Below are positions 1 through 37,606 of a stretch of 37,606 nt of DNA, piece after piece. Location: NCBI GenBank assembly GCA_036172155.1, contig JAVHSM010000043.1, forward strand, positions 1-37,606, in the 5' to 3' direction. Below the pieces are notes generated by a model that did not search any database, had not been told where the DNA came from, and saw only the letters and a program-made list of their open reading frames with translations. The DNA comes from Candidatus Magasanikiibacteriota bacterium. GTDB lineage: Bacteria > Patescibacteriota > Patescibacteriia > Magasanikbacterales > GWA2-37-8. Numbering within the stretch: position 1 is the first letter of the stretch; each line of letters opens with the position of its first letter. The position numbers and the translations under genes were made by a program.

Positions 1-196
1 TTCGAAAAGTTCCACCAGCGACATCAAAACTTACACACAAATGTGTCGGTTTGATTTCTTTCCAAACTTTGAGCAACATGGAAGTAAAACCATACACCGC
101 ATTGACCATCACTCCACCCTTGGTATGCATCGGTGGAATTCCATGATAAGCACGATGAACAATGGCGTTGCCGTCGATAATAACAAATTTTGTCAT
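1..196 (-). CDS. polA: DNA polymerase I, N-terminal 5'-3' exonuclease domain (runs off the window edge)
   Basis: Manual translation from ATG at 196 gives MTKFVIIDGNAIVHRAYHGIPPMHTKGGVMVNAVYGFTSMLLKVWKEIKPTHLCVSFDVAGGTFR, with the IDG..HRAYH / NAVYGF / FD...TFR motifs. Not in the ORF track. A stand-alone 5'-3' exonuclease cannot be excluded. Confidence 0.9.
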   Translation of the reverse strand, partial: MTKFVIIDGNAIVHRAYHGIPPMHTKGGVMVNAVYGFTSMLLKVWKEIKPTHLCVSFDVAGGTFR

Positions 197-236
197 AATG
201 ATACCATTTTACACTCAAAACAATTTTTCAGCAATA

Positions 237-356
237 AAAATACTCGCACCAATAATTACCTTTGAGCGAGTTATGAGCTCCGCCTAAGGCGGACGATTCC
301 CTGGATCCTTCGCAGGGCGAGGAAAGCGAAAAGGTCATTGTCGGTGCGAGTATTTT
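237..356. repeat. Long imperfect palindromic element (family B, copy 1)
   Basis: Arms AAAATACTCGCACC (237-250) / GGTGCGAGTATTTT (343-356); inner arms match the element at 20735-20832. Confidence 0.75.
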
Positions 357-371
357 GTCCTGTTGTCTTTG

Positions 372-443
372 AGGTACCGGTGGGAATTGCACCCACGCAT
401 AGAGGTTTTGCAGACCTCTGCCTTACTGCTTGGCAACGGTACC
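372..443 (-). tRNA. tRNA-Cys(GCA)
   Basis: Reverse complement folds as a cloverleaf: acceptor GGTACCG/CGGTACC, anticodon arm GAGGT-CTGCAAA-ACCTC, T arm GTGGG-TGCAATT-CCCAC, U73 discriminator; CCA not encoded. Confidence 0.93.
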
Positions 444-486
444 ATTTTTATACCAGAACAATATCATTCTTTTTTATAAAAATCAA

Positions 487-520
487 GGGATTGCTTCGTC
501 GCTTCGCTCCTCGCAATGAC
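487..520 (-). repeat. GTCAT-tagged REP-like palindrome
   Basis: Reverse complement GTCATTGCGAGGAGCGAAGCGACGAAGCAATCCC, directly after the stop of the M23 gene. Confidence 0.8.
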
Positions 521-521
521 T

Positions 522-1886
522 TTATCTCACATATCCAAAAGGATTCACCCGCGCGCCATTTTTTAATACCTCAAAATGCAGGTGGATACCGGTTCGTCCC
601 CGCACATTACCGGTGTTCCCCATCAAACCGATTGTTTGCCCAGTCTCTACATATTCCCCTGGCGACACCAACAAACGAGCATTGTGACCATAGAGTGTTT
701 TTATTCCATTGCCATGATCAATAATAATTTCACAACCATAACCATTGTTCCAACCGCATTGTGCTTTTTCAACTACACCGGCTTTGGCCGCATAATTTGG
801 TGTTTCAAAAGGACCGGCAATATCTACTCCATGGTGTTTCCAACCAAAATATTGAGTAATTATGTGAGCACCAGACGGCCAAATAAATCCACTTGTCCCT
901 GGTTCTTGCCCAGAAGATGGCGGGCGAATAATTTTGCCGTAACTTTGCTGTTCGGTAAGGTACACTTTGCCATTTTTGACCAACTGACCTTTTTTAACCA
1001 CTGGTTTTGCTACAACTATTTCTGTTTTTACACCACCTGGAACCATAATTCTCTCGCCAATTCTTAAATCTTTCCCGTTTTCATCCAAATTGTTAAACTG
1101 CACTATATCCTCCATTTTAGCTCCATACAAAATCGCAATCTTTTTTAAATTATCCCCTTTGCGCACCAAATGCATAACGCCACTAGCCGGTGGAATCATT
1201 AATTTTTGGCCTAATTTTAATGTTGACTTGGCGGCCAAACCATTTTCCCACAAAATTGTTGCCACATTCACGCCAAAACGATTGGCAATACTGTTGAGTG
1301 AATCTCCTGACACCACAAAATATTCCAGTGTTTGTTTGCGACCAGATCCACTCTTACTCACACCACCGGTCATCATTTGTGGTTTGTTGATAGCCATACC
1401 CCCAGCCACCACACCCGCTAAATCTTGATCATAAACCATTGTCTCTGTCTGATTAACGGCATTGTCTGTACTGATTATTCCAGCACGCCAATTGTATACC
1501 GGAGTAATATTTGTTTGTACCGGTTCAGCCGTCACTTCCTCAAAACTAAAATCTTCACCACCACCAAACAAATTAAAGGCCAATGTTTTCTGCCCAGGTA
1601 AAAAAACAGTTTTTTGTGTAAATAGTTTTGTCTGTGGAATGGAAACCAAAAATAATAAAATAAAAACAATTATTTGAATAGCATCTCTCGCAATAATGCC
1701 TGCACCGGTATTTAGACCGATCTTTTTTAGATATAAATTGAATTTATACAGGATATAGGCGAAAAAACGATAGATTTTACCAAAAAAATTAGCAAACAAC
1801 AAAAACCCACCGGCACCTATCCACCAGAAAAATCGCTTAATATTAACCAAAAAACGCAATAATTTTAATAATACGTTATATTTCAT
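522..1886 (-). CDS. Membrane-anchored LysM + M23 family metallopeptidase (peptidoglycan hydrolase)
   Basis: N-terminal hydrophobic segments, two LysM repeats (V.SGDSL..IA.RFGV; VRKGDNL..IA..YG), M23 motifs HHGVD and HLHFE. Confidence 0.92.
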   Translation of the reverse strand: MKYNVLLKLLRFLVNIKRFFWWIGAGGFLLFANFFGKIYRFFAYILYKFNLYLKKIGLNTGAGIIARDAIQIIVFILLFLVSIPQTKLFTQKTVFLPGQKTLAFNLFGGGEDFSFEEVTAEPVQTNITPVYNWRAGIISTDNAVNQTETMVYDQDLAGVVAGGMAINKPQMMTGGVSKSGSGRKQTLEYFVVSGDSLNSIANRFGVNVATILWENGLAAKSTLKLGQKLMIPPASGVMHLVRKGDNLKKIAILYGAKMEDIVQFNNLDENGKDLRIGERIMVPGGVKTEIVVAKPVVKKGQLVKNGKVYLTEQQSYGKIIRPPSSGQEPGTSGFIWPSGAHIITQYFGWKHHGVDIAGPFETPNYAAKAGVVEKAQCGWNNGYGCEIIIDHGNGIKTLYGHNARLLVSPGEYVETGQTIGLMGNTGNVRGRTGIHLHFEVLKNGARVNPFGYVR

Positions 1887-1991
1887 ATCTTGACGATTGG
1901 GCTATTTTAGCATAAGATATCGTTCAAGGCAACCTTGAGACCAATCAATGTTGCCGGTTAATTTAATATTTAAATCTTAACTTCAACACTT

Positions 1992-3977
1992 ATGATTATA
2001 GTGTTAGGCGGAATTTTACCGGCACTTGTGGCCATTATTTATGGTGCGGTGCTTATTCGTTGGGTTCTCAAACAACCAGCTGGCGATGATCGTATGCAAT
2101 CTATCGCGCGCGCTATCCAAGATGGTGCCAAAGCTTATCTTTCTCGTCAATACAAAACAATTGCTTATGTGGCAGTTGTGGTTTTTATTTTATTAGGTTT
2201 GTTTATTGATTGGATTACTGCTTTTGGTTTTGTGGTGGGTGCAGTATTTTCCGGATTGGCCGGTACTATTGGTATGTTAATTTCAGTCAAAGCCAATGTC
2301 CGCACTGCCGAAGCTGCTAAAAAAGGTTTCAAACCGGCACTTGATGTCGCTGTCAAAGGTGGTACTGTTACTGGTCTGTTAGTTTCCGGTCTTGGATTGT
2401 TCGGCGTTTCTGGTTTTTATTATTTAACACATGATTTGTCTGCCTTAATCGGTCTTGGTTTTGGTGGTAGTTTGATTTCTGTTTTTGCCCGTATCGGTGG
2501 CGGTATCTTTACCAAAGCCGCTGATGTTGGTGCTGATTTGGTTGGTAAAGTAGAAAAAGGCATTCCAGAAGACGATCCTCGCAATCCAGCCGTAATTGCC
2601 GACAATGTTGGTGACAATGTTGGTGACTGCGCTGGTATGGCTGCCGATCTTTTTGAAACTTACGCTATCACTACTATCGCCGCAATGGTATTAGGTGGTT
2701 TGCTTTTCCCAAGCAACGAAAAAGTGGCTGTGTTTCCAATCGTACTTGGCGGCATTTCCATTATCGCTTCAATACTTGGAACATTCTTTATCCGTTTGGG
2801 TGAAGATAAAAATGTAATGAAAGCTTTATACAAAGGTTTAATAGCCGCTGGTGTGATTGCTTTGTTAGGTTTTTATCCAGCTACCAATTGGTTAATGAGT
2901 GGTCTGGCTGGATATAGTGTCAAAAATATTTTCTTATGTTCTATTATCGGTTTAGTGCTTACCGCTCTAATGGTAGCTCTAACTGATTATTATACTTCTA
3001 CAAAATACTCTCCGGTTCAACACATCGCCAAAGCTAGTACTACTGGCCACGGCACCAATGTGATCGCTGGTTTAGCAGTATCAATGAAATCCACTGCGTT
3101 ACCTGTTCTTTTGATCATGGCCGCGATGATGGGTTCTCATTATCTAGCTGGTTTGTACGGCGTCGCTATTGCCGCTGTGAGCATGTTGTCTATGACCGGT
3201 ATTATCGTAACTATTGATGCTTTTGGTCCTATTACTGATAACGCCGGCGGTATTGCTGAGATGGCTGAATTGTCCGAAGATGTACGCAATGTTACCGACC
3301 CATTGGATGCGGTTGGCAATACTACCAAAGCTGTAACCAAAGGTTATGCTATCGCTTCCGCTGGTTTGGCTTCACTCGTTTTGTTTGCCGACTTCACCCA
3401 CAAACTTCCGGACACTGTGAAATTTATGATCAATGATCCAAAAGTTTTGGTTGGATTATTTATTGGTGGTTTGTTGCCATATCTTTTTGGTGCCATGTTG
3501 ATGGAATCAGTTGGAAAAGTGGCCGGACAAGTAGTAGAAGAAGTCCGTCGTCAATTCCGTGAAATTGCCGGCATCATGGAAGGAACCGGAAAACCAGATT
3601 ACGGCAAAGCCGTAGATATCGTGACCAAAGGAGCTATTGGTCAAATGCTGGTGCCGTCTTTGATTCCTGTGGTTGTACCAATTGCGGTTGGATATTTCTT
3701 GGGTGTTGAAGCGCTTGGAGGTTTGTTGGTTGGTACTATTATCACTGGCATCTTTGTTGCCATCTCTATGACTACCGGTGGTGCCGCTTGGGATAATGCC
3801 AAAAAATATATTGAACTTGGTAATTACGGTGGCAAAGGATCTTTTGCACATCAAGCCGCAGTTACTGGCGACACTGTTGGTGATCCATACAAAGACACCG
3901 CTGGTCCTTCGATCAATCCGATGATCAAAGTGGCCAACATCGTGGCATTGCTCATCGTTGGATTATTGATAAAATAA
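1992..3977 (+). CDS. hppA: Membrane-bound H+-translocating pyrophosphatase, K+-independent type
   Basis: Motifs [29 protein letters not shown] and [17 protein letters not shown] has Lys at the K+ site, which marks the K+-independent subfamily. Confidence 0.95.
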
Positions 3978-3985
3978 TTTTCAAC

Positions 3986-4013
3986 TGTCATCCTGAATGT
4001 AGTGAAGGACCCC
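3986..4013 (+). repeat. TGTCAT-tagged REP-like palindrome
   Basis: TGTCATCCTGAATGTAGTGAAGGACCCC. Confidence 0.7.
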
Positions 4014-4025
4014 TTAAATCTTCAC

Positions 4026-4056
4026 AAAAAATCTCGACCAAAAGTCGAGATTTTTT
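4026..4056 (+). terminator. Intrinsic terminator of hppA (likely bidirectional)
   Basis: AAAAAATCTCGAC-CAAAA-GTCGAGATTTTTT. Confidence 0.85.
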
Positions 4057-4061
4057 ATTTT

Positions 4062-4086
4062 TGTCATTCCCGCAAAAGCGGGAATC
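4062..4086 (+). repeat. TGTCAT-tagged REP-like palindrome (dRS3/RPE-like core)
   Basis: TGTCATTCCCGCAAAAGCGGGAATC. Confidence 0.85.
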
Positions 4087-4209
4087 TTTGAAATCATCCG
4101 TATCCTAAACAGAAAAAATTTTTCTGCTTAGGATAGGACGGATGATTTCAAAACCCCACCTCGGCTGAACAATATGTTCAGCCGAGTGTCCGCTGAAAAA
4201 GTGTGTGGT

Positions 4210-4359
4210 TCACCCCACCACAACGAAACGCGTAACGAAGTTCGTCCCTATCGCGTCGCCCCGCAAAATCCAGTCCGGATTATCACAAAGCCATTGTTTA
4301 ATAACTAGGGACGATGAGCCACCGATTTGGTGAAAAATCGTAACTTCTCTTATTTTCAT
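4210..4359 (-). CDS. Putative 49-aa orphan small protein
   Basis: MKIREVTIFHQIGGSSSLVIKQWLCDNPDWILRGDAIGTNFVTRFVVVG; AGGAGG at 4375-4370; upstream TTGACT-N17-TATAAA; two strong hairpins downstream. Confidence 0.5.
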   Translation of the reverse strand: MKIREVTIFHQIGGSSSLVIKQWLCDNPDWILRGDAIGTNFVTRFVVVG

Positions 4360-4433
4360 TTTACTCTTTCCTCCTGAAGAACCATCAGCAAAGACGCTCC
4401 CTGCGCCCCACCTCAGGTATTTTTAACAATTTC

Positions 4434-4509
4434 TTTATACACCAAAATAGTCAAAAAGTCAACCTTTCGATCCTGTCGAATTGACTTTTTTCTTCAATTA
4501 AGATAAAAT
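4434..4509. promoter_or_regulatory. Divergent sigma70-like promoters
   Basis: Minus strand: TTGACT (4462-4457)-17-TATAAA (4439-4434). Plus strand, for tig: TTGACT (4481-4486)-17-TAAAAT (4504-4509). Confidence 0.7.
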
Positions 4510-4534
4510 CCACTCGTATTTTTAATTGCTACAT

Positions 4535-5815
4535 ATGTCACATATTTTGAAACAACTGCCAAAATCTCAAGTCGAATTGGTTATTACCGTCACCCCAGCC
4601 GACTACAAAAAAGATATGGAATCCGCCGCCGCTCGTCTATCCGAACGCGCCGCTATCCACGGTTTCCGCCCAGGCAAAGCTCCATACGAAATTGTCAAAC
4701 AAAACTTGGGTGAGATCAAAATTTTAGAAGAAGCACTGCAAGCTATCGTCGAAAAGAATTTTTTTGAAGCCGTAAAAACAGAAAAATTGGATACGATCGG
4801 AATGCCGGAAATCACCATTGAAAAAATGGCGCCTGGCAATGATTTTGTTTTCAAGGCCGTGGCCGCACTTTTGCCATCGGTAAAAGTAGCCGACCTTTCC
4901 AAGATTGACGCCAAGAAAAAAGAAGTAGTAGTTGGCGACAAAGAAATCAACGATGTTTTGGACAATTTACGCAAAATGCAAGCCAAAGAAGTTGTAAAAG
5001 AAGGAGTTGCTACCAAAGAAGACAAAATAGAAGTGGCGATGAATATGTCTATCAACAAAGTACCGGTCGAAGGTGGTCAAGCCCCAAAACACCAGGTTTA
5101 TCTTTCTGAGCCACATTACATTCCAGGCTTTGCCGAACAGTTGGTTGGTTTGAAAAAAGATGAAGTGAAAGAATTTTCTTTGAAATTTCCGGATGAACAT
5201 TATCAAAAACATTTGGCTGGAAAAAATATTGATTTCCACATCAAAGTAAACGATGTTTACTCTATTGAGTACCCAGAGATCAACGACGAACTGGCAATAA
5301 AACTTGGTCAAAAAAGCGTCGAGGATTTGAAAGAAATTTTGATGACCAACCTAAAACAAGAAGCGCAAAACAAAGAAGATCAACGCATCGAAGCTGAACT
5401 ATTGGAGAAAGTAATTTTGGCCAGTGAATTTAGCGAGGTGCCGGATGTTTTGATCACTTCAGAAAAACAAAAAATGTTTTATGAATTAAAAAACAGCCTG
5501 CAAGAACAAGGCATCGAATTTGAAAAATATCTCAAAGATCTCAAAAAGACTGAGGAAGAAATCGGTAATGATTTCTCCGACCGTGCCTTGGTTCGCGTCA
5601 AAGCCGCTTTGATCTCTCGTCAAATCGCCAAAGAAAATGATATCAAAGTTGAAAAAGAAGAACTGGACAAAGAAATAGCAATTATCAAAGTCACTTACAA
5701 GGATGATCCAAAAGTAGAAGAAGCCTTAAAACGCCACGAAGTATTAGATACACTAGCCGCCACTATTCAAAACAAAAAAGTAATTGCCTGGTTGAAAGAA
5801 AAAATACTAAAATAA
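4535..5815 (+). CDS. tig: Trigger factor
   Basis: GFRPGKAP ribosome-binding motif and FKBP-like IPGFAEQLVG...FPDEHY region. Start moved to the ATG at 4535. Confidence 0.95.
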   Translation: MSHILKQLPKSQVELVITVTPADYKKDMESAAARLSERAAIHGFRPGKAPYEIVKQNLGEIKILEEALQAIVEKNFFEAVKTEKLDTIGMPEITIEKMAPGNDFVFKAVAALLPSVKVADLSKIDAKKKEVVVGDKEINDVLDNLRKMQAKEVVKEGVATKEDKIEVAMNMSINKVPVEGGQAPKHQVYLSEPHYIPGFAEQLVGLKKDEVKEFSLKFPDEHYQKHLAGKNIDFHIKVNDVYSIEYPEINDELAIKLGQKSVEDLKEILMTNLKQEAQNKEDQRIEAELLEKVILASEFSEVPDVLITSEKQKMFYELKNSLQEQGIEFEKYLKDLKKTEEEIGNDFSDRALVRVKAALISRQIAKENDIKVEKEELDKEIAIIKVTYKDDPKVEEALKRHEVLDTLAATIQNKKVIAWLKEKILK

Positions 5816-5826
5816 AGCTCACATTA

Positions 5827-5854
5827 AAAAATCCCGATATAATCGGGATTTTTT
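5827..5854 (+). terminator. Intrinsic terminator of tig
   Basis: AAAAAATCCCGAT-ATA-ATCGGGATTTTT. Confidence 0.85.
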
Positions 5855-5934
5855 AATTGGTTAGTTTGTTTGAAAAGATTGTTTGCTATTTACAAAATAT
5901 CTTGTTAAAATTAACTTACTAATAATTTTTTACT

Positions 5935-5975
5935 TGTCATTTCGACCTAGTCTCGCGACGAGCGGAGAAATCCCT
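5935..5975 (+). repeat. TGTCAT-tagged REP-like palindrome
   Basis: TGTCATTTCGACCTAGTCTCGCGACGAGCGGAGAAATCCCT. Confidence 0.7.
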
Positions 5976-5992
5976 CAACAATTATATCAAAT

Positions 5993-6154
5993 ATGATAGA
6001 AGCAAAAAATAATTTAAGCCTCCCTTCCGGTTTTTTGTGGGGTTGTTCCACCTCTGCCCACCAAATTGAAGGTGGTCTCACCAACGATTGGAGTGAATGG
6101 GAAAAATCGCATGCGCGTATCCAAGAAAAAACTGATGTAAAAGGATATTTGTAA
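5993..6154 (+). pseudogene. N-terminal remnant of a glycoside hydrolase family 1 (beta-glucosidase) gene
   Basis: Manual translation MIEAKNNLSLPSGFLWGCSTSAHQIEGGLTNDWSEWEK... matches the GH1 N-terminal signature F.WG.A.SA.Q.EG; stops after 53 aa. Confidence 0.85.
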
Positions 6155-6188
6155 AAATAATCGGATTGTTTAACAATAAACTAATAAT

Positions 6189-7025
6189 ATGTATTTTGGC
6201 TGTCATGTCTCTATCGCCGGCGGATTGATCAACGCCCCAAAAAACGCCCACGAACTTGGGTGTGAGGTTTTTCAGATGTTCACACGCTCACCACAAGGTG
6301 GCTATGTTGCTCCGCTGGATAAAAAAATTGCTACTGAATTTATTGATCTTTGCAAAAAACACGACCTCAAAGAATGGGTAGTGCATGCCCCGTATTTTAT
6401 AAACTTCGCCAGTGCCAATCCGCGCATCAAACACGCCTCAGTCACGGTGGTGCGTGAAGAATTGGAACGCTCATCACAACTAGGCACTGCCTATGTAATG
6501 GCGCATTTGGGTAGCTACAAAGATCTCGGCGAAGAAGCCGGCCTAGCACAACTAACCACCGGACTATCCGAAATGTTAAAAGGATACAATGGCAGCACCC
6601 AATTTTTAATAGAAATATCGGCTGGCACCGGCTCGATCATCGGTGACACCTTCGAAGAAATCGCCGCAATTTTAAATGATAAAAAATTAAAAAAATATGA
6701 CATCGGTGTGTGTTATGATACTCAACACGGCTTTGCCTCCGGTTATGATATCCGCACACCTGCTACTGTAGAAAAAACTTTACAAGATTTTGATAAAATT
6801 ATTGGACTGGAAAAATTAAAAATATTTCATTGCAACGACAGTAAAATCGAACTCGGCGGCCGCAAAGATCGCCACGAACATATCGGCGACGGCCTCATCG
6901 GCAAAGCCGGTTTTGAAGCCCTGTTAAAAAATAAAAAACTAAAAGACAAAAACTTCTACCTAGAAACCGAATACGACAAAGTTCGCGAAGATTTAGCGAT
7001 ATTAAAAAATATAAGAGCCGTGTAA
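6189..7025 (+). CDS. nfo: Endonuclease IV (AP endonuclease)
   Basis: G.HVSIAGG, HAPYFIN, CYDTQH.FASGYD, H.NDSK...G...DRHEHIG, LET. Confidence 0.95.
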   Translation: MYFGCHVSIAGGLINAPKNAHELGCEVFQMFTRSPQGGYVAPLDKKIATEFIDLCKKHDLKEWVVHAPYFINFASANPRIKHASVTVVREELERSSQLGTAYVMAHLGSYKDLGEEAGLAQLTTGLSEMLKGYNGSTQFLIEISAGTGSIIGDTFEEIAAILNDKKLKKYDIGVCYDTQHGFASGYDIRTPATVEKTLQDFDKIIGLEKLKIFHCNDSKIELGGRKDRHEHIGDGLIGKAGFEALLKNKKLKDKNFYLETEYDKVREDLAILKNIRAV

Positions 7026-7191
7026 ACATATCCCCCGAACGAGCGCTGAAAATATAAGGAATAATTTGTAGACGAATTTTGCGTGGCTGGCTCTGCTGTT
7101 TGAGCCCGCAGGCGAGTTCAGAGCCAGAGCAAAATGAGTCACAAATTATCCGAATATTTTCACAGCGAGAGAGCGGGGGTGTGTTTACACG
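7019..7191. repeat. ~170-bp long-hairpin MITE-like element
   Basis: Nested arms CGTGTAAACA/TGTTTACACG, TGAAAATAT/ATATTTTCA, ATAATTTGT/ACAAATTAT, ATTTTGC/GCAAAAT, CTGGCTCTG/CAGAGCCAG. Confidence 0.8.
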
Positions 7192-7204
7192 ACGAAAAAA
7201 AATT

Positions 7205-7432
7205 ATGAAAAAAATAAAAATCCGCGTCCTACCGCGTTCATCTAAAAATGAAGTTGTCGGCGAAATGTCCGACGGCACCTTAAAAATAAAATTAACCGCT
7301 CCGCCGGTAGACGGCAAAGCCAATGACGCACTAATAAAATTATTGGCCGAACATTTTGATATATCCAAAAGCAAAATAAAAATCGCCGCTGGCACGACGA
7401 GCAAAAACAAAACAATTGAAATTGGTGATTGA
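7205..7432 (+). CDS. DUF167 / YggU (UPF0235) family protein
   Basis: V.PRSSKNEV...LKIKLTAPPVDGKAN.ALI..LA..F...G.TSKNK; start taken as the ATG at 7205. Confidence 0.92.
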   Translation: MKKIKIRVLPRSSKNEVVGEMSDGTLKIKLTAPPVDGKANDALIKLLAEHFDISKSKIKIAAGTTSKNKTIEIGD

Positions 7433-7438
7433 ATGACA

Positions 7439-7476
7439 AGGGATTCCTCGGTTCCTTTCAGTCACTCGGAATGACA
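7439..7476 (-). repeat. TGTCAT-tagged REP-like palindrome
   Basis: AGGGATTCCTCGGTTCCTTTCAGTCACTCGGAATGACA on the + strand. Confidence 0.75.
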
Positions 7477-7484
7477 GTGACGAT

Positions 7485-7760
7485 CTAGGGCAAATCAACT
7501 CCGCCTTCATTCCATGGATTGCACCGCAAAACTCTCCACACGGCCTTTGAACCTCCGACAATCAAGCCGTGTTTTTTTATACTTTGTTTTCCGTATTCAC
7601 TACAAGTTGGAAAAAATCGACAGTATCCCTGTGGAAAAAAATATTTTAGAGGTCCATGATCTGGAGAAATAGTCTTTTGATATACCCAAATAAAAAAAAT
7701 TATTGGCAAACGCAATAAAATAGTTGCCTTTTTGATGTAATATAAAAGCTTTTTTTTCAT
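7485..7760 (-). CDS. yidD: Membrane protein insertion efficiency factor YidD
   Basis: YQKTISP, CRFFPTCSEY, RVLRCNPW..GGVD; lies downstream of rnpA. Confidence 0.95.
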   Translation of the reverse strand: MKKKLLYYIKKATILLRLPIIFFIWVYQKTISPDHGPLKYFFPQGYCRFFPTCSEYGKQSIKKHGLIVGGSKAVWRVLRCNPWNEGGVDLP

Positions 7761-7800
7761 TCTAAAATAAATTTTTATTTTGTTTTTTTATAAAACGACT

Positions 7801-7826
7801 GGATTCCCGCTTTCGCGAGAATGACA
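7801..7826 (-). repeat. TGTCAT-tagged REP-like palindrome
   Basis: GGATTCCCGCTTTCGCGAGAATGACA on the + strand. Confidence 0.8.
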
Positions 7827-7834
7827 GTTAAAAA

Positions 7835-8227
7835 TTACACCATCACTTTTGCTCGCTCCAATAATACTTTCACTTCTTGGCTTATTTCAGTATAGCTTTT
7901 GTCTTTGATATTTGGCTTAGCCACAAAAAAAAGATAAAAACCTTCCTTGATGCCATTTTCCTTCATAATCAACCTTACCACCTCTTTTGCCTGCCGTTTC
8001 GCTCGATTACGCACGACCGCACTTTTCGACACCTTTAACCCAATATTTATGGCTAACCTTAGTTGTTTTTTGAAATTATCCACATCTTCTTTGGGTGGAA
8101 AATAAGCCACATTTTTGGCTAATTCCAGCACTTTTAAGCTCAAAAAAATACCATTAACCCAAAAACCATGCTTTAATATCATGTTAAAATCCCGCACCTT
8201 GGTCAAATGGTTTTCTTTTTTATACAT
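7835..8227 (-). CDS. rnpA: Ribonuclease P protein component
   Basis: KVSKSAVVRNRAKR (RNR motif); rpmH-rnpA-yidD synteny. Confidence 0.93.
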   Translation of the reverse strand: MYKKENHLTKVRDFNMILKHGFWVNGIFLSLKVLELAKNVAYFPPKEDVDNFKKQLRLAINIGLKVSKSAVVRNRAKRQAKEVVRLIMKENGIKEGFYLFFVAKPNIKDKSYTEISQEVKVLLERAKVMV

Positions 8228-8276
8228 ATTCTCATTATACCAAATAAAAACCCCCGATTCAATCAGGGGTTTTTAT

Positions 8277-8459
8277 TTATCTTCCAGTTTTTCTCAATAA
8301 TTTTCCGGATTTTTCATCAGACACCGTCAGCTTCTTGCGCCCCTTAGCACGACGACGAGACAAGATCGCTCGGCCGTTTTTATTGGACATTCTGTCCAAA
8401 AAACCATGGGCTTTGGCGCGATGTTTTTTGTTTGGTTGATAGGTTCTTTTTGTTGCCAT
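8277..8459 (-). CDS. rpmH: 50S ribosomal protein L34
   Basis: KRTYQP....R...HGFL.RM....[14 protein letters not shown], with a C-terminal extension. Confidence 0.96.
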
Positions 8460-8526
8460 ATCGAATTGTTTAATGTATTACTGTAAACAGCTTATCATAT
8501 TATTGTCTTTTGGTCAACAATATTTA

Positions 8527-8546
8527 CTATCCACAGCTTATCCACA
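8527..8546 (+). promoter_or_regulatory. Tandem DnaA boxes upstream of dnaA
   Basis: CTATCCACA (8527-8535) and consensus TTATCCACA (8538-8546). Confidence 0.85.
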
Positions 8547-8644
8547 GTCTCTGCACTTTTTAGTCTACACAATAGTTTGAGCTGTGGTTTGTTTGTGCTA
8601 AAATGAAAACAAAGTTTTACTCTTTTCTATATTGTGAATAAAAT

Positions 8645-10039
8645 ATGACTAATAACGAAATTTGGCAGGCGGTTTTATCAGAATTAGAACTTACTATCTC
8701 CAAAGCCAATTTTAATACCTGGTTTAAAAATACCGGCATTGTGTCTTTTAATGATGGACAGGTAATATTGTGTGTTCCAAACACTTTTAATCAGGCGTGG
8801 ATTGAAAAAAAACACCACCACCAAATTATCCAATCACTAGAGAGAATCACCGCTTTGCCAATTCGTAAATTAGAATATAAAATTGAAAACATCAAAAACG
8901 TGATAGAGTCGACTATTAACACCACTTTTTCTCCAACCCCACAACAAGAACAAGAAAAAGCGGTGGTTCAACAACCACAAATCACCCCTTCTCATACTTC
9001 TATTTACGGTTTTACTATCAACCAAAAATACAATTTTGATAGTTTTGTGGTTGGCAAAGGCACTGAGTTGGCTTTTGCCGCCGCCAAAGCAGTTGGTGAC
9101 CGACCTGGCCAAGCTTACAATCCTCTGTTTATCTATGGTGGGGTTGGTTTAGGAAAAACCCACCTATTACAAGCGGTTGGCAATGAGCTTTTACGCAAAA
9201 ACCCAACCACCTCAATAATGTATGTCAGCGCCGAAAAGTTTACGAATGATTTTGTCGCTTCTTTACGTAGTGGTGGTGCTCGCGATTTTCAAAACCGCTA
9301 CCGCTCAATCGATGCTTTGTTAATCGACGATATCCAATTTATTGCCGGAAAAGAAGCCAGTCAAGAATCTTTTTTTCATACCTTCAACGAACTCCACCAA
9401 GCCAACAAACAAGTTATTCTCACCTCAGATCGCCCACCAAAGGCCATACCTGCCTTAGAAGACCGCCTAAAATCACGTTTTGAGTGGGGTATGATTGTCG
9501 ATGTGTCGGCTCCGGACTACGAAACCAGAGTGGCTATTTTAGAAAAAAAGTGTTCAGAAAAAAACTTTGTGTTAGACCAAAAGACTCTCAGCACTGTTGC
9601 CACCATCGTCCAAAGTAATATTCGTGAATTAGAAGGAGCCCTAAACAAAATAATTGCTTACCACCAACTAAAAAATATCTCTCCTACCGCCGAATCGGTA
9701 AAATATATCCTTTCCAGTTTTGAATCAGCCTCTGCCCGCCGCTCAGTTACTTCCACTCAATTAATCGAGACAGTTTGTGATTTTTTTAATGTCAGCACCG
9801 AAGATGTTTCTGGTAAAAGCCGTGAAAAGAAACTCTCCTACCCTCGCCAGATTATTATGTATTTGTTACGCAACGATCTCAAAATGTCTTTCCCTTCCAT
9901 CGGAGACGAATTGGGTGGACGCGATCATACCACCGCGATGCACGCCAATGAAAAAATTACCAAGGATATAGAAAATGATTTAAAATTAAAACAAGAAGTT
10001 GAACTAATTCGACAAAGATTATATATAAATAATATCTAA
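8645..10039 (+). CDS. dnaA: Chromosomal replication initiator DnaA
   Basis: YNPLFIYGGVGLGKTHL, LLIDDIQF, RL.SRFEWG, N.RELEGAL, GGRDHTT. Confidence 0.99.
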   Translation: MTNNEIWQAVLSELELTISKANFNTWFKNTGIVSFNDGQVILCVPNTFNQAWIEKKHHHQIIQSLERITALPIRKLEYKIENIKNVIESTINTTFSPTPQQEQEKAVVQQPQITPSHTSIYGFTINQKYNFDSFVVGKGTELAFAAAKAVGDRPGQAYNPLFIYGGVGLGKTHLLQAVGNELLRKNPTTSIMYVSAEKFTNDFVASLRSGGARDFQNRYRSIDALLIDDIQFIAGKEASQESFFHTFNELHQANKQVILTSDRPPKAIPALEDRLKSRFEWGMIVDVSAPDYETRVAILEKKCSEKNFVLDQKTLSTVATIVQSNIRELEGALNKIIAYHQLKNISPTAESVKYILSSFESASARRSVTSTQLIETVCDFFNVSTEDVSGKSREKKLSYPRQIIMYLLRNDLKMSFPSIGDELGGRDHTTAMHANEKITKDIENDLKLKQEVELIRQRLYINNI

Positions 10040-10293
10040 AAATAGTTTTGTTTTTGCTCTTAGTGGTGTGGAAATCCTGTTAATAACCTGTTAATAGAAA
10101 AAGAATAAAACACTCACTTATCAACAGAAAAATATTTTTTCAAAATTCACCAAATTCTTTACACACTTTCCCACTACTTTGTTAAAAAATTATCAACACA
10201 AAATTTGGCTAAATTAAAATAAAAAACGAACTTATCAACACTTTGCACAGCCTTATTACTATTATTATTTATATATATACTTAATTATACAAT
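10040..10293. other. oriC unwinding region (dnaA-dnaN intergenic)
   Basis: TTATCAACA at 10118, 10190 and 10232; the last is followed by a second degenerate box, a GCC spacer, TAT/TAC trinucleotide repeats (DnaA-trio-like) and an AT-rich tract. Confidence 0.85.
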
Positions 10294-11418
10294 ATGAAAA
10301 TAACCTGTACGAAAGACAATCTTTCCAAAGCGCTTTCAGTTGTAGGAGGAATTGCCAACAAAAATGTGACACTACCAATACTGGGTAATGTCTTGATTAA
10401 AGCCGACGATCAAAAAACAGAAGTAATCGCCACCAACTTGGAATTGGCAGTAATTGCTACCATCCGATCCAAAGTTGATGAACCGGGCTCATTCACGGTT
10501 CCGGCTAGAACACTGAGCGAATTTGTAAATTTGTTGTCTGATGAAAAAATTGAGATGGAAATAAAAGACAACGAACTTTCTATAACCTGCGGAAGATCGT
10601 CCACCAAAATCAAGGGTCTGCCAGCGGAAGAGTTTCCGGTTATCCCTTCGGTAAACACTGGCGCTGGGTTTCTCTTTGATGCCGAAGAACTAAAAAATGG
10701 TTTGGGGCAGACAATCTCATCTTTGGCCAAATCGGAAATTCGACCGGAGCTATCCGGTATGTATTTTGGTTTTAACACCTCATATTTTAATGGTCTAATA
10801 TTGGCGGCTACAGACAGTTATCGTTTGGCTGAGAAAAAAATAAAAATAAAACAAGGAGAAGGTGAATTTAAAATAATAGTACCTGGTAGAACTACCTCAG
10901 AAATAATTCACATATTATCTTTGGCTGACGCTCAAGAAAAACAAGAAAATGTAAGAATGCTTGTGGGGGAAAATCAATTAGCAATGCACTACGGTAATGT
11001 TCAACTTGTATCTCGTTTGGTAGAAGGAAGTTATCCGGATTATGCTCAAATTATTCCAAAAGAATTTAAAACTTCGGCCACTTTCGATGTTGGTAAGATG
11101 ACCAAAGAAATAAAAATGGCTAGTTTGTTTACAACCGTAGGTGTGAACGCCATCGCCTGTGTTATTAGTAGTAAAGAAGGATCAGTCAAACTTTCATCAA
11201 CATCATCACAAACCGGTGAATATGCCTCCGATTTATCGGCAGACATAAATGGAGAAGATAATACTATCATGTTAAATCACCGTTATGTTTTGGATGGCCT
11301 GAACAACATAAAATCTTCCACCGCAACATTAAAACTAATTAGTAGTGATAGTCCTTGTTTGTTTGTTCCAAAAGAAGATGAGAGTTTCTTGTATATAGTG
11401 ATGCCGATTAGACAATAA
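10294..11418 (+). CDS. dnaN: DNA polymerase III beta sliding clamp
   Basis: LPIL.NVLI, ATNLE, ATDSYRLA, SRLVEG.YPDY, C-terminal IVMPIR. Confidence 0.98.
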   Translation: MKITCTKDNLSKALSVVGGIANKNVTLPILGNVLIKADDQKTEVIATNLELAVIATIRSKVDEPGSFTVPARTLSEFVNLLSDEKIEMEIKDNELSITCGRSSTKIKGLPAEEFPVIPSVNTGAGFLFDAEELKNGLGQTISSLAKSEIRPELSGMYFGFNTSYFNGLILAATDSYRLAEKKIKIKQGEGEFKIIVPGRTTSEIIHILSLADAQEKQENVRMLVGENQLAMHYGNVQLVSRLVEGSYPDYAQIIPKEFKTSATFDVGKMTKEIKMASLFTTVGVNAIACVISSKEGSVKLSSTSSQTGEYASDLSADINGEDNTIMLNHRYVLDGLNNIKSSTATLKLISSDSPCLFVPKEDESFLYIVMPIRQ

Positions 11419-11436
11419 TAAAAAATATATTAAAAT

Positions 11437-11470
11437 AAAAACCCCCAGTAATTATTTACTGGGGGTTTTT
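11437..11470. terminator. Bidirectional terminator between dnaN and the PBP gene
   Basis: AAAAACCCCCAGTAA-TTAT-TTACTGGGGGTTTTT. Confidence 0.9.
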
Positions 11471-11474
11471 ATGT

Positions 11475-14315
11475 TTATTTTATTTCTACAACCAAACTTT
11501 TTTCTTCAGTGTGTCCGTTCTTGTCTGTGAGAATTCCTTTGAGAGTGTATTGTCCGACACCAGGAAAAGTTTTCCAAGTAAATTCTAACAGTCCGATATT
11601 GGTAAGCTGGTCTTCTTTGTGGTTGAAATCAAAAATGTTTTTGGTATTATTTTTTGAACTGATCAATTGTATTTTTATATCTTTAATATCGTCCCAGCGA
11701 GCTGGTTTTAGTTGGACGATTTTTGGAAAGTCGGTTTTGTTAATAGACAAGTTTTCTCCATCCACCCAACTAAAATTTGCTGGATCATAGTCGGCGTTCA
11801 CAAAGAGATTTATTTGTGCCTGCCCGGCATTTCCCTGATCGTCAGTCGCCGAAACTTTTAATATGTGTTGTTCGGTATAAAGCGTCGAGAATGTGTAGGA
11901 GAAATCAAAGGGAAACTGGTCACTAGAGCCAACTTGCTCATTGTCCACCATATAAAAAACTTGTTTTATTCCACGTGGAGCGCTAGCCTTAATTTTGATA
12001 TCCAGTTGGCGGCCGTTGACTGTTTGGTTGTTGGTCGGTGAAACTATTTGTATTTGCGGGGTTAGTGCCGAATCATAACCGGCATCATCGTATTGGGCCG
12101 GTGGTTCTTCCAACGAAACTTCTTTACCGGCGGTGTTTTGTCTTTGTATCCATTCTTGTAAAGAGTCTTCCCAGTTTTGATATTGAGGATCGTCGGATGG
12201 ATTGGCCGGTACTGGACCGCGCGGGTCGTCTTTGTTTATATATTGTAAAATATCGTGCGGAGGTAAAAATGTTTTTTCGATAATTAGAGCTGGTGGAGTG
12301 GATGAGGTGGCGATTTTGCCATTCATCTTATTTATTTGTAGTTTGATTCCACCATCAGCGCCGCGCAAAACCGGTTTGGTAGCATCGTTGATCGGAGGGG
12401 CAGGGAATGTTTCCGGTGGAATGTTTTTGGTAGCTTCGCGCATGTATTGATTCCAGATCAATCCAGCCAAAGTATTGCCACCACCTTTCATTGGTGATGG
12501 TATAGTATTTCCTACCCACACGCCGGTAGCGAGTGATGGTACATATCCCATTGTCCAAGCATCCTTGTAATCATTGGTAGTGCCAGTCTTGGCAGCTACA
12601 GCCCTGTCGGGTAAAGTCAAGGTGCTGTTGTGTCCGAACATGTAAGCGCGAGCATTGTCATCGGTAAGTACACTGGAGATGGTTGCTGCTATTTCCGGTT
12701 TCACCGCCTCTGATCCGGGTGTGTCTTTCCATTCCAGCAGTGTGGTGTTTTTTGGGTCGGTAACTTTTAAAATACTAACCGATGGATGATATATTCCACT
12801 ATCAGCCAGTGTTGCATAAGCATTGGTGTGTTCAAGCAGATTTACTTCTGCCCCACCCAACACTAAGCTCAACCCAGGATCACCGGTAAAAGTGGTATAA
12901 CCAAAACGTTTGGCAAAATTTATAGTTTCTTTGGTGCCAACCAAATAAAGAGTTTTAACCGCCGGAATATTTAGTGATCCTTGTAAGGCTTTGCGTATGG
13001 TTACTAGACCGTGTTCTTTACCGTCATAATTATGTGGTGTGTAATCACCATTGGCACGACGATCAAAATTGGTGATTGTGTCATAAAGTACAGTGTTTGG
13101 TGTATAGCCTTTTTCAAAGGCCGCCGTATATACAAAAGGTTTAAAAGAAGATCCTGGCTGTCGTTTACCTAACACTGCCACATTGAACTGTCCGTCAATT
13201 TCTTCGTTGCTAAAATCTCTCGAACCGACCATCGCCAAAATCTGACCAGTCTTTGGGTTGATGGATACCAAAGAGGCGTTGTTGGCGTTGAATTGTTTGG
13301 CAAACTTATCTCCGTTTTCTTTTACAATTTTTTCTGCCGCCATCTGCTTGTCATAGTCAATGGTGGTAATTACTTTTAACCCACCGTCGTCCATCATTTT
13401 TTCTCCAAACTGATCGGCTAATTGTTGTTTAACATATAAAACAAAATGTGGAGCGTCCATAATGCCGTTGTTGCGATAAATTCTGATGGCCGAATTTTGT
13501 GCCTGATCTTTTTGATCTTGTGTAATATAGTTTTGTTCAAACATTAAACGCAACACTGTGTCGCGTCGTGCTCGCAGAGAGTTAATGTTGTTGAGATATC
13601 GACTAGGAGCTTGTATGAGGGCGGCTAGGGTGGCCGATTCGGCCAGATCGATATCTTTGGCACTCTTATGAAAATAACTCTGGCTAGCGGCCTCCACACC
13701 GTAATTGGTCGAGCCAAAAGGAATTTCATTTAAATACATTTTTAAGATTTCATCTTTGGAATATGTTTTTTCTAACTTCAATGCCAAAATCGCCTCTTTT
13801 ATTTTTCTAAAAATAGAACGCTCATCACCTATCATGGTGTTTTTGATAAGCTGTTGAGTAAGTGTAGAAGCGCCACCAGAACCGGCTTTGCGATGAATAA
13901 GGTTGTTGAATGCGGCGCGCAAGATACTAAGAACTTGTACACCACTATGTGTATAAAAACCCTTGTCTTCAATAGCAATAACAGCTTTCGGTGTTAATGG
14001 GGACATTTGGTCAAGGCCAATTAATGTTCTTTTTTGATTTTGGTATACTTCGTAAAGCAGGTGTTGTCCGGTGCGGTCATAAATTTTTGTACTCTGAGAC
14101 ACTTGACGATCATTGAGGTGGTTTGGGTCTGGGAGGTCTTTGCTAATCCAAGCAACCGTGGCAAATCCCAATATTATGATAATCAAAAACACAACCCCAA
14201 CTAAGGCGGTTGTTTTTTTAAATAAATTTTTTGAAAGTTTTCGGTCAAACCGGTTTGATTTTTCTTCTGGTTCGTATGAGCGAGCGTGATTTGTTTTTAA
14301 AAAATGAAATGACAT
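11475..14315 (-). CDS. Class A penicillin-binding protein (transglycosylase-transpeptidase) with C-terminal Ig-like domain(s)
   Basis: TM anchor, EDKGFY.H.G, GASTLTQQL.KN, RK.KE, GSSFKP (SxxK), SLN (SxN), KTGT; beta-rich C-terminal tail. Confidence 0.95.
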   Translation of the reverse strand: MSFHFLKTNHARSYEPEEKSNRFDRKLSKNLFKKTTALVGVVFLIIIILGFATVAWISKDLPDPNHLNDRQVSQSTKIYDRTGQHLLYEVYQNQKRTLIGLDQMSPLTPKAVIAIEDKGFYTHSGVQVLSILRAAFNNLIHRKAGSGGASTLTQQLIKNTMIGDERSIFRKIKEAILALKLEKTYSKDEILKMYLNEIPFGSTNYGVEAASQSYFHKSAKDIDLAESATLAALIQAPSRYLNNINSLRARRDTVLRLMFEQNYITQDQKDQAQNSAIRIYRNNGIMDAPHFVLYVKQQLADQFGEKMMDDGGLKVITTIDYDKQMAAEKIVKENGDKFAKQFNANNASLVSINPKTGQILAMVGSRDFSNEEIDGQFNVAVLGKRQPGSSFKPFVYTAAFEKGYTPNTVLYDTITNFDRRANGDYTPHNYDGKEHGLVTIRKALQGSLNIPAVKTLYLVGTKETINFAKRFGYTTFTGDPGLSLVLGGAEVNLLEHTNAYATLADSGIYHPSVSILKVTDPKNTTLLEWKDTPGSEAVKPEIAATISSVLTDDNARAYMFGHNSTLTLPDRAVAAKTGTTNDYKDAWTMGYVPSLATGVWVGNTIPSPMKGGGNTLAGLIWNQYMREATKNIPPETFPAPPINDATKPVLRGADGGIKLQINKMNGKIATSSTPPALIIEKTFLPPHDILQYINKDDPRGPVPANPSDDPQYQNWEDSLQEWIQRQNTAGKEVSLEEPPAQYDDAGYDSALTPQIQIVSPTNNQTVNGRQLDIKIKASAPRGIKQVFYMVDNEQVGSSDQFPFDFSYTFSTLYTEQHILKVSATDDQGNAGQAQINLFVNADYDPANFSWVDGENLSINKTDFPKIVQLKPARWDDIKDIKIQLISSKNNTKNIFDFNHKEDQLTNIGLLEFTWKTFPGVGQYTLKGILTDKNGHTEEKSLVVEIK

Positions 14316-14471
14316 GGGATTTTTGTTAAAATTTTATTTAATTATACTACGACCTCGGCCTATTGACAAATTTGCCTTTTTGGGCTATACTAAGGCGTTA
14401 TGAAAGAGGGGTATCTTAAATGGGTATCTTTTTTAATTAACAGAAAGAGGCTAAATTAGCCAAAAATTAAA

Positions 14472-15002
14472 ATGAACAAGTTTAAAACAATCAAATTTTC
14501 CTTTGTTTTAGCGGTTTTGTTGGCGCAAGTCATATTTCCTATTACAACTATGGCAAAACCAGCTGTTTCCACCAATGTTTTGGCTAATAACAGCCAAAAA
14601 GAGTTAAGTTTAATTGAAAGCCCAGAGGGCAAACTGATTTATTTGACACACTCTGTCAAGAAACCGCACAGGGAGGTTAAGACGGTTTTAACCGCCTATT
14701 CCAGTACTCCGGATCAAACCGATGATGATCCTTTTATAGCGGCTTCCGGTAAGCGTGTTTATGATGGTATGGTTGCGGCCAACTGGTTGCCGATGGGTAC
14801 AAAAATAAAAATCCCCTCTCTGTATGGAGGAAAAGTCTTTACTGTGGACGATCGTATGAATTCTCGCTATGGTTATGGCCGTATGGATATTTGGATGGAT
14901 GCTCCTCGTGCTCAAGTAAACAAGTTTGGTGTGAAGCGTGCGGTGGTGGAAGTTTATTATCCGGAAGCTGTTGCCAAAGTGGCAAAAGTGGATAGTATCT
15001 AA
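14472..15002 (+). CDS. Secreted 3D-domain protein (lytic transglycosylase-like)
   Basis: Signal peptide; TAYSS..DQTD..PFI.ASG, AAN.LP.GT, V.DRM, MDIW. Consensus promoter TTGACA-17-TATACT upstream. Confidence 0.88.
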   Translation: MNKFKTIKFSFVLAVLLAQVIFPITTMAKPAVSTNVLANNSQKELSLIESPEGKLIYLTHSVKKPHREVKTVLTAYSSTPDQTDDDPFIAASGKRVYDGMVAANWLPMGTKIKIPSLYGGKVFTVDDRMNSRYGYGRMDIWMDAPRAQVNKFGVKRAVVEVYYPEAVAKVAKVDSI

Positions 15003-15021
15003 TTGATAAAAGAAACAAATT

Positions 15022-15060
15022 AAAAATACCTCGACTAAACAAGTCGGGGTATTTATTTTT
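15022..15060 (+). terminator. Intrinsic terminator
   Basis: AAATACCTCGACT-AAACA-AGTCGGGGTATTT followed by a T-run. Confidence 0.8.
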
Positions 15061-15156
15061 TTTCAAGACCGCTCTCACTGTGTCCGCAATAATTGTGAAC
15101 ACAGTGAGTTGAAGCGGCCTTGGGGGTAGGTCGTCTCAACCCACCCTCTTTGGAGG

Positions 15157-15495
15157 TTAGAAAAAAGTCCACGACAGTCTCGTTGTAGTTCCTTCACAAA
15201 AGCAGGCGTCAAGATGATAGTGTTTGGCCATTCTTGCTACCAAATACTCAAAATCATACCTGTTTGCGATGTCAGGCACCTCAGACGATCGACAACCGTT
15301 GTAGAAAAGAAGGCGGGATTTACCGCGAAAAATTTCGGCAGTTGCATTGTCTGGTCGCCAGCTCATCACATCTCCTCTGTGCAGGTTAGTGTGATGGTGT
15401 CTGTGATCGGTAAGCGGTCCAAGCGGTCCCACACTTGGGCGTTGAAGATCGTTGTTGGGAGCGAAAAAAAATCCATGATTGCAAGTCGACCCCAT
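15157..15495 (-). CDS. Orphan hypothetical protein (112 aa, Cys/His-containing)
   Basis: ATG at 15495 with AGGAG 7 nt upstream; promoter TTGACT (15569-15564)-17-TAGTAT (15546-15541); hairpin at 15074-15108 downstream. Confidence 0.6.
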   Translation of the reverse strand: MGSTCNHGFFFAPNNDLQRPSVGPLGPLTDHRHHHTNLHRGDVMSWRPDNATAEIFRGKSRLLFYNGCRSSEVPDIANRYDFEYLVARMAKHYHLDACFCEGTTTRLSWTFF

Positions 15496-15596
15496 TTTCT
15501 TTCTCCTGTCTACCGAGTGCAACAAACGCACTCTTATAAAATACTATCAACCAAACACTGTAAAGTCAATATTAAAATTTATTTTTGTTAAATTTA

Positions 15597-17111
15597 TTAT
15601 TCATTATTTTTTATTCGAAATTGTAGTGCTTCGGCCAAATGTTGTATCTGTATTTTTTCTTCGCCAGCTAAGTCGGCGATGGTGCGAGAGATTTTTAAAA
15701 TGCGATTGTAGGCGCGTGCGGATAAATGCATTTTTTCTACCGCTCCACGCAACAGGTCTATCGAGTGGGTGTCCAGTTGACAATGTTTTTTTATTTCCAA
15801 GTTTCCCATTTCAGCATTGGTAATAATATTGGTTTTTAAAAAACGGTGTTGTTGAATTTCTCTGGCCTGCTCTACCCTGCTTCGTATTGAAAAAGATGTT
15901 TCAGAATTTTCTGATGCCGAAAGTTTTTCAAAATTTAAGCGTGGCACTTCCACATGCAAATCAATTCTATCCAAAATCGGGCCGCTAATTCTTTTTTGAT
16001 ATTTTAAAAGGGTGGAGGCCGAACAACTGCAAAACTGATCTGGGTCATTGGCGTATCCGCACGGGCATGGGTTTTGGCTGGCGACCAAAATAAAACGCGC
16101 GGGAAACTGCAAACTACCTCTGGCGCGAGCAATAGAAATTGTGCCGTCTTCGAGCGGTTGGCGCAGAGCTTCTAAAATACTGCGGCTGAATTCTGGAAAT
16201 TCGTCGAGAAACAAAACACCGCGATGAGACAAAGAAATTTCTCCCGGTCGCGGATATTTTCCACCGCCAACCAGAGCGGGCGCTGAAATGGTGTGATGAG
16301 GACAACGGAATGGTCTGGTTTGAATCAAGCCACCGTGTAACAAGCCGGCGATAGAATATATTTTAGTAACTTCTAAGGTTTCTTTTTCTGTAAGCTTTGG
16401 CAAGATGGTTGGTAGTGTTCGTGCGAGTAAAGTTTTTCCCGATCCTGGTGGTCCGGACAAAATAATATTATGTCCCCCGCTAGCCGCAATTTCCAAGGCG
16501 CGCTTGGCAAATTCCTGTCCTTTTATTTGTGCCATGTCCAAACAAAATTCATTGTCTTCTTTGGTGGTGGACGGAATTTTTTGAAATGGCGTGATAAAAC
16601 TTTTTTGTAAAACATGTTCCACCACTTCTTTCAAATTTTGCGCCGGCAGTATTTCTATTCCTTCTACCAAGGCCGCTTCAATGGAATTCTCGGCCGGCAC
16701 AATAATACTTCTTATTCCATTTTCTTTGGCAAACAAAACCACCGGCAAAATTCCGGTAGTTTGTCGTAGTGATCCATCCAATGCCAATTCGCCTATCAAA
16801 ATTAAATTTTTTGTGTCCGGATTTTCACCCAATTGCGCCAAAATTATTCCAACCGCCATCGGTAGATCATAAGCCGGCCCTTCTTTGTGTAAATTCGCTG
16901 GCGCCAAATTTACCAGAATTCTAAAATTAAACGGATAAATATATCCGGAATTTTTTATAGCCGAGTGAATGCGGTCTCTGGCCTCTTGGATGGCCGTATC
17001 GGTAAGTCCCACGATTCCAAAACTGGTCTGGCCTTTGTTGATGTCAACTTCCACCTCCACCGGCAAGCAACTCAACCCTACAGGAGCGGCCGACCGAAGT
17101 TTGACAAACAT
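15597..17111 (-). CDS. comM: YifB/ComM family Mg-chelatase-like AAA+ ATPase
   Basis: VNLAPA...KEG..YDLP.A, GPPGSGKT, PFR.PHH, GEISL.H.GVLFLDE, NPCPCG, ISGPILDRID. Confidence 0.93.
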   Translation of the reverse strand: MFVKLRSAAPVGLSCLPVEVEVDINKGQTSFGIVGLTDTAIQEARDRIHSAIKNSGYIYPFNFRILVNLAPANLHKEGPAYDLPMAVGIILAQLGENPDTKNLILIGELALDGSLRQTTGILPVVLFAKENGIRSIIVPAENSIEAALVEGIEILPAQNLKEVVEHVLQKSFITPFQKIPSTTKEDNEFCLDMAQIKGQEFAKRALEIAASGGHNIILSGPPGSGKTLLARTLPTILPKLTEKETLEVTKIYSIAGLLHGGLIQTRPFRCPHHTISAPALVGGGKYPRPGEISLSHRGVLFLDEFPEFSRSILEALRQPLEDGTISIARARGSLQFPARFILVASQNPCPCGYANDPDQFCSCSASTLLKYQKRISGPILDRIDLHVEVPRLNFEKLSASENSETSFSIRSRVEQAREIQQHRFLKTNIITNAEMGNLEIKKHCQLDTHSIDLLRGAVEKMHLSARAYNRILKISRTIADLAGEEKIQIQHLAEALQFRIKNNE

Positions 17112-17117
17112 AAAGTA

Positions 17118-17567
17118 TTATTTTTTTTTAAAAAATTTATTTGGCAAAAGATAAATAACAAAACCAAGCACTATTAAAACATCAGCCAGATTGATGACGC
17201 CAGTGCCGATAAGATAATAGTCAATAGTAGTTTTGTATAAAAAACGATCTAACAAATTAGATGATGCCCCCCAAAAAATTAATGATAGGGAAACAAAACT
17301 ACGCAACTGATTTTGCTTTTGATGAAAACGCCACAATAGAAAAAAAATAACGATTATAATAGGAACAGTAAAAATGATAGTAAGGATGTTTGGTAAAGGC
17401 AAACTAAACGCCACTCCATGATTTTGAAATGGATTCCAACCGACTAGGCCAAAAAGCAAATGGCTGGAGGTGTAAATGTATAGTGATAGTTGTTTGATTA
17501 GCTGATCAAAACAAAATAAAAAAAATCCGCCAATAAAAATTATTAAGTGGCGGATTTTGTAAGACAT
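17118..17567 (-). CDS. lspA: Lipoprotein signal peptidase II
   Basis: DQ..K, N.GVAFS, GA.SNL.DR, IDY, NLADV.I; four hydrophobic segments. Confidence 0.88.
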   Translation of the reverse strand: MSYKIRHLIIFIGGFFLFCFDQLIKQLSLYIYTSSHLLFGLVGWNPFQNHGVAFSLPLPNILTIIFTVPIIIVIFFLLWRFHQKQNQLRSFVSLSLIFWGASSNLLDRFLYKTTIDYYLIGTGVINLADVLIVLGFVIYLLPNKFFKKK

Positions 17568-17571
17568 ATTT

Positions 17572-17958
17572 TTAGACCTCCTGAGTGATTGCTTTTTTGC
17601 AAGAAATACAAGCGTTGGAAGTCGGACGGGCTAAAAGGCGTTTTTCGTCAATTGGTTTTTTACAGTATTTGCAGATACCATAGGTGCCCTCGTCGATTCG
17701 TTTCAAGGCCGATACTGAATCACGCAAAGTTTTTTCAAAGCTTTCTTCGAGTGGAATTTCAGCGGCGTATTCGGCTACTTCGGCCGCGTTTTCGTCGTCC
17801 TTGTCGCCATATTCCGGAAATGAACTATTGTAATCACCGGCGACGCGGGTGTTTTTTTTTGTAAATTTAGGTAGTTCTTTTTCGGTGTTTTCTTTTTCAG
17901 AGAGTAAAGCTGTTTTTATTTTGGATAAGAATTCTTTACTAAAAGTCATTTTAGCCAT
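17572..17958 (-). CDS. DksA/TraR family C4 zinc-finger protein
   Basis: AL.RI..GTYGIC..C.KPI...RL.ARP....C..C; own promoter TTGACG-16-TATAAT at about 18018-17991. Confidence 0.92.
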   Translation of the reverse strand: MAKMTFSKEFLSKIKTALLSEKENTEKELPKFTKKNTRVAGDYNSSFPEYGDKDDENAAEVAEYAAEIPLEESFEKTLRDSVSALKRIDEGTYGICKYCKKPIDEKRLLARPTSNACISCKKAITQEV

Positions 17959-18030
17959 ATTTGTTGGGTTATTTTCATTTGTTAGAGACTATTATAACAG
18001 ATTGTGAAATGTCGTCAAGCAAAAAATAAG

Positions 18031-18364
18031 AAAAAAATAGGGGCATAGAATCCCGATAAAAATAATTTTAAGGATCTCGCCCCTAAGGCGCTGTACATAG
18101 CGAGTTCAGTTCGTTTGAAAAACGAGACTGTCGATCAACTATGACAGTGTAACCCCTGGCCGCTTGAAGGTATTACCTCGGGCATAGACATGACACAAAA
18201 GATCAGGCCGATGCAAATTTGAGGGTACCGGACAAGAAGTTCGGATTCGCCACCACCGTTTCGTTGTATTTCTACAGCGGTTGTGAATCCCCTTCTCAGA
18301 CTAAGCAGTTCGTTGGGTTGTGTCCACTAATAAGTGGACAAATAAATTGTAGTAAAGAACTACA
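18031..18364 (-). ncRNA. Putative stand-alone structured non-coding RNA (~330 nt), family not recognised
   Basis: Promoter TTGACA-17-TATACT, series of hairpins, terminator stem (18038-18085) with U-tract; no convincing ORF seen. Confidence 0.55.
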
Positions 18365-18369
18365 ATATA

Positions 18370-18398
18370 AGTATAGCACATAAATGTGGTTTTGTCAA
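18370..18398 (-). promoter_or_regulatory. Near-consensus sigma70 promoter
   Basis: TTGACA (18398-18393), 17-bp spacer, TATACT (18375-18370). Confidence 0.85.
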
Positions 18399-18551
18399 CA
18401 GGTTTGTATAGACTAGTGTATACAAACCTGTTTTATTTTAATATTAGCCAAAACAAAACAGTAAATAAATATGCAATGATAAAAGTTGTACACATAAAGG
18501 GGGAGTTTTCCACATACTTATCCACATTTGTATAGACTAGTGTATACAAAT
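18397..18551. promoter_or_regulatory. Two copies of a 24-bp palindrome flanking DnaA boxes
   Basis: TTTGTATAGACTAGTGTATACAAA at 18403-18426 and 18527-18550; TTGTACACA (18486), TTTTCCACA (18506), TTATCCACA (18518). Confidence 0.75.
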
Positions 18552-18578
18552 AAATAATTTAGCACTATTTTTGTTAAA

Positions 18579-18614
18579 CAAAAAAACTCACCACAGCTAC
18601 GAGGTGAGTTTTTT
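18579..18614 (-). terminator. Intrinsic terminator after fusA
   Basis: AAAAAACTCACC...GGTGAGTTTTTT. Confidence 0.8.
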
Positions 18615-18627
18615 GTGAAGTTTATAA

Positions 18628-20703
18628 TTATTTTTGTTTGCCAGAGATAATATTAGCCGCCACATTGCCTGGAACATCAGCATAATGACTGAATTCCATT
18701 GAAGAACTAGCGCGACCCTGAGACATAGAGCGTAGGGAGGTGACATAGCCAAACATGCTAGCCAAAGGAACGATGGCTTTTACCACCTTCATTTGACCTC
18801 GGTCAAACATTTCTTGAATTTGACCACGCTTGGAATTCAAATCTCCGATACAATCGCCCATGAACTGCTCTGGGGTGACGACTTCTACCCTCATTATAGG
18901 CTCCATGATTACCGGATTGGCCTTTTTGCAGGCAGCTTGAAAAGCCATTGAGCCAGCCATTTTGAAGGCCAGTTCGGAGGAGTCCACTTCATGGTAAGAG
19001 CCATCAGTGACAGTAACTTTGATATCTACTACCGGATATCCAGCTTGGATACCGCGAGTAATAGACTCTTTGATACCTTTTTCAATCGCTGGGATGAATT
19101 CACGAGGAATTGAGCCACCTTTGGTGTCGTCGGTAAATTCAAAACCTTTGCCGGCTTCCTGAGGCTCTACTGTGAGGTAACAATGTCCGTATTGTCCTTT
19201 ACCGCCAGACTGTTTGATGTATTTACCCTCGGCTTCAGCCTTGGTGCGGACAGTCTCTTTGTAGGCAACTTGAGGGGCTCCGACATTGGCCTCTACCTTG
19301 AATTCGCGCTTCATGCGATCTACGATGATATCCAAATGCAATTCACCCATACCGGAAATAATGGTCTGCAAGGTTTCTTCGTCGGTTTTAATACGGAAAG
19401 TTGGATCTTCTTCGGCCAGTTTTTGCATCGCCATACCAATTCTTTCTTGATCCTGTTTAGTCTTTGGTTCAATAGCTACAGAGATAACCGGTTCTGGGAA
19501 GACAATTTTTTCCAAAATAATTGGATGGTCTTCGTCACAGAGCGTGTCACCAGTAGTGATATCTTTCAAACCAATGGCGGCGGCGATTTCACCGGAGTAG
19601 ACATCGCTAACATCTTCACGATGGTTGGCGTGCATACGCACGATACGACCGAGACGACTGCGTTCACCAGTGGTAGCATTGTAGAGATAACTACCAGCGG
19701 CTACGTGGCCAGAATATACGCGGAAAAAAACCAGTTTTCCGACGAAAGGATCCGTCATAATCTTAAAAGCCAAAGCAGAGAAAGGATCTTCGTCGGTTGC
19801 ATGGCGAATTTCTGGTTCTTCAGTATCCGGGTTGGTGCCTTTAATTTCAGCCAAATCAGTTGGGGCTGGCAAATAGGCTATTACCGCATCCAACATAAAT
19901 TGGACGCCGATGTTGGCCAAAGCAGAACCACAGATTACCGGGTAGAGTAAATTTTTTAAAGTTAAAACACGAATAGCCTTGCGGATTTCGTCAGTAGTTG
20001 CTTCTTGGCCATTCAAATATTTTTCCATCATTTCGTCGCTAACCTCAGAAATTTTTTCAACAAGTTTGGCGCGATATTCTTTTACCTGTTCCACCATGTC
20101 GGCTGGAATTGGAATTTCTACAATGTTTTCACCGTTTTTACCTTCAAAATGATAAGCTTTGTTTTCAATCAAATCAACCAAGCCTTCAAAAGTGCTATCA
20201 GCACCGATTGGTAACTGAATTGCATAAGCATTTTTGGATAAACGTTCATGGATGGAATCCATACACATGAAAAAGTCAGCGCCCAATTTGTCCATTTTGT
20301 TGATAAACGGTACACGAGGTACATTGTATTTATCGGCTTGGTGCCAGACAGTTTCGGATTGTGGTTCTACGCCTTGAGATCCATCGAACACAGCGACAGC
20401 CCCATCAAGCACACGCAAAGAGCGTTCTACTTCTACAGTAAAGTCCACATGTCCAGGAGTGTCGATGATGTTGATGCGATGATCTTTCCAAAAACAAGTA
20501 GTCGCGGCGGAAGTAATGGTGATACCGCGTTCTTTTTCTTGTTCCATCCAATCCATTTCGGCGGCGCCTTCATGTACCTCACCGATTTTGTGTTTTTTAC
20601 CGGTGTAAAAAAGGACGCGTTCGGTGGTAGTGGTTTTGCCGGCATCAATGTGAGCGGCGATGCCGATGTTGCGAGTTTTGTCTAGTGAATATTCACGAGG
20701 CAT
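18628..20703 (-). CDS. fusA: Elongation factor G
   Basis: [40 protein letters not shown]. Confidence 0.99.
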
Positions 20704-20734
20704 AAAGTTTTGTAATTTAATTTTATTTTATCGT

Positions 20735-20832
20735 CTCGCACCGCCAGTTGACCTCTTCGCTTTTTTTGCCCGCGAGGGCAAAAGGATGAGCCTTGGGTTC
20801 ATAACCCGCTCAGAGGTAATCTGTCGGTACTC
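20735..20832. repeat. Long imperfect palindromic element (family B, copy 2, inverted)
   Basis: Reverse complement contains ATTACCTCTGAGCGGGTTATGA and AAAGCGAAGAGGTCAACTGGCGGTGCGAG, matching 237-356. Confidence 0.7.
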
Positions 20833-20866
20833 AACTCTAAAGTTTTATTTTTTATTATAGTGCTTT

Positions 20867-20912
20867 ATCATTCCCGTCCCCGTTTTCACGAGGATAAATT
20901 TCAACGGGAATC
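20867..20912 (+). repeat. REP-like palindrome with nested insert
   Basis: ATCATTCCCG...CGGGAATC enclosing CCCCGTTTTCACGAGGATAA. Confidence 0.65.
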
Positions 20913-20915
20913 TTT

Positions 20916-21392
20916 TTATTTCGCAAACCTGGCAAAATGGGCAAAAGCTTTATTTGCTTCGGCCATTCTGTGGACATCGTCGCGTTTCTTTACGGCATCA
21001 CCAGTATTTTGTTGGGCATCCATTAAAACAGTTGCCAATTTTTCGAACATTGGTTGGCCTTTTTTGTTGCGGGCGGCACCGATGATCCAGCGGAAAGCTA
21101 GAGCATTTTGACGTTCACCGCGAACTGGCAACGGTACTTGGTAGTTGGCACCACCAACACGGCGGGAGCGAACTTCTACCTGAGGACGGATGATGTTGAT
21201 AGCTTCTTCAAAAATTTTGATTGGATCTTTTTTGGTATCAGTGGCAATTTTATCCATTGCAGAATAAAAAATATCTTGAGCCACTGTTTTTTTGCCTCGT
21301 TCCATCAAGAAGTTGGTGAATTTAGCCACCAATACACTTCCGTATTTTGGATCCGGGGCAATAACGCGTTGTTTTGATTGCTTACCTCTCAT
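20916..21392 (-). CDS. rpsG: 30S ribosomal protein S7
   Basis: PDPKY, GKK..A, EVRSRRVGGANYQVP, HRMAEANKAFAHF. Confidence 0.99.
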   Translation of the reverse strand: MRGKQSKQRVIAPDPKYGSVLVAKFTNFLMERGKKTVAQDIFYSAMDKIATDTKKDPIKIFEEAINIIRPQVEVRSRRVGGANYQVPLPVRGERQNALAFRWIIGAARNKKGQPMFEKLATVLMDAQQNTGDAVKKRDDVHRMAEANKAFAHFARFAK

Positions 21393-21424
21393 ATTTTAAT
21401 AGTTTCAATTAGTAGGTGACTAAA

Positions 21425-21853
21425 TTATTTCTTGGCCGCTTTTGGACGTTTTGTACCATAAACACTGCGACTGCGTCGGCGTTTTTCGATACCTTGGGCA
21501 TCATAAACACCGCGAACAATATGGTAGCGTACACCTGGCAAATCTTTTACACGACCACCGCGCAAAAGCACGATCGAGTGTTCTTGCAAGTTGTGTCCTT
21601 CGCCTGGAATATAGGCGATAACTTCTGAGCCATTACTCATACGAACCTTGGCCACTTTACGCAAAGCAGAGTTAGGTTTTTTTGGAGTAGTGGTATAAAC
21701 CTTAGTACATACACCTCTTTTGAAGGCACAGCCCTTGGCGAATACGGTTTTGCGGCGGTGCAAGTTGTCGATGGTGAACTGCAATGCCGGCACTTTGGTT
21801 TTGCGTACTTTACTGACACGCCCCTTTTTTATCAACTGATTGAATGTAGGCAT
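21425..21853 (-). CDS. rpsL: 30S ribosomal protein S12
   Basis: [38 protein letters not shown]. Confidence 0.99.
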
Positions 21854-22085
21854 AATTAATTAATTTTGGCTAATCTTAGACGATTAAAGCCGTTTTTGTA
21901 ATATAAAAAAACTGACCATATATAATCAGCCACGATTTTTTTGGTCCGCCCTCAACCATAATATCAGATAAATACTGCGGTTTTTGGACTAGTTCTGGTT
22001 AGATAATAATATAAAAATGGGTATTTGTCAAGAAGAAGGGTGTTGATAGTGAGGACGGTAGTCTGGTAGTTAATCATTTTTGTTT

Positions 22086-24143
22086 TTACAAATCATTTAA
22101 ATCTCGCAGAAAACTACCGGGTTTAATTTTTAACGGTTGATCTTCTGGGATGTATTGAATCTCGCCGTCATCTCTATCAAAAACAGTGGTTTTGTAGGAT
22201 AAAAGTGAGTGGTCTTCAATCAAATCCGAACTAATTTCAGATAAAAATAGGCTTGGACCAGAGGTGTTGTTCCAACTTTCGGTGGTCATCGGGTAGGTGA
22301 GTGTAAGATGACGCTTGGCGCGAGTGATGGCGACATAAAATAGGCGGCGTTCTTCTTCTAGACCATTTTGTTCGGTGGCGGCACGACTGTTCGGAAAAGC
22401 GTCGTTGGCGATGTTGATGATAAACACCGCTTCCCATTCCAAACCTTTTGCTTGGTGAATAGTAGACAACACCAATCGTTTTTGTTGATCAGATGGTTTT
22501 TGGTTTAGTGTGGTTGGTTTGGCGAATGATTCTTGCAAACTGGCTTCGGTCAAAAAGCTAGTGAGGTTTTGGTGTTTGGCGGCGAATACAGCCATTTGTT
22601 CCAAATCTTTTTTTCTATCTTCGCTGTCTAAGAATTCGGTGGACAAAAATTCGCTATAGCGAGAATTGGCGATGGCGTCGATGAGATCACCAGGATTATT
22701 TTCTGGTATGTAGGCTTCTAGCAATACACTAAAAATTTTTAAGAAATTATTGAAACCTATTTTCGCTTTTCCACCAAGCGATTCTCCGAGTAATTTCAGG
22801 TCTTCAATTTTTTCTAATTTTTGTACCGCTTCGATAATTTTATTGGCGGCGGATGGACCAATGCCTTCTTCGTGCATGAGCACGCGTAGCCAAGCGGCAG
22901 TATCAGATAAATTATTTAAAATTCTTAAATAACTCAAAACATCTTTGATGTGAGCACGATCAAAAAAACGCAGGCCACCGCGGTAGTCATAAAGTATACC
23001 GGCTTTGGCCAGTTCCATTTCGAGCATCTGTGAATGATGAGCGGCGCGAAAGAGAACGGCAATCTGGTGTGGGGCAGTACCTTGATCGATAAGTTCGTTT
23101 ATTTTTTTCACCACGAAGCTCGCTTCATCCGACTGGTCATTTTTTGGATATAAATTTGGTTTTAGGCCATCGAGTTTTATCGCCTTTAATTTTTTTGGAT
23201 ATTGCTGGCGATTATTTTCGATAACACCATTGGCCAAAGATAATATTTCTTGGTGTGATCGATAATTTGTTTCCAAACGAAAAATTTTTGCCTCCGGATA
23301 TTTTTCTTCGAAGTTTAAAATATTTTTAATGTCGGCCGCGCGAAAAGAATATATACTTTGGGCATCATCGCCAACCACCAAAATATTACGATGAGTTTTG
23401 GCTAATTTATCGATAATATTGGCTTGTAATTTATTGGTGTCTTGATATTCGTCTACCAAAATATATTGAAACTGACTAGAAAATTTTTCTTGGATGCTGG
23501 AAATATTTAAAAGTAACGCGAGGTTGATAAGTAGATCATCGAAGTCCATTACATTGGCTGTTTTTTTCTTTTGTTCATAACGCGAAGCGACATCACCAAT
23601 GGTTCTGACCAAATGCCACCAGCCGGTAAATCTATCTTCGATAGTTTCCTCAATACTTTTTTGTGAATTGCGAGAAAAACTAATAATCGCACTAACAATT
23701 TTGGCCGATGGAAATTTGTCGGTGGTTTTGAATTCTTTGATACACAATTTTATGAGCGCTTGGCTGTCGTCGGCATCCAAAACCGTAAAATTATTTTTGT
23801 ATCCTAGATGTGTGGCATATTGTCGTAAAACTTTATTGGCAATGTGATGGAATGTGCCAGACCACGGTAACACCCTGTCATTCCCGCGAAAGCGGGAATC
23901 TATTTCGTTATCATTATTTGTTAATTCGACAACTCGCTCAATCATCTCGTGCGCTGCCCTGTTGGTAAAAGTTACCAACAAAATATTTTCCGGAGAAATT
24001 CTTTTTTCCAATAAATACGCGACACGGTAAGTGATGGTCCGAGTTTTGCCAGACCCCGCTCCAGCCAAAACCAAACACGGTCCGTCGCCATTTTGGACGA
24101 CAGCTAGTTGTTCTTTGTTTAATTCTTGTTCAAAATTTATCAT
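22086..24143 (-). CDS. UvrD/PcrA family SF1 DNA helicase
   Basis: AGAGSGKT, TFTNRAA, LVDEYQD, VGDDAQSIYSFR, TIHQAKGLE, EERRLFYVA.TRA. Confidence 0.96.
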   Translation of the reverse strand: MINFEQELNKEQLAVVQNGDGPCLVLAGAGSGKTRTITYRVAYLLEKRISPENILLVTFTNRAAHEMIERVVELTNNDNEIDSRFRGNDRVLPWSGTFHHIANKVLRQYATHLGYKNNFTVLDADDSQALIKLCIKEFKTTDKFPSAKIVSAIISFSRNSQKSIEETIEDRFTGWWHLVRTIGDVASRYEQKKKTANVMDFDDLLINLALLLNISSIQEKFSSQFQYILVDEYQDTNKLQANIIDKLAKTHRNILVVGDDAQSIYSFRAADIKNILNFEEKYPEAKIFRLETNYRSHQEILSLANGVIENNRQQYPKKLKAIKLDGLKPNLYPKNDQSDEASFVVKKINELIDQGTAPHQIAVLFRAAHHSQMLEMELAKAGILYDYRGGLRFFDRAHIKDVLSYLRILNNLSDTAAWLRVLMHEEGIGPSAANKIIEAVQKLEKIEDLKLLGESLGGKAKIGFNNFLKIFSVLLEAYIPENNPGDLIDAIANSRYSEFLSTEFLDSEDRKKDLEQMAVFAAKHQNLTSFLTEASLQESFAKPTTLNQKPSDQQKRLVLSTIHQAKGLEWEAVFIINIANDAFPNSRAATEQNGLEEERRLFYVAITRAKRHLTLTYPMTTESWNNTSGPSLFLSEISSDLIEDHSLLSYKTTVFDRDDGEIQYIPEDQPLKIKPGSFLRDLNDL
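23876..23900 (+). repeat. REP-like palindrome lying in-frame inside the helicase gene
   Basis: TGTCATTCCCGCGAAAGCGGGAATC, read on the minus strand as DSRFRGND. Confidence 0.9.
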
Positions 24144-24188
24144 ATTGAGGTTTCATTTTAGCACAGTCAGATATTGAGGGCAATCATC

Positions 24189-24872
24189 CTATTGTGCACG
24201 CAGACGAAGTTGAAAAATTGCATCCTTTTTTAAATTCTTTTTTGCCCAATCCTTTTGTTTTTCATCAAGCAACTCACCAATGCCAACCAGTATTTTATTT
24301 TCTGGAAGCTTCTCCAATTTATTCGCAAGAGAAGATAAAAATTTAGCCAAATCCATTCCAGTTTTTTCGCGAATGATTTCTTCGTTTATCGGCCACATTT
24401 TTGTTAAATAAAACCAAACATCATAAATATCACGACTAAATTTATTCATTCGATCATCCATCGCCAACAACTTAGTCGCGAACACATCTTCCTGTTTCAT
24501 TACCAACATCGGTATCCCCAAAAATTGTTTTATTTCGTAATGGCTATTTTTAAAGCGGCGCGAAATTTCTATTTTGATATTTTTTTCTTTTTCTCCATAA
24601 GAAATAGTAAAAAATAAAGTATAAAATTTTTGTTGTTCGTCTTTTATAGTGCCGTATTTAGCCACAATTGATTTCATTCGTTCAAATACTAGTTGTTCTT
24701 TTTCAGGATTAATTAAATCAAAATCAAGATCAACCGAAAACCTATCTAATCCGTAAAACAAAAAAGCCGCCGTACCACCTTTGAATCCTAGTTGCGAAGA
24801 AATTTCACTATCACTATAAATATCTTTGAGAATAGAAAGCAAAATTGTTTTGTGATTATTTTGATTGAGCAT
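24189..24872 (-). CDS. AbiEii/AbiGii-family nucleotidyltransferase toxin (type IV TA)
   Basis: FKGGTA....Y...RFSVDLDF, KL.A, RDIYD. Confidence 0.9.
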   Translation of the reverse strand: MLNQNNHKTILLSILKDIYSDSEISSQLGFKGGTAAFLFYGLDRFSVDLDFDLINPEKEQLVFERMKSIVAKYGTIKDEQQKFYTLFFTISYGEKEKNIKIEISRRFKNSHYEIKQFLGIPMLVMKQEDVFATKLLAMDDRMNKFSRDIYDVWFYLTKMWPINEEIIREKTGMDLAKFLSSLANKLEKLPENKILVGIGELLDEKQKDWAKKNLKKDAIFQLRLRAQ

Positions 24873-25443
24873 ATTGTTGATAATATTTTTTTAATGTTTT
24901 TTCTAAAGTTTTATTATTATATATTTTTACTAATTCAAAACAAGAGTCCCAATCCAGCGAATGTAAATTATCAAAAAGGTACTCACCATAAAGGTAGAGT
25001 GTGTCTAAAAAAGCGCGCTCTTTGGTCGCAATGAAATAATTACCCTTGTTTACTAGTCCAGCCGTATTAGTGAGGATGTCGTTTTTTATTTTTTTAATGG
25101 AAATTTTTTTATTATCACACGCTATATCACGAGTGAGATATGACATCACAAATATGTCTTCATAGTATTGAAAAATTAAACCTTCTTGGCGTAAGACGGT
25201 TTGGAGTCCTATATAGGAGGGTGTGTAAATTTTTGTGGCCAGTTCCAAAGGGTTGTAATTTGGGTCTTTGGCATAAACACCTTTACGGATACGATAAAGC
25301 TGACCAGTTTTGATATAGTAGTTTACCGCTGAAATAGTGGTTTTTGTGTTTGTGTCACCCCAAACCATGGTTATTTCCTTGAAAGAGAAAACCGTTTGAG
25401 GAAGGCGCAAAAGTGCTGAAATTGGTTTTTTTTCGTATTTCAT
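24856..25443 (-). CDS. AbiEi-family antitoxin / transcriptional regulator
   Basis: N-terminal wHTH (L.RIRKGVY), PSYI.L..VL...GLI.Q, AT.ERAFLD.LYL; overlaps the toxin start. Confidence 0.88.
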   Translation of the reverse strand: MKYEKKPISALLRLPQTVFSFKEITMVWGDTNTKTTISAVNYYIKTGQLYRIRKGVYAKDPNYNPLELATKIYTPSYIGLQTVLRQEGLIFQYYEDIFVMSYLTRDIACDNKKISIKKIKNDILTNTAGLVNKGNYFIATKERAFLDTLYLYGEYLFDNLHSLDWDSCFELVKIYNNKTLEKTLKKYYQQYAQSK

Positions 25444-25445
25444 AT

Positions 25446-25535
25446 ACTAAACAATAGGATATTTCTTATGTTTAGTTTACCATATTTGGAGTATTTTGTC
25501 AAAATATTGACAAAAAAGATGTTTTTTGTCATAAT
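25446..25535. promoter_or_regulatory. AbiE promoter with candidate operator, plus a divergent promoter
   Basis: Minus strand TTGACA (25502-25497)-17-TAAACT (25479-25474); inverted repeat ACTAAACA-N15-TGTTTAGT (25446-25476). Plus strand TTGACA (25507-25512)-17-CATAAT. Confidence 0.7.
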
Positions 25536-25605
25536 TTGCTGTTAATTTGTGAGATAGTTTACGATGTTCTTTGAAATTATCCAGTTTTCTTTTTGGCAAC
25601 GACGC

Positions 25606-25631
25606 TGTCATTCCCGCAAAAGCGGGAATCC
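25606..25631 (+). repeat. TGTCAT-tagged REP-like palindrome
   Basis: TGTCATTCCCGCAAAAGCGGGAATCC. Confidence 0.85.
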
Positions 25632-25723
25632 GACTGTCTGTCAAAAAGAAGACTGAAATACATTCAGTCCGTCGTTGGTAAGTCTCAGGCATCATGCTTG
25701 AGGTGTGCCCAGGAGGAGATGTT

Positions 25724-25999
25724 ATGGGAAAGAGAATGGAAACTGACCAGTTCGTCGAGTTGGTCGCGGCGGTCGTTCGGTCGCTTCCGCGCGACTTGGA
25801 TTCGGCCGTGGCTCAAGGGGTGGATCAACGGCCAGAGCGCTCTCGCTGTGGTGTTGAAAGACACCCTGTCGTGGATGGTGAAGATGTCGAACCCACCATC
25901 GGTCTCGACCTCGCCAAGTTCACATTCGTGTCTGTCCTTCCGGACGGCAAGGACTTAATCAACGGCGACGAGATGCGTGGACGAGCGGGGGTCTTCTAG
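25724..25999 (+). pseudogene. GC-richer orphan gene, probably frameshifted and truncated
   Basis: AGGAGG at 25711, ATG at 25724. The protein-like reading ...LPRDLDSAVAQG continues as WINGQSALAVVLKDTL in the +1 frame after GGGG (25817-25820), then returns to the first frame. Confidence 0.55.
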
Positions 26000-26107
26000 T
26001 TTATAAAATATTTTACTATTTTTTCTATGATGTTTTTTTTATTTATACAAACTTGATTTTTCAAATAAAATAGCATAGAATTGATGTTGTTTATAAAAAA
26101 AAAGACA

Positions 26108-26132
26108 GATTCCCGCTTTCGCGGGAATAACA
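26108..26132 (-). repeat. REP-like palindrome upstream of tgt
   Basis: GATTCCCGCTTTCGCGGGAATAACA on the + strand. Confidence 0.8.
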
Positions 26133-26143
26133 GAAAAATATTT

Positions 26144-27361
26144 ATGTCATTTTTTGAACTCATCCACGAAGATAAAAATACCGGTGCACGAGCGGGTGTG
26201 TTACATACTGAACATGGAGATATTCTTACTCCAGTATTTATGCCAGTTGGCACCCAAGCTACGGTAAAAACTTTGGATCAGACCGATCTGTTGACTTTGG
26301 ACCCAAAAATTATTTTAGCTAATAATTATCATTTACATCTACGTCCGGGGGAGAATTTGATTGCCCAAGCTGGTGGTTTACACAAATTCATGAACTGGGA
26401 TCGGGCTATTTTGACTGATTCTGGTGGTTTTCAGGTTTTTAGTTTAGGTTTGCAAAAAGAAAAACAACAAACTGGAGACCAAGGGAAGTTGGTAAAGATA
26501 GATGAAGATGGTGTAACTTTTCAGTCACATATTGACGGCTCAAGTCATCGTTTTACGCCGGAATCGGCAATAGATTGTCAACATAAAATCGGAGCCGATA
26601 TTATTATGGCTTTTGATGAGTGTACACCTGACAATGCGGATTTTAAATATACTAAAGAAGCAATGGAGCGCACTCATCGTTGGGCGCAGAGGTGTTTGAT
26701 GGAACATAAAAAGTTAGTAAAACTAAAAAGGGATTCCTCCACGGAGTTTACCCTGAGCGGAGCCGAAGGGCTCGGAATGACACATCCATACAAACAATTT
26801 TTATTTGGTATTATTCAGGGGGCTAACCATGAAGAACTCAGAAAAGAATCCGCCAAATTTATTTCCAGTTTAGATTTTGACGGAGTGGCGATTGGTGGAG
26901 AGAGTGTGGGATATAATATGGAAGCTACTGAAAATATTTTGCGTTGGGTAACGCCGTTGATATCAAAAAATAAGCCGCGCTATACCATGGGGGTAGGTTT
27001 GGATCCTATGGATTTGCTCAAAGTTGTAGCCGGTGGTGCTGACATGTTTGATTGTGTAGCACCGACTAGAGTGGCGCGACATGGTATGGTATTTGTATCT
27101 TCTGCCCAAGATCAAAAGCGTCGTTTGAATATCAAAAATTCTGCTTTTGCTAAAGATTTTTCACCGATTGATACCAACTGTACTTGTTTGACTTGTCAAA
27201 ATTATTCACGCGCTTATTTACATCATTTGTTTTTGGCACAAGAAATGTCCGGACTTCGTCTGGCCACAATTCACAACCTTCATTTTATGTTGGAATTAAT
27301 GAGACAAGCGCGCGAAGCGGTTTTGAAAGATCGGTATGGAGAATTTATCCAAAATTGTTAA
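26144..27361 (+). CDS. tgt: tRNA-guanine transglycosylase
   Basis: TPVFMPVGT..TVK, LTDSGGFQVFSL, FDEC, DMFDCVAPTR, CxCxxC..H zinc site; start taken as the ATG at 26144. Confidence 0.97.
   Translation: MSFFELIHEDKNTGARAGVLHTEHGDILTPVFMPVGTQATVKTLDQTDLLTLDPKIILANNYHLHLRPGENLIAQAGGLHKFMNWDRAILTDSGGFQVFSLGLQKEKQQTGDQGKLVKIDEDGVTFQSHIDGSSHRFTPESAIDCQHKIGADIIMAFDECTPDNADFKYTKEAMERTHRWAQRCLMEHKKLVKLKRDSSTEFTLSGAEGLGMTHPYKQFLFGIIQGANHEELRKESAKFISSLDFDGVAIGGESVGYNMEATENILRWVTPLISKNKPRYTMGVGLDPMDLLKVVAGGADMFDCVAPTRVARHGMVFVSSAQDQKRRLNIKNSAFAKDFSPIDTNCTCLTCQNYSRAYLHHLFLAQEMSGLRLATIHNLHFMLELMRQAREAVLKDRYGEFIQNC
26729..26782 (-). repeat. Composite REP-like element lying in-frame inside tgt
   Basis: AGGGATTCCTCC...CCCTGAGCGGAGCCGAAGGG-CTCGGAATGACA, encoding RDSSTEFTLSGAEGLGMT. 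Confidence 0.85.
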
Positions 27362-27366
27362 TCAAT

Positions 27367-27846
27367 ATGTTTAATATTCAGATAGTTTGTTTGGGAAAAC
27401 TCAAAGAAAGTTATTGGTCGGAGGCAGAAAAAGAATACCTCAAACGCTTGCAAGCGTTTGCCAAAGTTCAGGTGATAGAAATAAAAGAGGAGTCCTTTGA
27501 TGAAAAAATTCCGGTCAATATTATAAAAGAAAAAGAAGCTCAAAAAATAAAAGACGCTCTAAATAAAATTAAGAGCAAATTTTTGTTTGTATTGGACGAG
27601 CACGGCAAACAATTTTCTTCGGTAGATTTTTCCAAAAAATTATCCGGCCTAGTGCTAGAAGGAAACAGTAATTTTGTTTTTATAATCGGCGGGCCGCTTG
27701 GGTTGGATGAGTCGGTTTTGAAAATGGCCAATTTAAAGCTATCTTTTTCTTCTTTTACCTTTACCCATCAAATGATTCGGGTATTTCTGTTGGAACAAAT
27801 TTATCGGGCGATGATGATTGCCGGTAACCGACAATATCATTATTAG
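27367..27846 (+). CDS. rlmH: 23S rRNA m3Psi1915 methyltransferase RlmH
   Basis: GKLKE, EY.KRL, LDE.GK..SS, FIIGGPLG, TFTHQM.RV.LLEQIYRA, YH; start taken as the ATG at 27367. Confidence 0.96.
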   Translation: MFNIQIVCLGKLKESYWSEAEKEYLKRLQAFAKVQVIEIKEESFDEKIPVNIIKEKEAQKIKDALNKIKSKFLFVLDEHGKQFSSVDFSKKLSGLVLEGNSNFVFIIGGPLGLDESVLKMANLKLSFSSFTFTHQMIRVFLLEQIYRAMMIAGNRQYHY

Positions 27847-27914
27847 TTGGTTGTTTGCTATTTACAGTTTGGTAAATTTGCTCTAAAATATCAGTATTAT
27901 ATTATTATTTTCTT

Positions 27915-28895
27915 ATGTCCAAACCAGTAATAGTCTCTGGCATTCAACCCACCGGTAATCTGCATATTGGTAATTATTTGGGAGCGGTGAAAAATTTTGT
28001 GGAATTACAAAATTCTGGAAAATATGATTTGTATATTTTTATTGCCGATTTACATTCATTGTCTGGAAAAATTCCTGCCGCGCAATTGCGAGAACAGATA
28101 AAAATTACAGCTGCTGAATTACTGTCAGCCGGTATTGATCCAGACAAAACCACTTTTTTTGTTCAGTCGCATGTGTATGAACATACTGAGTTGGGATGGA
28201 TTTTTAATTGTGTTACCCCGATGGGCGAGTTGGAACGCATGACTCAATACAAAGATAAAATTTCTCAACAAATTTCAGCGACAGCCGGATTGTTTACTTA
28301 TCCAATTTTACAAGCGGCTGATATATTAATATATAAAGGTTCGTTGGTGCCGGTTGGACAAGACCAAATTCAGCATGTGGAATTGACGCGTGATATCGCG
28401 CGCTGGTTCAACAATAAATATGGAGAATTTTTTCCAGAGGCCAAACATCTGTTGACGACAGTACCAAAAGTGATGAGTTTGTTGGAGCCGGAAAAGAAAA
28501 TGAGTAAAAGTTTGGGGGCAGGGCATGTGATAGAAATGTGTGAAACATCACAGGAAATAGAAAATAAAATCAAAAAAGCGGTGACAGCGACTGTCGGTGG
28601 TGAGGCGGCGCCTGGGGTGGCCAATCTATTAGGTTTGTTGAAAGAATTTGGTGATAAAAATGTTTATAATCAATTTGTGAAGGCCGAAAAACAAGGAGAT
28701 ATACGCTATGGTGATCTGAAAAAAGCCCTTAGCGAAGCATTGGCTTCATATTTTGAGCAATTTAGAACAAAGCGAGCCAAACTGTTGAACGATACCAAAA
28801 AATTAGATAAAATTTTGGCCAAAGGTGCCAAAAAAGCACAAAAAGTAGCCAAGCCAAACATGGAAGAAATCCGAAAATTAGTGGGTATCAGATAA
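27915..28895 (+). CDS. trpS: Tryptophan--tRNA ligase
   Basis: SGIQPTG.LHIGNYLG, YPILQAADIL, VPVG.DQ.QH.E, KMSKS. Confidence 0.98.
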   Translation: MSKPVIVSGIQPTGNLHIGNYLGAVKNFVELQNSGKYDLYIFIADLHSLSGKIPAAQLREQIKITAAELLSAGIDPDKTTFFVQSHVYEHTELGWIFNCVTPMGELERMTQYKDKISQQISATAGLFTYPILQAADILIYKGSLVPVGQDQIQHVELTRDIARWFNNKYGEFFPEAKHLLTTVPKVMSLLEPEKKMSKSLGAGHVIEMCETSQEIENKIKKAVTATVGGEAAPGVANLLGLLKEFGDKNVYNQFVKAEKQGDIRYGDLKKALSEALASYFEQFRTKRAKLLNDTKKLDKILAKGAKKAQKVAKPNMEEIRKLVGIR

Positions 28896-28899
28896 ATAG

Positions 28900-28927
28900 T
28901 TGACAGAAATGTTGGCTGTGATAAAGT
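28900..28927 (+). promoter_or_regulatory. Sigma70-like promoter for the leader/tRNA-Asn unit
   Basis: TTGACA (28900-28905), 16 bp, extended -10 TGnTAAAGT (28919-28927); predicted +1 at or near the A of ATG 28934. Confidence 0.75.
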
Positions 28928-28933
28928 GTCTAT

Positions 28934-28981
28934 ATGAAAAATATTTTTTCCACAAATAATAATAACAATAATAATCCCTGA
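28934..28981 (+). CDS. Asn-rich leader peptide MKNIFSTNNNNNNNP (putative attenuator peptide)
   Basis: ATG AAA AAT ATT TTT TCC ACA AAT AAT AAT AAC AAT AAT AAT CCC TGA; 8 of 15 codons are Asn, 7 of them consecutive. Confidence 0.8.
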   Translation: MKNIFSTNNNNNNNP

Positions 28982-28983
28982 GA

Positions 28984-29035
28984 AGCCGGACGAATTTTTC
29001 GATTCTATCCCGGCTAATCAGTCGGGATTTTTTAT
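28984..29035 (+). terminator. Attenuator: overlapping antiterminator and terminator
   Basis: Terminator ATCCCGGCT-AATC-AGTCGGGAT-TTTTT (29007-29033). Alternative pairing AGCCGG (28984-28989) with CCGGCT (29010-29015), with inner GAAT/ATTC. Confidence 0.8.
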
Positions 29036-29107
29036 TCCTGGGTAGTTGAGCGGTACAACGCCACGCTGTTAACGTGGATTTCCTTGGTTCGAGTCCAAGC
29101 CCAGGAG
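29036..29107 (+). tRNA. tRNA-Asn(GTT)
   Basis: TCCTGGG/CCCAGGA acceptor, GTTG/CAAC D stem, CCACG-CTGTTAA-CGTGG, CTTGG-TTCGAGT-CCAAG, G73; CCA not encoded. Confidence 0.95.
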
Positions 29108-29112
29108 CAAAT

Positions 29113-29144
29113 ATAAAAACAGGCCTTATTCGGTCTATTTTTAT
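29113..29144 (+). terminator. Probable weak terminator after tRNA-Asn
   Basis: ATAAAAACAGGCC-TTATTC-GGTCTATTTTTAT. Confidence 0.55.
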
Positions 29145-29173
29145 GTGTTATAATATAGTCATAAATTATATCT

Positions 29174-30145
29174 ATGAGTTTTCGGTTTAAAATTATTTTA
29201 TTTATATTTTTATTGAGTCTGTTTTTATTTCCGGCAATTTCAAATGCCGCCGGTGTTGGGTTTGTGCCAAGTAGTCGTCTCTGGTTTTCCAGTTTGGTTT
29301 TTCCTCCGAAAGAATCGACCAATATCTATACGGTTATTATCAATAATAATTATTTTTCTTTGGATGCGATTGTTGGTTTTTATGTTGATGAAAAATTAAT
29401 TGATACGACTTATATTAGTAGTTTGAAAAAAGAGCAAGCAGTCCAAGCAAAAGGTAATTGGTGGCCGACTGAAGGTCAGCACTCGATTTCGGTAAAGTTT
29501 GTCAAGGCTACCGCCATCGACGCCAATGGTAATAAAACCGAATTGAATGTTCAAGAATTTAATACCGTGGATAGTACGGCAGTTCAAATAGGTGATAGTT
29601 TGCCAGTGAATAATTCTGCGAACGGTATGTCATCTACTGTTTTGTCTGTTTTAAATAACAACACTAATATTGGTTTGGCTAACACTCCGATGATAAATTT
29701 AAATATAGAAAAAAATGGAAATAATCTGGCAGTGGTAGCGGTCGGTCCGGCGGTCGCCACCAGTGAAAGCGAGCAACTGCAACAAACCATGGAACAAAAA
29801 ATACAAACAGCCATACAGCAAGGTCAGGATATCAGAAATAAAATTGTATCTGTCTTTAATACCGCTTCATCTGGAATTCATTCGGCTAGCGACGCCTATA
29901 CCAAAACTAAGTCAATGATAAATGATGCCAGCCAATATGTTGATAAAAATAAAATAACTCAGGCGTGGCCGGAGTTATTAACTAATAAGATTAAAATATG
30001 GTGGGCGTCGTTTTGGAGTGTGTCGGATTTCAGAAATAACCTTGCTTGGGTTTTTCGAATTGTTTTCTTCTTAGTGTTGTTTTATCTACTGATAAAGATG
30101 GTCAGAGTATTTTTTCACCGTCGCCGATATGATGAAGATGATTAG
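29174..30145 (+). CDS. Hypothetical exported protein with an Ig/CARDB-like N-terminal domain and C-terminal TM anchor
   Basis: Signal peptide, beta-rich region (V.FYVD...W.PTEG.HSI.V), helical region, TM followed by RRR; extended -10 TGnTATAAT at 29146-29154. Confidence 0.75.
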   Translation: MSFRFKIILFIFLLSLFLFPAISNAAGVGFVPSSRLWFSSLVFPPKESTNIYTVIINNNYFSLDAIVGFYVDEKLIDTTYISSLKKEQAVQAKGNWWPTEGQHSISVKFVKATAIDANGNKTELNVQEFNTVDSTAVQIGDSLPVNNSANGMSSTVLSVLNNNTNIGLANTPMINLNIEKNGNNLAVVAVGPAVATSESEQLQQTMEQKIQTAIQQGQDIRNKIVSVFNTASSGIHSASDAYTKTKSMINDASQYVDKNKITQAWPELLTNKIKIWWASFWSVSDFRNNLAWVFRIVFFLVLFYLLIKMVRVFFHRRRYDEDD

Positions 30146-30148
30146 CCG

Positions 30149-31252
30149 TTAAAAATTTGTGGTGCCAGTCACCAAAAAATTGTCAGCTATTTTTTTAATA
30201 GTTATATTTAAAAGACGCAGAGCGTCTTTTAAATTTTGTGCGCCTAAGCCGCCGATAGCACCCAAAGCATTTTGACTGCCGATAATTATCGGAGCATAAA
30301 AAACGTAAATTTTATCGGCTATTTTATTTTCAACAAAATATCCCAAAGTTTGACTACCACCTTCAACCAATACGCTGGTAATATTTCTTTTGGTTAATTC
30401 CGAAAGCATTTGTTTTATGGTAATAATTTTACTTGAAAAAACTATTACTTGAAAATCTTTTTCTTGTAAATATTTCTTTTTCTTTTTATCACAAAGTATC
30501 GTGGTGAGAATCAAAATATTTTTGTCGCGTAAAATTTGACTGTTCATTGGTAGTGAAAGTTTTGGATCCAGAATTATTCTCGTTGGGTCTTTTTTATTTT
30601 TTGTTCTGGTGCCCAAATGAGGATCGTCGGCTAGTACTGTGCCAACCCCTACTAGTACAGCCTGATACTGACCTCGTAAATCACGGGCGTAAGCACGCGC
30701 TTTTTCATTTGTGATCCACTTGGATTCACCTTTGGCGGTGGCGATTTTTCCATCCAAACTGGCGGCGAATTTTAATACGATATAAGGACGATGTTTTTCA
30801 AAAAAAGTAAAAAATGGAGCGTTTAGTTCTCTGGCGCTTTCTTTTAGTTCGTCTATTACTACCGTTTCAATTCCGAATGCTTGTAATTTTTTTAATCCTT
30901 GACCACTAACCTGTGAATTTGGATCCAAGGTGGCACACACTACTTTTTTGATGCCGGCTTTGATAATAGCCTCGGTGCAGGGAGGAGTTTTTTTACCCAA
31001 ATGACAACACGGTTCAAGGCTGACATATAGCGTAGCGCCTTTGATATCGGATTTGCTGGCGTTGAAAGCTTCGATTTCGGCATGTGGGCCGCCAAATTTT
31101 TTATGGTAGCCCTTGCTAATAATTTTTCCATTTTTTACAACCACTGCACCCACCATTGGATTGGGATTGACCCAGCCAGTGCCTTTTTTGGCCAGACGCA
31201 GAGCTTCTTTTAAAAATTTTATATCCGCGGAAGAAAAATTTTTGTTGGCCAT
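30149..31252 (-). CDS. ribD: Riboflavin biosynthesis deaminase/reductase RibD
   Basis: PNP.VGAV, HAE, LEPC.H...TPPC, A.SLDGKIA, SKWIT, LVEGG. Confidence 0.97.
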   Translation of the reverse strand: MANKNFSSADIKFLKEALRLAKKGTGWVNPNPMVGAVVVKNGKIISKGYHKKFGGPHAEIEAFNASKSDIKGATLYVSLEPCCHLGKKTPPCTEAIIKAGIKKVVCATLDPNSQVSGQGLKKLQAFGIETVVIDELKESARELNAPFFTFFEKHRPYIVLKFAASLDGKIATAKGESKWITNEKARAYARDLRGQYQAVLVGVGTVLADDPHLGTRTKNKKDPTRIILDPKLSLPMNSQILRDKNILILTTILCDKKKKKYLQEKDFQVIVFSSKIITIKQMLSELTKRNITSVLVEGGSQTLGYFVENKIADKIYVFYAPIIIGSQNALGAIGGLGAQNLKDALRLLNITIKKIADNFLVTGTTNF

Positions 31253-31254
31253 AT

Positions 31255-31866
31255 TTAAATATTATGAAGGAGATGCCCCATTTTTATTTTTTTTGTTGTT
31301 AGATAAAAAGAATCAAATTTGTTTGGTTTTATTTCCAAAGGAACACGCTTGGATACGGTGATACCGTGTTTTTCCAACTGAGTAATCTTGTCGGGATTAT
31401 TGGTAAGGAGATTTATTTTTGTGATACCAAGTTTTTTTAAAATATTGGCGGCGGTCGTGTATTCGCGAGCATCAACCGTCAATCCCAAAGCCAAATTGGC
31501 CTCGACCGTATCTAATTTTTTTTCTTGCAAAGCATAGGCTTTTATTTTGTTTATCAGTCCGATGTCACGGCCTTCTTGGTTGAGATAAATGATTAGGCCA
31601 CTGCCATGTTTGGCGATTAACTCCATGCTTTTTTGTAATTGCGCCCCACAATCACAACGCAAAGACAAAAGCGTGTCGCTGGTAAAGCATTGAGAGTGCA
31701 ACCGAACTAAGGTCGGTTGTTTTTTTATATCACCCATTGATAATACCACCTGTTCGCGTTTGTCCGGAGCAGAAGTATAAATAGAGATTTGGAACAAACC
31801 AAATTTATTTGGCAAAGAAGCCGAGGCTAATGTGATGATAGACTGTGGGGAAGTATTTTTTTTCAT
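31255..31866 (-). CDS. ribA: GTP cyclohydrolase II (monofunctional)
   Basis: VRLHS.C.T.D...SLRCDCG.QL, QEGR.IGL.NK..AY.LQ, LLTNNP.K; start taken as the ATG at 31866. Confidence 0.95.
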   Translation of the reverse strand: MKKNTSPQSIITLASASLPNKFGLFQISIYTSAPDKREQVVLSMGDIKKQPTLVRLHSQCFTSDTLLSLRCDCGAQLQKSMELIAKHGSGLIIYLNQEGRDIGLINKIKAYALQEKKLDTVEANLALGLTVDAREYTTAANILKKLGITKINLLTNNPDKITQLEKHGITVSKRVPLEIKPNKFDSFYLTTKKIKMGHLLHNI

Positions 31867-31870
31867 GTTT

Positions 31871-32314
31871 TTATATTTTTGACAAAGTTTCCAACATGGC
31901 GAGTGCCGTCTGTGCCGCACTGATACCACGATTTAATTCTGGTTTAGTTGAACGATCGACAGCGTCTTGAATATAATAAACTGCCAACACCTCAAAAATA
32001 ACCGGAATTTCGTATTCCACCGAGATGTCCATGCAAGCCCGCGCACATTCATCGGCGATCAATTCAAAATGATAAGTTTTGCCTTTGTGAATAGCGCCAA
32101 AAGCCACTATCGCATCGTAAGTATTTTTCTTGGCCAATTTCTTGGCGGCCAGCGGGATTTCAAATGAACCAGGTACTCGGAAAATATCCACTTGATTTTT
32201 TTGCAGGCCGTTTTCTTCCAGTGTTTTCACACAATCATTTTCCAAATTGGTGACAATGTCCGACCAAAAGGCACTACTAACAATAGCGATTTTGAGATCT
32301 TTAATTTGTTTCAT
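31871..32314 (-). CDS. ribH: 6,7-dimethyl-8-ribityllumazine synthase
   Basis: IAIV, VPGSFEIP, YDAIVA.G...KG.TYHFE, PVIF.VL; start taken as the ATG at 32314. Confidence 0.94.
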   Translation of the reverse strand: MKQIKDLKIAIVSSAFWSDIVTNLENDCVKTLEENGLQKNQVDIFRVPGSFEIPLAAKKLAKKNTYDAIVAFGAIHKGKTYHFELIADECARACMDISVEYEIPVIFEVLAVYYIQDAVDRSTKPELNRGISAAQTALAMLETLSKI

Positions 32315-32343
32315 ATTATGTATATTATGGCACGGTGGCCAAA

Positions 32344-32423
32344 TGTCATCCTGATCCGCCAAAGGCACAGAAGGATCCCTTAACAACCAATACAAGGGAT
32401 TCCTCATTTCATTCAGAATGACA
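32344..32423. repeat. REPIN-like inverted dimer of REP units (copy 1)
   Basis: TGTCATCCTGATCCGCC...GGATCCCT-N14-AGGGATTCCTC...CAGAATGACA; supplies the riboflavin synthase stop codon. Confidence 0.8.
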
Positions 32424-33009
32424 ATCCGTGTCGTTTTTTATTAAATTTTTCTAAATATTTGGCAAGAATATCCGTTTCAATATTTACAGCATCATTAATA
32501 TGTAATTGATGTAGCATAGTATTTTTCCAAGTAAATGGAATGATACCGACTGTAAAATATTTTTTTGTAGCGGAAATGACTGTCAGAGAGATACCGTTGA
32601 GTGCAACCGAGCCTTTTTCTACGATGTATCGTTGTAAATTATCTGAGATCGCTATTTTTAATATATAGCTGTTACCATCTTTTTCGATTTCAGTGGTATA
32701 TCCTGTACCATCAATATGTCCTTGTATGATATGGCCGGACAAAAATGTTTCCATCGTGACTGGTAGCTCCAAATTCACCAGATCATCCGGTTTTATATTG
32801 CTAAGCATTGTTTTTTGCAAAGTCTCCAACATCGCTGAAACGGAAAAATAGTTTTGACCAAATTTTTCCACTGTCAGGCAAGCACCGTTTATAGCTACGC
32901 TGGTACCTTTTTTTAGTTTTTTACAAAAAGATTTTGGAGCGGAAAAAATAAAACCGCTTCTGTCGGTTTTCTTCAATTTGCCAAGGTCGGTGATTATACC
33001 GGTGAACAT
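32413..33009 (-). CDS. ribE: Riboflavin synthase (alpha chain; ribC in E. coli nomenclature)
   Basis: MFTGII start, SVAINGACLTV, VNLE, GH..QGHIDG, KGSVALNGISLTV, VNIETD. Confidence 0.96.
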   Translation of the reverse strand: MFTGIITDLGKLKKTDRSGFIFSAPKSFCKKLKKGTSVAINGACLTVEKFGQNYFSVSAMLETLQKTMLSNIKPDDLVNLELPVTMETFLSGHIIQGHIDGTGYTTEIEKDGNSYILKIAISDNLQRYIVEKGSVALNGISLTVISATKKYFTVGIIPFTWKNTMLHQLHINDAVNIETDILAKYLEKFNKKRHGLSF

Positions 33010-33100
33010 GTTGTTGATTTTATTAATTGATGTACCTATATTACTGAAAAAAGCAGGAGTAGTCAACTGTAACTGGTCAACCATTAAACCGTTGTTTCTT

Positions 33101-33190
33101 TGTCATTCCCGTGGAAACAGGAATCTAAAACGTGGTTTAATAAGATTCCCGCTCCCCACTTTCGTGAGGACAAGCTTCGCAGGAATGACA
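33101..33190. repeat. Inverted pair of REP-like palindromes
   Basis: TGTCATTCCCGTGGAAACAGGAATCT ... AGATTCCCGC(insert)GCAGGAATGACA. Confidence 0.8.
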
Positions 33191-33306
33191 AACTGGCTTG
33201 TTTGGTGCGTATTAATGGTGTGACAGCGACTGCCGTGGCTTTTAATTGGCTTTAAAATTTGGTATAATATGTAATAAGACTAATTTATTCATTTTATTTG
33301 TTGTCT

Positions 33307-33756
33307 ATGCAAATTTCAGACAAATTACCGCAATTTATCGATGATAGCGCCCTATTATTGGTGACCGGCTCTCAGGAAGCAGACATTTATTTGGCTAAAA
33401 ATGCCGAGATTTTGGCAATCGGTAGTGTGGTTTTAGAAAAAAGCCACTATTCAGACCGTGAGGATTTTGGACGACGCGGATCGATCGTATTCGAGTCCGA
33501 TGCTAAGTCTGAAAAAATAAAAACCGCCAAACGCACCGATTTTTTGAAATTGTTTAAAGATTATGTGAAAGATTTGTCGGTTGAACAGAAAGTAAAAAAA
33601 GTATATTTGTATGCACCGGCTGAAAATTTGGCTGATCTCAAAAAATCCCTACCGGTGGCTTTGCAGAAAAAATTAAAAGGCGTATTTGAAGGAAATTTCC
33701 ACAAAGAAAAACCGTTTGATCTTTTGAAAAAGATTATCAAAAAACCATTAAAATAA
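33307..33756 (+). CDS. Host-attachment-protein / baeRF-like family protein
   Basis: Pattern LLV.....A..Y, YSDRE, F...F, VYLYAP...L..LK..LP..LQ, GNF.K resembles this family; from recall only. Confidence 0.55.
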   Translation: MQISDKLPQFIDDSALLLVTGSQEADIYLAKNAEILAIGSVVLEKSHYSDREDFGRRGSIVFESDAKSEKIKTAKRTDFLKLFKDYVKDLSVEQKVKKVYLYAPAENLADLKKSLPVALQKKLKGVFEGNFHKEKPFDLLKKIIKKPLK

Positions 33757-33804
33757 TTTTTTTATATCAACAAAGTTATCACCAAACAACGAAAATCGTT
33801 TAAT

Positions 33805-33884
33805 TGTCATTCTGAACGAAACGAAGAATCCCTTATATTGGACGCTAAGGGATCCTTCTCCGTCTGTGGCGGATAAGGATGACA
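33805..33884. repeat. REPIN-like inverted dimer (copy 2, opposite orientation)
   Basis: Reverse complement aligns end-to-end with 32344-32423. Confidence 0.8.
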
Positions 33885-34000
33885 TTTGGCGACAGCGCCA
33901 AAACACCGCGGAAAAAACTCGCGGTGTTTTGTTTTTTTTAAATATATTTGGTATAATGTTATAAATTAAATTTATTAATATTCTAATATTTGGGGGGGGT

Positions 34001-36577
34001 ATGAAGATATTATTTTGGGTAACTGTCTTTTTTATCGGCAGTTTTTTTATTGGTGGAAAAATTTTGGCGGCGAATACGGATATTGTTATTAATGAAATTG
34101 GCGTTAACGGCAGTAAGACGCATGAGTGGGTGGAAATCTGGAATAAGGGAACCGAATACATCGATATTAAAAATTGGCGGTTTTGGACAACCAGCAATCA
34201 TATATTATATCCGGTTACATCTACCGACAGTATTATGGCGCCAAACGAATACGCTGTAATAAGCGAAGATAGTGATGTTTTTTTAAAAGATTTTCCTAAT
34301 TTTGTCGGATCACTTTTTGACTCATCTTGGAGTGACTTAAATGATAATGGTGCAGAGATTGGTTTGAGATACGATCCAAATAACTTTGTTGAACATTTTA
34401 CTTATGTTTCGACTACAAAAAATTCTTTGGAAAGAAGCAATCCTTTTTTAAACGATTATAGTTCTGTCAACTGGCAAGAGAATTCAACCGGCAATACGGC
34501 TGGCGCGCAAAATAGTAATTATTTTGATTTAATTACAAATACCGGTTCAGATACATCGACTGTTATCAGCACCAGTACGGATGTGATCAATACTAGTACA
34601 AACTTTTCTACCACTACGACAACAACTTCGACCGATGATAATGCGCAAAATACTGTCACTTATAATAGCGCCAGCAGTGCTTTTGATTGGTCGTTTATTA
34701 AATTGAATGAAATTGTTTCCGATCCGGAAGCGGGTAATGAAGAAGTGGAATTATTTAATACCGGATCCAGCACAGTAGATTTAAACGGTGGATCAATTTG
34801 TGATGCGACCGGTAATGATTGTAAAATTTTGGCGGGAGTGATTATGAGTCATGATTGGTTGGTGGCTGATTTATCGAGCGATCGGTATCTAAATAATGAT
34901 GGTGATTCGGTTTTTTTAAAAGATAGTTATAATAATATAGTTGATAGTGTAGTATACGGCACCGATAATTTGGTCGCACCAGACAAAGGGCAGTCGTTGA
35001 TCAGAAGAATTGACGGCGTGGATACCGATAGTGATATTGATTGGGCGATCACAACCAAAATTACCACTGATACCGTTAATGAATTATTTGCGCCGGTTAA
35101 AATTGTACATAACAATAGTGGTGGTTCAGGTGGAGGTTATTATAATCAGGTAACTAACGAAACAGCTTCCTCGTCTTCCAAAATCAGCACTAGTAGTAAA
35201 AGCATAAAAGTAGTTACAAAAAATACGCCAAGCGCGCCAAAAGACACGGTAAATATCAGTTGGAAACTAGATTGGCCATACGGATTGGATGTGAATGAAC
35301 TTGGTATTTTTAGCGCCAAAGGGACAGCTGACCCGCGCGGTGGTGAGGTATATTTTGTTTGGAATTTTGGCGACAACACTTCCGCCACCGGTCATTTATC
35401 GGGGCATAGCTATGCCACTTCCGGAATATATTTGGTTTCGGTAATAGCTTCGAGTTCGGCTGGTACACTGGGTAAAAAAGAATTTAAAATTTATGTTGGT
35501 AAAAGTTTTTCCGTTTCGCAAGCGCAAATAAAAATTAGTAACTGGCTTATTAACAATGTTGATGACACCCCGGAATATATCGAAATAAATAATAACTTAA
35601 GCCAACCACAAAATATTTCCGGTTGGAAAATAAAAAATAAAAGCGGTAAAGAATATGAATTACCGGACAATACTATTTTGGTGGCATCTGGCACTCTAAA
35701 ATTCTACAAAACTGTTCATCACTTAATTTTTGAAAAAGATGGTGATGAAATCAGGTTAACCACACCAAATAACCAAATAGTTGACAGCGTAAAATTATTA
35801 GCGGAAAAAAAGCCAAAAAAAGAAGTGAAAATAACATCAACTGGTAGTTCGACCGGCAATAAAGAAGCGTGGCTTGCTATGAAAGGCACAGTAACGGTTG
35901 AACCAAAAATTTTTGGGCAACAATTTTTTTATATTTCCGACGGTGAAAATAACGCACAAGTTTATCAATACAAAAAAGATTTTCCGGATTTAAAAATAGG
36001 TGACTATATTGCGGTGAGAGGGGTTGAATCGTTATATAATGGAGTAAAAAGAATAAAAATTAAAAGTAAAAATGATATTGATATTTTGTCCACGGATAAA
36101 ACAATCGAACCAACAGAAATAAAATTGGGAGATTTTAGTGAAGAAGCATTGGGGTCGTTGATAAAAGTGGAAGGAGATATCACAGAAATAAAAAGTAATT
36201 TATTTTATCTTGATGATGGAATTTCTGAAGCGGTGATTTATCTCAAAAAAGGCGCCAAAATTGATAAAAAAGAATTGAAGGAAGGCGACAAAATCACGGT
36301 GGTTGGAATTTTGGACAAAGCAAAAGATGGGTGGAGGATTATGCCACGCTCGCTCGATGATATCAAAGTGTTGGGATATGCCGACGAAGTTTTGAATAAA
36401 AAGATAGAAGGTGATAAAAATATACAGAGTGAGACAACAAAAAAGTATTTGGAGGTTACAGCTGGTGGAATTGGCTCTTTGTTGTTGGGTTTTATGGCTC
36501 GGGCGCGTGGAATGATGTTGGTTGGTGGCGCGAAGAAAATAGCCGGAGTGGTTGGTAATTTAATCAAAAGGGGTTGA
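34001..36577 (+). CDS. Large exported protein with lamin-tail domains, PKD domain, OB-folds and C-terminal anchor
   Basis: Signal peptide; three LTD-like units (IVINEI..EWVEIWN, LNEI..E.VELFN, EYIEI.N..ISGW); S/T-rich linkers; WNFGD...H.Y...G.Y.V (PKD); two OB-like units. Confidence 0.85.
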   Translation: MKILFWVTVFFIGSFFIGGKILAANTDIVINEIGVNGSKTHEWVEIWNKGTEYIDIKNWRFWTTSNHILYPVTSTDSIMAPNEYAVISEDSDVFLKDFPNFVGSLFDSSWSDLNDNGAEIGLRYDPNNFVEHFTYVSTTKNSLERSNPFLNDYSSVNWQENSTGNTAGAQNSNYFDLITNTGSDTSTVISTSTDVINTSTNFSTTTTTTSTDDNAQNTVTYNSASSAFDWSFIKLNEIVSDPEAGNEEVELFNTGSSTVDLNGGSICDATGNDCKILAGVIMSHDWLVADLSSDRYLNNDGDSVFLKDSYNNIVDSVVYGTDNLVAPDKGQSLIRRIDGVDTDSDIDWAITTKITTDTVNELFAPVKIVHNNSGGSGGGYYNQVTNETASSSSKISTSSKSIKVVTKNTPSAPKDTVNISWKLDWPYGLDVNELGIFSAKGTADPRGGEVYFVWNFGDNTSATGHLSGHSYATSGIYLVSVIASSSAGTLGKKEFKIYVGKSFSVSQAQIKISNWLINNVDDTPEYIEINNNLSQPQNISGWKIKNKSGKEYELPDNTILVASGTLKFYKTVHHLIFEKDGDEIRLTTPNNQIVDSVKLLAEKKPKKEVKITSTGSSTGNKEAWLAMKGTVTVEPKIFGQQFFYISDGENNAQVYQYKKDFPDLKIGDYIAVRGVESLYNGVKRIKIKSKNDIDILSTDKTIEPTEIKLGDFSEEALGSLIKVEGDITEIKSNLFYLDDGISEAVIYLKKGAKIDKKELKEGDKITVVGILDKAKDGWRIMPRSLDDIKVLGYADEVLNKKIEGDKNIQSETTKKYLEVTAGGIGSLLLGFMARARGMMLVGGAKKIAGVVGNLIKRG

Positions 36578-36612
36578 TTTTTACCGAGAGATATGATATT
36601 TTATCAATCACT

Positions 36613-36700
36613 GGAAGGGTAGCCAAGTGGTTTACGGCAACAGTCTTGAAAACTGTCGTGTCGAAAGGCACCGCGAGTTCGAATCCCGCCCCTTCCGCCA
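36613..36700 (+). tRNA. tRNA-Ser(TGA)
   Basis: GGAAGGG/CCCTTCC, ACAGT-CTTGAAA-ACTGT, long variable arm, TTCGAAT, GCCA end. Confidence 0.96.
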
Positions 36701-36712
36701 AGTTTTTCATCT

Positions 36713-37384
36713 ATGTCCAAACCGGTAAATATTGAACCAGAATGGGCAACTATGTTACAGGATTATTTTTCTTCCGAAAGTTTTCAACAACTGACGGATT
36801 TTGTGCGTGCTGAATATACTCAAAAATCTATTTATCCAAAACCACAAGATATTTTTAAAGCATTTTGGTTGACACCGTTTTCTGATGTTCAAATAGTTAT
36901 TTTAGGGCAAGATCCTTATCATGGAACAAATCAAGCACACGGCTTGAGTTTTTCTGTACCAGAAAACATAAAAGTTCCACCATCACTACAAAATATTTAT
37001 AAGGAGATACAAACCGATCTAGAAATAAAAAAAGATTTTACAATCGGAAATTTAGAACCATGGGCAAAACAAGGGGTTCTACTTTTGAATGCTATTTTGA
37101 CGGTGATAGCCAATAGTCCGGCTTCGCATCGGGAAAAAGGTTGGGAGGAATTCACCGATACGGTTATCAAAACCATTTCAGATAAGCGAGAAAATGTCGT
37201 TTTTATGCTTTGGGGAAATTTTGCCAGAAGCAAAAAAGTATTGATTGATAGTAGTAAACATTTAATTTTAGAAGCTCCGCACCCATCGCCATTTTCAGCC
37301 CACTCTGGTTTTTTGGGCTGTAAACATTTTTCTAAATGTAATGAATATCTGCGAAAGTATAACAAAAAAGCGATAGATTGGTAG
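36713..37384 (+). CDS. ung: Uracil-DNA glycosylase (family 1)
   Basis: GQDPYHG, AHGLSFS, PPSL.NI, GVLLLN, HPSPFS. Confidence 0.98.
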   Translation: MSKPVNIEPEWATMLQDYFSSESFQQLTDFVRAEYTQKSIYPKPQDIFKAFWLTPFSDVQIVILGQDPYHGTNQAHGLSFSVPENIKVPPSLQNIYKEIQTDLEIKKDFTIGNLEPWAKQGVLLLNAILTVIANSPASHREKGWEEFTDTVIKTISDKRENVVFMLWGNFARSKKVLIDSSKHLILEAPHPSPFSAHSGFLGCKHFSKCNEYLRKYNKKAIDW

Positions 37385-37430
37385 ACCGGATGGACAAAAC
37401 GATTCTTTTTTAGTACTATTCATCTGTTTT

Positions 37431-37521
37431 GGAGAGGTGGCTGAGTTGGTTTAAGGCACCGGTTTCGAAAACCGACGTGCTCGAAAGGGCACCGAGGGTT
37501 CAAATCCCTCCCTCTCCGCCA
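37431..37521 (+). tRNA. tRNA-Ser(CGA)
   Basis: GGAGAGG/CCTCTCC, CGGT-TTCGAAA-ACCG, long variable arm, TTCAAAT, GCCA end. Confidence 0.95.
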
Positions 37522-37606
37522 ATTTTCACTTTTTGTGAAATCGTAAGAAACAGCCTCGGCGCAAAGCGCCTCGGCATGGTATTTTTCCGCTATTTTGAAG
37601 GCATTT

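What the first reader, a model, noticed from the sequence alone, without database searches (positions are those of the whole stretch)
28900..29144. Poly-Asn leader-peptide attenuator directly upstream of a tRNA-Asn gene (possible tRNA autoregulation)
Seen in the sequence: a promoter (TTGACA...TGnTAAAGT) whose predicted +1 falls on an ATG, and the ORF MKNIFSTNNNNNNNP with 7 tandem Asn codons. The single break in the AAT run is AAC, which is synonymous, as expected from selection on the peptide rather than a microsatellite. Just past the stop codon, AGCCGG can pair with CCGGCT in the 5' arm of a strong terminator (ATCCCGGCT/AGTCGGGAT + U-tract). tRNA-Asn(GUU) starts 2 nt after the U-tract and is followed by a terminator-like hairpin; the next gene has its own -10. 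Established: this is the geometry of his/trp/thr-type ribosome-mediated attenuators, which normally control biosynthesis, synthetase or transporter genes. Inference: a ribosome reaching the stop covers AGCCGG, so the terminator forms. Stalling on Asn codons when Asn-tRNA is scarce frees AGCCGG and allows read-through, so more tRNA-Asn is made. I do not know of a described leader-peptide attenuator whose output is the cognate tRNA.
Basis: partly seen in the sequence, partly recalled or inferred. Interest (0 to 1): 0.93.

Follow-up and report, generated by a model that had tools for sequence, protein, structure and literature searches.

The report
Asn leader-peptide attenuator controlling tRNA-Asn
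A tiny asparagine-rich reading frame and a switchable terminator sit just before a tRNA-Asn gene, here and in many related ultra-small bacteria, which suggests the cell makes more of this tRNA when ribosomes stall for lack of it.

Summary
The promoter, the ORF MKNIFSTNNNNNNNP, the AGCCGG/CCGGCT alternative pairing, the terminator and tRNA-Asn(GUU) are all present.

It is not chance:
- I searched 240 genomes of the same order and recovered 108 usable tRNA-Asn upstream regions. Of these, 85 carry a short Asn-rich ATG ORF, against 4 of 656 background windows.
- All 85 Asn runs have an in-frame ATG.
- 85 of 87 leaders are followed by a terminator.
- The segment next to the stop codon co-varies with both terminator arms.
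- The ATG lies 6-10 nt after the -10 box with no Shine-Dalgarno, so the mRNA is probably leaderless.

The genomes hold two diverged tRNA-Asn genes. Only one type has the leader. No other tRNA (0 of 63) and no asnS gene (0 of 5) has it.

The element is concentrated in Magasanikbacteria-titled Patescibacteria and sporadic in other Patescibacteria.

Best reading: a his/trp-type ribosome-mediated attenuator whose output is the cognate tRNA. Nothing is shown experimentally. Seven literature searches and an Rfam scan found no prior description.

The parts
27915..28895 (+). trpS (tryptophan--tRNA ligase), the upstream neighbour. There is no terminator of its own before the leader, so trpS transcripts would run into the attenuator.
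   Evidence: ORF list. NCBIfam TIGR00233 trpS at 302 bits, cut-off 176.75. The trpS-to-tRNA-Asn neighbourhood is kept in the genus, with or without the leader.
28900..28905 (+). -35 hexamer TTGACA of the leader promoter
   Evidence: Promoter scan. TTGAC lies within 60 nt upstream of the leader ATG in 77 of 87 leaders, and 35-39 nt before it in 58 of those 87.
28919..28927 (+). Extended -10 box (TGnTAAAGT). The expected transcription start falls on or next to the A of the ATG.
   Evidence: 16-nt spacer, TG present. The ATG is 6 nt after the hexamer.
28934..28981 (+). Leader ORF MKNIFSTNNNNNNNP plus TGA, with no Shine-Dalgarno sequence (probably leaderless)
   Evidence: Homologous ORFs in 85 of 108 loci. 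An SD-like motif in 2 of 87 leaders.
28955..28975 (+). Run of seven Asn codons, the proposed sensing codons
   Evidence: Leaders have a median of 6 Asn (range 4-18). Asn is 39% of leader residues against 5.6% of codons genome-wide.
28984..28989 (+). Segment 2 (AGCCGG), the 5' strand of the antiterminator. It starts 3 nt after the stop codon and 8 nt after the last Asn codon.
   Evidence: Geometry across leaders: segment 2 starts a median of 10 nt after the last Asn codon and 2 nt after the first base of the stop.
28992..29005 (+). Small inner hairpin (GAAUU/GAUUC) enclosed by the antiterminator
   Evidence: Folds. Relatives have a U-rich/A-rich inner helix at the same place.
29007..29015 (+). 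Segment 3, the 5' arm of the terminator, shared with the antiterminator
   Evidence: 6 of 8 arm bases pair with segment 2 when the 3' arm is left out.
29020..29028 (+). Segment 4, the 3' arm of the terminator
   Evidence: Hairpin of -11.7 kcal/mol.
29029..29033 (+). T-tract of the terminator
29036..29108 (+). tRNA-Asn(GUU), 'type A', the regulated product. It differs at 29 of 73 positions from the genome's second tRNA-Asn on contig C55.
   Evidence: ARAGORN. Rfam. Comparison of the two genes.
29121..29142 (+). Weak terminator-like hairpin and T-run after the tRNA
   Evidence: 5 pairs. A stronger terminator follows the tRNA in 38 of 86 leader loci.

Best explanation
This is a ribosome-mediated (leader-peptide) transcription attenuator that senses the supply of Asn-tRNA(Asn). 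It controls read-through into a tRNA-Asn(GUU) gene, forming a negative-feedback loop on the cognate tRNA.

Proposed steps (all inferred):
1. Transcription starts at or next to the A of the ATG. A ribosome loads on the 5'-terminal AUG and follows the polymerase.
2. When charged tRNA-Asn is plentiful, the ribosome runs through the Asn codons to the stop codon. There it covers segment 2. Segment 3 then pairs with segment 4, and the hairpin plus U-tract ends the transcript 2 nt before the tRNA.
3. When charged tRNA-Asn is scarce, the ribosome stalls on the Asn run. Its front edge stops just short of segment 2. Segment 2 pairs with segment 3 as soon as segment 3 is made, the terminator cannot form, and the polymerase transcribes the tRNA. 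RNase P would then cut the tRNA free.
4. Without any translation the RNA also folds into a terminating form.

The regulated gene is a second, diverged tRNA-Asn ('type A'). A 'type B' tRNA-Asn with a plain promoter supplies the basal level.

Shown by sequence and comparison: the ORF, its frame, the Asn enrichment, the terminator, the co-varying alternative pairing, the stop/segment-2 geometry, and the exclusive link to one tRNA-Asn type.

Inferred: the transcription start, translation of the ORF, coupling to transcription, and the direction and size of the response.
For: Conservation:
- 85 of 108 tRNA-Asn (type A) upstream regions from the order have an ATG ORF of 35 aa or fewer with at least 4 Asn. 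Background is 4 of 656 windows.

Frame:
- 85 of 85 AAY runs have an in-frame ATG within 15 codons with no intervening stop. The +1 frame has one in 2 of 85.
- Apart from Asn, the peptides are not conserved.

Terminator and antiterminator:
- A terminator follows 85 of 87 leaders.
- With the 3' arm withheld, 83% of 5'-arm bases pair with the region after the Asn run, against 46% in dinucleotide shuffles. 85% of leaders have z < -2.
- Among 81 leaders there are 66 distinct segment 2/3/4 triplets in which segment 2 mirrors segment 4, for example on segment-3 arms CUCUCC, CCCGCC, CCCUUCC, CGUCCC, CUCCGAC.
- Cognate duplex energy is -7.72, against -6.2 +/- 0.2 for permuted partners (minimum -6.85 in 2000 permutations).
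- On a covariance-model alignment, 86.5% of cells pair against 75.1% shuffled (0 of 500). All 11 pairs have compensatory changes. The covariation score is 0.365, against 0.185 shuffled and at most 0.157 for slid partners.

Geometry:
- Segment 2 starts a median of 10 nt after the last Asn codon (interquartile range 8-12) and 2 nt after the first base of the stop.
- In the window's own leader, an A-site on Asn codons 28955-28970 allows the 6-bp 2:3 helix before segment 4 exists. An A-site on Pro or the stop allows none, and the terminator forms 8 of 8 pairs.

Specificity:
- 0 of 31 type-B tRNA-Asn loci has a true leader.
- 0 of 63 other tRNAs has a cognate-rich leader, and none of the other 38 tRNA genes in the window's genome shows one (inspection).
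- 0 of 5 asnS upstream regions has an AAY run.
- The downstream neighbour is not conserved: 16 singletons plus one opposite-strand cluster among 21 loci.
Against: - There are no expression data. No RNA run was available, so the transcription start, the terminated leader RNA, translation of the ORF and any response to Asn are all unobserved.
- All genomes are uncultured-organism assemblies.
- A classical 1:2 pause hairpin is barely above control (62% against 49% of segment-2 bases paired).
- In the window's own leader the antiterminator is only 6 bp. It is about as stable as the terminator (-12.4 against -11.7 kcal/mol, z = -2.1).
- With the ribosome on the first three or four Asn codons, the lowest-energy fold is a nested hairpin that still ends at the U-tract and might itself terminate.
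- 23 of 108 type-A genes lack the leader, so it is dispensable.
- The covariance-model alignment is fitted to the structure and includes 5 antisense rows.
- More tRNA helps little if the amino acid itself, rather than the tRNA, is limiting.
Confidence: 0.78

Rival explanations
1. Coincidence. An AAT microsatellite in an AT-rich spacer, plus the trpS terminator, happens to lie before a constitutively made tRNA.
For: The genome is 61% A+T. The hairpin is the first terminator after trpS. Terminators directly before a tRNA occur elsewhere in the genome, for example before tRNA-Gly(CCC) on contig C11.
Against: The same layout occurs in 85 of 108 loci, most of them not next to trpS. Frame is kept in 85 of 85. 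Segment 2 co-varies with the terminator. Background is 4 of 656.
Confidence: 0.01
2. The short ORF is an independent gene for an Asn-rich micropeptide with its own terminator. Alternatively, the terminated leader RNA acts in trans. In either case the tRNA is made only by unregulated leak-through.
For: A promoter, an ORF and a terminator make a complete small transcription unit. Trans-acting attenuator RNAs and leader peptides are described for the Sinorhizobium trp leader (abstracts seen in the search listing: PMC6614838 appears, PMC7298713).
Against: Only Asn content, length and the position of the stop are conserved, not the peptide sequence. The co-varying antiterminator has no role in a plain small gene. 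The unit is always fused to one tRNA-Asn type, with the T-tract starting 6-13 nt before it in most loci.
Confidence: 0.05
3. It is an attenuator, but what it senses is not the Asn-tRNA level as such. It could sense general translation capacity or leaderless initiation, or the decoding quality of tRNA-Asn, for example the modification state at position 34 or 37.
For: The leaderless-type start would make read-through depend on 70S initiation. The terminator forms whenever no ribosome stalls. 77% of the sensing codons are AAU, which a GUU anticodon reads by wobble (the wobble point is general knowledge).
Against: Enrichment is specific for Asn (39% against 5.6%) and the output is specifically tRNA-Asn. 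The AAT share equals the genome's (0.77 against 0.75), so there is no sign of selection for the wobble codon.
Confidence: 0.1
4. The attenuator mainly controls genes downstream of the tRNA, and the tRNA is a passenger.
For: A clear terminator follows the tRNA in only 38 of 86 leader loci. The window's own post-tRNA hairpin is weak.
Against: Downstream neighbours are not conserved: among 21 loci there are 16 singletons and one cluster of 5 on the opposite strand. In the window the next ORF has its own -10-like TATAAT. The only constant partner is the tRNA.
Confidence: 0.03

Closest known systems
his, trp, leu, thr, ilv and pheA leader-peptide attenuators of Proteobacteria (hisL has seven tandem His codons)
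   Same: A short ORF with tandem codons of the sensed amino acid. The stop codon lies next to the antiterminator strand. Antiterminator and terminator hairpins are mutually exclusive. A U-tract follows. The logic is stalling = read-through.
   Different: The output is the cognate tRNA gene, not biosynthetic enzymes. The ORF starts at the predicted 5' end with no Shine-Dalgarno sequence. A 1:2 pause hairpin is not clearly present. No match to any Rfam leader family. The lineage is Patescibacteria. My description of the classical systems is recalled textbook knowledge.
pheST (pheM leader) attenuator of E. coli, a leader-peptide attenuator in front of an aminoacyl-tRNA synthetase operon
   Same: Leader-peptide attenuation applied to the translation apparatus itself, with feedback through the charged cognate tRNA.
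   Different: It regulates a synthetase (a protein) rather than the tRNA. Here asnS has no such leader in 0 of 5 relatives.
T-box riboswitches
   Same: A cis-acting terminator/antiterminator switch that reports the charging state of one tRNA species.
   Different: A T-box binds uncharged tRNA directly and needs no translation. Here there is a translated ORF and no T-box match (Rfam scan). T-boxes control synthetase, biosynthesis and transport genes.
Promoter-level (stringent and growth-rate) control of tRNA and rRNA genes
   Same: It adjusts tRNA synthesis to translational demand.
   Different: It is global and acts at initiation through ppGpp and the initiating NTP. The element here is specific to one tRNA species and acts after initiation. 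Recalled knowledge.

Membership tests
Ribosome-mediated leader-peptide transcription attenuators | Short leader ORF enriched in tandem codons of one amino acid | tested here: met
   The window has a 15-codon ORF with 8 Asn, 7 of them tandem. 85 of 108 related loci have one. Median length is 16 codons with 6 Asn. Asn is 39% of residues against 5.6% genome-wide.
Ribosome-mediated leader-peptide transcription attenuators | Intrinsic terminator between the leader ORF and the regulated gene | tested here: met
   Window 29007-29033. 85 of 87 leaders.
Ribosome-mediated leader-peptide transcription attenuators | Alternative antiterminator that uses the terminator's 5' arm and is kept by compensatory change | tested here: met
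   83% against 46% of arm bases paired. Permutation test. 11 of 11 pairs with changes on both sides. Covariation 0.365 against 0.185. The alignment is fitted to the model, so these counts lean towards the structure.
Ribosome-mediated leader-peptide transcription attenuators | A ribosome at the stop codon masks the antiterminator strand, and a ribosome on the regulatory codons leaves it free | tested here: met
   Geometry only. Segment 2 starts a median of 10 nt after the last Asn codon and 2 nt after the first base of the stop. Position table for the window's own locus, assuming a footprint reaching 12 nt past the first A-site base.
Ribosome-mediated leader-peptide transcription attenuators | The leader is translated, and read-through responds to the charged cognate tRNA in vivo or in vitro | not testable with these tools
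   No RNA run was listed.
Ribosome-mediated leader-peptide transcription attenuators | The regulated genes encode amino-acid biosynthesis, transport or synthetase proteins (usual, not mechanistically required) | tested here: not met
   The only conserved downstream gene is tRNA-Asn. asnS has no leader in 0 of 5.
Curated Rfam leader families (His_leader, Trp_leader, Leu_leader, Thr_leader and others) | Match to the family covariance model | tested here: not met
   cmscan of window 28000-30000 at E up to 10. Only the tRNA is significant, and no leader family is listed.
T-box riboswitch | T-box covariance-model match (specifier loop and T-box bulge) | tested here: not met
   No T-box hit.

The most novel reading that the evidence does not exclude
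Some bacteria measure the decoding speed of one codon family directly. They use that measurement to set transcription of a dedicated reserve tRNA, making a closed-loop tRNA homeostat built from a leaderless leader-peptide attenuator. This would be the first tRNA gene known to be under ribosome-mediated attenuation.

A bolder extension, far less likely (about 0.1): the diverged type-A tRNA-Asn is a back-up that is switched on when the housekeeping type-B tRNA-Asn fails. Type B carries a group I intron in the anticodon in at least ten genomes. It might fail through poor splicing or through cleavage by an anticodon nuclease.
Probability: 0.7. Interest if true: 0.9.

Novelty: new variant of a known kind. 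Interest (0 to 1): 0.87.

Why it matters
Leader-peptide attenuation is a textbook mechanism, but its known outputs are proteins: biosynthetic enzymes, synthetases and transporters. If this element works as read, three things follow.

- Individual bacterial tRNA genes are usually regarded as controlled only globally at the promoter. This one would be tuned species-by-species through feedback from its own decoding performance.
- It would be indirect evidence that Patescibacteria, which cannot yet be studied easily, couple transcription to translation and initiate on leaderless mRNAs.
- It explains why these tiny genomes keep two diverged tRNA-Asn genes.

It also gives genome annotators a conserved small ORF and RNA element that current libraries miss. 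It offers a compact natural sensor of Asn-tRNA supply for reporter design. The idea can be tested directly in a defined in vitro transcription-translation system.

Tried and rejected
- Known RNA families. An Rfam scan of the region at E up to 10 found only the tRNA and chance-level hits.
- Automatic consensus folding. RNAalifold on the MAFFT alignment of 81 leaders (A2) gave no structure. On 17 leaders (A3) it gave only 4 terminator pairs. MAFFT mis-registers the arms. I therefore used per-sequence folds with shuffles, a partner-permutation test, and one covariance model (R1) with a hand-set antiterminator. I did not count terminator pairs on A4, because the 3' arm is not in register there.
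- Idea: the organism lacks AsnRS, so tRNA-Asn is a biosynthetic scaffold (the GatCAB route). Rejected.
  - In the window's genome, asnS is not found above cut-off and gatB is not found (88% complete).
  - In that genome, gatA and a short AspRS are present.
  - asnS is above cut-off in 5 of 5 near-complete relatives, and so is gatB.
  - asnB is above cut-off in 1 of 5.
- Idea: the same leader controls asnS. 0 of 5 upstream regions have an AAY run.
- Idea: other tRNAs have cognate leaders. 0 of 63 do, and none of the other 38 tRNA genes in the window's genome shows one.
- A classical 1:2 pause hairpin is only weakly above control, so I do not claim it.
- A terminator after the tRNA is clear in only 38 of 86 loci.
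- Expression. No RNA holder was listed for window 28700-29400.
- Literature. Seven searches returned no paper describing a leader-peptide attenuator before a tRNA gene. I saw listings and abstracts only.
  - In PMC2965389 a term search found no 'tRNA gene', 'tRNA operon', 'upstream of tRNA' or 'asparagine'.
  - Subscription journals are not covered.
- Rows dropped before the structure counts:
  - L029 (run of N).
  - L075, L094 and L095 (terminator mis-called by my script).
  - L025 and L090 (no terminator found by the script; by eye L025 has a hairpin followed by only three T and L090 a hairpin followed by a broken T-run).
  - Exact duplicates. This left 81 of 87.
- The pattern scans detect only 40 of the 135 loci then held, a minority of the known leaders. 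Their negatives are therefore weak.
Full report
WHAT IS IN THE WINDOW

- Upstream gene. trpS ends at 28895.
- Promoter. Five bases after trpS lies the best promoter-like site of the region: TTGACA at 28900, a 16-nt spacer, then TGnTAAAGT ending at 28927.
- Leader ORF. Six bases after the -10 box an ATG at 28934 opens MKNIFSTNNNNNNNP, with TGA at 28979-28981. Seven tandem Asn codons lie at 28955-28975.
- Alternative pairing. AGCCGG (28984-28989) is complementary to CCGGCT inside the 5' arm of the terminator.
- Terminator. The stem spans 29007-29028, followed by TTTTT.
- tRNA. tRNA-Asn(GUU) begins 2 nt after the T-tract, at 29036.
- Fold. The leader folds better than shuffles (z = -2.97).
- Known families. 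No Rfam family other than tRNA matches.

THE ELEMENT IS CONSERVED

Survey. A DNA search with the tRNA over 240 genomes of the same order gave matches in 128. From the returned and fetched loci I obtained 112 distinct tRNA-Asn genes. Of these, 108 had at least 150 nt of clean upstream sequence.

Frequency. 85 of the 108 have an ATG ORF of at most 35 codons with at least four Asn within 260 nt upstream. Control windows from the same loci gave 4 of 656.

Frame. I repeated the test without preselecting ORFs. 85 of the 108 regions have a run of three or more AAY codons. All 85 have an ATG in the Asn frame within 15 codons with no intervening stop. Only 2 of 85 have one in the +1 frame.

The leader peptides (unless stated):
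- Median length is 16 residues, with a median of 6 Asn (range 4-18).
- Asn is 39% of residues, against 5.6% of codons in the genome.
- The other residues are not conserved.
- AAT and AAC alternate at the genome's own ratio: 421 to 127, a share of 0.77, against 0.75 genome-wide.
- Run length changes only in whole codons.

Start of the transcript:
- TTGAC lies within 60 nt upstream of the ATG in 77 of 87 leaders. In 58 of the 87 it lies 35-39 nt upstream. This puts the ATG 6-10 nt after the -10 box.
- Only 2 of 87 have a Shine-Dalgarno-like word.
- The leader mRNA is therefore probably leaderless. This is inference, because no start site was mapped.

THE SWITCH

Terminator. A terminator hairpin plus T-tract follows the ORF in 85 of 87 leaders. 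In most it ends a few bases before the tRNA.

Antiterminator, tested by per-sequence folding:
- I folded from the last Asn codon to the terminator loop, leaving out the 3' arm.
- 83% of 5'-arm bases then pair with upstream sequence, against 46% after dinucleotide shuffling of that sequence.
- 85% of leaders have z < -2.
- The median energy is -14.9 kcal/mol for this antiterminator and -10.9 for the terminator.

Three-way co-variation:
- The G-rich strand (segment 2) mirrors the terminator 3' arm (segment 4) across many different 5' arms. There are 66 distinct triplets among 81 leaders.
- Cognate segment-2/arm duplexes average -7.72 kcal/mol. Permuted partners give -6.2 +/- 0.2, with a minimum of -6.85 in 2000 permutations.

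Covariance model:
- I built the model from 17 leaders with the antiterminator as its structure.
- It found 51 matches in 100 loci. Five were antisense. None fell in the 11 leader-less control loci.
- On the resulting alignment 86.5% of cells pair, against 75.1% in shuffles (0 of 500).
- All 11 pairs show changes on both sides.
- The covariation score is 0.365, against 0.185 shuffled and at most 0.157 when partners are slid.
- The alignment is fitted to the model, so these counts lean towards the structure.

Geometry:
- Segment 2 begins a median of 10 nt (interquartile range 8-12) after the last Asn codon, and 2 nt after the first base of the stop codon.
- This matches the layout expected if a terminating ribosome masks segment 2 and a ribosome stalled on Asn codons does not.
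- I modelled the window's own leader with a footprint reaching 12 nt past the first A-site base.
  - With the A-site on Asn codons 28955-28970, the 6-bp 2:3 helix can form before segment 4 is made.
  - With the A-site on the Pro codon or the stop, no 2:3 pairing is possible and the terminator forms completely.

Two caveats:
- With the ribosome on the first three or four Asn codons, the lowest-energy fold of the window's leader is a nested hairpin. In it the codons after the run pair with segment 4 around the 2:3 helix. It still ends at the U-tract and might terminate.
- A 1:2 pause hairpin is not clearly supported (62% against 49%).

WHAT IS REGULATED

The window's genome has two tRNA-Asn(GUU) genes that differ at 29 of 73 positions.

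- Type A is the leader-linked gene in the window.
- Type B, on contig C55, has a plain TTGACA/TATACT promoter.
- Type B matched in 156 of 240 genomes of the order. None of 31 type-B loci has a true leader. The one script hit is the end of a protein gene.
- At least 32 of 87 leader-bearing genomes also gave a strong or intron-split type-B match. This is my hand tally, computed.
- In five genomes checked with an anticodon/T-arm pattern, three have the leader type plus a second tRNA-Asn. G136 gave a single match and G221 two matches 54 nt apart at the leader locus.

Other candidates for regulation are excluded:
- No other tRNA has a cognate-codon leader: 0 of 63 in the window's genome and the flanks of all loci.
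- asnS has no leader: 0 of 5.
- The gene after the tRNA is not conserved.
- A clear terminator follows the tRNA in only 38 of 86 loci.
- 23 of 108 type-A genes lack the leader. They have a plain promoter or follow trpS directly, as in two genomes of the same genus.

The idea that tRNA-Asn serves here as a scaffold for Asn synthesis is not needed. AsnRS is present in 5 of 5 near-complete relatives.

DISTRIBUTION

I used a strict pattern: the tRNA-Asn T-arm and anticodon loop with four tandem AAY 80-110 nt upstream. It detects only 40 of the 135 loci held at the time, so its negatives are weak.

Scan of one genome for each of 185,579 species:
- It gave 88 stretches. 86 have an ARAGORN tRNA-Asn, and 78 of those have an ATG leader ORF.
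- Record titles are mostly Candidatus Magasanikbacteria or Magasanikiibacteriota and 'Patescibacteria group'.
- True leaders with terminators also occur in records titled Dojkabacteria, Saccharibacteria, Komeilibacteria and Uhrbacteria.
- Many records are titled 'uncultured Gammaproteobacteria'. Several of these encode leader peptides identical to ones from the order, so I take the titles as default labels.
- Hits titled Eubacteriales or Nitrosomonas, and two of the five Saccharibacteria-titled hits, lack the leader; the 'archaeon' hit has an Asn-containing ORF but no visible terminator. These look like chance.

Even sample of 401 genomes of the phylum:
- The pattern hit 5 genomes: the window's own, 3 of 10 others from the same order, 0 of 14 from the same class, and 1 of about 375 others.
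- The element is therefore concentrated in one order, sporadic elsewhere in Patescibacteria, and was not seen outside the phylum.

COMPARISON AND NOVELTY

The anatomy meets every sequence-testable criterion of a his/trp-type ribosome-mediated attenuator. It differs in three ways:
- its output is a tRNA;
- its start is probably leaderless;
- it lacks a clear pause hairpin.

Prior description:
- It matches no curated leader family or T-box.
- Seven full-text searches and a term search in the broad attenuator survey PMC2965389 found no description of a leader-peptide attenuator before a tRNA gene.
- I saw listings, abstracts and passages only. Supplements and subscription journals were out of reach.

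I file it as a new variant of a known kind.

VERDICT

- That this is a selected cis-regulatory attenuator is very likely (about 0.9).
- That it raises tRNA-Asn synthesis when Asn-tRNA(Asn) is scarce is the best-supported mechanism (about 0.78), but it is wholly inferred.

Noticed in passing
G095:C1:521380-522056 (L269), G093:C22:91058-91408 (L270); also G094, G023, G074, G071, G072, G101, G011, G089 (coordinates): The plain-promoter 'type B' tRNA-Asn is split after base 34, inside the anticodon, by an insertion of about 220-605 nt in at least ten genomes. Rfam calls it a group I intron: 56.8 bits in L269 (above gathering) and 48.1 bits in L270 (just below).
   Followed up: partly
L048, L049, L053, L075, L080, L082, L111, L119, L122, L130; G221:C2:225236-225316 (L271): In several type-A loci, the space between the attenuator terminator and the complete tRNA holds a sequence that looks like the first 12-35 nt of a tRNA-Asn, followed by an extra hairpin. 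In G221 a second anticodon/T-arm copy lies 54 nt after the first. These could be remnants of duplication or of integration at the tRNA gene. Rfam sees only the complete tRNA.
   Followed up: partly
L079 (G023), upstream of the tRNA-Asn: One leader has 18 consecutive Asn codons, mostly AAT. This shows that the run can expand like a microsatellite while keeping frame, stop position and terminator.
   Followed up: no
G000:C66:10758-12134 (L131 919-2319, minus strand): The genome's AspRS is only 466 aa. It matches the bacterial aspS profile in two pieces (profile positions 11-292 and 421-584), so the usual insertion domain is missing.
   Followed up: no
G000:C36:8539-9924: The gatA match (569.6 bits) contains one in-frame TAA. 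gatB and asnS were not found in this 88%-complete genome but are present in relatives.
   Followed up: no
window 29174-30145 (+): The ORF after the tRNA (323 aa) has a hydrophobic N-terminus and a C-terminal hydrophobic stretch. It has no NCBIfam match.
   Followed up: no
L172: A G+C-rich version of the element (MFKEAGNNNNSRSGP, then a GC-rich terminator) occurs in a record titled only 'bacterium'. The design is therefore not confined to AT-rich genomes.
   Followed up: no
Loci L137-L212: Several dozen public assemblies titled 'uncultured Gammaproteobacteria bacterium', and one titled Udaeobacter, carry Patescibacteria-type tRNA-Asn leaders. Several have peptides identical to those of the order studied. 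The titles are probably default or wrong labels.
   Followed up: partly
G003 and G001: Besides a full AsnRS (450-461 bits), two genomes of the same genus have a second asnS-like gene of 456-462 aa scoring about 228 bits. All five relatives have a paralogue of about 350-360 aa that matches only the catalytic core (AsnA-like).
   Followed up: no
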